From a virus (Duplodnaviria; Caudoviricetes): DNA of 64,000 nucleotides. Both the position numbers and the translations under genes were made by a program. Shown here in pieces: positions 1-64,000 of this stretch. The notes below the pieces were generated by a model. The model saw only the letters and a list, made by a program, of their open reading frames with translations, was not told the origin of the DNA and did not search any database. The stretch spans positions 96,001 through 160,000 of the IMG/VR virus record IMGVR_UViG_2832410175_000003; one strand, given 5' to 3'. The first letter of the stretch is position 1, and each line of letters opens with the position of its first letter.

Positions 1-270
1 GTACTGATCGGCGACAATTATCAGCCGCGCGAGATGGTCGAGAAAACCGCGAAGATGTTCGGCATTGACGTTGTTCCGATTGTCTGCGAGGGCACCATTC
101 AGGACGGCATCGACTTCGTGACAAGTCATCCGAAGAGCACAATGGGAACCGCCATGATGGAGGGTGTTGTCGGGCGACCGGCGGTTGAGCTGCGAGACCG
201 CTGCGGTAGCCGTGTGATCGTCAAGATCAAATGGAAAGACTTTAAGTATTTTGCCAAAAAGGAAGAATGA
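1..270 (+). CDS. RNA ligase (Rnl2-like), C-terminal part, truncated by window edge
   Basis: Frame open from base 1; nucleotidyltransferase motifs IV/V MEGVVGRP...RVIVKIK. Confidence 0.65.
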   Translation, partial: VLIGDNYQPREMVEKTAKMFGIDVVPIVCEGTIQDGIDFVTSHPKSTMGTAMMEGVVGRPAVELRDRCGSRVIVKIKWKDFKYFAKKEE

Positions 271-476
271 GTATGAGAAATCCGGCTAGAATTGACGAGT
301 TCTGCGACCGTCTGAAGGTCGCGTGGAAGAAACTGCCTGATTGGCGCTTCGGTCAGTTCATGATGAACTGCTTGGGGTCTATGCACGTGCTAGGCTGCGA
401 CCCGTTCTTTTCGGAAGAGCCGGAGATGATCGAGTTCATCGAAAAATACGCCGAAAAATACGGAGTCGGCGATTAA
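267..476 (+). CDS. Phage hypothetical protein
   Basis: ATGA overlap with upstream gene; MRNPARI...WKKLPDWRFGQ resembles small phage proteins. Confidence 0.7.
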   Translation: MSMRNPARIDEFCDRLKVAWKKLPDWRFGQFMMNCLGSMHVLGCDPFFSEEPEMIEFIEKYAEKYGVGD

Positions 477-512
477 ACAACCCAATAGAATTGCGAAAAG
501 AGGGATTTTTTT

Positions 513-1163
513 ATGAGATTAGCGAAGGGAACACGCGCGAAAATTATTCATCCGTTCTTCAATTGTGATCGGATTGGAGACGTTTTCGAGGTTGCAGAAT
601 GTAATTCCGAGTCTATTACGTTGAATCGGTGCTATTCCGATTCAAGATCTTGCCTGCAGGCGTCATACACCCTGCCGACAGACGAGTTCGGCGTTTTCTT
701 CGAGATCATCGGCATGGAAGAGCCGGAAAAAACGTCCGACGACAGGGTAATTACACTCAGTTTATCCGAAGACGAGCTTGATGCTCTCTGGGCGAAGTCC
801 ACTTCCTTCGAGCACTTCAAGAAGAAGCTGAAGCTCGCGGCTAAGAAAAAGGACAAGCCGCCGAAGGGAAAGCGACAGTGGACCCCGTGGACTACTCATC
901 CGCTCACTGGTTTCACCTATTCGGTAAGCCATCCAACCGGGAAGTCGGCAAAGGTAAAGGTCGAGTCCTGCGGTTTTGTCGGTATTGCGTCTTGCAATCC
1001 GGAAGATGTTTGGGATCTTGATCTCGGAATTGAACTGGCTGCCGCACGCGCAGAAGAAAAGAGAGCCAGATTTTTGGCTACAAAGGCTGCAGACAATTAT
1101 TTAGAGAAGATGGATGATCTTCACTTCATTATGAACCGTATTTACGGAAGGGTGGGGAAATAA
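513..1163 (+). CDS. Phage hypothetical protein
   Basis: 216-aa ORF with RBS, TAATG-coupled to next gene. Confidence 0.7.
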   Translation: MRLAKGTRAKIIHPFFNCDRIGDVFEVAECNSESITLNRCYSDSRSCLQASYTLPTDEFGVFFEIIGMEEPEKTSDDRVITLSLSEDELDALWAKSTSFEHFKKKLKLAAKKKDKPPKGKRQWTPWTTHPLTGFTYSVSHPTGKSAKVKVESCGFVGIASCNPEDVWDLDLGIELAAARAEEKRARFLATKAADNYLEKMDDLHFIMNRIYGRVGK

Positions 1164-1780
1164 TGGCGGACAAAACACAGTTTTTAAGCCCGGAGCAGTT
1201 GGCAGATAATCGGAGAGCGTTTCTTCAGGTTCTGCGCGACAACGTAAAGCGTGATGGCCTCGAAGACCTGATTACCTATCTGGAAAACAGTGACTTCTTC
1301 ACGGCTCCATCTTCAACCAGATTCCACGGCAACTACGAAGGCGGCCTCTGCGAGCATTCGTTGAATGTTTATCAGTGCTTGTGTGAACTTCGCAAGAAGT
1401 ATGATGTGGCCGAATACAGCGACGAAACCATCGCTATCACCGCATTAGGGCATGATTTTACAAAAATCCGCGTCTACTCAAAGCAGCCTGCCTTCCGCAA
1501 AGATGCAGATGGTCGCTGGGAGCAGTACATGTCGTATAAGTTCGACGAGGTGTTTCCGGGCGGCCACGGCGAGAAGTCTTGCTTTATCATTCAGCAATTT
1601 ATGGAACTGACACCTGACGAGTATCTGGCAATCCGTTGGCACATGAACGGTTTTGACAGCGCCGTCAAGGGCGGCGACCGGGCAATGAGCGCGGCAGCCG
1701 AGAAGTGCAAGCTCGTGCCGATGCTTCAGCTGGCCGACATGGAAGCCAGCCACATGAAGGAAATTACAGTGGAGCACTGA
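1163..1780 (+). CDS. HD-domain phosphohydrolase
   Basis: FFTAPSS..FHG..GGLCEHS, LGHD, GHGEKS, IRWHM, QLAD motifs. Confidence 0.85.
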   Translation: MADKTQFLSPEQLADNRRAFLQVLRDNVKRDGLEDLITYLENSDFFTAPSSTRFHGNYEGGLCEHSLNVYQCLCELRKKYDVAEYSDETIAITALGHDFTKIRVYSKQPAFRKDADGRWEQYMSYKFDEVFPGGHGEKSCFIIQQFMELTPDEYLAIRWHMNGFDSAVKGGDRAMSAAAEKCKLVPMLQLADMEASHMKEITVEH

Positions 1781-1785
1781 TAAAT

Positions 1786-2821
1786 ATGGTAAAGAAAGAG
1801 ATTTTAGACACCGCTCCTAATAATCAGCTCATTCGGAATACATTACAGAAAGCTGACCTATTACTGGACAGCTATAAAAATCCGGTGTGTTCTATTAGCG
1901 GAGGCTCTGATAGCGATGTAATGCTCGATCTGCTGGAACGAGTTCGGAATGGGCGGAAGATTACGTATGTGTTTTTTGATACGGGTATCGAGTATCAAGC
2001 TACGAAGAATCACCTGAACGATCTGGAAGCCCAGTACGGCATTGAGATTGTACGGCGGAGAGCGAAAAAAACTGTGCCGGTTGGGTGCAAGGAATATGGC
2101 GTGCCGTTTTTATCCAAAATGGACGCAATGTATATCGGACGTTTGCAAAAAAAGAATTTCGATTGGCAAGATGATACGTTCGATGGAATGGCTAAAAAAT
2201 ACTCAAACTGCGTTTCGGCGCTAAAATGGTGGGGCAACGGATACGGTGAGAAAGGGCGCTTTCAGATTTCGACACACGCCGGACTGAAAGAATTTATGTT
2301 GGATACCCCCCCCAACATTTGCAATTAGCAATAAATGTTGCAAGGGCGCAAAAAAGGATACGGCGTACGACTTTTTGAAAGAACAAAATGCTATGCTGAA
2401 CATCGTTGGCGAACGCCGCGCAGAGGGTGGAATGCGAGCGACAAGCCATACGTCTTGTTTCGAGCCACTGCACAGTTCAGGCATTGCGCGGTATATGCCA
2501 CTGTACTTTTGGTCTGACGAGGACAAGCAACAATATAAGGAGCATTACGGCATTGTGTATTCGGACTGTTACGAAGTTTACGGATTAAAGCGCACAGGCT
2601 GCGCCGGTTGTCTGTTTAGCAGTAAGTTCGAGGAAGAGTTGGAGATTATCCAAAAATATGAACCGCAGCTTTATAAAGCAGTGAATAATATTTTCGGAAA
2701 ATCTTATGAATACACTCGAAAATACCGCGAATTCAAGGCTAATTTTAAGGGAACAAGAAAGAAAAACGACACATCTGAAGCCGAAACCTCGGGAGATAAA
2801 TCCGAGCAAACTGACTTTTAA
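1786..2821 (+). pseudogene. PAPS-reductase-like (adenine nucleotide alpha-hydrolase) protein, frameshifted in a C8 tract
   Basis: SISGGSDS PP-loop, FFDTG, GERRAEGGMR, RTGCAGC; removing one C from C8 at 2306-2313 fuses ORFs 1786-2328 and 2375-2821 (DTPPTFAISNKCCKGAKK). Confidence 0.85.
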
Positions 2822-2875
2822 CCAACACGCCCTGCAAGGGGTTATATAAATATCTTATTACGAGGAGTGAACAAC

Positions 2876-3040
2876 ATGGGAATCCCAAAGCACAAACCCA
2901 GCGCGAAGCAGAAGTCTCGCGCAAAGTATCAGAGCGAGAACCGTCTCGCAAAGAATAAGGAGCGCCGCCAGAAGAAGCACGAGAAGCGTCTCGAGTATTT
3001 CAAGAAGCGCCGCGAAAAGAAGCAGGAGGCAGCTAAGTGA
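2876..3040 (+). CDS. 54-aa highly basic small protein (absent from ORF track)
   Basis: GAGGAG RBS at 2862-2867; MGIPKHKPSAKQKSRAK...KKQEAAK; GTGA overlap with next gene. Confidence 0.75.
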   Translation: MGIPKHKPSAKQKSRAKYQSENRLAKNKERRQKKHEKRLEYFKKRREKKQEAAK

Positions 3041-3714
3041 GCGAAGCAACAAAGAGCATTTTCCAGACGCTGTATGATGCAGATGTCACCGGAAAGGTAA
3101 AGAAGAAGAACGGCTTGTCGTACATCAGCTGGGCAGCTGCGTGGGCAGAGGTCAAGAAGCGTTATCCTGACGCGACCTATCATGTCTACACCTGCCAGCC
3201 CGACCCGTATGAGGAAACCATTACGGAGTATGAGGACGGCGTTCCGGTTATGTCCCGCACTGTCAAGCGCACGCCGCAGCCGCGTCCGTGGTTTGACGAC
3301 GGAAAGAGCGCATGGGTTGAAGTCAGCGTGACCATCAATGGTCAGGAGGCGAAGGAAACCTATGCCATCATGGACTTCAAGAACAACGCTGTGAAGGCAG
3401 ATCAGGTCACCTCCACCGACGCCAACAAGGCAAAGATGCGTGCGCTGGCTAAGGCTTGTGCACAGCACGGCCTCGGATTATTTATCTACGAGGGCGAGGA
3501 CATGCCGGAAGGCGTCAAAAAGGAACGTACCGGTCTGGCCGACGCTCGTAAGAAGGTCGTTTCCGCCGCGCAGGCAGCCGTTAAGAAGGGCGTTGACCGC
3601 GCCAAGATTTACGCGCTGATTGCTGAGAAGAACAACGGCAACGATTCGCCGACCGAAATCCCGACCATCGCACTCTGCACCGAAATCACCACCGCCATTA
3701 AGGCGATGAAGTAA
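3037..3714 (+). CDS. Single-strand annealing recombinase (Sak/DUF1071, Rad52-like)
   Basis: KKNGLSYISWAAAW and KAKMRALAKACAQHGLGLFIYEGED motifs; directly upstream of SSB. Confidence 0.85.
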   Translation: MSEATKSIFQTLYDADVTGKVKKKNGLSYISWAAAWAEVKKRYPDATYHVYTCQPDPYEETITEYEDGVPVMSRTVKRTPQPRPWFDDGKSAWVEVSVTINGQEAKETYAIMDFKNNAVKADQVTSTDANKAKMRALAKACAQHGLGLFIYEGEDMPEGVKKERTGLADARKKVVSAAQAAVKKGVDRAKIYALIAEKNNGNDSPTEIPTIALCTEITTAIKAMK

Positions 3715-3737
3715 AACACCAAGAAGGAGATATAAAT

Positions 3738-4139
3738 TTGAACAAGATCGTAATTATTGGCCGCCTGACTCGCGACCCGGAGCTCAAGTCCACCAACGCA
3801 GGCACTTCCGTATGCAACTTCTCTGTTGCCGTAGACCGTACTTACCGTGACAAGGAAGGCAATCGCCCGACCGACTTTTTCGACATTTCCGTTTTCGGCG
3901 CAACCGCTGAGTTCGTGTCCAAGTATTTCAAGAAGGGCAGCTCTATCGCTGTTTCCGGTGCTATGGAGTCCCGCAAGTTTGTGGACAAGGACGGTAACAA
4001 CCGCATTGCTTGGTCGCTCCATGCCGACGAAGTAAATTTCTGCGGCAGTAAGTCCGAGAACAACGGCGGCAACCAGAAGCCGAGTATTGACGAGGGCTAC
4101 TCCGGCGACCCGGTTGAGTCCGACGACGTACTGTTTTAA
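3738..4139 (+). CDS. ssb: Single-stranded DNA-binding protein
   Basis: NKIVIIGRLTRDPELK OB fold, acidic tail DDVLF; TTG start. Confidence 0.95.
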   Translation: MNKIVIIGRLTRDPELKSTNAGTSVCNFSVAVDRTYRDKEGNRPTDFFDISVFGATAEFVSKYFKKGSSIAVSGAMESRKFVDKDGNNRIAWSLHADEVNFCGSKSENNGGNQKPSIDEGYSGDPVESDDVLF

Positions 4140-5006
4140 GTGAGCGAATTCACCGAAAAGCTGAAGAATAGAGTCTGGAGCTGGTCTTCTGCGGCGCAAG
4201 CGCACGAATGCCCCTACGGCTTCTATCTTCAGCGGCTCGCTGAGCCGAGGATTAAACAGGACGAAAACGTATTCGCCCAGTATGGCAGCCAGATGCACGA
4301 ATGGCTCGAACTGGTATTCAAAGGTATCATGCAGCCGGAGGAGCTTCTGGAACTGTATCTCACCGACTACGAATCAAAAATAACGCTCAAGTGGCCGTTT
4401 AACCGCTATGTAGACCTTGAGAAATCCTACTATGAGGACGGTCTCGCGTTCGCCCGTCATTTTAAGGGACTCTCGCCGAACTATGAAGTCATCGGTGTAG
4501 AGCTTGAGATGAAGGCGGAAATCGAGGGTTACAAGGTCATCGGTTATATCGACCTGCTGGTCAAGAACAAAAAGACCGGCGAGTACATTATCGTAGACCA
4601 TAAGAGTAAGAAGAAGTTCGCCAGCAAAGCAGAGGAGAAGAAGTACCGTAAACAGCTTGAGTTCTACGGTTATCTTGTCCATGAGAAGATGGGCGTCTGG
4701 CCGGCTTATACAGACCTCGACCTGTTTCGAGGGCAGAAGCATTACATCGAGCCTTGCACAGCAGAGGACTGCATCGCGGCCAAGGATTACTTCATTGAGT
4801 CTGTAAAGACCGCCTGCGAGACCGAAGAGTGGCTGGACAAGCATTCCATCAAGGCGCGTGAGAACTTCAAATCTGCCAAGGACGCGAAAAAGGCTGGAAA
4901 GGCTGACTTCTTCTGCACTGAAATCTGCTCCGTGCGTTCTCATTGCCCGATGTCCTCCGCTTATGTGAAACCGAAGAAAGAGAAAAAAAGTAAGAAAGCA
5001 GGTTAA
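4140..5006 (+). CDS. PD-(D/E)XK exonuclease (RecB/Cas4-like, Cys cluster)
   Basis: SWSS..CP, GYIDLL, IVDHKS, QLEFY, C-terminal CxxxCxxxxxC. Confidence 0.85.
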   Translation: MSEFTEKLKNRVWSWSSAAQAHECPYGFYLQRLAEPRIKQDENVFAQYGSQMHEWLELVFKGIMQPEELLELYLTDYESKITLKWPFNRYVDLEKSYYEDGLAFARHFKGLSPNYEVIGVELEMKAEIEGYKVIGYIDLLVKNKKTGEYIIVDHKSKKKFASKAEEKKYRKQLEFYGYLVHEKMGVWPAYTDLDLFRGQKHYIEPCTAEDCIAAKDYFIESVKTACETEEWLDKHSIKARENFKSAKDAKKAGKADFFCTEICSVRSHCPMSSAYVKPKKEKKSKKAG

Positions 5007-5008
5007 AT

Positions 5009-6373
5009 TTGAACGTAAACGTAAACGACATCAAGAGCACAGAAAGCGAGGCCGGCGTTATTTCAACATTGTTCATTCATCCGGAATTCTGCTTCCATTC
5101 GGAAAACTTAAAGCCCCGCCATTTTACAGATCCGGAGAACGCCTGCCTCTATTATGCGATTACGGAACTTGCGAAGAACAACGTCGAAAAGGTTGATCCT
5201 TACAACCTTATGAACGTTCTAAATTCCAAGGAAAACATGAAAAAGTGGGCTGAAGAGTTCACTCCCGGCAAACTGAACGAGCTGATGGAGATGAGCCGTA
5301 TGGTTGCCCGCAGCTCGGTTGCTGAGTATATGCTTGCGGTCAACAACGTGTTGGATAAAGCGTTCCGGCGCGACGCTTATAAGAAGCTCGCCGAGTGCCA
5401 GAACCTTTGCTTCAGCGAGAACGAAGACCATATCGAGGAAAAGATCTATAACATTCTGGACGGCGTGCTCATGGATTATTCTTCGACCAACGAACTACCG
5501 GCTTATAAGGACGTCGTTGACGAACTCTGGCAGGAAATCGTAGACCGCCAGAATAATGGAATGGCCGGCGTGCCGTTTAAGTTCCCGGCGCTGAACAACT
5601 ACGTTCAGCTCGAAGCAGGCGAATTAGTGATCGTTGGTGCGAATGCTAAGCAGGGTAAAAGTATGTTTTTATTGAACGAAGCGGTTGACCTTTTGAAGCG
5701 AGACTACAGCGTTCTGTATCTGGACAGCGAGCTGAGCTCTCGAATGTTCACGCAACGCCTTATGTCGAATCTAACCGGCATCGAATACAGTCGCATTTGT
5801 TCCGGTCAATATACTGCCGAAGAGAATGACCGTCTTGAGCGGGCGAGAAGCTGGCTCAAAACCAGAAAGTTCACCCACAAGTATATGCCGATTTTTGACC
5901 CGAATGGAATTTACGCAGCCGCGAAGAAGTCTATTCATTCGCAGGGGACGCAGGTTCTGATAATCGATTACTTTAAGGGCGGCGGAAGCGGTGCTGGTGG
6001 AGGCGGCGTCGGTTCCGATGACGCATTCGCCACATATCAGCAGCTCGGACGTCTGGTCGATATGGTCAAGAATGTTCTTTGCGGTGACATGGGACTGATT
6101 GGTCTCGGAGCCGCGCAGACAACTTCAACTGGCAAACTGGCCGATAGCGCAAAGATTGCTCGAAACGCCTCTACGATTCTCACCATTGAGAACAAAACCC
6201 CGCAGGAGATCAGCCAAGACGGCATTGAATGCGGAAACAAGAAGCTCCGCGTAGTTCTAAACCGCAACGGCGAACAGATGTCCTCTGATGAGTATATCGA
6301 CCTGCAGTTCAACGGCAACCTTGTTTCCTACAAACAGGCTGCCAAACAGCACGACCCAAACGCCCCATATTAA
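5009..6373 (+). CDS. dnaB: Replicative DnaB-family helicase
   Basis: Walker A GANAKQGKS, LDSEL, Walker B IIDY, LNRNG. Confidence 0.9.
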   Translation: MNVNVNDIKSTESEAGVISTLFIHPEFCFHSENLKPRHFTDPENACLYYAITELAKNNVEKVDPYNLMNVLNSKENMKKWAEEFTPGKLNELMEMSRMVARSSVAEYMLAVNNVLDKAFRRDAYKKLAECQNLCFSENEDHIEEKIYNILDGVLMDYSSTNELPAYKDVVDELWQEIVDRQNNGMAGVPFKFPALNNYVQLEAGELVIVGANAKQGKSMFLLNEAVDLLKRDYSVLYLDSELSSRMFTQRLMSNLTGIEYSRICSGQYTAEENDRLERARSWLKTRKFTHKYMPIFDPNGIYAAAKKSIHSQGTQVLIIDYFKGGGSGAGGGGVGSDDAFATYQQLGRLVDMVKNVLCGDMGLIGLGAAQTTSTGKLADSAKIARNASTILTIENKTPQEISQDGIECGNKKLRVVLNRNGEQMSSDEYIDLQFNGNLVSYKQAAKQHDPNAPY

Positions 6374-6388
6374 AGGTAAGGAGTAACT

Positions 6389-7378
6389 ATGGAAATCAGA
6401 GATGTGGTAGAACAAATTGATATCGTGGACTACATCTCCCAGTACCTCGAGGTCGAGCGGCGCAGCGAGAACGAATACGTCGCACTGTGTCCCTTCCATG
6501 ACGAGAACACACCATCCTTCACGATTACGCGCTCCAAAGGGTTGTATTACTGCTTCGGCTGCGGAGCTCGCGGCGATGTTGCCGATTTTGAGGTGCTGTA
6601 CAACCATGTATCTCTGCGAGAAGCGGTCAAGCGACTCAAAGCCTACGCCGGAATCACAGAGGGTGTGTCACTGCCGTCTACCCATCTGGCGGCTGTACAG
6701 GCCCTCAAGAAGTACGCGCCACGAAAAGAGCAGAAAAATGTGTGTGAACCACACAAAATCCTAGGGGAAAATGTGATGGAACAGTACGAATGGAGACCGG
6801 AGAAGTTCCAGTCTTGGCTCGATGAGGGTATCCCTCTCGACCAGATGAAGCGATTCGGCTACCGCTATGATGCGCTGTCAAACCGTATTGTTCACCCGAT
6901 CCGATTGCCAGACGGCCGGATTTTCAGTATCTGCGGCCGCACACTCGACCCTGATTTTAAGGAGAAAAAACTCCGCAAGTACACCTATCTCGTAAAGCTC
7001 GGAGCGCTCGACACGCTGTTCGGGCTTTACGAAAACCGCGAAGCAATCCTCCGGAAGAAAGAGGTCATCCTGTTTGAGGGCGCGAAGTCTGTACTCAAGG
7101 CGGCGGGCTACGGTTTCGATAACTGCTGTGCCGTACTGACCTCGCACATCAACCCTTACCAGACCAAGATTCTCCTGCAACTGGGTGTCCGTATTGTCAT
7201 CGCATTCGATGAGGAGGTTGACCCGCGGCAAGATGGAGAAATCAAAAAGCTGAAACGCTTTTGCAGGGTGGATTGGGTTCGTAACCGTGACAACCTGTTG
7301 GGCGAAAAGATGGCTCCCGTAGATAATGGAGCGGAAGTTTGGAATGAATTGTATCAGCGAAGGGAGCGGCTATCATAA
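6389..7378 (+). CDS. dnaG: DNA primase (CHC2 zinc finger plus TOPRIM)
   Basis: CPFHDENTPSF...CFGCG, LFEGAKS, IAFDEEVD. Confidence 0.92.
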   Translation: MEIRDVVEQIDIVDYISQYLEVERRSENEYVALCPFHDENTPSFTITRSKGLYYCFGCGARGDVADFEVLYNHVSLREAVKRLKAYAGITEGVSLPSTHLAAVQALKKYAPRKEQKNVCEPHKILGENVMEQYEWRPEKFQSWLDEGIPLDQMKRFGYRYDALSNRIVHPIRLPDGRIFSICGRTLDPDFKEKKLRKYTYLVKLGALDTLFGLYENREAILRKKEVILFEGAKSVLKAAGYGFDNCCAVLTSHINPYQTKILLQLGVRIVIAFDEEVDPRQDGEIKKLKRFCRVDWVRNRDNLLGEKMAPVDNGAEVWNELYQRRERLS

Positions 7379-10300
7379 TTTTTCAGAACTACCACAAACA
7401 CACAACCTACAGTAACCCTCGCGTCAGCGACTCGGTCGTGACCTACGAGGATTACGCCAAACGTGCCGTCGAGCTCGGACATTCCATTCTGTCCAGCTGC
7501 GAGCATGGCTGGCAGGGGAGATATATCGAGTGCTACGACCTCGCAAAGCAGTACGGTCTGAAGTTCCTGTTCGCCGCTGAGGCTTACTGGGTCTGGGATC
7601 GTCACGAGGAAGACCGTTCCAACTGTCATATTTGGGTTGGCGCGAAGAACGAAAACGGCCGCGAATGGATTAACGAGGTTCTCAGTCAGGCGAACGAGGA
7701 TGGTTTCTACTACCAGCCGCGACTGGATGAAGAGCTTCTCGACCTGCTTCCGGCGGGCGACGTTTGGATCACAACTGCCTGTGTTGCCGGATGGAAGTAT
7801 CTCGGCGAAGAAGAAGAACGGCTCAAGGCTCTATGGAAGAAGCTGTACGACAAACATGGTGACAACTTCATGTTTGAGGTGCAGTACCACCCCTCTGAAC
7901 GGCAGAAAGAGCTGAACCGTTACATTCTGAATCTGCGAAAAGAGATTCCCGCACCGATTATCATGGGCTGCGACAGCCACTACATCGAGGAAAACGGCGC
8001 AGAACTCCGCTCCGACTTTCTTCTTTCCAAAGAAGACCGCAAGGCTTACGATGACGAGGAAGAATGGTTCATGGATTACCCGGATGGCGACACTGCCGTC
8101 CGACGCTTCCGCGAGCAGGGTGTCTTGACAGAAGCTGAGATCACGGAGGCAATCGACCGGACAAACTGTTTCCTCGAAGTTGAGGAGTACGAGTGCGATA
8201 TCTTCGACGACAGCCTGAAGCTGTTCTCACTCCACCCAGATTGGACACAAGAGCAGAAAAATGCCGAGTATCTTCGTTTGGTTGATGAAGGCTGGCAGAA
8301 CTACAAGGCCGAGGTTGCCACGGATCTGCTTTCAAAATATGAAAAAGAGATCAAATCCGAAACCGACACGGTTGTCGAGTGCCACATGGCAGACTACTTC
8401 ATTGATAATTACCACGTCATCAGGCGAGGAAAAGAGCTCGGCGGCCATTTGACTAATACTGGTCGAGGAAGCGCGGTTAGTTTCTTTACCAACAAGCTGC
8501 TCGGATTTACTGAGGTTGACCGAATCGCAGCCAAGGTAAAGATGTATCCTGAACGCTTTATGACCGCAACTCGAATCCTCGAAACCCACAGTTTGCCGGA
8601 TATTGACTTCAATGTAGCTGAACAGGATATCTTCGCAGAAGGTCAGGCTCAGGTCTGCGGCCGTGACCATGCGGTTCAGATGCTTGCTTACGGCACGCAA
8701 AAAGCGTCAGCTGCGTGGAAGATGTTTGCGAAGTCACAGAATATCGACTTTGCTACGGCGAATGAAGTGTCCGCCCAGATTAAACGATATGAGAACAAGC
8801 TCCATACCGTTGATGAGGAAGAGAAGGACACCATCGACATCATGGACTACATCGACAAGCGATTCCATGACGTTTACCTCCGTTCGACCGAGTATCAGGG
8901 CATCATCACGAGCTGGTCCCCAGCACCGTGCGCGTTCCTGTTATATCAGGGCAGTATTCGCCGCAAGATTGGTCTTGTAAAGATCAAAGACAGAATCTGC
9001 TGCGCAATGGATGGTCACTGGGCGGAGAAGAATCACTTCCTGAAGAATGACTTGCTCCGTGTTGCCGTGGTTGACCTTATCAATAAAGGGTACACTCGTG
9101 CCGGTCTTAAAGTCCCGACCGTGAATGAACTGCTCGCTATGTGCCCGTCGGAAGACCCCGTGTGGGATATTTACCGCAAGGGCTGTACACTCGGTATCAA
9201 TCAGGTTGAGCAGCCGGGAACTGCCAGCCGAGTAGGCGTTTACGCGCCGACCAATATTTCCGAGCTTTGCGCGTTCATCGCCGCAATTCGCCCGGGATTT
9301 AAGTCAATGTATAAGATTTTCGAATCTCGACAGGACTTTTCGTATGACGTTAAGCCGTTCGACGACCTGCTTCGCACGGAAGAGCTACCGCAGTCGTTCT
9401 GCTTGTATCAGGAACAACAGATGGCAGTGCTGAACTACGCCGGCTTTCCGATGTCAGAATGTTACGCGGCGATTAAGAACATTGCTAAGAAACGTAAAGA
9501 GAAAGTTCTTGCTTATCATGAGCGATTTATCAACGCATTCTCAAAACGACTGGTCGAACAGGAAAACATCAATAAAACTGATGCCGCTGAAAAGGCTAAA
9601 AATGTTTGGAAAATCATCGAAGATGCTGCCCAGTATGCCTTTAATAGCAGTCATTCGTACAGTGTTTCTTTGGACTCCCTTTACGGTGCATGGCTCAAAC
9701 AGCATCATCCTCTCGCGTTCTATGAAACCTTCATGCGTATCATGGACGAGAAGGGAGACAAGGACAAGCTCGCCGCCGCCAAGGATGAAGCCGAAAGCTA
9801 CTTTAATATCAAGTTCCCGCCGTTCAAATTTGGTCAGGATAACCGAAAGGTAACCGCAGACGAAGAGAACAACGCAATCAGCAACGCGCTGACCTCTATC
9901 AAGGGATTCAACAAGGCTGCCGCCGTTGCTCTTTATGAGCTCGGGCAGGAGCCGCCGAAGTACCTTTCCGACGTTCTTCTGGCTCTCCGACCAAAGAGCA
10001 TTATGAAGTCCACCACCGAGCCTCTGGCTCAAATCAGCTACTTCTCAAGCTACGGCAACGACCGCGAGGTTCTAAACATCATCGCTCTGTGCGAGGAGTT
10101 CGGATACGGTGCAAAAGCATCCATGCCGCGAGAGCGCGTTGATAACAGCTTTCTGGCTGATATTGTACCGAAGTACGCCGACGGTCTCAAGAAGGACGGC
10201 CAGCCAGCGACAAGATATACGTTCACGAGCCTGCAGATGAGTACCTTGAAAGACGAAAAAAAGCGGCTCGCGGCCGCTCTTAAAAAGAACCCAACGCCGG

Positions 10301-10731
10301 AACTGGAAGAACAGCTTCTCGCTGTCGAGCAGGAAATTGCTGAGGAACTGAAGCGAATCGTCGCTCAGGTGCTCCGCGAATGTGAAGACCGTGTACTGGC
10401 GGCAGGTATCGAAGACCTTCCGTTCCGCGTGAAGATTGAGAACCAGCAGGAAATTCTCGGGTATGTGGACATCCGGACAGGCAAGGAAGAAGACCGCAGA
10501 CTTGTTCTCGTGTCGGATTTTCGGCCACTTTTGAGTAAAGACACCGGAAAACCGTGGGGTTATGCTTGCTTTACACAGTCACTTGGTTCTGGTAAGCGCA
10601 TTCGATTGACGCTTCGGTCGCGGCAGTACGACCAGAATCCAATCAAAAACGGCAGCATCATTTACGTTGACCGATGCACGAAGAACAAATCCGGCTATTG
10701 GTATCTTGACCAGTATCATCTGGTCGGTTAA
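7375..10731 (+). CDS. dnaE: DNA polymerase III alpha subunit; likely ATA start at 7375 (ORF track start 7438)
   Basis: PHP motif NYHKHT upstream of 7438, GRGSA, PDIDF, NDLL, FNSSHS; RBS AGGGAG at 7361-7366. Confidence 0.93.
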   Translation: MIFQNYHKHTTYSNPRVSDSVVTYEDYAKRAVELGHSILSSCEHGWQGRYIECYDLAKQYGLKFLFAAEAYWVWDRHEEDRSNCHIWVGAKNENGREWINEVLSQANEDGFYYQPRLDEELLDLLPAGDVWITTACVAGWKYLGEEEERLKALWKKLYDKHGDNFMFEVQYHPSERQKELNRYILNLRKEIPAPIIMGCDSHYIEENGAELRSDFLLSKEDRKAYDDEEEWFMDYPDGDTAVRRFREQGVLTEAEITEAIDRTNCFLEVEEYECDIFDDSLKLFSLHPDWTQEQKNAEYLRLVDEGWQNYKAEVATDLLSKYEKEIKSETDTVVECHMADYFIDNYHVIRRGKELGGHLTNTGRGSAVSFFTNKLLGFTEVDRIAAKVKMYPERFMTATRILETHSLPDIDFNVAEQDIFAEGQAQVCGRDHAVQMLAYGTQKASAAWKMFAKSQNIDFATANEVSAQIKRYENKLHTVDEEEKDTIDIMDYIDKRFHDVYLRSTEYQGIITSWSPAPCAFLLYQGSIRRKIGLVKIKDRICCAMDGHWAEKNHFLKNDLLRVAVVDLINKGYTRAGLKVPTVNELLAMCPSEDPVWDIYRKGCTLGINQVEQPGTASRVGVYAPTNISELCAFIAAIRPGFKSMYKIFESRQDFSYDVKPFDDLLRTEELPQSFCLYQEQQMAVLNYAGFPMSECYAAIKNIAKKRKEKVLAYHERFINAFSKRLVEQENINKTDAAEKAKNVWKIIEDAAQYAFNSSHSYSVSLDSLYGAWLKQHHPLAFYETFMRIMDEKGDKDKLAAAKDEAESYFNIKFPPFKFGQDNRKVTADEENNAISNALTSIKGFNKAAAVALYELGQEPPKYLSDVLLALRPKSIMKSTTEPLAQISYFSSYGNDREVLNIIALCEEFGYGAKASMPRERVDNSFLADIVPKYADGLKKDGQPATRYTFTSLQMSTLKDEKKRLAAALKKNPTPELEEQLLAVEQEIAEELKRIVAQVLRECEDRVLAAGIEDLPFRVKIENQQEILGYVDIRTGKEEDRRLVLVSDFRPLLSKDTGKPWGYACFTQSLGSGKRIRLTLRSRQYDQNPIKNGSIIYVDRCTKNKSGYWYLDQYHLVG

Positions 10732-10741
10732 GGAGGAAGAC

Positions 10742-10921
10742 ATGATTAAGAGACACATAGTAGAAATCATCGAAGAATTGGACAAGGACGGGAAGGTTGT
10801 CTCCCGAACGACGACTACCACGGATGAGACAGACGACAACCATTACGGAAGTTATTATCCGCCGATTACGCAGAACCCGTTTTACGCGGAAACGCCGGAG
10901 GACTCAAAGTACGCCGTATGA
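10742..10921 (+). CDS. Phage hypothetical protein
   Basis: AAGGAGG RBS, ATG 10742, ATGA overlap with next gene. Confidence 0.65.
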   Translation: MIKRHIVEIIEELDKDGKVVSRTTTTTDETDDNHYGSYYPPITQNPFYAETPEDSKYAV

Positions 10922-11115
10922 TTCCTAAATTCCCAAACCCTAAGAACCCACGAGATCCCGATTATGTTCCGGAGATTATCGGCCGCTGTGAAAACTGCGG
11001 CAATGAGTTATCTCCGGATTGGGAGCTCTGGAAAGATAAAGACAGCAACCTGTTTTGCTGCGAAGAATGTGCCATCTCGTATAATGGCATCCGCGAAATC
11101 GACGACCTGTTTTAA
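10918..11115 (+). CDS. Small putative zinc-binding protein
   Basis: CENCG...FCCEEC. Confidence 0.6.
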   Translation: MIPKFPNPKNPRDPDYVPEIIGRCENCGNELSPDWELWKDKDSNLFCCEECAISYNGIREIDDLF

Positions 11116-11123
11116 GAAAGAGA

Positions 11124-11366
11124 GTGATGAGAATGGAAGAAATGTCAAAGACCGCGATGGAAACCATCGTAGACTACAACCAGCAGGACGACACAGCACA
11201 TGTGTTCACATATGACCCTGCGCTCCAGAAGAAGATGGACAAGCTCTGCGCCGATCATCCCGAAGAGGTTTGTATGACAATTGAGTGCAACGGTTCTAAG
11301 AACTACACGTTCCCAAAGAGCTGGCTCAAGATTACCGCACCGCGCAAGAAGAAGGTGACCGCGTGA
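11124..11366 (+). CDS. Hypothetical protein, apparent homolog of IME protein 46829-47134
   Basis: ETIVDYNQQDDTAHVFTY versus ETIINWNEGETIASIYTF. Confidence 0.65.
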   Translation: MMRMEEMSKTAMETIVDYNQQDDTAHVFTYDPALQKKMDKLCADHPEEVCMTIECNGSKNYTFPKSWLKITAPRKKKVTA

Positions 11367-12217
11367 ACGTAAAGTTACTCGCTTGGACACCAATGCCGGA
11401 ACTTGTTGTCGCGGCGGCCGGCAAGGGTTGTTACTCTTCCGGCACGGCTGCGGATATTCTGGGGGACATTACTCCGGAACAGGCGGCAAAGTTCATCCGA
11501 CAGATTAAACGTTCCGGTCATACTTCTGTTCTAGAGCATGCGTCTTTTACGTTCGGTATCGACGGGATATCCCGCTCTCTGCTTGCACAGATTACGCGCC
11601 ATCGTATCGCATCTTTTTCGGTGCAGAGTCAGCGCTATGTCAATATGGCAAAGCCGGAGTTCGTGATGCCGGAGGCTGTAAAGAATAATCTGGCCGCCAA
11701 GCTGATGTTCGAGAACTGCATGGAGACGATCAGAGCGACCTACAGCGACATTCACGCAACACTCATGAGCGAAAAGCTCCGTGAGAAGTACGCGCAGTAC
11801 GCAATCGGCGACTTCAATATCGAGTTCCGCAACAGCGGCCAGTTCTTCTATCTGCAGCTTGACGCCATTATGGAGCAGAAGAAGAACGAGGACGAAGCGC
11901 TGTATAAACAGTACAAGAAAGATCGCTCGGCGGCTGAAAAATACGCTAACGAGAATGCCCGCTGCGTGCTCCCAAATGCCGCAGGAACGTCGTTCTCTGT
12001 AACCATGAATGCACGCGAATTGCTCAGTTTCTTCGCTCTACGGTGCTGTAATCGCGCACAGGACGAGATTAGAGAGCTGGCGGAGCAAATGTTAGTTTTA
12101 TGCCAGAAGGTTGCGCCGACTATCTTTGAAAACGCCGGTGCGCCGTGTGTTTCCGGCTCCTGTCCCGAGGGTGTCATGACATGCGGACATCCGAAGACCC
12201 GCCAGAAGGGAGAATAA
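11363..12217 (+). CDS. thyX: FAD-dependent thymidylate synthase with an internal insertion
   Basis: GHTSVLEH, QITRHRIASFSVQSQRY, MNARELL..F..R, AQDEIR. Confidence 0.95.
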   Translation: MNVKLLAWTPMPELVVAAAGKGCYSSGTAADILGDITPEQAAKFIRQIKRSGHTSVLEHASFTFGIDGISRSLLAQITRHRIASFSVQSQRYVNMAKPEFVMPEAVKNNLAAKLMFENCMETIRATYSDIHATLMSEKLREKYAQYAIGDFNIEFRNSGQFFYLQLDAIMEQKKNEDEALYKQYKKDRSAAEKYANENARCVLPNAAGTSFSVTMNARELLSFFALRCCNRAQDEIRELAEQMLVLCQKVAPTIFENAGAPCVSGSCPEGVMTCGHPKTRQKGE

Positions 12218-12218
12218 G

Positions 12219-12758
12219 TTGGCACATATCATCATTGTAAATGGACCCGCGAGAAGCGGAAAGGACACATTTTGTTCTTTGTGCCGAGACCGGGCTTATT
12301 TCTACGATATGCTGATCGCACAGATCAGCTCTGTAGATATCATCAAGGAAGTCGCTCGACGGCTTGGCTGGAACGGTGAGAAGGACGACAAGTCCAGAAA
12401 GTTCTTGTCTGACCTGAAAGACCTGTCGACGCAGTATTCCGACGCGCCGCTTGAGTATCTGACCAAGGAATTCAATCGGGTAAAGGATCACGACAACGTC
12501 ATGCTGTTCATGCACATCCGTGAACCGGAGGAGATTCAGCGAGCCAAGGAACGTTTTGACGCTCTGACGCTGCTGATTAAGCGACCGGGTTACGAGCCAA
12601 TCCAGAGCAACCACGCCGACCGTGATGTTGACCAGTTCGATTACGATTATACGATTGTAAATAACGGCACGATGCAGGATCTGGAACAGCAGGCCAGCGA
12701 TTTCATCGAAAAGGTAAAGGGCGGCTACTTTGAAAAACGCCGCGAGGAAGTTAAGTAA
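12219..12758 (+). CDS. P-loop nucleotide (dNMP-like) kinase
   Basis: NGPARSGKDT Walker A; context among nucleotide-metabolism genes. Confidence 0.7.
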   Translation: MAHIIIVNGPARSGKDTFCSLCRDRAYFYDMLIAQISSVDIIKEVARRLGWNGEKDDKSRKFLSDLKDLSTQYSDAPLEYLTKEFNRVKDHDNVMLFMHIREPEEIQRAKERFDALTLLIKRPGYEPIQSNHADRDVDQFDYDYTIVNNGTMQDLEQQASDFIEKVKGGYFEKRREEVK

Positions 12759-12769
12759 GAAGGGTGCCT

Positions 12770-13957
12770 ATGCTAAAAATCCAGAAGAAAGATGGTTCTA
12801 TCGAAGCGTTCTCCAGTCAAAAGATCGTTTCCGCGATTCGTAAGTCCGCTAATCGTGCTATGTATGACCTGTCCGATGAACAATGCCGCCGCGTTGTTGA
12901 TTTGACGTTGACTCACCTTGCAGAGCATGGCGGGGACGTTGCTCCGGTTGCAAACGTACACAATGCAGTCGAGAGAGCTCTGGACGATGTAGCTCCAGAT
13001 GTGGCCAAGTGTTATCGCGATTATCGCAACTACAAGCAGGATTTTGTCCATATGCTCGATGATGTCTACCGCAAGAGTCAGGCAATTCGTTATATCGGTG
13101 ACCGAAATAATGCCAACACGGATTCCGCTCTGGTTCCGACTCAGCGTAGTTTGATTTACAATGAGCTGTCCAGTGCATTGTATAAGAAATTCTTCTTGAA
13201 TCGAGAAGAGCGCGAGGCTATGAAAGACGGTTACATCTACATTCATGACCGATCTGCACGACTTGACACGATGAATTGCTGCCTTTTCGACATGGAGAAC
13301 GTCCTAACTGGCGGCTTTGAGATGGGCAATGTCTGGTACAATGAGCCAAAGACGCTTGACGTGGCGTTCGATGTTATCTCCGATGTTGCAATCAGCGCGG
13401 CCGCTTGTCAGTATGGCGGATTCACCATCCCTGAAGTAGACAAGATTTTGGCTCCTTATGCCGAAAAATCGTACCAGAAATACTTTGAGGAGTACACAGA
13501 AATTGCGGTTTACAACAATCTTGGCGACCACGAGGATGTACTGACCGCCGCCGATGAGTATGCTGTGAAGAAGGTTCAGCGTGATATGGAACAGGGATTC
13601 CAGTCTTGGGAATATCGTTTCAACACGGTTGGTTCCAGTCGCGGTGATTATCCGTTCATTGCGGTTTCGTTTGGTCTTGACAATTCTCGCTTCGGCCGAA
13701 TGGCATCCATGACTTGTATGAACGTTCGAGCAGGCGGACAGGGAGCTGCTGGGCATAAAAAGCCAGTGCTGTTCCCGAAACTGACGTTCCTTTATGATGA
13801 GGAGCTTCATGGAGAAGGGAAACCGATGGAAGACGTCTTTGAGTGTGGAGTAGATTGCAGTACCAAGGCCATGTATCCAGATTTTCTTTCGTTGACCGGC
13901 GAGGGCTATATTCCTTCTATGTATAAGAAGTATGGCCGTGTCGTGTCACTCATGGGT
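12770..13957 (+). CDS. nrdD: Anaerobic class III ribonucleotide reductase, exon 1
   Basis: N-terminal ATP cone, YIHD, MNCCL, QYGG, FPKL; ends ...SLMG at the intron. Confidence 0.95.
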
Positions 13958-14260
13958 TGAGAAAAGCACCGTAGCCCATGTAAAATTCCGCGAACCTGCA
14001 AATGCAGGGTGTGAGGGCGGCGTTTAGTGTGAGTAGGAAATGACTCGTTAACGTCCTTGCTAACAGGGAAGGCTTGTGAAAGCAAGATAATCGCTGTGCT
14101 ATGAAAATGTGAAACGACTACCGAAAGGGTATCTGAGGCGAAAGTAGGGTTGCCTCAGAGAGTAACCGAGTAGGGTACACAGTAGGTGAGAATCCTGCTG
14201 TGGAAGCGCGGAAAGCTGACCTAACAGCTATGATATAGTCTGAGCGGCATAGTCCGCTTG
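13958..14260 (+). ncRNA. Group I self-splicing intron (IA-like), 303 nt, no homing endonuclease
   Basis: P1 CATGGGT/GCCCATG with U.G at the 5' splice site; P3 TTCCGCG 13986 / CGCGGAA 14207; P7 GACTA 14116 / TAGTC 14236; J8/7 GATATAGTC; P9 hairpin; terminal G 14260; splicing restores MG-CR. Confidence 0.95.
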
Positions 14261-15220
14261 TGCAGAGCTTCGCTCTCGCCTTGGTTTGAACGAGGAGGAG
14301 AGCACCCAGAAGACGAGAACGACAAGCCCGTCTTCGTTGGCCGATTTAATCTCGGCGCAATTTCCCTTCATTTGCCGATGATTTTGGCAAAGTCCCGTCA
14401 GGAGAACCGCGACTTCTACGAGGTGCTTGACTACTACCTCGAGATGATTCGAAATCTCCATAAGAAGACCTACGATTATCTGGCCGAGAAGAAGGCTTCT
14501 ACCAATCCACTTGGTTTCTGTCAGGGAGGCTTCCTTGGCGGCCATCTTGAACCAGAGGAGAAGATTGGCAAGCTGCTCCCGCCAATGACCGCATCATTCG
14601 GTATTACTGCTTTGAATGAACTGCAGGAGCTGTATAACGGCAAGTCTATCGTCGAGGATGGCGCGTTCGCGCTGGAAGTGATGCAGTACATCAACAAGAA
14701 GGCCGAGGAGTTCAAAAGGGCAGACCACATTCTGTACGCTCTCTACGGAACGCCGGCCGAATCCCTTTGTGGATTACAGATTGAACAGTTCCGCAAGAAG
14801 TATGGCATCGTAAAGGGCGTATCCGACCGACCGTATGTATCGAATAGCTTCCATTGCGGTGTTTGGGAGAACATCACTCCGCCGCAGAAGCAGGATCTCG
14901 AAAATCGCTTCTGGGATTTGTTCAATGGCGGCAAAATCCAGTATTGTCGATACCCGGTATCTTACAACAAAGGTGCCCTCCGTTCGCTGATTCGCCGAGC
15001 GATGAAACTGGGATTCTACGAAGGCGTAAACCTGTCGTTGGCGTACTGTGAGAAGTGCGGGTATGAACAGCTTGATATGGATGTCTGCCCGAAGTGCGGA
15101 TCGACTGACGTCACAAAGATTGATAGGATGAATGGCTATCTTGGTTATACTCGTGTTCACGGCAAGACACGATACAACGACGCTAAGAACGCAGAAATCA
15201 AAGACCGCGTCAGCATGTAA
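14261..15220 (+). CDS. nrdD: Anaerobic class III ribonucleotide reductase, exon 2
   Basis: Starts with catalytic CRASL; GRFNLGAIS, YGTPAESL, Zn ribbon CEKCG...CPKCG, glycyl-radical RMNGYLG. Confidence 0.95.
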   Translation, partial: CRASLSPWFERGGEHPEDENDKPVFVGRFNLGAISLHLPMILAKSRQENRDFYEVLDYYLEMIRNLHKKTYDYLAEKKASTNPLGFCQGGFLGGHLEPEEKIGKLLPPMTASFGITALNELQELYNGKSIVEDGAFALEVMQYINKKAEEFKRADHILYALYGTPAESLCGLQIEQFRKKYGIVKGVSDRPYVSNSFHCGVWENITPPQKQDLENRFWDLFNGGKIQYCRYPVSYNKGALRSLIRRAMKLGFYEGVNLSLAYCEKCGYEQLDMDVCPKCGSTDVTKIDRMNGYLGYTRVHGKTRYNDAKNAEIKDRVSM

Positions 15221-15230
15221 GAGGTGAAGC

Positions 15231-15734
15231 ATGAATTATCATAACATTACCAAGGATGACATGCTGAACGGAACCGGCCTGCGTGTCGTATTATGGGTAT
15301 CGGGGTGCGCTCATGCGTGCCCCGGTTGCCAGAACCCACAGACGTGGGAACAGATGTCTGGTATCCCATTTGACAAAGAAGCGATGGACGAGATTCGTGT
15401 AGAGCTTCAGAAAGATTATATCGACGGAATTACACTGTCTGGCGGTGACCCTCTGTTCCCGGGTAATCGTGGAGCGGTAACTCGCTTGCTCCAGACAATC
15501 CGTGAAGAGTTTCCGGATAAAACCATTTGGCTGTATACTGGCTATTCGTATGAGCAGGTATGCACTTTACCTGCTGTGGAACTGGCCGATGTCCTTGTCG
15601 ATGGAGAATATCTGGAGACCAAAAGAGACGTAAACGCGCCGTGGGTCGGAAGTACCAACCAGCGCGTAATTGATATTAAAAAGACCGCGACGAGCGGGAA
15701 AATTACCTTGTGGGAGGACAAACATTGTATTTAA
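15231..15734 (+). CDS. nrdG: Anaerobic RNR activating radical SAM enzyme
   Basis: NGTGLRVVLWVSGC, CAHACPGC, SGGDPL, GSTNQR. Confidence 0.95.
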   Translation: MNYHNITKDDMLNGTGLRVVLWVSGCAHACPGCQNPQTWEQMSGIPFDKEAMDEIRVELQKDYIDGITLSGGDPLFPGNRGAVTRLLQTIREEFPDKTIWLYTGYSYEQVCTLPAVELADVLVDGEYLETKRDVNAPWVGSTNQRVIDIKKTATSGKITLWEDKHCI

Positions 15735-16240
15735 CCGTAGCAGAATTTGACACCGTGAGCTATCCGCAGTTCACGGCAGACGTAAAAAAATGCAACCCGC
15801 TCATTTCGGAGGGTTGCATCGAAGATATGTGGCGCGACCTTGTTTTCCCTGATCGCGCGACTGAAGGCAGTGCAGGATATGACTTCCGCGTGCCGTATGA
15901 CATTATCCTTGAACCGGGTGAGTCGGCACTGATCCCGACCGGTATGCGCTGCCAGATCGAAGAAGGCTGGGTGCTGATGCTGTTCCCACGTTCCAGTATG
16001 GGCTTCAAGTACCGTATGCAGCTTGATAATGGCACAGGTATTGTGGACGGGGACTACATTTTCGCCGAGAACGAAGGTCACATCATGGCAAAGATTACGA
16101 ACGACAGCCGCGAAGGCAAGACAATGCACCTGCGAGCGGGTGACCGATTTATGCAGGGCGTGTTCGTTCCTTACGGCGTCACGGTTGATGACGAGCCAAG
16201 AGGGAAGAGAACCGGCGGCCTCGGCTCCACTGGCAATTAA
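15725..16240 (+). CDS. dut: Trimeric dUTPase
   Basis: SAGYD, PRSS, GIVDGDY, RTGGLGSTG; TTG start after GGAGG. Confidence 0.93.
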   Translation: MYLTVAEFDTVSYPQFTADVKKCNPLISEGCIEDMWRDLVFPDRATEGSAGYDFRVPYDIILEPGESALIPTGMRCQIEEGWVLMLFPRSSMGFKYRMQLDNGTGIVDGDYIFAENEGHIMAKITNDSREGKTMHLRAGDRFMQGVFVPYGVTVDDEPRGKRTGGLGSTGN

Positions 16241-16284
16241 AAAGAGACGTCGAGGTACCTTCTCAACGTCTCGGTGGCAGCCAG

Positions 16285-16380
16285 TTACTTGTTGCCAAAG
16301 AACTTTCGCTCAATCCAGAACCATGCACCCGCCGAAGCGATGCCGATTATGAACTGAACTACCATTAGTTGCAGTGACAT
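16285..16380 (-). CDS. 31-aa type I toxin-like membrane peptide (absent from ORF track)
   Basis: MSLQLMVVQFIIGIASAGAWFWIERKFFGNK; AAGGAGG RBS sequestered in a CTCCTTT-ttcg-AAAGGAG hairpin; own promoter. Confidence 0.75.
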   Translation of the reverse strand: MSLQLMVVQFIIGIASAGAWFWIERKFFGNK

Positions 16381-16445
16381 GAGTTTCCTCCTTTCGAAAA
16401 AGGAGAATAGCAAATTGATCCGTATTACCAAAGGCCACCAACGGC

Positions 16446-16475
16446 ATTATACTGCAGTGGATAGCGAATAGTCAA
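16446..16475 (-). promoter_or_regulatory. SigA promoter for peptide 16285-16380
   Basis: TTGACT-N18-TATAAT on the minus strand. Confidence 0.7.
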
Positions 16476-16564
16476 ATAAAAAGAGCCGGCTCACTAACAA
16501 TTACAACAACGTGCTCGCGACTGCCTTAAAGATCGCAAACAACAAAGAACAGCGATTCAAGAAG

Positions 16565-16589
16565 AAAAAAGGAGCGGCTTTGCCGCTCC
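16565..16589 (-). terminator. Intrinsic terminator
   Basis: GGAGCGGC/GCCGCTCC hairpin plus U-tract on the minus strand. Confidence 0.75.
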
Positions 16590-16605
16590 AAGCACCGAAG
16601 AGACT

Positions 16606-16716
16606 TCAGGTAAGCTGTTCAATGAAGAATTTCAGCGCGCCCCAAAGGGCGGCCGCAAGCACTCCATACGCTACCGTAGCAGCGGAACAGCAAACTTTAG
16701 ATCGAAAGTCTCTCAT
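16606..16716 (-). CDS. 36-aa hydrophobic peptide, second type I toxin candidate (absent from ORF track)
   Basis: MRDFRSKVCCSAATVAYGVLAAALWGALKFFIEQLT; AAGGAGG RBS; promoter TTGACG-N17-TATGAT at 16838-16810. Confidence 0.65.
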   Translation of the reverse strand: MRDFRSKVCCSAATVAYGVLAAALWGALKFFIEQLT

Positions 16717-16881
16717 AGTAACCTCCTTTTACAGAAGGCGACGCAGTCGAGTAGGTAAGAGACTGCGAAAATCCGCCGAATTGCGGGTGATTCTGGTGGT
16801 GCAATACCAATCATACCGCGTTTTCTAAAATTCGTCAAGGTTCGCTGTATCCGTAAAAAAAAGGCACCCGAAAAGGGTGCC

Positions 16882-17172
16882 TCACCTATTGGGATGGATA
16901 TACCACACGCCCTCGGGCGTTTTCCAAACCTTCGTCCGATGATTGCCGATTTTAACCCCGTACTCGGTAGCACGAAGGTCTTTATTGAACATGCAGCCGG
17001 TGACGAGACGTATACGATAGCCTTTGTTGAGATAGCTTATCAGCTCTGGTTGTGATGTGTGCGGATTGAGTGTCACACTAACTTCGGCAAACCCTGCGCG
17101 CTGTTCAATCGGCGGCAGAGTAACCGGAGAATACTTTGCATATGCGGCGTTGCCGCTGATGGGGTCGTACAT
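16882..17172 (-). CDS. Hypothetical protein, probably SOS-inducible
   Basis: GAGGTG RBS, own terminator at 16855-16882, LexA box in promoter. Confidence 0.7.
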   Translation of the reverse strand: MYDPISGNAAYAKYSPVTLPPIEQRAGFAEVSVTLNPHTSQPELISYLNKGYRIRLVTGCMFNKDLRATEYGVKIGNHRTKVWKTPEGVWYIHPNR

Positions 17173-17189
17173 AGTATCACCTCAAACCC

Positions 17190-17218
17190 ATTATAGAACA
17201 AATGTTCGATAAAATCAA
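17190..17218 (-). promoter_or_regulatory. SigA promoter with a LexA/DinR SOS box in the spacer
   Basis: TTGATT-N17-TATAAT; GAAC-N4-GTTC at 17196-17207. Confidence 0.8.
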
Positions 17219-17319
17219 GCGTACAATTAAATAAAGGTTTAGGGCGCTTCGCACCCCATTTTTTTCGAATTATTGTAAACCTTATAAAAGTATGCTATTA
17301 TAAAGAAAGGTTCTAATAG

Positions 17320-17526
17320 ATGAAAACTTATAAATTGCTGACTGCCGATGAAGTGTCCAAGTCATTAGGCGTTTCGGTGTCCTATGCTTATAAGATTATC
17401 CGCCAGTTGAATGATGAACTTCAAAATCAAGGGTATCTTACAATACATGGGAAAATCGATTCGTCATATTTTCAGAAGCGGTTCTTCCCCTCTTTTGGGA
17501 AGGAGGATATTTATGCCTCAGTATAA
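17320..17526 (+). CDS. xis: Excisionase-like HTH protein
   Basis: LTADEVSKSLGVSVSYAYKIIRQLN; directly upstream of the integrase. Confidence 0.8.
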   Translation: MKTYKLLTADEVSKSLGVSVSYAYKIIRQLNDELQNQGYLTIHGKIDSSYFQKRFFPSFGKEDIYASV

Positions 17527-18622
17527 GTACACTACAAAAAAAGGAGTGAAGTGGTACTCAAAGTTCAACTATCTCGATGCTCAAACTAATAAGTTTGTAA
17601 CTACGCTGAAACGCGGATTTTCATCAAAACGAGAGGCGAGAGCGTTTGAAGAAAATTTTTTGGATGAACTAGATTCTCAGTCTCAGTCTTCGACAACGCA
17701 TACCATAACGGATATTTATAACGAATATCTTTCTTCGTTTAAGCGTTCGGATATGAAACAGTCTACTCTGCAGACCAAACACAACATATTTGCCAGCTAT
17801 ATCGCTCCGTATTTTGAAGGCATCCCAGTTGAAGAAATTACAGCCGCAGACATCGCCGCATGGCAGAAAAATGTCAAGGAAACAAAAAAGTCAAACGGTC
17901 AGCCGCTTTCTCCGGCTTATCTGCGAACGGTACAATCTCAGCTCAACGCTTTGATAAACTATGCAAGTGGCAAAGGGTATATTTCTATCAACCCTCTGGT
18001 TGACATCAAGAACATGGGAGTGAAAGGTAGACGACTTCTTTTCTGGAGTTACGAAGAATATGAAAAGTTTGCATATGAAGCTATGAATTTTCCAACTTAC
18101 TATTATGCTTATGAAGTCTTATATTGGTGCGGCATTCGAGAAGGCGAATTACTCGCTCTCACGCGCGAAGATATAGACTTAGACAATCAAACGATTCGCA
18201 TCAATAAGACATATAGCCGAGTTGGGCGAAAAGACATTATCACAACTCCTAAAACACAAAGCTCCGTAAGAACGATTAGCATTCCTCGATTTCTTTGTGA
18301 TGAATTGACGGAATACTTTGCAATGAAGTATGATTTAACGCCAGACCAGCGTATCTTTGTTTTTACAAAGCACGGATTATCGAGCAATTTCCATTCTTTG
18401 ATTGCAAAAGCTAATGTCCCAGATATGCCAATCCACGGATTGAGACATTCTCATGTGTCCCTTCTTATCAGTAAACAATATAACATTTTTGAAATTTCAA
18501 AACGTATTGGCCATAAATCCATCAGTACAACACAAGATATTTACGGCCATTTGTTTGACAATGTTCAAAAAGCTATTGCGGACGATCTCAATTCAATGAG
18601 GAGTGTTAGAACGGATGTCTAA
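17513..18622 (+). CDS. int: Tyrosine integrase
   Basis: N-terminal arm domain KRGF, GIREGE, HGLRHSH, IGH...Y; AGGAGG RBS before ATG 17513. Confidence 0.95.
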   Translation: MPQYKYTTKKGVKWYSKFNYLDAQTNKFVTTLKRGFSSKREARAFEENFLDELDSQSQSSTTHTITDIYNEYLSSFKRSDMKQSTLQTKHNIFASYIAPYFEGIPVEEITAADIAAWQKNVKETKKSNGQPLSPAYLRTVQSQLNALINYASGKGYISINPLVDIKNMGVKGRRLLFWSYEEYEKFAYEAMNFPTYYYAYEVLYWCGIREGELLALTREDIDLDNQTIRINKTYSRVGRKDIITTPKTQSSVRTISIPRFLCDELTEYFAMKYDLTPDQRIFVFTKHGLSSNFHSLIAKANVPDMPIHGLRHSHVSLLISKQYNIFEISKRIGHKSISTTQDIYGHLFDNVQKAIADDLNSMRSVRTDV

Positions 18623-18947
18623 GAAAAACTGCGATAGAGACGGTCGCGTGAGGACAAAAACATGTGCGTTTCGCGTTTCACCCAAAGAATATGAACAGAT
18701 CGAACTAGCTGTTTCTCTCAGTGGAATGATGAAACAAGATTACCTTCTAAATAAGGCGCTTGATCGGCAATTTGTCATCCAAGGTAATTGTAAGGTTCAC
18801 CGAGCTGTTTGCGATAGACTCGACGCTTTGTTGGTGAAGCTACAAGCATTAAACGACCTGAACGGATACAATGACTATTTATCCGCTGATATAAAAATGA
18901 TTGCTCAGCTAATAAAGCAACTGTATTCGTCGGGCGACAGTGAATAA
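18615..18947 (+). CDS. MobC/MobA-like ribbon-helix-helix protein
   Basis: RTKTCAFRVSPKEYEQI...SGMMKQDY, a type seen downstream of IME integrases. Confidence 0.6.
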   Translation: MSKKNCDRDGRVRTKTCAFRVSPKEYEQIELAVSLSGMMKQDYLLNKALDRQFVIQGNCKVHRAVCDRLDALLVKLQALNDLNGYNDYLSADIKMIAQLIKQLYSSGDSE

Positions 18948-18955
18948 CTTCTTCT

Positions 18956-18978
18956 TTTTTGATACATTTTTTGATACA
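18956..18978 (+). repeat. Direct repeat TTTTTGATACA x2, putative integrase arm-type sites
   Basis: Two copies between int and the att core. Confidence 0.55.
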
Positions 18979-19075
18979 AAAAAATGTGTACTCAGAATAA
19001 CATGGATAATACAAATAATATACCACAAAATATAGAATATATGTGCGTATGGACACCACAAGATATATTCTTGAA

Positions 19076-19090
19076 ATTGAGTGGGAATAA
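19076..19090 (+). other. attR core: duplicated 3' end of guaA
   Basis: ATTGAGTGGGAATAA encodes IEWE-stop, the conserved GMP synthase C-terminus, here outside any guaA ORF. Confidence 0.75.
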
Positions 19091-19186
19091 TCTTCTCTGG
19101 CTAACATCTTGAAAACGCAAAAAAATTTTTGCAACACTTTTGTAACACGTTAGTAATTTTCGAATACGAAACATCCTAAAAAATTG

Positions 19187-19230
19187 GCCGCCAACTCGCT
19201 TGCCCATTCCGAGTTGGCGGCTTCTTTTTT
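19187..19230 (+). terminator. Intrinsic terminator
   Basis: GCCGCCAACTCG/CGAGTTGGCGGC hairpin plus T-tract. Confidence 0.75.
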
Positions 19231-19401
19231 GTGTTAATGTGTATACACACAGTCAAATTATTATACAGACGAGTGAGATCCCGTCAAGATTTATGCGAAA
19301 AATTATTTGCAGACTCGATAAGGTACAATAAGTTACGCAAACTAAAAAGATAGCGTATAATCAAGTTCGCAAAAGCAAATAGGCAATAGCCAAGCCATCA
19401 G

Positions 19402-19515
19402 GGCTCTTGTAAAATGAGATAGTTGTCGAAAAAAACATGATGTAAAGGAGAGACCCTAATGGCTCACAAAAAGAATACCACAAATCTGACAGAATTGCTA
19501 CTGCAATGTGTGACG
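19402..19515 (+). pseudogene. 5' stub of an IS256-family element
   Basis: IR-like GGCTCTTGTAAAA, RBS, MAHKKNTTNLTELLLQC, then similarity is lost. Confidence 0.5.
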
Positions 19516-19608
19516 CGGTCATCCAGGCAGGGATTGCTGCACTATGCTGTTATGAGAATGCAATATATATATTGAAGAAAAAGTACAGCGGTTTGCAAAG
19601 CAAGCAGC

Positions 19609-21115
19609 GGGACTATCCCGAATTCTGTGTAACCGCCCAAATGCGGTATAAAATAGAACTTATATTTCAAGGCGGGAGCGGCGTTGGCTGCGCCCGCCTT
19701 GTTTACAACATAACGCCGACATGGGCGGAAGTCAAGGGACACCCTCGTCCATTGGAGCCTCGCCGGCGGCGTAGCGCCCCTTGACCTTCGAGCCGGGTTG
19801 TTAATCAGGCATCCGATCCTCAAAATAGATTGCCAGCTGGGCATGAATCATACTCCAGTCCTGTCTGTGGCCGGTCCACTTCCGGGTAATATCCATCATC
19901 GCCAGATACAGCATCTTAAACAGGCTGTCATCGGTCGGAAATACAGATTTTGCTTTTGTCACTTTGCGAAGCTGACGGTTGAAGCCTTCGATAGTGTTGG
20001 TCGTATAGATCAGCCGCCGAAGTTCTTGAGGAAACTTAAAATAAGTGCTGAGATTTGCCCAGTTATCCCTCCATGACTGAGAAATCTTAGGATACTTCTT
20101 GCCCCAGTGTTCTGCAAACGTGTCTAACGCGTCCAAAGCAGCCGGTTCATCTACCGCTGCGTAGACTGCTTTCAAGTCAGCCATAAGTGCCTTCAAATCC
20201 TTGTAGGAGACATATTTGCTGGAATTTCGAATCTGGTGAATAATGCGGTTTTGAATCTCAGTTTTAGGGAAAACTGCCTCAATCGCCGCAGAAAACCGGT
20301 CAAATTATCCGTACAGGCAATGAAAACATCCTCGACACCCCGATTTTTCAGGCTGTTCCGTACGGTAGCCCAGAATTTCACACTTTCGTTCTCGCCAACC
20401 CACATACCGAGAACATCCTTATGCCCGTCCAGATCAATGCCGATCGCGATATAAACGGCCTTCTTCACGATATATCCCTCACTGCGTACATGATAGTGAA
20501 TCGCATCCAGGAAAACAACCGCATAAATGGACTCCAGCGGCCTCTGCTGCCACTCTTTCGCTACGGGAAGGTTTGGAAGGTTTTATCTGTGATACGGCTT
20601 ACTGTGGTATCAGAGACATCTACGCCGTAAATATCCTGAATATGTGCTTCGATATCGCTGGTCGTCATGCCCTTGCATACATCGACAGGATCTTCTCCTC
20701 GATGTCCTGGCTGACGCTGGTCTGATTTTTCCGCAGCACCTTGGGTTCGAATTCGCTCTTGCGATCCCACGGCACAGATACCTCTACATCGTCAAAACTG
20801 GTGCGCAGGGTTTTGATGCTGTGCCCGTTCCGGCTGTTATCCGTGTCCTTGTTCTTGTAGTCATACCGGCTGTAGCCCAGCTGATCGTCCAGCTCGGCCT
20901 CCAGACCGTTTTCCATGAACTCCGCGATAGTGTCATTGAACAGTTCCTGAATGTCATCCATGCTGCCTACATTCGCCAGCTGCAGCAACTCACGAATTTT
21001 TCACGACGTGTGTTTTCTTCTGGGGTTTTTCCCTTCTTGCCATTGTGATTACCTCCGTCATCCTACTTCTATTCTACACCTTGTTGGAGGTTTACACAAA
21101 GTTTGGGATGGAGTC
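19609..21115 (-). mobile_element. Degenerate IS256-family insertion sequence (frameshifted transposase)
   Basis: Fragments 20665-20988, 20193-20468, 19801-20196 (IYTTNTIEGFNRQLRK); imperfect terminal IRs ATCCCgAAtTcTGTGTAA / ATCCCaAAcTtTGTGTAA. Confidence 0.9.
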
Positions 21116-21212
21116 ACAACAGCAGATAAAACTTGGCAGTTCCGCCTAAATTTTCGGCAGCACTACCAATTTTTACTTTGCAATTTCGGTGATACTGCCA
21201 GATGCTCTGTGC

Positions 21213-21242
21213 TTGACATTAACCGATCCGTTGCGTTATAAT
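21213..21242 (+). promoter_or_regulatory. tRNA promoter
   Basis: TTGACA-N18-TATAAT. Confidence 0.8.
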
Positions 21243-21269
21243 TTTTATGCAAAGTTTATTAGCCGAATC

Positions 21270-21345
21270 GGGGGCGTAGCTCAGCTGGGAGAGCGTTTGA
21301 CTGGCAGTCAAGAGGTCATGGGTTCGATCCCCACCGTCTCCACCA
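21270..21345 (+). tRNA. tRNA-Ala(GGC)
   Basis: 76-nt cloverleaf, anticodon GGC, G3.U70 identity pair, GGTTCGA T-loop, encoded CCA. Confidence 0.97.
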
Positions 21346-21372
21346 AAATGTGTTGATGAAAGATGCAACGCC

Positions 21373-21402
21373 GAAAACGCCGCACGAAAGTGCGGCGTTT
21401 TC
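21373..21402. terminator. Hairpin terminator after the tRNA
   Basis: GAAAACGCCGCAC-gaaa-GTGCGGCGTTTTC. Confidence 0.8.
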
Positions 21403-21739
21403 GCATATAATGTGCCACTTTTGGAATGAAAAAGTTGCAAAAACTCGATTTTTCAAAATTTCAGTTTTCCCCCGCGAGAGGCGACATTTCAGAGATGCAG
21501 CCGGTCGTTTTTATGGACTGGTGTAACTCGAACACCGAGGCTTAAAAAAGAATAAAGAATAAGAAGGCAGGCCGCCGTTCGGCTCCCTATGTGGGAGCGG
21601 ACGGCGGCCTTTTTCGTCTCATTGGTGCTTATGTTGCTTTCGCTTCGTTTGTCTGCCATTCCTTGGTGGTGTTGGTAATAGCTTTCTCGTAACCTTTCGA
21701 GTATGCTTGCGTTACAAAAAACGAAGGAGGTATCCGAGA

Positions 21740-22171
21740 ATGGCAACTACCAAAAACTTGTGTGCTCAGATTCCCATCGACCTACATGAGCGGGTCAGCG
21801 AAGAACGGGAACGGCTGGGCCAGACCACCAGCGAGTACATCGCCAACCTCATCCAAGGCTATTACAACATGATGGAAAATCAGAAAGGCGGCATTCAAAT
21901 GACTGAAAAAGGCAGAACCATGGCATTCCAGATTCCCGAAGAACTCTTCCAGCGCATCAAGCGTCACTTGGAGCGCGAGATGCTCCGCAGCGGCAAAAAG
22001 CTCACTCAGCGAGACTTCGTGCTGAACCTGATCACGCAGGCGCTGGACGAAGCGGACGCTGAGAACGCCGCAGAGCAGAACGCCCCCACTGAGCCCCCTG
22101 TCGCGCCCCATGTGGCCGACGTGATCACTCCAGCGGACACGGACACCCCCAACGAAGATAACGCCGTGTAA
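21740..22171 (+). CDS. Putative tandem ribbon-helix-helix regulator
   Basis: KNLCAQIPIDLHERV and RTMAFQIPEELFQRI repeats; AAGGAGG RBS. Confidence 0.7.
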   Translation: MATTKNLCAQIPIDLHERVSEERERLGQTTSEYIANLIQGYYNMMENQKGGIQMTEKGRTMAFQIPEELFQRIKRHLEREMLRSGKKLTQRDFVLNLITQALDEADAENAAEQNAPTEPPVAPHVADVITPADTDTPNEDNAV

Positions 22172-22212
22172 GCCTGCAAACGCCGAAGTAAAAAAACGAA
22201 TCATACATGGAG

Positions 22213-22259
22213 AAAGCCGCCCTGGGCATCTGAGATCATCAGATGCCCAGGGCGGCTTT
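22213..22259. terminator. Perfect 21-bp inverted repeat / terminator
   Basis: AAAGCCGCCCTGGGCATCTGA-gatca-TCAGATGCCCAGGGCGGCTTT. Confidence 0.75.
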
Positions 22260-22294
22260 TTGCGTTTCATCAAAGAAAGAAGGAGGCACACATC

Positions 22295-23212
22295 ATGGCA
22301 AGCGAGATCAGAAATCGCTTCACAGACACAGAAATGCAGATCGCCAGAGAGACGGACCTGCCAGAGCTGCTCTCCCACCTCGGCTATCAGGTCAAGCGCG
22401 TGGGACGCTTCCATACTACCGCGGAGATGGACAGCCTGCGGATCAAGGACCGGCGTACCTGGTTCCGGTATTCCCAGAATACCGGCGGGGATGCCATCAC
22501 CTTTCTCCAGCAGTTTTGCGGAAAATCCTTTCCGGAAGCGGTGGAGTACCTGCTGACCTTCCACGGGAAAGCCAGAGACGCACCCGCTCCACAGCCAAAG
22601 TCAATCAGCCAGAAGCAGGCGCTTTCCCTGCCGCCCCGCAATGCGGATGACAGAAGGGTCTTCGCCTATCTCCGTAAGCGGGGTATCGCTGCCCAGGTGA
22701 TCCGACAATTTCTGAATGCCGGTCTGCTGTATGAGGATGCGGTACATCATAACTGCGTCTTCGTCGGCAGAGATGAGTCCGGACAGGCAAAGTTCGCGGG
22801 GCTGCGCGGCACCTATGATCTGGACAGCCCCGGCTTCAAGGGGGATGCACCCGGCAGCGACAAAAGCACAGGCTTCTCCCTCCCGCACGATCCGCGGTCA
22901 GATCTGGTGCGTGTTTTTGAAGCGCCCATCGACCTGATGAGTTACCTCACGCTCCATAGAGACGCAACCAACGCCGTTGCTCTGTGCGGGCTCTATGACG
23001 GCGCACTGCAGACCTATTTGCAGGCGCATCCGGAGATCCGCCGTATTGCACTGTGTCTGGACGCGGACGAGCCTGGGCAGAAAGCCGCTCGGCAATTACA
23101 GGAAAAGTATCAGTTACAGGGGTATGCCGTTGTCGTGGAGAAACCGCGCTGCGGCAAGGATTGGAACGAGTATCTGCAAAGAAAGATTTGCAGCCGGGAA
23201 AGGGGGCGATAG
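22295..23212 (+). CDS. DUF3991/TOPRIM primase-like protein
   Basis: YLRKRGI, VFEAPIDLMSY, LCLDADEPG, KDWNEYL. Confidence 0.8.
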   Translation: MASEIRNRFTDTEMQIARETDLPELLSHLGYQVKRVGRFHTTAEMDSLRIKDRRTWFRYSQNTGGDAITFLQQFCGKSFPEAVEYLLTFHGKARDAPAPQPKSISQKQALSLPPRNADDRRVFAYLRKRGIAAQVIRQFLNAGLLYEDAVHHNCVFVGRDESGQAKFAGLRGTYDLDSPGFKGDAPGSDKSTGFSLPHDPRSDLVRVFEAPIDLMSYLTLHRDATNAVALCGLYDGALQTYLQAHPEIRRIALCLDADEPGQKAARQLQEKYQLQGYAVVVEKPRCGKDWNEYLQRKICSRERGR

Positions 23213-23267
23213 CCAAAAGAACAGCATTTTCAACGCGGATAAAAAACAAAAAATATAAGGAGGATCT

Positions 23268-26200
23268 ATGAATCTGAAACAGAACCATTATTCCCGCAGG
23301 GCGCTGGCACTGCTGCTGACGCTGGTCATGTGCGTGGGCATGATCCCCACCGCCTTTGCCGCGCAGCAGAACAGCTACCACGACCCCGCCGAGCACTGGA
23401 TGCAGGCATCCGGCCGCACCAACGAGCTGGACGCCAACAGTGTCGTGACCCGCGAGACCTTCAAGTGCGGTGAGTGCGGCAAAGCCACATCTTTTGAGGT
23501 GTTCCGCGTTCCCGAATATACCCGCAATGGTCAGCCGGCACTCAGCCGCAATGTGAAATATTCGGACGGCACGATGGTGGATGGCGTCGGTAAGGGTGAT
23601 ACAATGGACGGTATTCCCGGCAAGGACGCCGCCTACACCGGATATCACTACACCAAAGCCGTCTGCGAAACCTGCGGCGGCATCAACACAAATATGAGCA
23701 AAAGCGAGTACGGCTATCTGAAGAATGTCTACTGGCTGTACGACTGTGCCGCCGCATTTACGCAGGAACTGGATGAAACCGTGACCTACGAATACACGGA
23801 TGATACCTATCACACTGTCACCACTAAAGGCGGCACCTACTGCGCGTTCTGCTACGGTACCAATCATACGGTCAGCCGCAAGCTGGAGCGCCACGATATG
23901 GTGACGGAAGTCCTGCCCCAGCCGGCGAATGGCCGCTTTGCAGTGGTGGAGAAGTGTAGCCTGTGCGACTACGTCCACTATGACTACACGGCGGCAAAGG
24001 CGGTTGTTGCGGACTATTACGGCGTGGTTGACGGAAAGCCCCACACCATCACGGTCAGCGATCTCTCCGAAGCCGGTGTCCGCACCTCTATCCGCTACGG
24101 CAACAGTGCGGATAGCTGCACCATGACCTCCGCACCCAACTACACGGAGGAAGGTCAGTACATGGTCTACTACGAGATCACCTACAGCTACAAGGGCGTG
24201 GAGATGACCGAGAACGGCGTAGCGAAGGTTTGGCTCCGTGACGAATCCACCAAGGATGACGGCTCTTGTGCCTGCGGCTGCGGGAATCCAAACTGCGGCT
24301 GCCAGAACAAGAATTGCAACGGAAATTGCTGCACCGACAAGGGCTGCGGTGAAAACCACAAGTATATTCTGCTGGACAGCACCAAGGCCGGCTGCACCAC
24401 CCTCGGCTATGACCGCTACCTCTGCACGGACTGCGGCAAGATCGAAAAGCGCGACTATGTGGACTCCCTCGGTCACGCATGGCAGAGCATCGTCATCCGC
24501 GACGCCACCTGCGAAACGGACGGCAAGCTGCTGGAACTGTGCTCCCGCTGCGGCGAAATGAAGCAGACTGCCACCCCCAAGGGCGAACATAAGTACAGAA
24601 CCTATCCCGTAGCTGCTACCTGCACGACTCCCGGTTACACCGTCCGAGAGTGCTCCGTCTGCGGCGACCGTCATATCGAGGACATCACGGCGGCGCTGCC
24701 TCACAATTACGAATCCCATGTCATCGCCGCTACCTGCGAAACCGGCGGCAAGACCATCCACCGCTGCGACGGCTGCGGCAGCAGTTTCGTCACAGACTAC
24801 ACCGATGCGCTCGGTCATAGCTGGGATAAGGGAACCCTCGTCACCAACGCCACCTGCACCGGCGAGGGCGTGATGGAATACCGCTGTACCCGCTGCGGCT
24901 ATCACCGCATCGAGGGTAACAAGGCGGCAGGTCATGTGCCCGGTACGCCTGCGACTTGCACAGAACCCCAGCTTTGCACCAAGTGCGGCGCAGTGCTGAA
25001 AAACGCGCTGGGACATGATTACAAGTCCGAAGTGACCGCCCCCACCTGCACGGAGATGGGCTACACCACCAACACCTGCACCCGCTGCGGCGATACCACC
25101 AAGACCGACTATACCGAGCCTGCCGGTCATAAACCCAGCGACTGGATCGTTGACAAGCAGCCGACCACCGACTCTGAGGGTAGCAAGCACAAGGAGTGTA
25201 CCGTGTGTGGCGAAAAGCTGGAGACACAGCCCATTGAAAAGATCTACAACAGCGCCACCACGGACAGCAGGGGTGAGGCCATTGTGGGCGGATACCTTGT
25301 GACCGTCACGGATACCGACACCAAGAATCCCGTAGCAAACGCCGCCGTGGCGCTCCATAAGGATAACAGCATCTCCATCCGTCTGCCGAACAGCCGCCTG
25401 CTGGACTACGCCGACCAGACCACCGTGACCGTGCAGCTTGTAAAGGACAAGAGCGCTGTGCCGAACATGAGCATCGCTGTCACGGACAAGAACGACAACT
25501 ATGCCACAGACAAAACGAACAAGGCAGGTCAGATCACCGTTCCCACCGGCAGCGGCGTGACCAATGAGGACGGCAAGGTCACTACTGGCTATGAGGACGC
25601 GGACGGCGACCGCTGGACGCTGACCGTCAAGGTCATCCGCACGGACACGAAGCGCCCCATCTCCGGCAGTGCAGTGTCCATCGGCAAGACCGGCAATATC
25701 ACAGTGAAGCTGCCGGACGGCGCGGATCTGGACGCCAAGCATCAGGTGACGGTCATTGTCACCGACCACAAGAAGGCTCCCCAGCAGGGCAAAAATGTTG
25801 CGGTCAAGGGCGATCTCGGCCAGTCTGCCGCAGGCAAGACCGACAAAAACGGTGAGCTGACCGTCCCCGAAGTGGAGCAGACCGAGCGCCACGGCGTTTA
25901 CATCGTCGGCTACACGGACGGCACCTTTGGCCCCAGCCGCAGCATGACCCGCAGTGAAGCCGCCGCGATTTTCGCAAGACTGCTTGCCGAGAAGAACGGC
26001 GATACCATTTCCACAGCCGCAACAACCAAGTTCGCGGATATTCCGGCTCATGCCTGGTATAGCGGCTATGTGAAATACCTCGCCAACAACGGCATTACCT
26101 ACGGCAAGAGCAAGACCATCTTTGCCCCCAACGATGCCATTACCCGTGCTGAGTTTACCACGATGGCTGTCCGTTTCTTTGATGTGTACGGCGACGGCGA

Positions 26201-26534
26201 TGCGGAGATCATGGAGCAGTTCAGCGGCTTCCACGATGTTTCTTCCGGCTATTGGGCGGCTGAATACATCAAGTACGCGGCGCTCCACGGCTGGATCAAT
26301 GGCTACGGGGACGGCTCGTTCCACGCAGAGCGCGAGATCAACCGCGCCGAGGTTGTCACCATCGTCAACCGCCTGCTGGGACGCGAAGCGGACGAGGACT
26401 ACATCGCGGACAATCTCCGTAAGCTGAACACCTTCCCGGATGTCAGCCGCAAGCATTGGGCGTATTATGCCGTCATGGAAGCCGCCAACGCTCACACTGC
26501 TGTGCTTGGCGAGAGCGAAAGCTGGAACAAGTAA
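23268..26534 (+). CDS. Secreted surface protein with Cys/His repeats and three C-terminal SLH domains
   Basis: Signal peptide; repeated ATCxxxG...CxxCG...GH units; SLH motifs TRSEAA, TRAEF, NRAEV. Confidence 0.88.
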   Translation: MNLKQNHYSRRALALLLTLVMCVGMIPTAFAAQQNSYHDPAEHWMQASGRTNELDANSVVTRETFKCGECGKATSFEVFRVPEYTRNGQPALSRNVKYSDGTMVDGVGKGDTMDGIPGKDAAYTGYHYTKAVCETCGGINTNMSKSEYGYLKNVYWLYDCAAAFTQELDETVTYEYTDDTYHTVTTKGGTYCAFCYGTNHTVSRKLERHDMVTEVLPQPANGRFAVVEKCSLCDYVHYDYTAAKAVVADYYGVVDGKPHTITVSDLSEAGVRTSIRYGNSADSCTMTSAPNYTEEGQYMVYYEITYSYKGVEMTENGVAKVWLRDESTKDDGSCACGCGNPNCGCQNKNCNGNCCTDKGCGENHKYILLDSTKAGCTTLGYDRYLCTDCGKIEKRDYVDSLGHAWQSIVIRDATCETDGKLLELCSRCGEMKQTATPKGEHKYRTYPVAATCTTPGYTVRECSVCGDRHIEDITAALPHNYESHVIAATCETGGKTIHRCDGCGSSFVTDYTDALGHSWDKGTLVTNATCTGEGVMEYRCTRCGYHRIEGNKAAGHVPGTPATCTEPQLCTKCGAVLKNALGHDYKSEVTAPTCTEMGYTTNTCTRCGDTTKTDYTEPAGHKPSDWIVDKQPTTDSEGSKHKECTVCGEKLETQPIEKIYNSATTDSRGEAIVGGYLVTVTDTDTKNPVANAAVALHKDNSISIRLPNSRLLDYADQTTVTVQLVKDKSAVPNMSIAVTDKNDNYATDKTNKAGQITVPTGSGVTNEDGKVTTGYEDADGDRWTLTVKVIRTDTKRPISGSAVSIGKTGNITVKLPDGADLDAKHQVTVIVTDHKKAPQQGKNVAVKGDLGQSAAGKTDKNGELTVPEVEQTERHGVYIVGYTDGTFGPSRSMTRSEAAAIFARLLAEKNGDTISTAATTKFADIPAHAWYSGYVKYLANNGITYGKSKTIFAPNDAITRAEFTTMAVRFFDVYGDGDAEIMEQFSGFHDVSSGYWAAEYIKYAALHGWINGYGDGSFHAEREINRAEVVTIVNRLLGREADEDYIADNLRKLNTFPDVSRKHWAYYAVMEAANAHTAVLGESESWNK

Positions 26535-26621
26535 ATCGTATCCCTCTGCGGGTGGTCTGATAGCAGACCACCCGCATTTTTATCCAAATCTAAAAACACT
26601 CAAAATAAAGGAGAACTGAAT

Positions 26622-26996
26622 ATGCTGAAGATCACTGCCATTGGCAACCTGACCCACGATGTGGAACTGAAGATGAACGAGAATACCGGCAAGCCCTACG
26701 CCATCCTGCGGATCGCCTCGGACCGCCGCTACAAGGATAAGGCCGGCAACCGTCTCACCGACTTTATCTCCATCAAGGTGCGCGGCCCTCTGGCCGAGCG
26801 CTGCGCTGAGTTTGCCTGGAAGGGCTGCAAGTTGGCGGCGTTCGGTGATTTCGAGACCATCACCTTTGAGAATGAGCCGGAGCGTCAGCCCGGTTTCCTC
26901 ATCAAGGCCAGCGATGTGGAGTTCCTGTCTCCCCGCAAGGCGGAGGACGCGGCACAGGCTGTGGATGCTGAGACTGTCTGTGAGGATGCCGCCTGA
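26622..26996 (+). CDS. ssb: Single-stranded DNA-binding protein
   Basis: ITAIGNLTHDVELK OB fold. Confidence 0.8.
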   Translation: MLKITAIGNLTHDVELKMNENTGKPYAILRIASDRRYKDKAGNRLTDFISIKVRGPLAERCAEFAWKGCKLAAFGDFETITFENEPERQPGFLIKASDVEFLSPRKAEDAAQAVDAETVCEDAA

Positions 26997-27973
26997 TGAA
27001 AAATACCGGGATCACATATACCAGTGCTGAACGCAGCCCTGTGATCCTGCCGGAGATGGCCGAGCTGCTCCCGCCTTTGAGCGCGGAGCAGTCTGCCGCT
27101 CTGGAAGAGGATCTGCTGCGAAACGGCTGTTACGCCCCCATCATCGTCAATGAGGACATGGTGATCATCGACGGGCACAACCGTCAGGCGCTGTGCGAAA
27201 AGCATGGTCTGCTCTATATGATGGCGGTGTTTTCCTTTGAGGATTTGCTGGAAGCCAAGCAGTGGGCGCTGGACACACAGAAAAATCGCAGAAATCTGGA
27301 AAAGTGGGAGCTGGGCAAGATCGCCCTGAAGCTGAAGCCGGAGATTGAGGCAAAAGCCAGGGCAAATATGGTAGCCGGTGGGCAGAATTATCGTCCGAAG
27401 GAAGGTTTGACAACATTGTCAAACCTTCCTTCAGTAGAAACTGCTGTCAATACTCGTAAAGAACTGGCGGATGCTGTTGGTATCGGTGAGGTCACGATGG
27501 GCAAGGTCATGCAGATCGATGAGAACGCCCCGGAGGTCATCAAGGAGGCTCTGGATAAGAAGAAACTGTCCATCAACAAGGGCTATGACCTGACCCGGCA
27601 GCTTCAGGACCTTCCGGAAGAGCAGCGGGAGCAGGCGGCCGCCGAAGCGCTGGAATACGAAAAAGCGAAAAAAGAACTGAAAAAGCAGGATGCCGAGATC
27701 GACCGGAAAGGAAAGATCGCGGCGCTTTTCTGCAAAGCGTATGAAAAAGCCGTCCTGCTGACGCCGTCCGAAGAAAATATCCGCTGCTGGACGGACGGGA
27801 CGCGAATGACTCCGGAGGAAATGCGGGATACCGTGAAGGAATCCCGCGAGCTGGCGGAGGTGTTCCGGACGATTGCGGATATCATCGAGCAGAAGATCCT
27901 GCCCGCGGATTGGAGGTGTGCCGATGCAGAAAGCGAAGAAAACGATGCCCAGCCGGACGGGAATCCCGCCTGA
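26996..27973 (+). CDS. ParB/Srx N-terminal domain protein
   Basis: PIIVNEDMVIIDGHNR, QKNRRNL, HTH-like segment. Confidence 0.75.
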   Translation: MKNTGITYTSAERSPVILPEMAELLPPLSAEQSAALEEDLLRNGCYAPIIVNEDMVIIDGHNRQALCEKHGLLYMMAVFSFEDLLEAKQWALDTQKNRRNLEKWELGKIALKLKPEIEAKARANMVAGGQNYRPKEGLTTLSNLPSVETAVNTRKELADAVGIGEVTMGKVMQIDENAPEVIKEALDKKKLSINKGYDLTRQLQDLPEEQREQAAAEALEYEKAKKELKKQDAEIDRKGKIAALFCKAYEKAVLLTPSEENIRCWTDGTRMTPEEMRDTVKESRELAEVFRTIADIIEQKILPADWRCADAESEENDAQPDGNPA

Positions 27974-28352
27974 CGCGCAGGCGGAGATTTTGCAAAAGCT
28001 GTCCGCCGAGACGAAGATCACTTCCTGTGAGATCGCGGAGATCTTGAAAAAGCATGATGTCTGCGGAGATATGTATGCGCTCCAGGACGCCTACCGGAAA
28101 CGGCTGGGACAGCGGCTCCTGTCCAGCATCCGGGACGAGAACGGCAAGCGGGAAATCCTCTCCACCAGCGGCGGCGAGTATGTCATCGTAGATTGCTGCA
28201 ATGACCCACAGAAGTTGAAAGCCATTCAGCGCCGCATTCAGGCGCAGATGAATGGGCTGGATGTGTCTGCCGGGAAGGTGCATGGGCGCGTTCACTTTTT
28301 AGAGCGTTTTGCGGGCTGGGTAAGAAAGGAGCGGTCAGATGGAGCAGCATGA
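27924..28352 (+). CDS. Hypothetical protein
   Basis: GGAGG RBS; overlapping operon arrangement. Confidence 0.65.
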   Translation: MQKAKKTMPSRTGIPPDAQAEILQKLSAETKITSCEIAEILKKHDVCGDMYALQDAYRKRLGQRLLSSIRDENGKREILSTSGGEYVIVDCCNDPQKLKAIQRRIQAQMNGLDVSAGKVHGRVHFLERFAGWVRKERSDGAA

Positions 28353-29394
28353 GGAAATGCTGTCCCCGGAGGAACAGTACGCGCAGCTTGCACCGACGCT
28401 GGACACAGACGGTTTCTCGCTGTATGCCGCCGCGGAAGAAGTCACCGGGCTCAAGGTCTGTGAGGAATTTCCCTATGAGGGTAACCGGGGAATGTTTGAG
28501 CTGGCAGCCGGACACACGCTGCTGCGGTATCTGGAAGCGGCATACTTTGGGACCGTTACCTGGGAGATCGTCCCCGGCACACCCTATGAGCGTGCTATTC
28601 TCGGTGAAGTGGACAAAACCACACCGGAGTATCGCGCGTTTTATCAGAAGATCTGCGCGGGTGCAGCAGCGCACATCAAAAAACGTATTGGGAAGGAGAC
28701 ACAGAATGTGAAGGAACCGATCTCAGAGATCAACAAAGAATCCTTCTGGGACCTGATCCATGAGGCAAAAAACGCCTGCGGGCAGGACATGGATGCCATG
28801 CTGGCCTATCTGAAAGACCGGCTGGTTTCTATGGGCCCCACGCAGGCGCAGAATTTTCACGACATCATCCACGCCTATGAAGATCTCGCGGACAAGTTCG
28901 GCTTGTGGGACGCGGCAGGGATCATGAAGGAATACGGCTGCAGCGATGATGGGTTTATCGACTTCCGCGCCTGGCTCATCGCACAGGGGCGCGAGGTCTA
29001 TTTTGCCGCGCTGGCAGACCCGGACAGCCTTGCAGATGTCGTTCCCTACGGCGATTGCTGCTTTGAGCAGTTGAGCTATGTCGGGGACTATGCCTACGAG
29101 CAGCTCACTGGGAAAAGCGCCTATGATCAGACAGATTGGAGCGCATATGAAGCTCTTTTGATGAAGCTGGAACAAGATATCGTCTATAAGGACGGCATCG
29201 AGTTTCCCAGAGAGGGCGCGGATCTGAAGAAATATCTGCCCCGGCTCTGCGCGAAGCATCCGGAGTGGGACGGTCAAACGCGCTGGAATCTGCAGCTGAA
29301 GGAGATCCGGGATCTGATCCATGCCGGAAAGGACTATGACCGACGCCAGACATCAAATAAGAAGAAACGCAGCCGTGGAGGTGAGGCAAGATGA
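28339..29394 (+). CDS. DUF4240-domain protein
   Basis: FWDLI...CSDDGFIDFRAWLIAQG...YLPRL. Confidence 0.75.
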   Translation: MEQHEEMLSPEEQYAQLAPTLDTDGFSLYAAAEEVTGLKVCEEFPYEGNRGMFELAAGHTLLRYLEAAYFGTVTWEIVPGTPYERAILGEVDKTTPEYRAFYQKICAGAAAHIKKRIGKETQNVKEPISEINKESFWDLIHEAKNACGQDMDAMLAYLKDRLVSMGPTQAQNFHDIIHAYEDLADKFGLWDAAGIMKEYGCSDDGFIDFRAWLIAQGREVYFAALADPDSLADVVPYGDCCFEQLSYVGDYAYEQLTGKSAYDQTDWSAYEALLMKLEQDIVYKDGIEFPREGADLKKYLPRLCAKHPEWDGQTRWNLQLKEIRDLIHAGKDYDRRQTSNKKKRSRGGEAR

Positions 29395-30317
29395 GCGAGT
29401 CCATGATTGTTGGTGTTGACCACGGCTATGCCGCTATGAAAACGGCCCATTTCTCGTTCCCCTCCGGTCTGGTGGCATATGAGCATGAGCCATATACGCT
29501 GAAGGACGTGCTGGAATACGGCGGAAAGTTCTATGTGGTAGGCAGCGGGCGGCAGGCGCTGCAGAAGAACAAAACGCGTACAGAGGATTATTACCTCCTC
29601 ACGCTGGCCGCTATCGCAAAGGAGCTCTCCTTCCGTCATGCGGAGCCTGCGGCAGAGATCCATCTGGCGGCCGGACTGCCCCTCACCAGCTTTGGACGGG
29701 AGAAAAACGCATTCCGGGACTATCTGCTCCGAGATGGGAAAACGGTGAATTTCCGCTATGAAGGACAGGACTACTCCATCGTCATCCGTAAGGTGTCACT
29801 GTTCCCGCAGGGCTATGCCGCAGTCTTGACCCAGAGCATCCTGCTGGATGAGCCTTCTGTGATCGTGGCGGATATCGGTGGATGGACCGTGGATCTGATG
29901 CGCCTGGACAACCGTATTCCCAATGCATCGACCTGCCGCAGTCTGGAACTTGGCATGATCCGCTGTCTGGATGAGATCGGCGAGCAGATCCGCCGCACGC
30001 TGGGCCTGTCTATGACGGCGGCACAGATGGAAAGCGTGCTGCGCGGCGATGCTGTCCATATCAACGAGGATGCCAGAAAAATTATTGACCGGCAGGCAGA
30101 CGCCTATGTCCATCGCCTGCTCTCCGCCATTACGGAGAGCGGACTGGATACCCGTGCCATGCCTGCTGTTTTTCTGGGCGGCGGCGCGGCGCTGCTGAAG
30201 CGGAATGTATCCGCTGCGGACGGCCTTTGCCGCCCAGTCATCCTTGACGATGTATCCCTCAACGCCAAAGGCTATGAGCGGCTGGCAGAGCGGCTCACAA
30301 AGAACGATGAGCAGTAA
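29391..30317 (+). CDS. ParM/StbA actin-like partition ATPase
   Basis: VGVDHGYAAMK, AGLP, DIGGWTVD, GGGA. Confidence 0.88.
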   Translation: MSESMIVGVDHGYAAMKTAHFSFPSGLVAYEHEPYTLKDVLEYGGKFYVVGSGRQALQKNKTRTEDYYLLTLAAIAKELSFRHAEPAAEIHLAAGLPLTSFGREKNAFRDYLLRDGKTVNFRYEGQDYSIVIRKVSLFPQGYAAVLTQSILLDEPSVIVADIGGWTVDLMRLDNRIPNASTCRSLELGMIRCLDEIGEQIRRTLGLSMTAAQMESVLRGDAVHINEDARKIIDRQADAYVHRLLSAITESGLDTRAMPAVFLGGGAALLKRNVSAADGLCRPVILDDVSLNAKGYERLAERLTKNDEQ

Positions 30318-30609
30318 CAAAAAGCGGATCAATCTGTCATTTTCCATGTCCTCACCCATCCAGCGCAGGGCGTGGAAGAAGCTGACGGAGATTCCCGCAG
30401 GACAGCGCACCGCCGCGGTCTGCCGCATGGTCTGTGAGTATAAGGGACAGCAGGAATTGCTGGATGCCGTTCGCCAGACCATCCGGCAGGAACTGCGGGG
30501 TGCGCAGCTTACCAAAGAAGAAGCGCAGGATAGCGGCAGCGCCGTGGATGTAGATGAAAGCGTCCTCGGCTTTTTGCTTGCCCTGCAGGAAGGAGATGAG
30601 ATGACCTGA
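30307..30609 (+). CDS. ParR-like centromere-binding protein
   Basis: Small RHH-like ORF overlapping the end of parM. Confidence 0.6.
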   Translation: MSSNKKRINLSFSMSSPIQRRAWKKLTEIPAGQRTAAVCRMVCEYKGQQELLDAVRQTIRQELRGAQLTKEEAQDSGSAVDVDESVLGFLLALQEGDEMT

Positions 30610-31769
30610 TCCGATATTTTGATATGTTCGCCGGCATCGGCGGCTTCCGCACGGGATTGACCCGCGCGGGCGGTTTCCAGTGTGTAGGACACTGCGAGAT
30701 CGACAAATATGCCAATGCCAGCTATGAGGCCATTTATGAGCCGGGAAAGGAGGAACGATATTATCCCGATGCCACAAAAATCGACCCCGCAGATCTGCCG
30801 GACTTCGACCTTCTGTGCGGAGGATTCCCTTGTCAGGCATTTTCAATCGCTGGCAGAAGAAGGGGCTTTGACGATACCCGCGGCACTCTCTTCTTTGAAA
30901 TCGCCCGATTGGCTCAATCCAAACGACCTTCGTATCTTCTGCTCGAAAACGTTCCAGGACTGCTGTCGCATGACAAAGGCCGGACGTTTTCTGTCATCCT
31001 CGCCACGCTTAATGACCTGGGGTACCGCGTGGAATGGATGGTGCTTAACAGCAAACATTTTGGAGTCCCGCAATCCAGAAGGCGGCTGTTCCTTATCTGC
31101 TATCTTGATCCCCGATGCGCCGGAAAAATATTTCCTATCTTCGGCACAGGTGGAAAAGCTCTTATACAAGTCCTCGGAGGCTCGCAAGGCTCCCGTGTCT
31201 ACGACGCAGACGGAATAGCCTGCACGCAGACTGCCGGCGCTGGAGGTGTGGGCGGCAAAACAGGATTGTATATCATTCCGCAGGACAGACCCTTTGTGGA
31301 TCTATGTGCAGGGGAGGCGAGACAAACGGAGGCCGCCCGCTGTCTCACTGCCCGTTACGGTCAGACAACGCTGTCCAATCATAGAGCAGAGCGTTCCGGC
31401 GTTCTGCTCATCAAGGAAGCCACGAAAAAAGGCTATAAGGAGGCGAATCTCGGTGACAGCGTTGATCTCGGCTTTTCCGGGAGCAACACCCGCCGTGGTC
31501 GTGTGGGACAGGATATCGCACACACATTGGAGACGAGCTGTATCCAGGGCATCGTGGAACGTGGCGGACGCATCCGGCGTCTGATGCCGCGGGAGTGTCT
31601 GCGGCTCCAGGGCTTTGAGGAATGGCAGATCGACCGCATCCTCGCCATCCAGTCCGACGCACAGGCGTATAAGCAGGCAGGCAACAGCGTCACCGCCAAT
31701 GTCATTGAAGCCATCGGACGCCGTATCCGGGAGGTGGATGCGGAACTGAAAGCCGGTGCTGCCGCATGA
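30606..31769 (+). CDS. DNA (cytosine-5)-methyltransferase; likely CTG start at 30606
   Basis: FAGIGG, GGFPCQ, ENV, QSRRR, QAGNSV. Confidence 0.95.
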   Translation: MIRYFDMFAGIGGFRTGLTRAGGFQCVGHCEIDKYANASYEAIYEPGKEERYYPDATKIDPADLPDFDLLCGGFPCQAFSIAGRRRGFDDTRGTLFFEIARLAQSKRPSYLLLENVPGLLSHDKGRTFSVILATLNDLGYRVEWMVLNSKHFGVPQSRRRLFLICYLDPRCAGKIFPIFGTGGKALIQVLGGSQGSRVYDADGIACTQTAGAGGVGGKTGLYIIPQDRPFVDLCAGEARQTEAARCLTARYGQTTLSNHRAERSGVLLIKEATKKGYKEANLGDSVDLGFSGSNTRRGRVGQDIAHTLETSCIQGIVERGGRIRRLMPRECLRLQGFEEWQIDRILAIQSDAQAYKQAGNSVTANVIEAIGRRIREVDAELKAGAAA

Positions 31770-32728
31770 TCGGGCTGAAGGACCAGTGCTTCGGCGTGGA
31801 AGTGGAAATGACCGGCATCACCCGTGAACAGGCGGCAACAGCGCTGGCCGCGTATTTTGCAACGGACGCCCGCTATGTGGGCGGCGCTTACGATAAATGG
31901 TGTGTGACGGATCAGGACGGCAAAGAGTGGACGGTCATGAGCGACTCCAGCATCCACGGGGAGCAGAAGATCGGCAGCGGCTATCGTGCAACGGGTGACT
32001 ACAGATACCGTGTGGAGATGGTAACGCCAAAGCTCACCTATGCGGAACTGCCCAAGCTGCAGGAGTGTGTCCGGCAGGTACGCCACGCAGGAGCCAAGGC
32101 CAACAGCTCCTGCGGCATCCATGTCCATGTGGACGCAGCCAATCATAACAGGCAGAGTCTGAAAAATCTCATCGGCATTATGTACTCCAAGGAGGATATC
32201 CTGTTCAAAGCGCTGCAGGTCAATGAAAGCCGGGCGTCCCGCTGGTGTCAGAAGGTGCGGGAACCCATGCTGAAGCAGGCACGCAGGCTTTCGTCGGATG
32301 AGACAAGGGACCTGACGCAGCTGGAGAATATCTGGTACGAGGGGGATAACGGCAGCGCAGACCACTATAACTGGACCCGCTATTACGCGCTGAATCTGCA
32401 TTCGGTCTTTTACCGGGGGACGGTGGAATGGCGCTGCTTCAATTCCACACTCCATGCGGGAAAAGTCGCCGCCTATGTGAATCTGTGCCTTGCCATCTCC
32501 GCCCAGGCTATTGCCCAGCGCAGCACGGTCATGCGCAAGACCCACAGCGACAATGAGCTGTTTACCTTCCGGGTCTGGCTGGTGCGGCTGGGACTCAACG
32601 GCGAGGAATTCAAGCATACCCGTGACCACCTGTTGGCAAATCTGGACGGTGATCGGGCGTGGCGTTTCGATAAGGACAGCTATGCAGTCAATCAAAAGAA
32701 GAAAAAATCCAGAGAAATGGAGAGGTGA
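31766..32728 (+). CDS. Amidoligase (COOH-NH2 ligase family)
   Basis: FGVEVE, DSSI, VEMVTP, CGIHVHV, RYYALN, TVEWR. Confidence 0.88.
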   Translation: MIGLKDQCFGVEVEMTGITREQAATALAAYFATDARYVGGAYDKWCVTDQDGKEWTVMSDSSIHGEQKIGSGYRATGDYRYRVEMVTPKLTYAELPKLQECVRQVRHAGAKANSSCGIHVHVDAANHNRQSLKNLIGIMYSKEDILFKALQVNESRASRWCQKVREPMLKQARRLSSDETRDLTQLENIWYEGDNGSADHYNWTRYYALNLHSVFYRGTVEWRCFNSTLHAGKVAAYVNLCLAISAQAIAQRSTVMRKTHSDNELFTFRVWLVRLGLNGEEFKHTRDHLLANLDGDRAWRFDKDSYAVNQKKKKSREMER

Positions 32729-32982
32729 AGCCTTTGAAGATTCAAATTGAAGATACCGTGTACGAAGGAACCGCAGCCGGGATCATGGAACAGCTTCGGG
32801 ATCTCAGCTTTGATCCCACAGAGTTCCCGGATGTGGAGACCTACATCTGGTTTGTACAGAACAATGTCATGCGCACCACGGGAATGGACTGTCCGCTGCC
32901 GGATGGCGATGCGGAGACGCAGGCGGCAGCCCTGCTCCGTCATCTGGAACGCTTTGGCGCTCTGACGATGCCGGAGGTATGA
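32725..32982 (+). CDS. Hypothetical protein
   Basis: Coupled between the amidoligase and GGCT genes. Confidence 0.65.
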   Translation: MKPLKIQIEDTVYEGTAAGIMEQLRDLSFDPTEFPDVETYIWFVQNNVMRTTGMDCPLPDGDAETQAAALLRHLERFGALTMPEV

Positions 32983-32983
32983 C

Positions 32984-33487
32984 GTGGAGGAAAACCTGTA
33001 TTTTGCCTACGGCAGCAACCTTGATCTGGAGCAGATGGCGCAGCGCTGTCCGGATGCTGAGATCGTGGGACCGGTCAGGCTGGAAAACTACGAACTGCGC
33101 TTCCGCGGCAGCGGCTTTGCTACCGTTGCGCCGAAAAAAGGCAGTACTGTCCACGGACTGGTGTGGAAGCTCACGCCAAACTGTGAACAGTCTCTGGATC
33201 GGTATGAGGGGTATCCCCGCCATTACACGAAAGAAACCGTGACTGTTAAAGACGCGGCTGGCGCTGAGCTCCCAGTTATGGTCTATATCATGGCGGAGCC
33301 GTATTGCCGCCAGCCTGCACTGCCGTCCCCATATTATTACCGCGTGATCCAGCGGGGCTTTGAAGCCAACGGCCTGCCGGTGGACTCCCTTCGGGATGCG
33401 TGGAGCAGGACCATTGACGAGGTGTGGAGCGGCAGGATTGACAAGCCAAAGCGAGCGCCTGAGCGAAACAGAGGACCGGAGCGGTAA
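32984..33487 (+). CDS. Gamma-glutamylcyclotransferase (AIG2-like)
   Basis: YFAYGSNL, LDRYEG. Confidence 0.9.
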   Translation: MEENLYFAYGSNLDLEQMAQRCPDAEIVGPVRLENYELRFRGSGFATVAPKKGSTVHGLVWKLTPNCEQSLDRYEGYPRHYTKETVTVKDAAGAELPVMVYIMAEPYCRQPALPSPYYYRVIQRGFEANGLPVDSLRDAWSRTIDEVWSGRIDKPKRAPERNRGPER

Positions 33488-33488
33488 C

Positions 33489-33698
33489 TCAGAGCAGCGC
33501 CGGCGTCTGTGCAAGAAAGAAGATCACCAGAATAGAGATCACAAAGGCCAAGATCCCAACGAGCAGGAAAACCTTTTTGCCGGGGCGGATTTTTGCCGCC
33601 TTGCTGATCAGCGCGGCCGCGGCGACGCATACCGCGGAAACCAGTAAAGCGACGCCAAGCATCTTCCACAGCCATGAAAGCTCCCAATACCATATCAT
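33489..33698 (-). CDS. Small two-TM membrane protein
   Basis: GAGGAGG RBS; two hydrophobic helices. Confidence 0.6.
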   Translation of the reverse strand: MIWYWELSWLWKMLGVALLVSAVCVAAAALISKAAKIRPGKKVFLLVGILAFVISILVIFFLAQTPALL

Positions 33699-33844
33699 CA
33701 CAGCCGCCTCCTCATATTTTTGTTCATAAGCACAGTGTATCACAGGCGCGGTATCCGCGCAACAGACAGTCGGAGTGAAAAAAGAGGTGTTCATTTTCCA
33801 CGGTCTGTGTTACAATATCCCCTGTTTGTGGAAGGGGTGCGGAT

Positions 33845-34111
33845 ATGTTTTACACGATGGAGGAAGCAGCTGTCCTCGGCGGATTTCTGGAACTGTATCT
33901 GGAACGGGATAGTGTTGACCCGGCGGTGCGGGAACGGCACCGGAAATTCCGGCAGGGACTGCTGGGCGGCGCACTGGAACGGACCGATTATGAATGGGCG
34001 GCTGCGGCGCTGGGATTCCTGCGTCCCCAATGGTGGTCAGAGCATGAAGATCATCGGGCGTTGGAGAATGCCCTGCTGAAGACCCGGACATTGGCATCCA
34101 AAAAAGAATAA
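33845..34111 (+). CDS. Hypothetical protein
   Basis: RBS GAAGGGG; 88 aa. Confidence 0.6.
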   Translation: MFYTMEEAAVLGGFLELYLERDSVDPAVRERHRKFRQGLLGGALERTDYEWAAAALGFLRPQWWSEHEDHRALENALLKTRTLASKKE

Positions 34112-34182
34112 GAATCACCATTTGCGGCAACGGCAGAGGAATCTGCTGCTGCCGCTTTTCTTTTGAAGAAGGAGGAACCCAT

Positions 34183-34587
34183 ATCAGCACAGAAAAAATG
34201 AAAGTCCTTGTGGTGCGCCCCATGGAAATGCCTGAAGTGCAGGAGATCGACCACACTCTTTCTGCCATGCAGGAGCTCGTAGGCGGCACCATTCAGGCAG
34301 TTTACCCCTTCGATGACCCGGTGGCGCTCATCGCAAATGACGAGGGCAAGCTGCTGGGCCTGCCGTGGAACCGCGCTCTGACCGATGATCACGGTGTGCC
34401 GTATGACATTGTCTGCGGCACATTTTTTGTTGCCGGTCTTAAAGAGGATGATTTTGCCTCGCTGACGGAGCAGCAGATCGAAAAGTACAAGGACAAATAC
34501 AGCCATGAAATGATCCTTTCTGTTCCGAAACAGCCGGAGGCACATAAGAAACCGATGAAAAAGGAGAAACATGAATATGAAAGATAA
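34183..34587 (+). CDS. DUF3846-domain protein; possible ATC start at 34183 (first ATG 34198)
   Basis: MQELVGGTIQ, NDEGKL, NRAL, DIVCGTF. Confidence 0.8.
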   Translation: MSTEKMKVLVVRPMEMPEVQEIDHTLSAMQELVGGTIQAVYPFDDPVALIANDEGKLLGLPWNRALTDDHGVPYDIVCGTFFVAGLKEDDFASLTEQQIEKYKDKYSHEMILSVPKQPEAHKKPMKKEKHEYER

Positions 34588-35728
34588 CTGCATTTTGACC
34601 GCCGAGTCAGTCACCGAGGGACATCCCGACAAGCTCTGTGACACCATCGCGGACGCGGTGGTGGATGCCTGTCTTACGCAGGATGTTGCTGCCCGCGTTG
34701 CCTGCGAGGTCATGGCCACAGCCGGAAAGATCATCGCCGCAGGCGAGATCACAGCAGCGAAGATTCCGGATATCCCTGCCATTATTTGCAGGACGGTGCG
34801 GGAAGCCGGATACGGCGGCAGTGACTATGAGGTGGAGGTCATCACCCATGAGCAGAGTCCTGACATTGCGGAAGCTGTGTGTGGCGGCACGGAGACCGGC
34901 GCAGGAGATCAGGGAATCCTGTACGGCTTTGCCTGCGATGAAACAAAGGAGCTGCTGCCCCTGCCTGTGGTGCTGGCCCATCGACTGACCCGCCTGTTGA
35001 CCGATACCCGCAGGCAGGGCATCATCCCCGGCCTGCGTCCGGACGGCAAGGCGCAGGTGTCTGTGGAATACCGCTTTGGAGTTCCGTACCGCATTGCCGC
35101 AGTGGTGGTATCCTGCCAGCATGAGGAGGAGCTGCCCCTGCCGGAACTGCGCCGGGACATCCTGCGCCATGTGATCCGACCCGCCATGCAGGAACTTCCG
35201 CTGGACGAGCATACCGAAGTGCTGGTCAATCCCTCCGGTCGATTTGTCCAGGGCGGTTTTGAAGCGGACACCGGACTCACCGGACGCAAGCTGATGGTGG
35301 ATACCTACGGCGGCCTCGTCCCTCATGGCGGCGGCGCGCTGTCCGGCAAGGATGGAACGAAGGTGGACCGCAGCGGCGCGTACATGGCCCGTTATATTGC
35401 CAAGAATATCGTGGCGGCGGGACTGGCAAAGCGCTGCACCATCAGCCTTGCCTATGCCATCGGTAAGGCACAGCCTGTAGCGGTGACGGTGGATACGGAG
35501 TATACCGGCATCTATTCCGATGATGTGCTGGAGCAGGCTGTCCGTACCGTATTCAACCTGACGCCGGACGGCATGATCGGAACGCTGGGACTGGATCAGT
35601 CCATGTTCCAAAAGTTCTGCAATTACGGACACTTCACCCATGCGGACGCGCCCTGGGAGCGCACGGACATGACAAAAGTGCTGGAATGTGCCTGCCGCGC
35701 CAAAGATATGGGGGCATCGGAGCGATGA
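34571..35728 (+). CDS. metK: S-adenosylmethionine synthetase
   Basis: ESVTEGHPDK, GAGDQG, DTGLTGRK, HGGGALSGKD..KVDRS. Confidence 0.96.
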   Translation: MNMKDNCILTAESVTEGHPDKLCDTIADAVVDACLTQDVAARVACEVMATAGKIIAAGEITAAKIPDIPAIICRTVREAGYGGSDYEVEVITHEQSPDIAEAVCGGTETGAGDQGILYGFACDETKELLPLPVVLAHRLTRLLTDTRRQGIIPGLRPDGKAQVSVEYRFGVPYRIAAVVVSCQHEEELPLPELRRDILRHVIRPAMQELPLDEHTEVLVNPSGRFVQGGFEADTGLTGRKLMVDTYGGLVPHGGGALSGKDGTKVDRSGAYMARYIAKNIVAAGLAKRCTISLAYAIGKAQPVAVTVDTEYTGIYSDDVLEQAVRTVFNLTPDGMIGTLGLDQSMFQKFCNYGHFTHADAPWERTDMTKVLECACRAKDMGASER

Positions 35729-36459
35729 AGCATATCGCGTCCTGCTCCTTCGGCAAAGACAGCCTTGCCACGATCCTGCTGGCGCTGGAGCACGGGGAAC
35801 CGCTGGATGAAGCGGTTTACTGCGAGGTGATGTTCGATAAAAGGATCTCCGGCGAGGTGCCGGAGCATCGGGCATTCATCTATGAGACTGCGCTCCCCAG
35901 ACTGGAACAGTTGGGGGTTCCTGTCCGTGTGCTGCGTTCGGATAAGACCTATCTGGACCTGTTTGCCGGAACAGTTACTCGCGGCCCGAAAAAAGGACTT
36001 CGGCGCGGATTCCCTCTGTGCGGGCATTGCTACGTTCAGCGGGACTGCAAGCTCCGTCCCATCCGCCGGTATAACAGGACTCTGACACCGGATACTGTGC
36101 AGTATGTGGGCATCGCCAGCGATGAGCCGGTGCGCTTGCGCCGCTTGCAGGGAGATCAGGTGTCCCTGCTGGAAAAATATCACTACACCGAAGAGGATGC
36201 AAAGCAGCTCTGCCAAACGGCAGGGCTGCTTTCACCTGTCTATGCGTTCACAGACCGTGGCGGCTGCTGGTTCTGCCCGAATGCCAAGCGGAAGGAACTG
36301 CGGCACCTTTATGACCACCATCCGGAGCTGTGGGCAAGAATGCTGGAGCTGCAGGCCATGCCGGGAAAGGTGTCCGAGAAATTCAACCGCACGGAGCGCT
36401 TTTCCGACATCGATGCGGCATTCCGAAAAGAAGATGCCCTGTGCCAAAAAGCGGCATAA
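35725..36459 (+). CDS. PAPS-reductase-like adenine nucleotide alpha-hydrolase
   Basis: SCSFGKDS PP-loop, GIASDE..R, RGGCWFCP. Confidence 0.8.
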   Translation: MKHIASCSFGKDSLATILLALEHGEPLDEAVYCEVMFDKRISGEVPEHRAFIYETALPRLEQLGVPVRVLRSDKTYLDLFAGTVTRGPKKGLRRGFPLCGHCYVQRDCKLRPIRRYNRTLTPDTVQYVGIASDEPVRLRRLQGDQVSLLEKYHYTEEDAKQLCQTAGLLSPVYAFTDRGGCWFCPNAKRKELRHLYDHHPELWARMLELQAMPGKVSEKFNRTERFSDIDAAFRKEDALCQKAA

Positions 36460-36473
36460 AAAAGGAAAAGGAG

Positions 36474-37115
36474 ATGAGAACCATCAGCAATCAGAAATAT
36501 GAGATCACAGACATTGCCCATGAGGAATATCCGTTCCTGCACCGCATCCGTGCGCTGCGGGATATCTGCGGCGAGATCTGCGCAGGCGACATAGGTGGCT
36601 TCGTGGAAAGCGAAAGCAACCTGTCCGCGGAGCCGGGAGACTGCGCGTGGATCTTCGATGACGCCATTGCAGCGGGTGACGCCTATGTGGATCGGGACGC
36701 CTGTCTGCGGGGCGACGCCATTGCCTGTGGCAGCGCCTATGTTTCCAAAGGCAGCGTGATGAGCGGCCACAGCCGCGCCGAGGACAACGCCTATCTCCGC
36801 GGGGCCTCCATGACCGGAAAAGCGCTGGCTTCCGGAAACGCGCAGATCATTCACGATCCCCATACGATGGGGACTCCCATCCTGTCCGGCAACTGCAAGG
36901 TGTATGGCACGGTGCAGGGGGATATCCGCATCACCGGTTCTGCCGTGATCCTGCCCTGCGAGGAAGTCCGCAACGATACAAGGGATACCTTTGTCCTGAG
37001 CGGCAAGAGCCGGAGCGTGATCCGCGGCATCGGGCGTGAGACTTTGAAACCTCTGCAAAAAGAAGTAAGTCCCATGAAAACAAAAACGCCAAAGAAACGA
37101 GGTGTGGAGCGATGA
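36474..37115 (+). CDS. Left-handed beta-helix (hexapeptide-like) repeat protein
   Basis: RIRALRD...GDIGGFVESESNL followed by 6-residue repeats. Confidence 0.7.
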   Translation: MRTISNQKYEITDIAHEEYPFLHRIRALRDICGEICAGDIGGFVESESNLSAEPGDCAWIFDDAIAAGDAYVDRDACLRGDAIACGSAYVSKGSVMSGHSRAEDNAYLRGASMTGKALASGNAQIIHDPHTMGTPILSGNCKVYGTVQGDIRITGSAVILPCEEVRNDTRDTFVLSGKSRSVIRGIGRETLKPLQKEVSPMKTKTPKKRGVER

Positions 37116-37885
37116 CCGTGTATGAGCAGGAATTGCGAAAGCTGTTTGAACACGGCGATCTCGTGGATCGGCCTCAATTCTCCGGGCGTGTGTGCGTGGG
37201 AGATCTCGGAAAGGACCTGCGTGTACGGGCGGAGTTTCTCTCTACCCATATCTCCAGCCAATATGACGCCATCCGCCTCACGGTGCTCAACCGCACGGAG
37301 GGCGTGGTGGACCGGACGCTGCTGCGCTTTCAGGATGTCTGGGGTAAAAAGCAGGTGCCGAACAATCCCAACTTCCGCAGCGGCGTCATTCCCCACCTGT
37401 GGGATGACTACGGAAAAGTGGAATGGTACGCCTATCATCCCACTGCCGCGGACTATGCCGCTCTGCGGGATGCCGTCGGACAGTATCTGTCCGCATTCCG
37501 GGAGCGCACGCCGGAGCTGGAACGGAGCGGCCCTAAGCTGGTCTATATCTGTGCTCCGCTGCGGGGCGATGTGACAAACAATGTGGAGTTTGCGCGGCAG
37601 AAAGCGCAGGAGGTGTTTGTGGAGGGAAATATCCCTATCTGTCCGCATCTGCTGTTCCCACCTGTCGCAGATCCCGACGATCCCGCCCAGGACGAAAAAG
37701 CCAGGGCGATGGGACTGCGCCTGCTGGAATCCTGCCAGCAGATGAATGTGTACGGTCCGGTCTGGACGGATGGGATGTGGCAGGAGATCTATAAAGCCGG
37801 CGAGCTGGGCATCCCCGTGTTGACGGATCAGAAGACCATTGGACGGACGCCGCCTGCAAGACGCCTCGGCAGAAAGGAGCGATAA
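37112..37885 (+). CDS. Two-domain protein with a C-terminal DUF4406 / nucleoside 2-deoxyribosyltransferase-like domain
   Basis: LVYICAPLRGD...PICPHL...TDGMWQEI..A.ELGIP. Confidence 0.65.
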   Translation: MTVYEQELRKLFEHGDLVDRPQFSGRVCVGDLGKDLRVRAEFLSTHISSQYDAIRLTVLNRTEGVVDRTLLRFQDVWGKKQVPNNPNFRSGVIPHLWDDYGKVEWYAYHPTAADYAALRDAVGQYLSAFRERTPELERSGPKLVYICAPLRGDVTNNVEFARQKAQEVFVEGNIPICPHLLFPPVADPDDPAQDEKARAMGLRLLESCQQMNVYGPVWTDGMWQEIYKAGELGIPVLTDQKTIGRTPPARRLGRKER

Positions 37886-38476
37886 ATGCCGATTGAAAAG
37901 ATCACCGCGGACGATCTGCGGGATATGGAGCATCAGGAAGGGCTTGTGCTGCAGGGCTGCGGCGGCGAGGCGCAGGAGTGGCTGGATGGCATCAATGACC
38001 TGCTGACGCAGGACGGCATCCTGCAGAATGGCAGCCGCTTTGAGACGGTCAAGGTTTTTCAGCACGATGGACTCAACAATCTGCTGTTCCCCTTCGAGAA
38101 CATTCAGGTGGATATGGGAAAGCTGGCGATGTGGCGTTTGCAGACCCACGGCGCATTCGGCGGCACATGGCTGTCCGACTATGTTCCCAACAGACTGGGT
38201 GGATTTCGCTCCGCCCGGCAGGAGAAACCTCGTCCCCTCTGCCCTCTGCTGGGGCAGGACGGCAACATCTTTAATCTGATGGGTATTGCCGCCAGAGTTC
38301 TTCGGCAGAATGGCATGGCGACAGAAGCAAAGGAAATGCAGACCCGCATCATGGGCGGAGCGTGCCACAGCTACGAGGAAGCACTGGGAATCATCAGCGA
38401 ATATGTGGAAACGGAGCTGTCTCCGCCCCGCGAAAATCGAACGAAAAAGAAGGAGAAGCATGAGTATGAGCGATAA
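37886..38476 (+). CDS. Hypothetical ICE protein
   Basis: GLVLQGCGG, GQDGNIFNLMG, SYEEAL.II.EYV motifs. Confidence 0.7.
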   Translation: MPIEKITADDLRDMEHQEGLVLQGCGGEAQEWLDGINDLLTQDGILQNGSRFETVKVFQHDGLNNLLFPFENIQVDMGKLAMWRLQTHGAFGGTWLSDYVPNRLGGFRSARQEKPRPLCPLLGQDGNIFNLMGIAARVLRQNGMATEAKEMQTRIMGGACHSYEEALGIISEYVETELSPPRENRTKKKEKHEYER

Positions 38477-39194
38477 TCAGAAATGGAGCATCCTCCAGGG
38501 GGATGCCCTGAAGGTGCTGGGGACCTTTGCCCCCAACACCTTTGACGCTGTGATCACCGATCCGCCCTATGCGTCCGGTGGGCGCACCCAGGCGGAGAAA
38601 AACAAATCCACCGCCCGGAAGTATTCCAGTATGGGCGAGAACGCGCCGCCCCCTTTCGATGGGGACGCCAAGGACCAGCGCTCCTGGACCCGTTGGGCGG
38701 CGGAGTGGTTGTATGAAGCGCGAAAGGTATGCAAGAGCGGTGCGCCGGTATGTATGTTTATCGACTGGCGGCAGCTTCCCGCGGCGACAGACGCTCTCCA
38801 GTGGGCCGGTTGGATCTGGCGAGGCACCGCTGTCTGGGATAAGGGCAACAGCCGCCCGCAGAAGGGGCGCTTCCGCCAGCAGGCGGAATATATCGTCTGG
38901 GGCTCCAACGGCGATATGCCTATCAGCCGTCCGGTCCCGTGTCTGCCGGGGGTGTTCAAATACGGCAATCCCCAGAGTCGCATCCATCTGACGGAGAAGC
39001 CGCTGCAGCTGATGCGGGACATCGTGAAGATCACGGAACCGGGCGGGCATATTCTGGACCCCTTTGCTGGCAGCGGTACCACGGTGCTGGCGGCTGTGCA
39101 GGAGGGCTATACCGCCACCGGCATCGAAGTCACAGACACCTATGCGGAGCTGGCACGGGAACGTATCCGGGCCGAGCTGGAAAAGGCGGCATGA
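38460..39194 (+). CDS. DNA N6-adenine/N4-cytosine methyltransferase (beta class)
   Basis: DPPY, HLTEKP, LDPFAGSGTT. Confidence 0.93.
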   Translation: MSMSDNQKWSILQGDALKVLGTFAPNTFDAVITDPPYASGGRTQAEKNKSTARKYSSMGENAPPPFDGDAKDQRSWTRWAAEWLYEARKVCKSGAPVCMFIDWRQLPAATDALQWAGWIWRGTAVWDKGNSRPQKGRFRQQAEYIVWGSNGDMPISRPVPCLPGVFKYGNPQSRIHLTEKPLQLMRDIVKITEPGGHILDPFAGSGTTVLAAVQEGYTATGIEVTDTYAELARERIRAELEKAA

Positions 39195-39287
39195 TCTATT
39201 GGGCTGTCTGGCAACACTACTTGCTAAAACAGGGATAAGTCGGTATAATAAAAACAATAGAATGGTGTTACAAGCGAGGACGCAGGT

Positions 39288-39560
39288 ATGAATGATCGAA
39301 ACGCACAATATGATCCGGAAACGGGAAAGCCGCTGGACCAGTCCTATTTGGAATGTGGACTGCCGGAAGACCTCCACGAATCCATCCTGAGAATGGAGGA
39401 ATCATGGAACATCATTGATAGCGGCAGGCAGGATAACCATTGGGATCTTTGCTGGTGTGACCTGAATGCGCTGATCAATTCCTATGAAGTAGAGCAGGTC
39501 ATCTCATCAGAACAGGCATGGTATCTGAGAGAAAAATATCTCCGTATGGGAAAGGAGTGA
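39288..39560 (+). CDS. Putative antitoxin of the HipA-like kinase
   Basis: Small acidic ORF coupled to the kinase; own TATAAT promoter. Confidence 0.6.
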   Translation: MNDRNAQYDPETGKPLDQSYLECGLPEDLHESILRMEESWNIIDSGRQDNHWDLCWCDLNALINSYEVEQVISSEQAWYLREKYLRMGKE

Positions 39561-39565
39561 GTATT

Positions 39566-40480
39566 GTGCTTGATTTTACAGCCTTACCCACCCGCAAAAA
39601 GTTTTATGCAGGAGCGAATGGCGCAAAGATCGCTGTCATTTACGACGGTGAACAGTATATGCTGAAATTCCCGGCACCCGCTCCTAAAAATAAAGAGTTG
39701 AGTTATGCCAATAGCTGCATTTCAGAATACATTGGCTGCCATATTTTCAACAGCGTTGGTATTGCCGCACAGGAAACGCTTTTGGGAATCTACAGAAAAA
39801 ACGGTGCGGAAAAAATTGTTGTTGCCTGCAAGGATTTCACTTCACCAGGAATCGTGCTGCAGGACTTCGCATCTCTGAAAAATACGGTGATCAATTCCGG
39901 ACACAGCGGCTATGGTACAGAACTGTCTGATATCACACAAGCTATGGAGGACCAGACAGCCTTTTCACCCGCGCTGCTGAAACAGCACTTCTGGGATATG
40001 TTTATCGTAGATGCCCTGATCGGCAACTGGGATCGGCATAATGGCAACTGGGGATTTCTGTATAATACCATGACGGATGAGATCCACTTGGCTCCTGTAT
40101 ATGACTGCGGCAGCAGCCTTTACCCACAGGCTGACGAAAGCATCATGCGAAATACACTGGAAAGCCAGAAGGAGCAGGATCTTCGGACCTTTTCTCTACC
40201 TCTCTCCGGCATAAAGATCAACGGACAGAGAATCAATTATTTTAACTTCATTTCGTCGTTGTCTTATCCGGATTGCAATGCGGCACTGAAGCGAATCCTT
40301 CCGAGAATCAACATGGAGCAAATATTTACGATCATTGACGAAACGCCATTTGCGTCTGATTTGCAAAAGCAGTTTTATAAGACCATGCTGCAGGTCAGAA
40401 AAGAGCGAATTCTTGATTTCTCAATGCGAAAATTGGAGAAACGGGAGCGTTTGGCGCACGATCATGATTTTGAACGGTAA
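39566..40480 (+). CDS. HipA/CtkA-like protein kinase
   Basis: GANGAK, YMLKFP, SEY, IGNWDRHNGNWG, APVYDCGSSL. Confidence 0.88.
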   Translation: MLDFTALPTRKKFYAGANGAKIAVIYDGEQYMLKFPAPAPKNKELSYANSCISEYIGCHIFNSVGIAAQETLLGIYRKNGAEKIVVACKDFTSPGIVLQDFASLKNTVINSGHSGYGTELSDITQAMEDQTAFSPALLKQHFWDMFIVDALIGNWDRHNGNWGFLYNTMTDEIHLAPVYDCGSSLYPQADESIMRNTLESQKEQDLRTFSLPLSGIKINGQRINYFNFISSLSYPDCNAALKRILPRINMEQIFTIIDETPFASDLQKQFYKTMLQVRKERILDFSMRKLEKRERLAHDHDFER

Positions 40481-40721
40481 TAATGACAGGCAGGGTGTCA
40501 TCAAGACACCCTGCCGTTTCTATTTTGGGTGTTACATTGACACCCTGTGCGGAAGGACCCTGCGAAACCGGATGTCTGGCGCTGCTGCCAGACATTTCTT
40601 TTTCTGGAAAAGGTGCGGACCGTGTCCGCCTGTATTGGGATCAATCTACCTCTCAAAAAGCGCCCCGCCGACGGCGGGGAACAGCCAACGCCGCCGATGG
40701 CGGCGCTGGCGCAAGCATCGC

Positions 40722-40747
40722 GCAAATGTACATTTGCACAGCTTGCC
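40722..40747 (+). other. Putative oriT (MOBP-type nic site)
   Basis: Palindrome GCAAATGTACATTTGC + 3 nt + GCTTGCC directly upstream of mobC; same layout as pCF10/pC221-type oriTs as recalled. Confidence 0.65.
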
Positions 40748-40821
40748 GAGGATACCCCGGTCCCCAATGCCGCCTGCTGGCGGAAAAACTTGCGGCTATA
40801 CGCCGCAGGAAGGAGAAAAAT

Positions 40822-41139
40822 GTGGATGAGAACAAGAAAGAACACCATCTGCACATCGTACTGACAACACAGCAGTATCAGCTGCTGTGCTGTCAGGCCA
40901 AAGAGTGCAGGCTGACAAAACGGGCATATCTTGCACGGCTTATTGGGGGACGACCGGTCAAAGCCCGCCCTACAAAAGAAATTAAAGAGCTCCGGACGGA
41001 AATACATCATATCGGCAACAACATCAACCAGATCGCCCGCAGCGTCAATGCAGGAATTGCGAAGCCGGAGGATGCCAAACGGGGACTCTATCTTCTGGAT
41101 CAGGTATATGAGCTTATGTTCCGGATAGCGAATAAGTAA
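40822..41139 (+). CDS. mobC: Relaxosome accessory protein MobC
   Basis: IHHIGNNINQIAR; GTG start after AAGGAG. Confidence 0.88.
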   Translation: MDENKKEHHLHIVLTTQQYQLLCCQAKECRLTKRAYLARLIGGRPVKARPTKEIKELRTEIHHIGNNINQIARSVNAGIAKPEDAKRGLYLLDQVYELMFRIANK

Positions 41140-42545
41140 TGGCTGTTACGAAAATCCTGCCCCGTAACGGCGGCTTAAAAGAAGCCATTGATTATGTTCT
41201 GAATGGTGACAAAACGGATGGGCATATTTTAACAGCACATTTTAATTGCGATCCAGGGAGAGAGTACCGCGAGATGATGAAAACAAAGCTGGAAACCGGA
41301 CGATTGGATAAGCGTCAATGCTATCACATCATTCAATCGTTCAAGCCTGGTGAAATCACACCTGAACTGGCGTTGGAGATAGCCAAAGAATTTGTGCGGG
41401 AACACCTGGACGGGTTTGAGGCGGTCATCGGTACGCACGTGGATCGACACCATATCCATTCGCATATTGTATTTAATTCGGTGAATGCAGATACCGGCGA
41501 AAAGTATCACAGCACGCAGCAAAGCTACTACCAGCAGATCCGTGCCATTTCAGACCGGCTCTGCCGGGAGCATGGATTATCCGTCATCGTGCAGGGCGAG
41601 CCTGCCAGGTCGGTCAGCTACATTGAGTGGCTGCGCCAGTCCAGGGGGCAGCCCACCTTCCGCTCCATGCTGGAGGCGGATTTGCGGGATGCCATCCGGG
41701 ACGCCAACGACCTCGGCCACTTCTTTCTGCTCATGGAGCATAAGGGGTATGAGATCCATCATGGCGGCAGGCTCGGTTTCCGCCTGCGGGGACAGGATCG
41801 TTTCCAGTACCCCGGCAGGCGAGATTCTCTGTTCACAGAGGACGGAATCCGTGCTGCCATCCAGGGCAACCTGGAACAGATCGAAGCGGGGCTGCGGCCT
41901 GTCTTGCCTGCGCGTCCAGCGTATCAGCCGTACCGGAAACATCCCAAGCACAGTGGCTTCCTTGCCCTCTATGTCCATTATCTCTATCTGCTGGGCAAGA
42001 TCGAAAAGCGGCAGTACCCGCCCCGTATGACGCCGCATCTGCGGCAGGCGGTCATGCGCTTTGAGCGGTATCAGGCACAGTTCGCGTTCCTACGGGAAAA
42101 TGACATCACAACGCCTGCTGACATGGCGGCATTCGAACAACGCACAGAGGAAACGCTGGGCAGATTGACAAAGCAGCGGACCCTCCTCAATGTGCGGAAG
42201 AAGAAACGCCAGCCGCTCTATGCGGCGCTGACAGACGCGGAGGCGCTGGAACCCAGCAGGGCGTTATACGAGGAAGGGTTCACCGGAATGGAAGAGGAAT
42301 TCGAGCAGTATATGAAAGCCGTGAAGCTGCTGGAGGATAGCGGCATTCCGCAGGAGGTGCTGAAGAAAGAAAAGGCAGAAGTGTATGAGCAGCTCTCAGA
42401 GGTAAATCGGAAGATCCGGGCGGAGCGGGAAAAGTGGAAGCTCTGTCGGGAAATCTGCCAGCAGACGCCTGCAATGGAGCAGGACATCCAGAAAACAGAA
42501 GAACACCAGAAGGAGGTGCAGGAACATGAACATCGGAGGCGGTGA
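41139..42545 (+). CDS. MOBP relaxase
   Basis: AIDYV, YHIIQSFKPGE, HVDRHHIHSHIVFN. Confidence 0.93.
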   Translation: MAVTKILPRNGGLKEAIDYVLNGDKTDGHILTAHFNCDPGREYREMMKTKLETGRLDKRQCYHIIQSFKPGEITPELALEIAKEFVREHLDGFEAVIGTHVDRHHIHSHIVFNSVNADTGEKYHSTQQSYYQQIRAISDRLCREHGLSVIVQGEPARSVSYIEWLRQSRGQPTFRSMLEADLRDAIRDANDLGHFFLLMEHKGYEIHHGGRLGFRLRGQDRFQYPGRRDSLFTEDGIRAAIQGNLEQIEAGLRPVLPARPAYQPYRKHPKHSGFLALYVHYLYLLGKIEKRQYPPRMTPHLRQAVMRFERYQAQFAFLRENDITTPADMAAFEQRTEETLGRLTKQRTLLNVRKKKRQPLYAALTDAEALEPSRALYEEGFTGMEEEFEQYMKAVKLLEDSGIPQEVLKKEKAEVYEQLSEVNRKIRAEREKWKLCREICQQTPAMEQDIQKTEEHQKEVQEHEHRRR

Positions 42546-43260
42546 AGCGGCGGACCAGCTGGTACGCATGATGCTCTCCGGCAGCGAGGTCGCTGTCCGG
42601 CTGAGCGGCTCCGCCATTAAAAATATGCTGGCGCTCACTATGGCGTTGGCGAAAAACCACAAGACCATTTCCGGCAAAGTCAATCTGGCAAAGATGCTGA
42701 AGGAGACCCGCGATGTGCGGCGGTTCGCCATGTCTCCGGAGCAGTATCAGCAATTCAGGCAGCGGGCAGGAAAACAGAAGATCCTGTTCTCTGCCATCCG
42801 TGATTCGGATAACAAGGGAAAAGTCGTGGATGTGATCATGCCGGTAACGGAGATTGACCGCGCCAATATGATCTTTGAGCGCATCCGATATACCGGGCAG
42901 CCGGAGCAGGCGCGGCAGGATGCCCCCTCTAAGGAGCAGGAAGCCCGTGTGGGACAGGAGGCGCCGCAGCGCGAACAGCAACGCCCCCGGCAGGGGGAAA
43001 CGCCTGTGACACCGCCTGTGGGCAAGCGGCAGGAGGTGGCGCCCAAAAAAGAATCTCGGTCGGGAACAGACTTGCCAGATACCAAAGGCAGATCGACCTC
43101 ATCCAGCGGCAGGGAAACGGCTGCCGAGACGATGACGAGTGAGCGGCCTTCGGTTCTGGAACGGCTGAAAGGCTATCAGGCGCAGCTGGATACCCGGCAG
43201 AAGTCTGCCCCGGCCAAAGAAAAGGTCCATCAAAAAGTACGACCGGGCAGAACAAAGTAA
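42526..43260 (+). CDS. PcfB/DUF3801-family protein
   Basis: GGEAADQLVRM N-terminus, RPSVLERL; upstream of virD4. Confidence 0.75.
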   Translation: MNIGGGEAADQLVRMMLSGSEVAVRLSGSAIKNMLALTMALAKNHKTISGKVNLAKMLKETRDVRRFAMSPEQYQQFRQRAGKQKILFSAIRDSDNKGKVVDVIMPVTEIDRANMIFERIRYTGQPEQARQDAPSKEQEARVGQEAPQREQQRPRQGETPVTPPVGKRQEVAPKKESRSGTDLPDTKGRSTSSSGRETAAETMTSERPSVLERLKGYQAQLDTRQKSAPAKEKVHQKVRPGRTK

Positions 43261-43320
43261 GAAAGCCGTTTCGTCAGCGAGGCCGGCAGAGCATTCTACT
43301 CTGCCGGCCTCGTATTTTTT

Positions 43321-45311
<1,991 letters not shown>

Positions 45312-45361
45312 GAAGGTGGAAAAACTGAGGCCATTCACTTTTATAGTGGATGGCCTTTTTG

Positions 45362-46210
45362 CTACCTGCGCTTTTTCTTTTTTGGCATATAATACGGCTG
45401 TGACTTGGCTTTTCCCCGCATATTGTTTGGGTTTTTAAGCAGTTTGGACAGGCTCAGTATCCGCAGAAAAGCCGAAAAGTCCTCGGATGAAATTTTTTCA
45501 AAAGGAATCTGCATTTTATCACAGAACTCATGGATCATAGCTTCTGTGTCGGTTCCCATCTGTATGGCCTGTTCAAAATTCTCTTTGACCTCATCCAGTG
45601 TTGGCTGTGGGTCGGCTGTGGTCTTGTCTTTCAAATGGGCTTCCCGTATATCCCGGACAATGCTGTCCAGATCATCATGAAGGATATGGCTGTAAAAATC
45701 GTTCTCCTGTACCTGACCCAATTCCAGCGTCCGCATATACAGATCATTTTCTCCAGGTGCGTGTTCTTTAAGAATGGTCTGCCGGGTAGCTTCCAGAATC
45801 AGATTCATCTGGTTCACCCGCATATCAGCGATCTGGTCAATAAAGATTTCCATATCAACCATCAGCCGCAAAAAATTTGGATGAGTCGCCAGTTCACAAA
45901 GCAGGCGGTTGTTGATCTTTCCGCTGCTCAAAAGTTCCACCATAGCGTCACTCAGATGCAGAGCTTGAAGCTCCGTGTTTGGGTGATTTTTATTTTCTGA
46001 CACGCCCATCAGATAATCAGTGGACACTCCGTAAAACTTTGCCAGTGTCGCAATCGCAAATGGGCTGATGTCTTTGTAGTCATCGCTCTCATATTTCCCC
46101 AGTGCCGACTTAGACAGGCCGGTCTGTTCTGCCAGCTGTTCCAGCGTCAGGTGCTTATCCACCACTCGCAGGTCTTTGAGCCGTTCCGGGATTGACAGTT
46201 TTGTGTACAT
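45362..46210 (-). CDS. XRE-family HTH regulator
   Basis: ERLKDLR...LTLEQLAEQTGLSKSALGKYE; paralog of 61242-62048; start after GGAGG at 46210. Confidence 0.88.
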   Translation of the reverse strand: MYTKLSIPERLKDLRVVDKHLTLEQLAEQTGLSKSALGKYESDDYKDISPFAIATLAKFYGVSTDYLMGVSENKNHPNTELQALHLSDAMVELLSSGKINNRLLCELATHPNFLRLMVDMEIFIDQIADMRVNQMNLILEATRQTILKEHAPGENDLYMRTLELGQVQENDFYSHILHDDLDSIVRDIREAHLKDKTTADPQPTLDEVKENFEQAIQMGTDTEAMIHEFCDKMQIPFEKISSEDFSAFLRILSLSKLLKNPNNMRGKAKSQPYYMPKKKKRR

Positions 46211-46375
46211 CAAAGCACCTCCTTGCCATCGGTTTTTGTTTTTCATTATAGCACATTTCCGAGAGCGTGGAAATATGCGGTTTTCATGTGTTTTTCCTGC
46301 GTCTTGGACATACGGGAGCAGCCCTCTTTTTTCGGTAAACTGGTTCTTGTCAGGAGACATAGAACCTTGAAAAAT

Positions 46376-46473
46376 GAATGACCGACTGCAAGGGGGACGA
46401 CCTCCGGGGAAGTGACGCCACGATAAGAGCGCACCAAAGAGGACAATACGCTGGGAGAGAATCCGGGCAGGAA
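46376..46473 (+). ncRNA. Candidate structured non-coding element, copy 1
   Basis: Conserved blocks shared with 62224-62357. Confidence 0.45.
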
Positions 46474-46551
46474 TATTTTGCAGACAGACCGGCAGACAGA
46501 AAAATAAACGATGCGGAACATACCGCATCAAATGAATGGAGGTAGATCATT

Positions 46552-46845
46552 ATGAAACTGAATATGAAGGAAAAGAAAATTCTTTACGCTTACGCCTGCC
46601 CCAGCCATCACAACACAGTGACAAGGCTGAAATGGCTGACAGCATTGACTGTTGACCCGGAGGCGAAAAGCCAGATGCTTCATCTTGCTCGTAAAATTGA
46701 GACAGAGACAGAGGAAAGGTGGTACGAAGCCTTTTACCATCATCTGCGTATGGAGATGGACGAATACCGCCGGATTAGACGCAGTCTGCGTGCGCTGAAA
46801 GCAAACACCGATTATGAGGAGGAACTGTATGAGGAAGCTGTCTAA
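46552..46845 (+). CDS. Hypothetical protein
   Basis: GGAGG RBS; overlaps the next gene. Confidence 0.7.
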   Translation: MKLNMKEKKILYAYACPSHHNTVTRLKWLTALTVDPEAKSQMLHLARKIETETEERWYEAFYHHLRMEMDEYRRIRRSLRALKANTDYEEELYEEAV

Positions 46846-47134
46846 ATATGAAAAAGAAACCATCATCAACTGGAATGAGGGCGAGACGATTGCCAGTATC
46901 TACACCTTCAATGCCAGCTTGAAACGCAGACTGGAGGATTTCAGCCGGAAGTACCCTCTGCTGTGCCGCTTGGAACGCAGTACGCCGGAAGGTAGCGTGA
47001 CCTATGTGATGGACAAGTCACGACTTTCGATCCGGCTGGTGCCGCCGTACAGCGAAGAACGGCTGGCAGCTGCAAGGGAGTGCGCAAAAGAGCATGGCTT
47101 TCAGGTCATACAGACAGAAGAAAAAATCGCTTAA
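46829..47134 (+). CDS. Hypothetical protein
   Basis: GAGGAGG RBS; similar to 11124-11366. Confidence 0.7.
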   Translation: MRKLSKYEKETIINWNEGETIASIYTFNASLKRRLEDFSRKYPLLCRLERSTPEGSVTYVMDKSRLSIRLVPPYSEERLAAARECAKEHGFQVIQTEEKIA

Positions 47135-47443
47135 AATGAGGGCGATTTACGAAAAAATATCGGGTCTGCACCCGCTGTTTTGATCGGCAATTTCCGCAGG
47201 CGTATTCTGTATCCACTTCTCGCCTATGGGCGTAAATGTACGGATACGGAGCCGGTGAAACTGGCAAAAACCGCTTCTGCGGTGAAGGCCAGCTTCGCCG
47301 GTGCGGGAGTACAGAGGGCAGCCAGCCCTTTGTGCCGGGGTGCAGGGGCGGCAGCGCACTGCTGGGGTCAAGGGGCAATGCCCATTGGCGGGTTGAGGGC
47401 AGCCAGCCTCATCGGGTCAAGGGTGAAACGCCTTGCCCAGGGA

Positions 47444-47487
47444 AAGTTGATGCCTGCGTCAACTTGTACTGGGTATTACCTGACGCA
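47444..47487. other. Putative oriT of IME1
   Basis: Overlapping IRs AAGTTGA/TCAACTT and TGCGTCA/TGACGCA just upstream of the relaxase. Confidence 0.45.
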
Positions 47488-47559
47488 AAACTTCGCAGGT
47501 CTGGCGGCTTTGCCGCCCTCCCCAGCCCAGAACATCTTTGCAGGAAGGAGGAAAAATAT

Positions 47560-48804
47560 TTGAAATTAACAAGACACAATGGACGATCTGGGAAGCATGG
47601 CACTTACAATCCCCGGCACAATGACCGTCGGTTCGATGTAGAAAATAGCGAACACATTGACGCTGAGCGTGCCAGACAAAATGTGTACTGGGACTGTTAC
47701 CGGGGCTTTACCACCCACGACTTTCGGGAAAACTCAGAGCAGCCGGATTTCAGCTTTGAGGAAATTGAACAGATGTATTACTACGAGCATTATGCCGACC
47801 ATGTCAATGCTCAGAACGCCCGGAACGAGAAAACCCGGCACATTGAGCGCAATCGCACTGTGGATGATCTTTTGAAAAATAACAAGACCTGTCCAGAAGA
47901 AAGCATCTACCAGATCGGCACTATGGAAGAATCCGTTCCGCCAGAGACTTTAGCGCTCATTGTCAGTGAATTTTATGAGGAATTTGAAAACCGTTTCGGT
48001 TCTCATATCCACATTTTAGACTGGGCGCTCCATCTGGATGAAGGAACTCCGCACATCCATGAGCGCCATGTATTTGACTGTGAAAATCGGTATGGAGAGC
48101 TGTGCCCCCAGCAGGAAAAGGCGTTGGAGGAACTGGGTATCCCTCTCCCTAAACCGGAACAGCCAAAAGGAAAGCACAATAACCGGAAACAGACTTTTGA
48201 TGCAGTCTGTCGGATAATCTTATTTGACGTTGCCAAACGGCATGGGCTGCATCTGGAACAGGAGCCGTCTTATGGTGGGCGTGACTATTTGGAAAAGCAG
48301 GATTATATCCTGATGAAGCAGAAGGAGCAGCTGGCGACACAGGAGCAAAAGCTGGAGGAACTGACGCTAAAAATTGAGGATGTAGAAACCTTGCTGGAAG
48401 ATGTTTCCGGTGCAGCCTATGACAAGGCGGTGGAGGTTGTGACCGACAAGGTTCGGGAACAAACCCAGCTTGAAGATATGGAAGTAATTGAGAAATATCG
48501 AAAGAGCGTGGTATCGCCCAATGCCAAAAATTCGCCAGAAGTTGTGAAGATAGCGAACACTCTGCTGAGTAGGGTGCGAGAAAAATTACAGCAGTCTGCT
48601 GAAAAAGTTCTCAAAAAGGTACAGGCGGTGCTGTTAAAACCGGAGGTCAAACAGGCTGGCAAAGAGCAGATCAAAAATAAAGCCAGAAAATCCATTAAGG
48701 AGAAGCTGGCACAAGGCAAACTGGACGCTGATCGGGAGAACCGGGTGCGCTGGGAGCGTGAAGGACGGATTGCTCCAACAAGAAAACAGGATATGGAATT
48801 GTGA
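47560..48804 (+). CDS. MOBV/Pre-like relaxase
   Basis: HNDR motif, LHLDEGTPHIH; TTG start after AAGGAGG. Confidence 0.8.
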   Translation: MKLTRHNGRSGKHGTYNPRHNDRRFDVENSEHIDAERARQNVYWDCYRGFTTHDFRENSEQPDFSFEEIEQMYYYEHYADHVNAQNARNEKTRHIERNRTVDDLLKNNKTCPEESIYQIGTMEESVPPETLALIVSEFYEEFENRFGSHIHILDWALHLDEGTPHIHERHVFDCENRYGELCPQQEKALEELGIPLPKPEQPKGKHNNRKQTFDAVCRIILFDVAKRHGLHLEQEPSYGGRDYLEKQDYILMKQKEQLATQEQKLEELTLKIEDVETLLEDVSGAAYDKAVEVVTDKVREQTQLEDMEVIEKYRKSVVSPNAKNSPEVVKIANTLLSRVREKLQQSAEKVLKKVQAVLLKPEVKQAGKEQIKNKARKSIKEKLAQGKLDADRENRVRWEREGRIAPTRKQDMEL

Positions 48805-48861
48805 GGCATCTGATTTTCTATGGAAACCGGATGCCTTTTGCATTGTTTGGAGGTGGAAGAA

Positions 48862-49506
48862 ACGAATGTATTTGAAGCAGTAAAACAGTCTGTTACCACA
48901 AGGCAGGCTGCTTTGGTTTATGGAATTTCAGTAGGACGCAACGGGATGGCTTGTTGCCCGTTTCACGATGACAGGCATCCCAGCATGAAGGTGGACAGAC
49001 GGTTCCATTGTTTTGCCTGTCAGGCAGATGGAGATGTGATTGATTTCACTTCCCGTCTTTTTGGACTAAGCAGTAAAGAAGCTGCCTTAAAGCTGGCAGA
49101 GGACTTCTCAATCAGCTTTGACCGCAAAGGCCACGATCCGCCACAAAAGAGAGTAATCAAAAGAAAAATCAGCGAGGAAATGCGATACCGGCAGGCAGAG
49201 CAGAAATGCTTTCGGGTGCTGTGCGACTACCTGCGTTTGCTGGAACGATGGAAAGAAGAATATGCGCCCAAACAACCGGAGGATGACTGGAATCCTTTGT
49301 TTGTGGAGGCTCTGCACAGGCAGCCATATATCGAATATCTGTTGGATCTTCTTCTGTCTGACAGCATAGAAGAACGAGCTTTTGTAGTTGCGGAGTATGG
49401 AAAAGAGGTGAGGAAAATTGAACAGCGAATATCAGAGTTTATCGCCAGCCACCCAGCAGGCTGTGATGAGCGCAGCCGAAGCCATAGCGCCGGAACAGAG
49501 CGTTGA
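48862..49506 (+). CDS. CHC2 zinc-finger primase-like protein; likely ACG start
   Basis: CPFHDDRHPSM...CFAC; GGAGGT RBS 7 nt before ACG AAT GTA. Confidence 0.85.
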   Translation, partial: TNVFEAVKQSVTTRQAALVYGISVGRNGMACCPFHDDRHPSMKVDRRFHCFACQADGDVIDFTSRLFGLSSKEAALKLAEDFSISFDRKGHDPPQKRVIKRKISEEMRYRQAEQKCFRVLCDYLRLLERWKEEYAPKQPEDDWNPLFVEALHRQPYIEYLLDLLLSDSIEERAFVVAEYGKEVRKIEQRISEFIASHPAGCDERSRSHSAGTER

Positions 49507-50824
49507 TAAGGTGCGGCAGAGCCTTTCTGTTACCGACAAGGGAAAAACAGCCAACACCATCGACAACTGCCGGATTGTGTTCTGCTGCGATCCACTCCTG
49601 CGGGATGCCATCCGGCTTAATCTCCTGACAGACCGGGTAGACATTGTACAGGACTTGGGCTGGCGCAGGAATACCAGCGCTCTGACGGATACTGATGTGA
49701 AATATCTTCTCCTCTATTTTGAGAGAAACTATGAGCTGACCAGTGAGAAAAAGATCACGGCTGCCCTTTCTATCGTAGCAAACGAAAATTGTTACCATCC
49801 AATTCAGGATGTGCTGAACAGTCTTGTCTGGGACGGTACACCACGCATCCGATCCTGTCTGCACCATTTTCTTGGTGCTGATGAAAGTGACTATGTGGAA
49901 GAAATGCTGAAACATTTCCTGCTGGGTGCTATACGCCGGGTATTCCGTCCCGGTTCCAAATATGAAGAAATGCTTTGTTTGGTGGGCGGTCAGGGTGCCG
50001 GGAAGTCCACATTCTTCCGACTGCTGGCGATCCGGGACGAATGGTTCTCTGATGACCTGAAGAAGTTGGATGACGACCGGGTATTCCAAAAGCTACAAGG
50101 TCACTGGATCATTGAGATGTCAGAGATGCTTGCCACCAGCAGCGCAAAGAGCATTGAAGAAATCCGTTCCTTTATTAGCCGACAGAAGGAAACCTACCGG
50201 ACACCTTATGAATCTCAGCCTAAAGACCGGCTTCGGCAGTGCGTGTTCGGTGGTTCCTCGAATACCCTGGACTTTCTGCCGCTGGATCGAGCCGGGAACC
50301 GGCGCTTTCTCCCAATCATGATTTACCCGGAGAAGGCAGAGGTTCACATTTTGGAGGACGAGGACGCTTCCAGAGCGTATCTGTTGCAGGTATGGGCAGA
50401 AGCTATGAGCATTTACCACAGCGGCAAGTATTCCATGAAATTCAGCAAGTCCATCCAGCGTCAACTGGTGGAGGTGCAGAAAGACTTCATGCCGGAGGAC
50501 ACCGAAGCTGGACAGATACAGGGATTTCTGGAACACTACACCGGAAACATGGTCTGCTCAAAACAGCTGTTCAAGGAGGCGCTGGGACATACCTTTGATG
50601 AGCCGAAGCGGTGGCAGCTCCACAATATCAATGAGATCATGAACACGGTCGTGACCGGTTGGAAGCCTTTTTCCAATCCCCGGATGTTTGCCGGATATGG
50701 CAGACAAAAGGGCTGGGAACGGGACACTTCCGGCAACGAACTACCCAGCAACGAAGGTGGATTTGTAGAACTGAGTGAAGAAGAATGCCGTCAGCTGGAA
50801 CTTCCGCAGGAGTGGATCGCCTGA
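49418..50824 (+). CDS. VapE (virulence-associated E) helicase-like ATPase
   Basis: YHPI, GGQGAGKST, IIEMSEM, YRTPY, GNRRF. Confidence 0.9.
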   Translation: MNSEYQSLSPATQQAVMSAAEAIAPEQSVDKVRQSLSVTDKGKTANTIDNCRIVFCCDPLLRDAIRLNLLTDRVDIVQDLGWRRNTSALTDTDVKYLLLYFERNYELTSEKKITAALSIVANENCYHPIQDVLNSLVWDGTPRIRSCLHHFLGADESDYVEEMLKHFLLGAIRRVFRPGSKYEEMLCLVGGQGAGKSTFFRLLAIRDEWFSDDLKKLDDDRVFQKLQGHWIIEMSEMLATSSAKSIEEIRSFISRQKETYRTPYESQPKDRLRQCVFGGSSNTLDFLPLDRAGNRRFLPIMIYPEKAEVHILEDEDASRAYLLQVWAEAMSIYHSGKYSMKFSKSIQRQLVEVQKDFMPEDTEAGQIQGFLEHYTGNMVCSKQLFKEALGHTFDEPKRWQLHNINEIMNTVVTGWKPFSNPRMFAGYGRQKGWERDTSGNELPSNEGGFVELSEEECRQLELPQEWIA

Positions 50825-51053
50825 CAAGGACGGTCTGTTGCCGGGATAGTTGCCAGTTGGTTGCCGGGTTCGTTGCTGATAAATTTATGGTTTTGATATG
50901 GAAAAAGCCCGTAAATAAAGGATTTTTATTATCTATCTATGTTTCCGGCAACGAAAGCAACGAGATTTTACAAGAAAATTTGAAAAGTAAGAAATCAGGG
51001 TCAGACGATAGTTTACAGGTTTTTTGATGTCCGTTGCCGGACTTCGTTGCCAC
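50731..51053. repeat. About 10 GTTGC(C)/(G)GCAAC iterons flanking an AT-rich core; putative IME1 replication origin
   Basis: Copies near 50731, 50747, 50836, 50848, 50860, 50871, 50946, 50955, 51032, 51046 in both orientations. Confidence 0.6.
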
Positions 51054-51090
51054 AGCTACCGTCTGATCCCCTATTCTATGGAGGTAGCCT

Positions 51091-51258
51091 ATGGAGAAAA
51101 ACAAGAAGCAGAATAAAAAAGTCCAGTTTGTAGTGGTTCGTGAGTTTTCTGGGGACAAAACCATGCGGGAAGCCTTTGAGCAGCTGATCGAGCGTCAGAC
51201 CTGCGAACACTTCGAGGAATGGTTAGAGCATCAGGAAATGGCACGAAAAGCGGCGTAA
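51091..51258 (+). CDS. 55-aa TnpW-like protein (absent from ORF track)
   Basis: GGAGG RBS; MEKNKKQNKKVQFVVVREFSG...; directly upstream of the recombinase. Confidence 0.6.
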   Translation: MEKNKKQNKKVQFVVVREFSGDKTMREAFEQLIERQTCEHFEEWLEHQEMARKAA

Positions 51259-51329
51259 AGCAGTTGAATCATGGACAGGGGCATGGTATTATAATGGTAT
51301 CGTGTCCCTGTTCATAGAAGGAGAACACT

Positions 51330-52982
51330 ATGAGCAGGAAAAAACAAGTGAATCAGAAAATCACAGCCCTTTATTGCCGTATCTCTCTGGAGGATGGCGG
51401 CGATAATGAGAGCATGAGCATCAGCAACCAGAAACTTATGCTCCGGGACTTTGCCGAAAAAAACGGAATGTTCCAGTATGAGTATTATGTGGATGACGGT
51501 TATACAGGCCGCAATTTCAACCGCCCTTCTTTTCAGCGCATGATTGCCGATATTGAGGCGGGAAAGATCGGCTGCGTTATCACCAAAGACCTGTCCAGAC
51601 TGGGCAGGAATTATATCGAAGCTGGCAGCTATATCGAAATCTTTTTCCCAAAACACAATGTACGCTATATCGCCATTACAGACGGAGTGGACAGCCTGAC
51701 CCGTCAGGAAATGGACATTACGCCGTTTAAGAATATCCTGAACGATATGTACAGCCGGGATATTTCCAAAAAGGTGCTGGCAGGGCGTATGACCCGTTCC
51801 CGGCAGGGGAAGTTTTGTGGTGGGCAGCCGCCCCTCGGTTTGATGCGTGACCCGGAGGATAAGGGGCATTTGATCCGTGACCCTGAGACAGCACCGGTAA
51901 TCCGAAAAATCTATGATATGGCGCTGGATGGCTGGGGATGTATGCGGATTGCAAAGCAGCTCATGGATGATAAAGTCCCAATCACCAGAGTAAAAAGTAA
52001 CACAGAATGTGATGTAAATTACTATTCATGGGGAAGTGCAAGAATCAGCCATATCCTGCGGAATCCCTTTTATAAGGGCGCACATCTGGTCTGCCGGACA
52101 CATCAGAAAGGGATTCGCTCCAACACCTATGATATTATCCCTCGTGAGGACTGGGAAATTATCGAGGATTGCCATGAAGCAATCATCTCCCCGGAAGAAT
52201 GGGAGCAGGTGCAGGAAATCATTGACCGCAGACCAACCATTATGAAGGGCAACTCCTGCCCCTTTTATAACCTGTTCCACGGTATCATTTATTGTGCGAC
52301 TTGCGGAAAGTCCATGCAGGTGCGGTATGAAAAGGTTGGCAGAACCGGAAAGAACCGTTTTACCGGCGAACAGCGGGAACCGATTGATAAGGCGTATTAT
52401 ATCTGCCAGACCTATAACAGGCTGGGCAAGAACGCCTGTACCAGCCACAAGATCGAAGCCAGAGATTTATACAATCTTGTGCTGAAAGATATTCAGGAGC
52501 TGGCAAAGACTGCGCTCAAAGATGCCGATGCTTTTTATCAGCGGCTGAGCAGCCGGATGGAGCGCCGGTATCTTCTGGACGCTTCCCAGACACAGAAGGA
52601 ATGTCAACGACTGGAAAGCAGGAATTGTGAAATTGATGAGATGTTTCTGAGCCTATATACCGATAAGGCAAAAGGAATCTTGACTGAGCAGCGTTTTATG
52701 AAGCTGACAGCAACACTGGAGCAGGAGCAGGAAGCTAACCAGAAGCGCCTGCGAGACCTGCTGTTGATGATGCGCCACTCTGACGAACAGGAAAATGAAG
52801 TCCGCACCTTTATCAAAGAAATCCGGCGTTATGCAGCCATTGAAGAACTGGATGAAGCGGTGCTGAACCGGCTCATCAGCAAAATTTTGGTGGGCGAAGT
52901 CAAGAAGATTGACGGACAGAAGGTGCAGGAAGTCAGAATCGTTTATAACTTTGTCGGAGAAATCCCGGAGATTACAGCATAA
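51330..52982 (+). CDS. Large serine recombinase (TnpX-like)
   Basis: YCRIS, SISNQ, DDGYTG, KDLSRLGRN, zinc ribbon CATCG, DUF4368-like C-terminus. Confidence 0.95.
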   Translation: MSRKKQVNQKITALYCRISLEDGGDNESMSISNQKLMLRDFAEKNGMFQYEYYVDDGYTGRNFNRPSFQRMIADIEAGKIGCVITKDLSRLGRNYIEAGSYIEIFFPKHNVRYIAITDGVDSLTRQEMDITPFKNILNDMYSRDISKKVLAGRMTRSRQGKFCGGQPPLGLMRDPEDKGHLIRDPETAPVIRKIYDMALDGWGCMRIAKQLMDDKVPITRVKSNTECDVNYYSWGSARISHILRNPFYKGAHLVCRTHQKGIRSNTYDIIPREDWEIIEDCHEAIISPEEWEQVQEIIDRRPTIMKGNSCPFYNLFHGIIYCATCGKSMQVRYEKVGRTGKNRFTGEQREPIDKAYYICQTYNRLGKNACTSHKIEARDLYNLVLKDIQELAKTALKDADAFYQRLSSRMERRYLLDASQTQKECQRLESRNCEIDEMFLSLYTDKAKGILTEQRFMKLTATLEQEQEANQKRLRDLLLMMRHSDEQENEVRTFIKEIRRYAAIEELDEAVLNRLISKILVGEVKKIDGQKVQEVRIVYNFVGEIPEITA

Positions 52983-53095
52983 TCATTTCGCCTCATCTCT
53001 CAATCAGCGAGGGATGAGGCTTTTCTTTTTGTAAAATTGCAATAGATATATTCATAATTTATTTACAATTAAATTCCTAGCCGTACAGCAGAAAA

Positions 53096-53935
53096 ATGAT
53101 GACGAAAGATGATGCAAATGCTATAATGTTTGCATATAGATATGACAATTTGACCATATCGGAATCTTTATTCAAACAGATGATTGGAGATATTGCTATT
53201 ATGAGAAATCCATGGCCAATTTTCAGCATTGCGGCTCTCTCCGGAGTTGCGTGCCTGATATATGATCACTTTTTTTCTTACGAGACTATGTGGATTGCTG
53301 TTGTAGTGTTCCTTGTGCTGCTGGCTCTATGCTTTTTCGCATATTGCAAATATGAACACTGGCTGGCAAAGAAACTTAACCCCTATGTGGTGGCATATCA
53401 AAGCGATCACAACCTTGAGAATTTGAAACATGGATTGGATCGCTGGCGTCCTTGGGCACTCAGCAAGCATTCCAAAAACATCATTACAGCGAACTGGTTC
53501 TCCGCTCTGCTGGAACAACAGCGCTGGACAGAAGCGGAAGAAACTTTGGAGCAGTTTTTGCATCGAGCAAAAAATACGCAGGATAAACTGGGGTATCACC
53601 TACTTCGTGAAGATTACGCAAGGGCGATCGGAGACACTGAATTAGAGAAGCAGGAACGACTTCTAAGCGAACAGCTAAAAACCCAGCTTGGAAATAAAAA
53701 GGGAGAATCAAGAATACCCGCAAGCGCCAAAGAGAGTAAATATGCTTTCTTTTGCTGGCTCTCTTTCAGCGTTGGTCTGGCACTGTTCGGAATCATCAGC
53801 AATATCGCCACCGGGGACTCAATCCTTGGATCGTTTGGAGCCGGAGTTTTTATTTTGGGCTTGTTCTCGTTCCCAGTCTGCTTGATCTGGCTGATTCTCT
53901 GGTTGATCCGGCGCAGAAAGGAGGCTGCTAAATGA
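53096..53935 (+). CDS. Membrane protein (start uncertain, possibly 53201)
   Basis: Four hydrophobic segments. Confidence 0.7.
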   Translation: MMTKDDANAIMFAYRYDNLTISESLFKQMIGDIAIMRNPWPIFSIAALSGVACLIYDHFFSYETMWIAVVVFLVLLALCFFAYCKYEHWLAKKLNPYVVAYQSDHNLENLKHGLDRWRPWALSKHSKNIITANWFSALLEQQRWTEAEETLEQFLHRAKNTQDKLGYHLLREDYARAIGDTELEKQERLLSEQLKTQLGNKKGESRIPASAKESKYAFFCWLSFSVGLALFGIISNIATGDSILGSFGAGVFILGLFSFPVCLIWLILWLIRRRKEAAK

Positions 53936-54519
53936 CTTATATCCTCCCGGTACTCTATGTAATTGTGTCTTATACATTCTTCCTTTTGGCAGGCTGTTTT
54001 GACAATGCGATCAAATTGCAGATATTATCGATCCTTCTGCCTTTTATCATGGGAATCGTCAATTTGATTGTTGTGCTGACCGTAGGAAGAAAGTGGTCAA
54101 GAAAGACATTGCTGAACTGCACTTTGATCATCAAGTATGGACTGATCCCGTTCTACCTGGTCGGAGGGAGCATCACCGTATATGTAACGCTGATGGCATT
54201 CTTCCCATTGCCGCTGATGGCGTTGTTTGGACTGGTAACCATTGTTTTTTTGATTTTTGGATACGGGATTCTATTAGGGGCAGCTCCCTATGCTATCGCT
54301 TATCTGATAAAGTCATGCAAAGACGGCATTCATCCGAAATGGTTGGCGGTTTTAGCTGGAATCTGCCAGTTCTTCTTTTCCTTTGATGTACTTGCAATGA
54401 TGGTTCTGACATTAAAGGAGCGGCACAGGGTCAAAACGACGATTGCCGTTTTCTGTGCAATGTGTCTTGCGCTCCTGCTTATCGTACTCTATGTGGTCAT
54501 GACGCTGATAGGAGCATAA
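53932..54519 (+). CDS. Polytopic membrane protein
   Basis: Multiple TM helices; ATGA overlap. Confidence 0.75.
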   Translation: MTYILPVLYVIVSYTFFLLAGCFDNAIKLQILSILLPFIMGIVNLIVVLTVGRKWSRKTLLNCTLIIKYGLIPFYLVGGSITVYVTLMAFFPLPLMALFGLVTIVFLIFGYGILLGAAPYAIAYLIKSCKDGIHPKWLAVLAGICQFFFSFDVLAMMVLTLKERHRVKTTIAVFCAMCLALLLIVLYVVMTLIGA

Positions 54520-54593
54520 TCGACCTTTATATAGGATATGAGTTGTTCATACATAAAACAAATTTGATAGAATCGCAGAAAGGATTTACGCTT

Positions 54594-55706
54594 ATGAAAA
54601 AACAATGGATTGCTTTACTGACAGGATGTGTGCTGGTATGCAGTATGCTGGCCGGATGCGGCTCAAAACCTCAGACATCAGCTCCGGCAGCTGCGGGCAG
54701 CGATAAAGGCTGTACGGATGAGGCCATTCTGTCTCAGCTGAAAAATGACGGGACACCTGAGTTCGTACTGGATGGCACTTACTACACACTTCCTTTGGAA
54801 ACTTCCCAGCTGATACAAGTCGGCTGGAGTTTGGAAACGGAAGAATATGATGCAGCAGAGGTTTCTCTGCAACCCGGCGAGCGTATTTATGGGGAACTTT
54901 CCAAAGACGATCAGGAAATAGATGTTGCAATCGTAAATGCCGGGACAGAGCCATGCAAGCCTGCTGAGGGCGGAACGGTGGTAGAACTGGAATACTCTGC
55001 CGATAAGGATCAACCAAATCCTGATTTCTTTGTAACGCTCAATGGGATCAACTGTGCGATGTCCAACGCAGCTTTACAAAAGGCGCTGGAAGGTGTAGAC
55101 GGATATAAACTGAATTCCGCAGGAAATATCGACATCAATCGTACTGTTGATGATGATGAAATTGCTGTTTATAAAGTCATTCTGGATGATGACTACACAG
55201 CAATCACGCTTGCTTCGGACAATGTTTTTGAATACAAGGATTATCAGCCGCAAGAGGTAAAAGAACAGGCATCTAATGAAAAGATTGCCGCTTACAAGGA
55301 TACTACAAAAGCCGAGATGGAGCCGTATGCTCAGGATTTCAATGCGATCATCGAGGGATATGAAGAAAATATGGTCGTTGGATTTTACAGTGAAGGTACT
55401 ATTTGGGGCGAAGAAGTCGGTGAATATAAATCTATTGCCGGAACGCCGCTCGCTTCGGATGTGTCTCTCTACATCGCAGAGGATACAACCGGCCAGCTCT
55501 ACTGTATTGCTAACCAGATTTTGAATGAAGATGGTACTGTAAGCACTGCCATTGAGCTTGAGGAAGGCGATCAGGTCAAGGTTTGGGGTTATGCTTCACA
55601 GTATCTGGAATTGCAGGAAGGTCTGAAAATCGTCGTGGTTCAGCCTGGTATCATTGAACGCAACGGCGAACTGGTGATCCTGGACAAAAATTTGAAAGCA
55701 GACTAA
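54594..55706 (+). CDS. Acidic lipoprotein
   Basis: MKKQW signal peptide with LAGC lipobox. Confidence 0.8.
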   Translation: MKKQWIALLTGCVLVCSMLAGCGSKPQTSAPAAAGSDKGCTDEAILSQLKNDGTPEFVLDGTYYTLPLETSQLIQVGWSLETEEYDAAEVSLQPGERIYGELSKDDQEIDVAIVNAGTEPCKPAEGGTVVELEYSADKDQPNPDFFVTLNGINCAMSNAALQKALEGVDGYKLNSAGNIDINRTVDDDEIAVYKVILDDDYTAITLASDNVFEYKDYQPQEVKEQASNEKIAAYKDTTKAEMEPYAQDFNAIIEGYEENMVVGFYSEGTIWGEEVGEYKSIAGTPLASDVSLYIAEDTTGQLYCIANQILNEDGTVSTAIELEEGDQVKVWGYASQYLELQEGLKIVVVQPGIIERNGELVILDKNLKAD

Positions 55707-55786
55707 TGCTTTTGAACGCCGGGTGCATCTATCAAAGGATTGCATCCGGCGTTCTCAACTTAAAACAATAATTAGGAGGAACAATT

Positions 55787-56245
55787 ATGCTTACAATGAA
55801 TGAAAAAGATAAAAATGAAATGCTGGAAGCCATTTTGAAGGAAAACGAAGCCTATCAGTGCAAGTTATGGGCGGTCATCATGGCCGGAGCTGATACCTAT
55901 GCACTGATTGGAGGACTTTCTACACTGACGGGGGGTGCTGCCGCTGCATTAGGCGCACTGAGCAATGCTTACTGCTATCTGGGAGTTACCGAGAAACACC
56001 TGAATATGGTCATTGTAAATTCCGTCAATGTCTCAAAAATTGAAAACCGGCTTTCTCTGCCCTTAAGCAGCATAACAAAGGCAGAAGTCAAGGGTGGGCT
56101 GCTGCCCGGAAGAAAAGTCGTAATGCTGCATTTTGGAAAAGAAAAAATGAAAATTTCTTTGATGAACAATGCGATTGGCTCTGATATTCAGGGGCAGAAA
56201 GAAAATGTTGAGATGTTCTGCCAGATTGTTTCCAAACTCGGATAA
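55787..56245 (+). CDS. Hypothetical protein (PH-like fold possible)
   Basis: AGGAGG RBS; YLGVTEKHL. Confidence 0.7.
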   Translation: MLTMNEKDKNEMLEAILKENEAYQCKLWAVIMAGADTYALIGGLSTLTGGAAAALGALSNAYCYLGVTEKHLNMVIVNSVNVSKIENRLSLPLSSITKAEVKGGLLPGRKVVMLHFGKEKMKISLMNNAIGSDIQGQKENVEMFCQIVSKLG

Positions 56246-56275
56246 CCAGTATTATAAAGTGAGAGGAATCAGAGT

Positions 56276-56863
56276 ATGAAAAAAATCTTAATTGTGTTAT
56301 TAACTATGGTGTTGCTCCTTGCTGGATGCGGCAAAAATGGGGCTTCATCGCCACAATCTCCCTCTGATGAATCTGTGGCGGATCGGCAGAAACCCTCTTC
56401 TTCCGAAACCGAAATATCATCTGAAGATCATGCGATTCCCGGAAGTTATACCGTCCCGGAGGGATGGGAGAAATCTGAGAAGCATTCTACTGATTCGCAG
56501 ATTTTCTACATAGAGGAAGGTCACGAAAATGATGAAAAGCCGGACAACATATCCATCCATGTAGGAAAGAACAAATATAGTCTGGAGGAGCATGAGCAGT
56601 TCCGGGATGCGATCGTCCAACAGATTTTGATGCAGCTGGATGGTATTGAAGCACAACTGAACGGGGATGGAACCTATACCGAGCAGGGAGATCTACTGTA
56701 TATCTTTACTATCGACGAGGGCGATATTGTCACCACGCAATACTATATTGTAAGGGATTACGGGTTCTGCCTGATCCAGCTTACAAATTTCAGCGGATCA
56801 GAAACCACTGAACAGGCCGCCAGGGACATGGTAGATAGCTTTGTTTGGGATACAGAAGGATAA
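56276..56863 (+). CDS. Acidic lipoprotein
   Basis: LAGC lipobox. Confidence 0.8.
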   Translation: MKKILIVLLTMVLLLAGCGKNGASSPQSPSDESVADRQKPSSSETEISSEDHAIPGSYTVPEGWEKSEKHSTDSQIFYIEEGHENDEKPDNISIHVGKNKYSLEEHEQFRDAIVQQILMQLDGIEAQLNGDGTYTEQGDLLYIFTIDEGDIVTTQYYIVRDYGFCLIQLTNFSGSETTEQAARDMVDSFVWDTEG

Positions 56864-56903
56864 ATTGACACAGGAACCGTGATTTTATAGGAAAACGACG
56901 AAG

Positions 56904-58109
56904 ATGGAGAAACGAAAACTTTCAGGAAAAACAATTTTGAAGCTGGCAGGGGCACTTTTGGCTCTGGCTTATTTGGGATTCTATTTTTATGTAGGTATTA
57001 CAGGAAAACTTCCTTATATGCACGAAACTGTACATATCATGCGATACGGAGATCGTAAAAAATGGGTGGCAGGTGGTATGACAGCAGCCATGATTCTTGG
57101 TATATGTATCAACTCTGCGCTTAATGACTTAAATCTCAAGAGGATACGCAAGGAGTCATTTCTACCCTTGTTTTTCACTATGATTTTTCCGATTATCCTC
57201 CTTCTGCTTCTGGAAGCTTTTCTGGATAATGGCTGGCTTGGGATTGGCATTTATGCCAGTGTTGCAATCTTCATGTGTGCGACTGCATGGATTCCACTGA
57301 TCCTAAGAAAATGGATCACCCATCTACTTTTGCGTGACAAACCTATGAGTGGCAAACAGCAAGTGCGGATCATTGAGTGGATTCATTTTCATCCACTGAA
57401 AAAGTTGCTGGTTTTCGGGCTGTGGGGCTTTGGCGTTGTACTGGTTCTGCGTGGCATCTGGGTAACGGCAACCGGGAAAATCGAAATGGATGGAGAGCTT
57501 TTTCTGTTTTTACTTGGCACAGCAGTTCTGGCTGTAGCGCTGTTTCAGAAAATGAGACGCTATATCTGCACGCCTTACCGGAACATACCGGTACTGAATC
57601 AGATTCTCAGCAAAAATCAGCTGGAACAGCTGCTGGATGGAGAACATTTTGAACCAATAGAGTTTGAAGATGAGGGCATGAAAAAGTATCTGGAAATATA
57701 CCAAAGCCAGAACTGGATGCTGATTGGCGGTAAGCTACTCTCAAAAAAGCTGGCTTTATGGTTCACAATGAATCGGTTCAGGAACCATACTTCCCTGAAG
57801 GTACTTTACCTGAACGGCATGACTGCCAAAGCAAAGGTCGATCTGGATATTCGAGGGGACCGGTACACGGAGTTTACTGCTGTGCTGAAAGAATTGATTG
57901 GATACGAAGGCACACTTAAGCTGTATGAAAAAGAAGAACAGCTGGCACAGAAATTTGCATCCTTTTTCCCAGAGCAAACTTCCGAACAGGACCGTGTCGC
58001 TGCTTTTCTTTCTCAGGATGTGACAGCGATCCGGCAGGACTATATTCAGACCTTCTCTCCACCGCCAGATCCCCGAAAGAAAAAACGGAGTAGACGGGAA
58101 CGGGAATAA
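56904..58109 (+). CDS. Polytopic membrane protein
   Basis: About six TM helices plus a soluble C-terminus. Confidence 0.75.
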   Translation: MEKRKLSGKTILKLAGALLALAYLGFYFYVGITGKLPYMHETVHIMRYGDRKKWVAGGMTAAMILGICINSALNDLNLKRIRKESFLPLFFTMIFPIILLLLLEAFLDNGWLGIGIYASVAIFMCATAWIPLILRKWITHLLLRDKPMSGKQQVRIIEWIHFHPLKKLLVFGLWGFGVVLVLRGIWVTATGKIEMDGELFLFLLGTAVLAVALFQKMRRYICTPYRNIPVLNQILSKNQLEQLLDGEHFEPIEFEDEGMKKYLEIYQSQNWMLIGGKLLSKKLALWFTMNRFRNHTSLKVLYLNGMTAKAKVDLDIRGDRYTEFTAVLKELIGYEGTLKLYEKEEQLAQKFASFFPEQTSEQDRVAAFLSQDVTAIRQDYIQTFSPPPDPRKKKRSRRERE

Positions 58110-58177
58110 AAGGTTTTCTTCAATTTCAATGGAGAAAGGCTTACGAAAATAAAGAGGATATAACTTGGAGGTTACCT

Positions 58178-58723
58178 ATGAACTATGATATGAATATGAT
58201 TAAATACCGCAAAAGTGGGTTTTTCAGAATTGCAGCAGCTATTCTGATGATCTGTTTTACACTATTTGGGCTTACCGCTTGCGCCGGTACTACTGACAGC
58301 AAAGATAATAACGATGATAATGCACTGATACAAGGGACATGGGAAATAGATACCGGCTCTGGTGCTGGTTATAAATTCGTTGACGATAAGTTTATGTGGT
58401 TAAAATCCATCGAGAATGTTAACGATAACTACTGGTACGGAGATGTTGAGTATTATAAAGGTGCTGAAGCAATGGAAATAGCAGGACTAACAGAGGAGGA
58501 ACTTCAAAGCAGCCTGCCAGGTCTTAAACCTGAAAACATTTTTGTAACAAAATTAGATCCCGAAAAAATCATTACCGATGGTGAGGATAAAACTGCTACC
58601 AATATGAACGACCAAACCTTATGGACTCGCTTATGGCTTATTGAAGAAAATGAGGACAGTGTTGCTGCGGTAGTGTTTGATTTAGAAACTTTTAGTATGG
58701 AGAGCTACACTAAAGTTAAGTAA
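58178..58723 (+). CDS. Acidic lipoprotein
   Basis: LTAC lipobox. Confidence 0.75.
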   Translation: MNYDMNMIKYRKSGFFRIAAAILMICFTLFGLTACAGTTDSKDNNDDNALIQGTWEIDTGSGAGYKFVDDKFMWLKSIENVNDNYWYGDVEYYKGAEAMEIAGLTEEELQSSLPGLKPENIFVTKLDPEKIITDGEDKTATNMNDQTLWTRLWLIEENEDSVAAVVFDLETFSMESYTKVK

Positions 58724-58813
58724 AACCAGAAATTTGAAGTTGTGTAATTGAAATGTCACAGATGTATTGGGAGAAAGAGTTATGGTTATAAAGAACTGGG
58801 AAGGAGAAATATT

Positions 58814-59134
58814 ATGGCTGTTGATAACGCAAGTCAGATTGATGCAATCGCAAACGATAAAGAAAATGCTTGTTTGGTACTCCTTATTACCGACCATTTG
58901 AATTGGGACAATGAGTTTGAACACTTGAAGATTTTACAAGATAAAATCAATGCGTATGTGGCTTTTATCGAAAGCGAACAGTACGATGAAATATACCCCA
59001 ATGCTGATTTTAAGATGGCTATGATAGAAATCCATTTCAAGTATGATATAACAGATAACTGCCAGAAATTTTTGCAAGTAGTTCAAGATCAATTAGGACG
59101 GATAGGGATAAAAATCAAGGCACAGATTAGCTAA
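58814..59134 (+). CDS. DUF6572-like protein (possible immunity protein)
   Basis: IDAI...LLITDHLNW...HLKILQDKINAYVAFIES. Confidence 0.65.
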   Translation: MAVDNASQIDAIANDKENACLVLLITDHLNWDNEFEHLKILQDKINAYVAFIESEQYDEIYPNADFKMAMIEIHFKYDITDNCQKFLQVVQDQLGRIGIKIKAQIS

Positions 59135-59222
59135 CAGTTTCCAGTTTGTAGAACTTAGTAAAACAAAATTCAGTTTGCATAGCAGGCAGCCCAACCACAA
59201 TTAAATCTTCACAGCTTTACTA

Positions 59223-59256
59223 AGCAGGAGATCCGAAAAGGTCTCCTGCTTTTTTG
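59223..59256 (+). terminator. Intrinsic terminator
   Basis: AGCAGGAGA/TCTCCTGCT hairpin plus T-tract. Confidence 0.75.
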
Positions 59257-59373
59257 CACCCTAAATTAAATGTATCACAGCTAAAACTATCGAAAACAAA
59301 ATAGGCAGATACCATAAAAGAAGTTTTTCTTTGGATAGTGCTTGTCTTTTTTGAATTCATCACTTGACATTGT

Positions 59374-59655
59374 GGCAAAGAGCTGATGACTCAGGACGAG
59401 ATCGCGGTGATGGACGGAGGCAAGTGTATCTTGCAGCTTCGAGGGGTGCGGCCGTTTTTCAGCGACAAGTTTGATATAACCCGCCATCCCCGCTACAAGT
59501 ACCTTGCTGATGCCGACAAGAAAAATACCTTTGACATTGAACGGTACATGAAACGCAGACCGGCCATTGTGAAGCCGGACGAGCCTTTCGATCTGTACGA
59601 ATTGAAAGCCACCGACCTTCAACCCAACAATTCAACTGAACGAAAGGAAATGTGA
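59374..59655 (+). pseudogene. virD4: 3' fragment of a Tn1549-type virD4/traG
   Basis: GKELMTQDEIAVMDGGKCILQLRGVRPFFSDKFDI. Confidence 0.88.
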
Positions 59656-59657
59656 AT

Positions 59658-59816
59658 ATGAGCTTTTTTACTAACGCTATCGACGTTTTGCAGACTCTGG
59701 TCATCGCCCTGGGCGGCGGCCTGTGCGTGTGGGGCGGCATCAACCTTCTGGAAGGTTACGGCCAGGACAACCCTGCCTCCAAAAGCCAGGGCATCAAGCA
59801 GTTCATGGCTAATTAA
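59658..59816 (+). pseudogene. maff2: Truncated Maff2-family membrane protein
   Basis: MSFFTNAIDVLQTLVIALGGGLCVWGGINLLEGYGQDNPASKSQGIKQFMA then stop; the second TM helix is missing. Confidence 0.85.
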
Positions 59817-59970
59817 AGGGAACAAAAAGAAAGGAAAAGCCAATCCAGACGGTATCAGCGGCAGGCTACAAGAATAAATTGTGATTTCACAAGATTGGTG
59901 CTATAATAAGAGAAAAGTTCCTGCCGGGGCAGCCGCTCCGGTGGTATGGATAGAAAGGCAGGAAAACAAT

Positions 59971-60243
59971 ATGCACATCAGCTATAAACCACTCTGGCAC
60001 ACACTGTTAGAGCGTGATATGAGAAAAGAGGATTTAAGGCTTGCCGCTGGTATGACAACAAATATGATTGCCAACATGAGCAAAGAGGGAAAGCACATCA
60101 GCATGGATACATTAGCCCGTATCTGCGAAACGCTGAATTGTGAGATTACCGATGTGATTGAGTTAGTACCAGACGAGCCTGCTTCCACAGGAGGTAAGGA
60201 ACATGAGCGAATTGAAACCAAGAATAAAAGAAAACGGAATTGA
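59971..60243 (+). CDS. Cro/C1-type HTH protein
   Basis: ISYKPLWHTLLER...TLARICETLNC. Confidence 0.85.
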   Translation: MHISYKPLWHTLLERDMRKEDLRLAAGMTTNMIANMSKEGKHISMDTLARICETLNCEITDVIELVPDEPASTGGKEHERIETKNKRKRN

Positions 60244-60580
60244 TTATATCCTTGTTGGAGATTACTACATCCCGGACTTGAAGTTGCCGGAGGAACACCG
60301 CCCCATCGGAAAGTACGGACGGATGCACCGGGAATATTTAAGAGAAGTCTGCCCAGCCAGATTACACACATTGACCCTGACCGGGGAATTGTGGACATAT
60401 CTTGCAGACCTGAACGAACAGGCACAGAAACGGTTAGACACCATCATGGAGCAGATGAAAGCTGCCGAGGGCGTGACCGAGGAATTGAAGCGTACCCGTC
60501 AAATGGAATGGGTGCAGCGTTGCAATAACATTCACAACCGGGCAGAAGAAATTGTTTTACATGAGATGATTTATTCATAA
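60203..60580 (+). CDS. tnpV: TnpV-family protein
   Basis: Paralog of 44928-45311. Confidence 0.88.
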   Translation: MSELKPRIKENGIDYILVGDYYIPDLKLPEEHRPIGKYGRMHREYLREVCPARLHTLTLTGELWTYLADLNEQAQKRLDTIMEQMKAAEGVTEELKRTRQMEWVQRCNNIHNRAEEIVLHEMIYS

Positions 60581-60631
60581 CGGTATGGTAGAATGATTAT
60601 TACAAATTAGAAGTTGTAAAGGAGACTTTGT

Positions 60632-61123
60632 ATGGGTAGAAAAGAAATAACAACAAAAGAAGATTTAATGAAAGTAATAGAATTATTCGAAAATACTGGA
60701 ATTACATACTGGTTGGATGGCGGATGGGGTGTAGATATTTTAGCTGGTAAACAAACAAGAATTCATAGAGATATAGATATAAATTTTGATGCTCAACATA
60801 CGGAAAAATTGTTAAATGTGCTTTTGAATCTGGGCTATAAAATTGATACAGACTGGAAACCGGTTAGAATAGAGTTATATAGTGATGAACTTGGTTACTT
60901 AGACATTCACCCGTTCGTTTTAAGTGAGGACGGAACTTCAAAACAAGCTGATTTAGAGGGTGGCTGGTATGAGTTTGAAAAAGATTACTTTGGTAGTGCT
61001 TTTTTTGAAGGAAAAACAATTCCTTGTATATCCTTAAAAGGCCAAAGAGTTTTCCATTCAGGTTATGAATTAAGAGATAAAGATAAGCATGATATTTCAA
61101 TTCTTGAAAGTTTATCAAAATAA
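60632..61123 (+). CDS. lnu: Lincosamide nucleotidyltransferase, Lnu(A)-like
   Basis: YWLDGGWGVD, HRDIDI.FDAQHT, GYLDIHP, IPCIS, FHSGY as in Lnu(A); AT-rich. Confidence 0.85.
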   Translation: MGRKEITTKEDLMKVIELFENTGITYWLDGGWGVDILAGKQTRIHRDIDINFDAQHTEKLLNVLLNLGYKIDTDWKPVRIELYSDELGYLDIHPFVLSEDGTSKQADLEGGWYEFEKDYFGSAFFEGKTIPCISLKGQRVFHSGYELRDKDKHDISILESLSK

Positions 61124-61241
61124 CATTGCTGTAATTTCTAAGATAAATTCCACTTTATCGCTTTGAAATTTTAACTGAATAAGTATAGCACCAACCGCTG
61201 CTACATGGAAGCAAACACAACCATGCAACAGCGGTTTTTCT

Positions 61242-62048
61242 TTACCGTTTTTTCCTTTGACTGATAGGAGTTCCTGTTTTCTTTGATTTTTGTAGAATCC
61301 GAATGAGCCAGCGAAATTCTTCGTCTGACAGATTTTTATAGTTGATGCCGAGCTGCTTGCAGTAAAGGACAACCAGCTTTTCATCCCGACTGCCCTTGAA
61401 ATTTTCAACCGCTTCCAAATTTTCTTTCAATTCATCGGCAACGGTGGTCTGGGGCGCACTCTCGCTGTCCTTTTTGTGGGCTTCCCGAATATCCCGGATA
61501 ATGAGATTGAGGTCATCAAGAACCATGTGGCTGAAATATTCATCATCGCTGATATGGGCGGCTTGCAGCACTTTCAAATGCGGGTCGTCTTCGCCGGGGC
61601 GATACCGTTCAATGATTTCATGCCGGACAGTATCGACAAGGGCGTTGAGGTTTTGAATCTGCATGGTGGCAATCCCATCTACATAAATCTCAATGTCCGC
61701 AAGAAACTTGATAAAGTCCTTATGAGTGGCAAGCTCACAGAGCAGACGGTTGTTAATCCGACCGCCTTTCAGAAGTGCCACCATCTCATCATTCAAATGC
61801 AGCTCTGTTAGTGGCGTGTTGATCTGCTCCCGGTTCTCTGTCCGGCACAGCAGATAATCAACGGAAACCCCATAGAAGTCTGCCAGCGTGATAAGGTTGC
61901 CATGATTGATTTCCTTATAATCCTCTTTTTCATAACTGCCAAGAGCTGATTTGGAAATGCCCGTCAGCTCTGATAATTCTTCCAGATTTAAGCCTTTGTC
62001 CTTGCGGAGTTCCCAAAGGCGTTCCTGTATGCTTGTCGCTCCTTTCAT
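61242..62048 (-). CDS. XRE-family HTH regulator
   Basis: LNLEELSELTGISKSALGSYE; paralog of 45362-46210. Confidence 0.88.
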   Translation of the reverse strand: MKGATSIQERLWELRKDKGLNLEELSELTGISKSALGSYEKEDYKEINHGNLITLADFYGVSVDYLLCRTENREQINTPLTELHLNDEMVALLKGGRINNRLLCELATHKDFIKFLADIEIYVDGIATMQIQNLNALVDTVRHEIIERYRPGEDDPHLKVLQAAHISDDEYFSHMVLDDLNLIIRDIREAHKKDSESAPQTTVADELKENLEAVENFKGSRDEKLVVLYCKQLGINYKNLSDEEFRWLIRILQKSKKTGTPISQRKKR

Positions 62049-62223
62049 GGGCGCACGCTCCTTTCCGGCGGTTTCATTACTGCCGCTTAACTGGATTATA
62101 TCATACTTTCCGCAATCGTGGAAATTTCTGATTTTTACCCTTAATTCCTACTTTGTGGACATACGGCACAGGGCACAAAAATGTTCTATGATACAGGTAG
62201 TTCATCGATGGATTATTCCAATC

Positions 62224-62357
62224 GAATGACCAGCCTGTGTGGGATATGCTTCCCCGGCGATGTAGCGCCATGACTTTTGGCAGGGATATGGAGGAACCCT
62301 GACCGAAACGAGCGTACCAAAGGGAGCAATACGCCGCTGTGAGATTCAGGGGAGGAA
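62224..62357 (+). ncRNA. Candidate structured non-coding element, copy 2
   Basis: Same blocks as 46376-46473 plus an inserted hairpin. Confidence 0.45.
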
Positions 62358-62531
62358 CGACACCGGGGAGAACTGGCGAACTGATACCGAAATGATACCG
62401 AAACACGACAATCTGATAGGGGGATAGTCTACCCTATTGCTGATACTTCTGGAGATTTTAGACGGCTCTATGACCGTAATTTTGCCGAAAATCGCCCCGA
62501 AACTATACACTAAAACGGGAGGAAACGCAAT

Positions 62532-62720
62532 ATGCCGAGAATGAGCAAAAAGAGGAAGCATGAGCTTTCTTTTTACCTCAATGACCGGGGGCGTGTCACT
62601 TACAACGAATTATGCCGGAAATGCAAGCATGGGTGCAAGCAGAGCTTCCGGGCGGTTGTGGTTGACTGCCCCCGTTATTTATCCAAAAGAGCAAAGAAAA
62701 AGGAGGAACACACCGAATGA
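62532..62720 (+). CDS. Small Cys-containing basic protein
   Basis: CRKCKHGCKQS...CPRY. Confidence 0.65.
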   Translation: MPRMSKKRKHELSFYLNDRGRVTYNELCRKCKHGCKQSFRAVVVDCPRYLSKRAKKKEEHTE

Positions 62721-63058
62721 ATTTTGAATTTATGACGATAGGCACACCGTTGCCGCCCTGTATGCCCTTTCCCAGAGCGTTGACAGGATTTCCAGTCAGC
62801 AGCACCGCAAAGGTCATGTACTGCCGGATGTTGGACGCTATGCTATCCAACGGACAGGAGGACGAGAACGGAATCCTGTTTATCTGCTTCCCTGTCACAG
62901 CCATTGCCGCAGTCCTGTCCCGCAGCCCCATGACGGTCAAGCGTTCTCTGAATGAACTGGAAACCGCCGGACTGATCATGCGAGTGCGTCAGGGCGTTGG
63001 AGAACCAAACAGGATTTATGTGCTGATACCGGGAAAGGAGGACGCTGCCCTTGCCTGA
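62717..63058 (+). CDS. Short RepA_N-like winged-helix protein
   Basis: AKVMYCRMLD...ELETAGLIMRVRQGVGEPNRIYV. Confidence 0.75.
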   Translation: MNFEFMTIGTPLPPCMPFPRALTGFPVSSTAKVMYCRMLDAMLSNGQEDENGILFICFPVTAIAAVLSRSPMTVKRSLNELETAGLIMRVRQGVGEPNRIYVLIPGKEDAALA

Positions 63059-63347
63059 TACCTCAAAGCTGGAAAAGCTCAACCGAGAGTTGGAAAAGAG
63101 TGAAAAGAAACTGCGGAAAGCCATCAATGATGAAAAGGCATTGCAGCACCAGCTAAAGCAGCTTACCCGAAAAGAACGGACACACCGGCTCTGTACTCGT
63201 GGCGGTATGCTGGAAAGTTTTCTGCAAGAGCCGGAACGCCTGACAGATGATGATGTCATGCTGTTGTTGACACTCATTTTTCACAGGCAGGACACGCAGG
63301 AACTATTGAAGAAACTGCTGGAACGTGAGAAGCCGGAAACCCCTTAG
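63051..63347 (+). CDS. DUF3847-like protein
   Basis: RKERTHRLCTRGGMLES. Confidence 0.75.
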   Translation: MPDTSKLEKLNRELEKSEKKLRKAINDEKALQHQLKQLTRKERTHRLCTRGGMLESFLQEPERLTDDDVMLLLTLIFHRQDTQELLKKLLEREKPETP

Positions 63348-63352
63348 TTTAC

Positions 63353-63392
63353 TAAGGGCGCAATTATACACCACCCAAAGGTTGGTGCATTG
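63353..63392 (-). other. MOBQ-type oriT
   Basis: Minus strand TAATTGCGCCCT (63366-63355), one mismatch to the MOBQ nic core TAAGTGCGCCCT; adjacent hairpin CACCACCC-aaa-GGTTGGTG. Confidence 0.65.
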
Positions 63393-63699
63393 CGTTCTCC
63401 GAAGGCTCCTTGCCGGAGGGCTGTGATTTTTCGCAGTCATGGTCTGCTCCAAATCATACAGGGGACGCTACGCTTCCCCTGCGCTGGCTACCGCCAGCTA
63501 CCCTTTTGTGGACTTGTCATCTGGGGACACCTTGCGTTGCAAGCTGTTCCCAGCCGACAAGTTTCATAAAATATGCTATCTTTTCGATAGGCAATAAAGT
63601 ATAATAAAGTCAGCAATAAATCGGAATTTTACGGTCAGTAAGGAATGCGTAAAGTTATATGATTGTATTATAAGCGATTTGTTAAATTTTTATAACCAC

Positions 63700-63728
63700 T
63701 TGTATTTGCCTGCGATTTATGGTATAAT
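63700..63728 (+). promoter_or_regulatory. SigA promoter with extended -10
   Basis: TTGTAT-N17-TATAAT, with TG upstream of the -10. Confidence 0.65.
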
Positions 63729-63959
63729 ATTTTGAAATTTAGAAAGAGGTGGGAAGATGATTAACTTTTCTTGCAAATAAAATCAAAATATGCGGTAGTG
63801 CTATACTTTGGCATTATTGTGTCTATTGCAAGAAAGTTATATGTCTATCTTACTCAATATAGTGCTGTTGCCACTTTTGCTTAGTGGTGTTATTTTATGC
63901 TATGACGAGCTGCAAGGATAAACTTTCTTGTGGCTCTTATTTTGTTTTGGAGGTGCTTT

Positions 63960-64000
63960 ATGAATAGTGCAGAACAGATAGTTACACATGATTCACTCCG
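63960..64000 (+). CDS. Start of an unidentified CDS (window edge)
   Basis: GGAGGT RBS then MNSAEQIVTHDSL. Confidence 0.5.
   Translation, partial: MNSAEQIVTHDSL

Follow-up and report, generated by a model that had tools for sequence, protein, structure and literature searches.

The dif modules of Acinetobacter carry XerC/XerD sites termed pdif (PMC6449649, PMC13141974), and insertion sequences of the IS1202 family target pdif specifically (PMC10132070). Tn4451/Tn4453 and Tn6104-Tn6106, like the element described here, encode a TnpX-like recombinase with DUF4368, TnpV, and a Mob relaxase, and the accessory genes of such clostridial mobilisable transposons have been treated as fixed content (PMC3158075). 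An accessory gene directly after tnpV, catP in the case of Tn4451, is a further shared feature. Unlike these transposons, the present element has a MobA/MobL relaxase together with primase-like and VapE-like genes.

The platform and its two cargo slots

The window, the whole stretch of 64,000 nucleotides that was analysed, contains the first part of a platform nested within a conjugative element. The gene order of the platform is HTH, TnpV, slot 1, XRE, RepA_N-like, DUF3847, slot 2, MobA/MobL, primase-like, VapE-like, and a TnpX-like large serine recombinase of 556 residues (Resolvase, Recombinase, Zn_ribbon_recom, and DUF4368). With its TnpX-like recombinase, TnpV, MobA_MobL relaxase, and discrete integration, the platform is, by gene content, a Tn4451-type integrative mobilisable element, and one that is extremely common in gut Clostridia; in the assembly collection, the index entries for its exact TnpV and for its exact Lnu protein each cover about 19,000 blocks, from many gut genera. 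Cargo is housed in two slots per element: slot 1 follows tnpV, and slot 2 follows the DUF3847 gene. Both begin with a conserved -10 box, a predicted promoter lying 7-10 nt ahead of the first of the boundary sites, L. The features are collected in the table.

Table. Features of IME1 and of the platform, in window coordinates or, where so marked, in those of locus L012
Feature	Position	Strand	Remark
L-type site ahead of DUF6572 gene (..AGAAATTTGAAGTT)	58728..58741	+	fits L consensus
DUF6572 cargo gene, 106 aa, final gene of IME1	58814..59134	+	Pfam PF20212, E 6e-36
R-type site AGTTTCCAGTTTGT, abuts DUF6572 stop codon	59136..59149	+	relatives diverge right past it
Canonical junction spacer AGAACTTAGTAAA, then empty-site-like hybrid ACAAAAT-TC-AGTTTGC	59150..59178	+	
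Terminator hairpin	59219..59266	+	in second-element relatives, slot 2 likewise ends in a related copy
tnpV, backbone gene ahead of slot 1	60203..60580	+	Pfam PF14198, E 3e-42
Extended -10 box TGGTAGAAT of slot 1, predicted promoter	60586..60594	+	kept ahead of different cargos
L of slot 1, ACAAATTAGAAGTT	60602..60615	+	homology to other lnu contexts begins 60602-60608
lnu, Lnu(A)/Lnu(AN2)-family lincosamide nucleotidyltransferase gene, 163 aa, slot 1 cassette	60632..61123	+	Pfam PF10706, E 2e-60
R of lnu cassette, AAATTCCACTTTATC	61145..61159	+	homology to other contexts stops 61150-61159
Slot 1 right flank (..TTTTAACTGAATAA..) and terminator common to the convergent XRE gene	61160..61241	.	
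XRE-family regulator, backbone gene	61242..62048	-	Pfam annotation
DUF3847 gene, backbone gene ahead of slot 2	63051..63347	+	
TATAAT -10 box of slot 2, conserved, predicted promoter	63600..63605	+	
L of slot 2, ATAAATCGGAATTT	63616..63629	+	relatives with other cargo diverge directly past 63629
Start of first slot 2 cassette: leader of ABC-F (Lsa-like) gene	63630..64000	+	runs past window end
ABC-F gene	L012 2073-3554		
R-10nt-L junction in slot 2	L012 3716-3751		
CPT/zeta-like kinase cassette	L012 3769-4314		
Last R of slot 2	L012 4327-4340		followed by MobA/MobL

The content of the slots is highly diverse. Among 90 loci, 23 distinct fillings were found in slot 1 and 47 in slot 2, and a metagenome sample supplied 22 more. 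The cargo falls into roughly 75 protein families, including GNATs, APH, radical SAM, MBL-fold, ABC-F, Lnu, and peptide deformylase, and it is oriented almost uniformly: 137 slot ORFs lie on the plus strand versus 5 on the minus strand, the latter taken to be spurious frames. The 19-mer comprising the predicted promoter and L of slot 1 has at least 119 metagenome matches, 85 of them directly past the 3' end of tnpV. The Lnu protein of slot 1 scores 252 bits against the NCBIfam model Lnu(AN2), which is under the allele cut-off. At one locus (L235) lnu is present outside the platform, next to other transposases.

IME1, the first nested element, ends with a similar arrangement. Its L-type site begins 6 nt past the stop codon of the preceding 181-aa ORF, and the DUF6572 gene is the last gene of IME1 in all 10 places where it was found, its exact sequence occurring only there. 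The 29 nt that follow the R-type site are missing from relatives L210, L212, and L213. Slots of the second element yielded no DUF6572 protein. This unit has a canonical L and R and may be a cassette, but it was seen in one context only.

The boundary sites L and R

The first-pass annotation had pointed to a 12-bp inverted motif bracketing AT-rich cargo genes. All five of its motifs (on the left at 58730, 60604, and 63618; on the right at 59136 and 61145) are confirmed, as are the -10 boxes TGGTAGAAT at 60586 and TATAAT at 63600 and the switch to AT-rich DNA, with a GC content of about 0.28-0.37 across lnu and beyond 63570. The sites are real, but 12 bp is too short: the full sites span 14-15 bp. 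In 47 distinct units the consensus of L is ACAAAT-NN-GAAKTT and that of R, a near-inverse of L, is AAATTCCAGTTTGTC. A comparison of about 200 loci, which are related elements whose counts are not fully independent, places L immediately 5' of the ribosome-binding site and R immediately 3' of the stop codon. Within arrays, successive cassettes are joined in a fixed R-10nt-L arrangement with a spacer of about 10 nt; measured from the start of R to the start of L, 6 distinct junctions span 23-24 nt, and a larger set of 13, drawn from additional loci as well, spans 22-25 nt.

Within the window the 12-mer is at chance level (65 matches with up to 3 mismatches versus 69 expected); only the two closest left matches exceed expectation, in a post hoc test (2 versus 0.03 expected). 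For R in slot DNA the enrichment is clear: with up to 2 mismatches, there are 87 matches in 125 kb of slots versus 8 in 803 kb of flanks, the chance expectation being 8.4 for both strands of all 928 kb, and most of the 8 flank matches are slots overlooked by the anchors used. In four whole genomes the strict R consensus gave 5 matches versus 0 for the control. Broader scans were less informative: the 15-mer TTCCAGTTTGTAGAA gave chance or coding matches only in viral contigs, a stricter junction pattern matched 2 viral contigs, and a degenerate one gave 12 matches versus 8 for the control in 400 Clostridia genomes. No Rfam family matched the sites.

In line with the first-pass annotation, presence/absence edges in relatives coincide exactly with the motifs. 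Some backbones share 98.5% identity with that of the window yet hold other slot 2 cargo, and they diverge exactly past L. The lnu cassette breaks in five different contexts, on the left between ACAAAT and TAGAAGTT and on the right after AAATT(C), and its copies in slot 1 and slot 2 are 98.2% identical over 552 bp. Other units common to both slots are a 166-aa unit (98.9%), a 181-aa unit (99.5%), and the kinase (87%). For cassettes found in both slots, the flanks past the sites are unrelated, and in the case of lnu homology ends inside L and R. Two independent deletions, one in L003 and one in L145/L235, have an endpoint in the centre of L, and a 90-nt segment between direct copies of L in L001 is missing from L157. 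The ABC-F cassette and the L001 mini-unit carry promoter-like sequences of their own. Judged from these comparisons, the motifs are recombination-type boundaries of small swappable cassettes, housed in two slots equipped with predicted promoters.

Movement of the cassettes

Two IS elements, here called IS1 and IS2, target the sites. IS1 combines an IS91-family transposase with a 279-aa Xer/IntI-like recombinase; of its 9 distinct insertion points, 6 are clear centres of L-type sites. Its relative IS2, whose recombinase is 50% identical, has 6 distinct insertion points, among which 4 are clear R-type sites; in L241/L380 it sits between 61150 and 61151 of the R of lnu. Both recombinases score best against Xer/integron-integrase models, and site-specific elements of this IS91-plus-recombinase kind are apparently undescribed. 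Pfam annotation of the complete gene set of the element revealed no tyrosine recombinase; the 175-kb record to which the window belongs has three PF00589 matches, at 32 kb, 74 kb, and 114 kb (the last at 18.1 kb of the window), all far from the slots. A dif-like pattern, the core of a Firmicutes (Bacillus) dif, gave no excess over the control in four host genomes, whose own dif sites may differ from it.

With modest confidence, we favour the idea that L and R are the boundary sites of a gene-cassette system on a Tn4451-type element, exchanged site-specifically by a recombinase acting in trans. A slot would then consist of the -10 box, L, and one or more promoterless units, each with a ribosome-binding site, its gene or genes, and R, and the -10 box would drive cargo expression. 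Conservative site-specific recombination, acting at L and at R, would swap units from slot to slot and from element to element. Because L and R differ consistently at position 6 and in the centre, they would be heterospecific, and the process would amount to a natural recombinase-mediated cassette exchange in which orientation is kept. The catalyst would most likely be a tyrosine recombinase of the Xer/IntI family. Against this, the conserved arms of L and R, at 5-7 bp, are short by the standard of a classical tyrosine-recombinase core.

Counting against exchange are the lack of a recombinase in or beside the slots and the absence of IS1 and IS2 from the window's own record. In addition, the circular cassettes and empty sites that the first-pass annotation suggested looking for did not appear: viral contigs yielded no excised circle or tandem junction of lnu and no empty slot 2, and metagenomes yielded no empty slot 1. 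The reaction and its enzyme are therefore both proposals. The core of the first-pass annotation is nevertheless supported. Its cassettes are discrete, have the inverted motif at their edges, encode no recombinase themselves, and lie behind a -10 box that is a predicted promoter; identical cassettes recur in different slots and backbones, although the DUF6572 unit was seen in one setting only; and for its recombinase in trans, still an inference, there are now candidates in the IS91-borne Xer/IntI-like enzymes found at the sites. A more ambitious version, offered tentatively, is that of a Firmicutes counterpart of the integron: a large pool of small cassettes with heterospecific L and R, common to gut Clostridia and swapped directionally by IS91-borne Xer/IntI-like recombinases, one lineage acting at L and one at R, or by a host Xer-type enzyme. 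Slots and recombinase would reside on separate elements, which would divide capture from expression.

It is rather unlikely that the sites are regulatory, L being a promoter-proximal leader and R a 3' stability or termination element, and that cassettes move without a dedicated recombinase by rare homology or microhomology, through RecA or through template switching in conjugative single-strand replication. In keeping with such a role, L starts about 7 nt past the conserved -10 boxes, the internal junction includes TGTAGAAT, which resembles an extended -10 box with TAGAAT as its -10-like part, and the slots show no linked recombinase, circles, or empty sites. However, the sequence shared at breakpoints is only about 7-15 bp, independent breaks cluster in the centres of the sites, and the two IS elements with tyrosine recombinases insert exactly there. 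L and R of the same unit do not covary (9.74 versus 9.89 of 14, P = 0.93), which speaks against a long-range RNA stem. Where an R adjoins an L, the two covary modestly (P about 0.01, n = 12); the DNA folding z-scores range from -2.9 to +1.0 and are mostly non-significant, and a hairpin model for R-10nt-L was rejected. Even so, part of the conservation could be regulatory, because transcription is expected to start in a region that includes part of L, and TAGAAT lies in the junction.

Movement by the Y2 rolling-circle transposases of the IS91 family, with L and R as preferred targets or as surrogate ends in one-ended transposition as with ISCR, is improbable. At most cassette junctions there is no IS in the vicinity, one-ended rolling-circle capture would not be expected to give regular R-10nt-L arrays or two clean edges per unit, and neither IS1 nor IS2 has ends related to unit ends or cassette interiors. 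These points stand against the direct abutment of IS1 and IS2 on cassettes at L or R, the clear IS91-family assignment of their transposases (430 bits), and the other transposases beside lnu in L235.

Less probable still is use of L and R by the TnpX-like recombinase, possibly with TnpV, as secondary attL/attR-like sites, each of them a hybrid of two palindromes, one belonging to the slot (ACAAAT..GTTTGT) and the other to the cassette (AAATTC..GAATTT). L and the reverse complement of R do differ mainly in the centre, as serine-integrase attL and attR do, tnpV always precedes slot 1, and the empty-site-like ACAAAAT-TC-AGTTTGC follows the DUF6572 unit. Yet the central nucleotides of L and R differ within one unit, which does not fit a simple attL/attR pair; the platform's own ends, inside maff2 at about 59781-59787, where the left end varies between hosts, are unlike L and R; slot 2 has no adjoining tnpV; and where TnpV occurs in distant plasmid settings (tet(M), aac-aph), the sites are missing. 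Chance matches in AT-rich intergenic DNA, the reading suggested by the background frequency in the window, are already refuted by the slot enrichment, fixed positions, exact breakpoints, and strict R matches.

Comparison with known systems

Among the resistance-like genes on the platform are lincosamide, ABC-F, and aminoglycoside-type ones. If its cargo turns over by exchange at two sites of 14-15 bp, there would be a concrete, testable mechanism for the flow of resistance genes among gut commensals, new cassettes could be mined via the boundary sites, and an integron-like capture logic would exist in a phylum where, to our knowledge, integrons are essentially unknown. In the literature searched, the L and R motif strings had no match and the integron-like arrangement was not found described.

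The likeness to integrons proposed in the first-pass annotation lies in the cassette logic. Both systems have arrays of often single-gene cassettes in one orientation, with a short imperfect inverted-repeat boundary site and cargo rich in resistance enzymes and GNATs. Integron cassettes are mostly promoterless and sit behind a resident promoter, an arrangement that is predicted here; the recombinases associated with the sites here score best against Xer/integron-integrase models. The likeness ends at the integrase and at attC. In integrons intI adjoins the array, whereas here there is none in the element, and attC sites are imperfect palindromes of 57-141 bp (R''-L''..L'-R') that form hairpins and have a GTTRRRY core, whereas the sites here are 14-15 bp (about 36 bp as R-10nt-L), have the core ACAAAT-NN-GAAKTT, and fold weakly. 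The two slots per element are a further difference.

A mobile insertion cassette, which has target-site duplications and the terminal inverted repeats of a cognate IS and is mobilised in trans by a DDE transposase, was rejected, as the unit flanks are inverted (ACAAAT.. / ..GTTTGT) rather than direct repeats and the unit ends do not resemble those of IS1 or IS2. In ISCR/IS91 capture near class 1 integrons, IS91-family elements are likewise physically tied to cassette arrays, but the IS elements here carry an extra Xer/IntI-like tyrosine recombinase and insert site-specifically at boundary sites, and most cassettes have no IS nearby.

Like the dif modules of Acinetobacter, the units here have inversely oriented short bounding sites, occur in many different backbones, and lack their own recombinase; for both, movement in trans is presumed. 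The sites of dif modules have an 11-6-11 Xer architecture and resemble the chromosomal dif of the host; such an architecture is not obvious in L or R. Dif modules differ in the single site shared between units, as opposed to two here (R then L), and in residing on a Rep_3 plasmid, as opposed to an integrated mobilisable element with a predicted slot promoter and one cargo orientation. The targeting of pdif by the IS1202 family parallels that of L and R by IS1 and IS2 (PMC10132070).

Two cargo slots with shared borders

Anchoring on backbone genes uncovered two cargo slots in the mobilisable element that carries lnu. The comparison drew on 10 of the places where the exact TnpV protein occurs (19,705 blocks are indexed in the assembly collection), all in the same element, and on 80 further loci in gut Clostridia of known name, among them Roseburia, Faecalibacterium, Blautia, Clostridium leptum, and Holdemania. 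Carriers available in culture include Roseburia inulinivorans DSM 16841 (locus L131), Clostridium leptum DSM 753 (L143), Holdemania filiformis DSM 12042 (L156), and Gemmiger formicilis ATCC 27749 (L138). Slot 1, after the tnpV stop codon, holds 23 distinct fillings. At the left edge of all of them, a conserved TAACGGTATGGTAGAATGATTATGAC is followed by AAAT-NN-GAA-K-TT, the ribosome-binding site, and the start codon; at the right edge, the stop codon is followed by the right-hand site and then backbone sequence. A metagenome sample adds 22 further fillings. Slot 2, after the DUF3847 gene, holds 47 distinct fillings in the same layout, with AGTATAATGAAGATGACAAC ahead and a conserved flank and terminator behind. 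Among 47 distinct units, the consensus of the left site, L, is ACAAAT-NN-GAAKTT and that of the right site, R, is AAATTCCAGTTTGTC, with median spacings of 19 nt (L to start codon) and 21 nt (stop codon to R). The junction in arrays is rigid, with 23-24 nt from R start to L start in 6 distinct junctions; in the genome that contains the window, such a junction connects the ABC-F unit to the kinase unit.

The first-pass annotation had described AT-rich genes bracketed by an inverted 12-bp motif. Its positions for five motifs and two -10 boxes are exact in the window sequence, and the compositional switch is real: both lnu and the sequence beyond 63570 form AT-rich islands (GC 0.28-0.37 vs ~0.45-0.55 in the backbone). 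The expected excess of the motif over background was absent from the window alone, where the 12-mer with ≤3 mismatches has 65 matches vs 69 expected; the sole exception is the pair of best left copies (2 vs 0.03 expected, in a post hoc test). By this measure the motif is weak. An excess was found for R in slot DNA. With ≤2 mismatches, the 125 kb of slot DNA contain 87 matches to R and the 803 kb of flanks contain 8 (8.4 expected by chance for both strands of slots and flanks together), and most matches outside slots are slots missed by the anchors.

The cargo comprises ~75 protein families, including six GNATs, APH, two radical SAM and two MBL-fold families, peptide deformylase, ABC-F, Lnu, HTH, and many DUFs. 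Orientation is uniform, with 137 plus-strand vs 5 minus-strand ORFs, the latter taken to be spurious frames. Some mini-units contain no ORF; they measure 80-90 nt and have L sites at their borders (in the related loci L001:8427-8517, L010 slot 2, and L262 slot 1); one carries a promoter-like TGTATGATACT, and another has a terminator-like hairpin and co-travels with a 166-aa cassette.

Features of the locus (window coordinates) and insertion sequences in related loci
Feature	Coordinates	Position or other copies
181-aa ORF	58178-58723	
DUF6572 gene	58814-59134	
virD4 3' fragment, maff2		in and around the locus
HTH_26 gene		before the TnpV gene
TnpV	60203-60580	
Lnu(A)/Lnu(AN2)-family nucleotidyltransferase	60632-61123	
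XRE gene		convergent, after lnu
RepA_N-like gene		between the XRE gene and DUF3847
DUF3847	63051-63347	
IS1, at L-type sites	L252:4733-7272	also L243-L251, L239
IS2, at R-type sites	L380:3229-5780	also L381-L389, L241

The host elements and the DUF6572 unit

When followed for 15 kb beyond the window, the AT-rich block at its end consists of two genes, an ABC-F gene with a long leader and a CPT/zeta-like kinase gene, and the order 3' of the kinase is MobA/MobL, primase-like, VapE-like, and a TnpX-like large serine recombinase. Thus, the second element is a mobilisable element of the Tn4451 type, a known class (PMC3158075, PMC12084326), and it sits within the maff2 gene of a conjugative element. 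That conjugative element houses two elements of this type, one in virD4 (window 44.8-59.4 kb) and one in maff2 (from 59.78 kb), and each of them encodes an XRE protein, a DUF4368 serine recombinase, and primase-like and VapE-like proteins. The ABC-F (Lsa-like) cassette has its own TGGTATAAT promoter (window 63630-64000; 1630-2072 of L012, the locus continuing past the window end), and its ~440-nt leader, in which short ORFs and terminator-like hairpins occur, looks like an attenuator.

The DUF6572 unit has canonical L and R sites and the canonical spacer. Its gene was seen in one setting only, as the last of the first nested element, and so its putative membership in the cassette system is argued from the anatomy of its sites. 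An empty-site-like sequence at this unit, ACAAAAT-TC-AGTTTGC, is absent from relatives. One relative of the first nested element has a 114-aa Imm33-family gene (L216:1718-2062) in place of the 195-aa gene, which suggests that the cargo region contains immunity-type genes subject to turnover as well.

Breakpoints, targeting insertion sequences, and movement

Presence/absence breakpoints in relatives map to the motifs, as had been predicted. The lnu unit (60608-61159) is 98.2% identical to the slot 2 unit of a Blautia hansenii element whose flanks are unrelated, and homology breaks between ACAAAT and TAGAAGTT on the left and directly after AAATT on the right. Four more lnu contexts have identical breakpoints: after TnpW, beside a truncated unit in a prophage-like region, and with an insertion sequence on the left or on the right. 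Backbones 98.5% identical to the window carry other slot 2 cargo and diverge right after 63629. Five cassette families are present in both slots, and L001 has, between direct L copies, a 90-nt ORF-less segment that another relative, L157, lacks. Deletions in five related loci end at the L centre. Three of these (L003/L007/L008, ~8351-8365) have lost the slot 2 promoter, and the joint, CCGACAAGTTT/GAAGTT, fuses site-resembling backbone sequence to the L centre. The other two (L145 slot 2 ~274-367; L235:2380-2476) fuse a truncated earlier cassette (start codon and ~30 codons) to the lnu L centre, giving a short upstream ORF across the lnu ribosome-binding site.

The insertion sequence that adjoins lnu in two loci codes for a small tyrosine recombinase as well as a Y2 transposase of the IS91 family. 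Two related forms, IS1 and IS2, each ~2.5 kb, share 71% identity in the transposase and 50% in the recombinase. IS1 occupies nine distinct places, six at clear L-type site centres (GACA[AAT]/TAGAAKTT, then a ribosome-binding site and gene) and three at weaker matches, and its orientation relative to the site is constant in all nine. IS2 occupies six, with clear R-type sites (ACAAACTG[GAATT]) at four; one copy interrupts lnu's R cleanly between 61150 and 61151. Both have a fixed orientation and end repeats of 3 bp (ATT) or 5 bp (GAATT). The recombinases score best against XerA/integron-integrase, XerD, and XerC models, all below cut-off. Neither insertion sequence was found in the window's own record. 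At four IS1 places, the genes next to the insertion likewise terminate in R or R-10nt-L junctions, and therefore the system reaches beyond the Tn4451-type family. In L247 (reverse strand 3000-4732), small genes with R-10nt-L junctions form an array close to the housekeeping genes for IMPDH and an NTP transferase, where no copy of the mobilisable element can be recognised.

L differs consistently from the reverse complement of R (T vs C at position 6, and a different centre). Because breaks fall inside 14-15-bp sites with unrelated flanks, L and R differ consistently, and each site type has its own recombinase-bearing insertion sequence, we favour, from these sequence comparisons, conservative site-specific recombination, at L as well as at R, with an enzyme that would be supplied in trans. 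Such movement would amount to naturally occurring recombinase-mediated cassette exchange, which is proposed to account for the constant cargo orientation. This reading is preferred to movement by microhomology at regulatory sequences, to IS91-type rolling-circle capture, and to action of the element's own serine recombinase on L and R. Within a unit, L and R show no covariation, which is evidence against an RNA or single-strand stem around it. For neighbouring R and L, the covariation is only modest (P about 0.01, n = 12), and hairpin formation at R-10nt-L has weak folding support. Empty slots were not found for slot 1 in metagenomes or slot 2 in viral contigs, nor were circles or tandem joints of lnu in viral contigs.

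Relation to known cassette systems

Unlike integrons, the L/R system has neither an adjacent intI nor attC architecture and therefore does not count as one. Full-text literature searches for the motif strings, and for accounts of cassettes in mobilisable elements of the gut or of the Tn4451 type, returned nothing, and the L/R cassettes are therefore taken to be an apparently new form of site-bounded gene cassettes, a kind itself known. Among known systems, integrons and the Acinetobacter dif modules (PMC6449649, PMC13141974) come closest, and the latter likewise have a site-targeting IS family (PMC10132070), as IS1 and IS2 target L and R.
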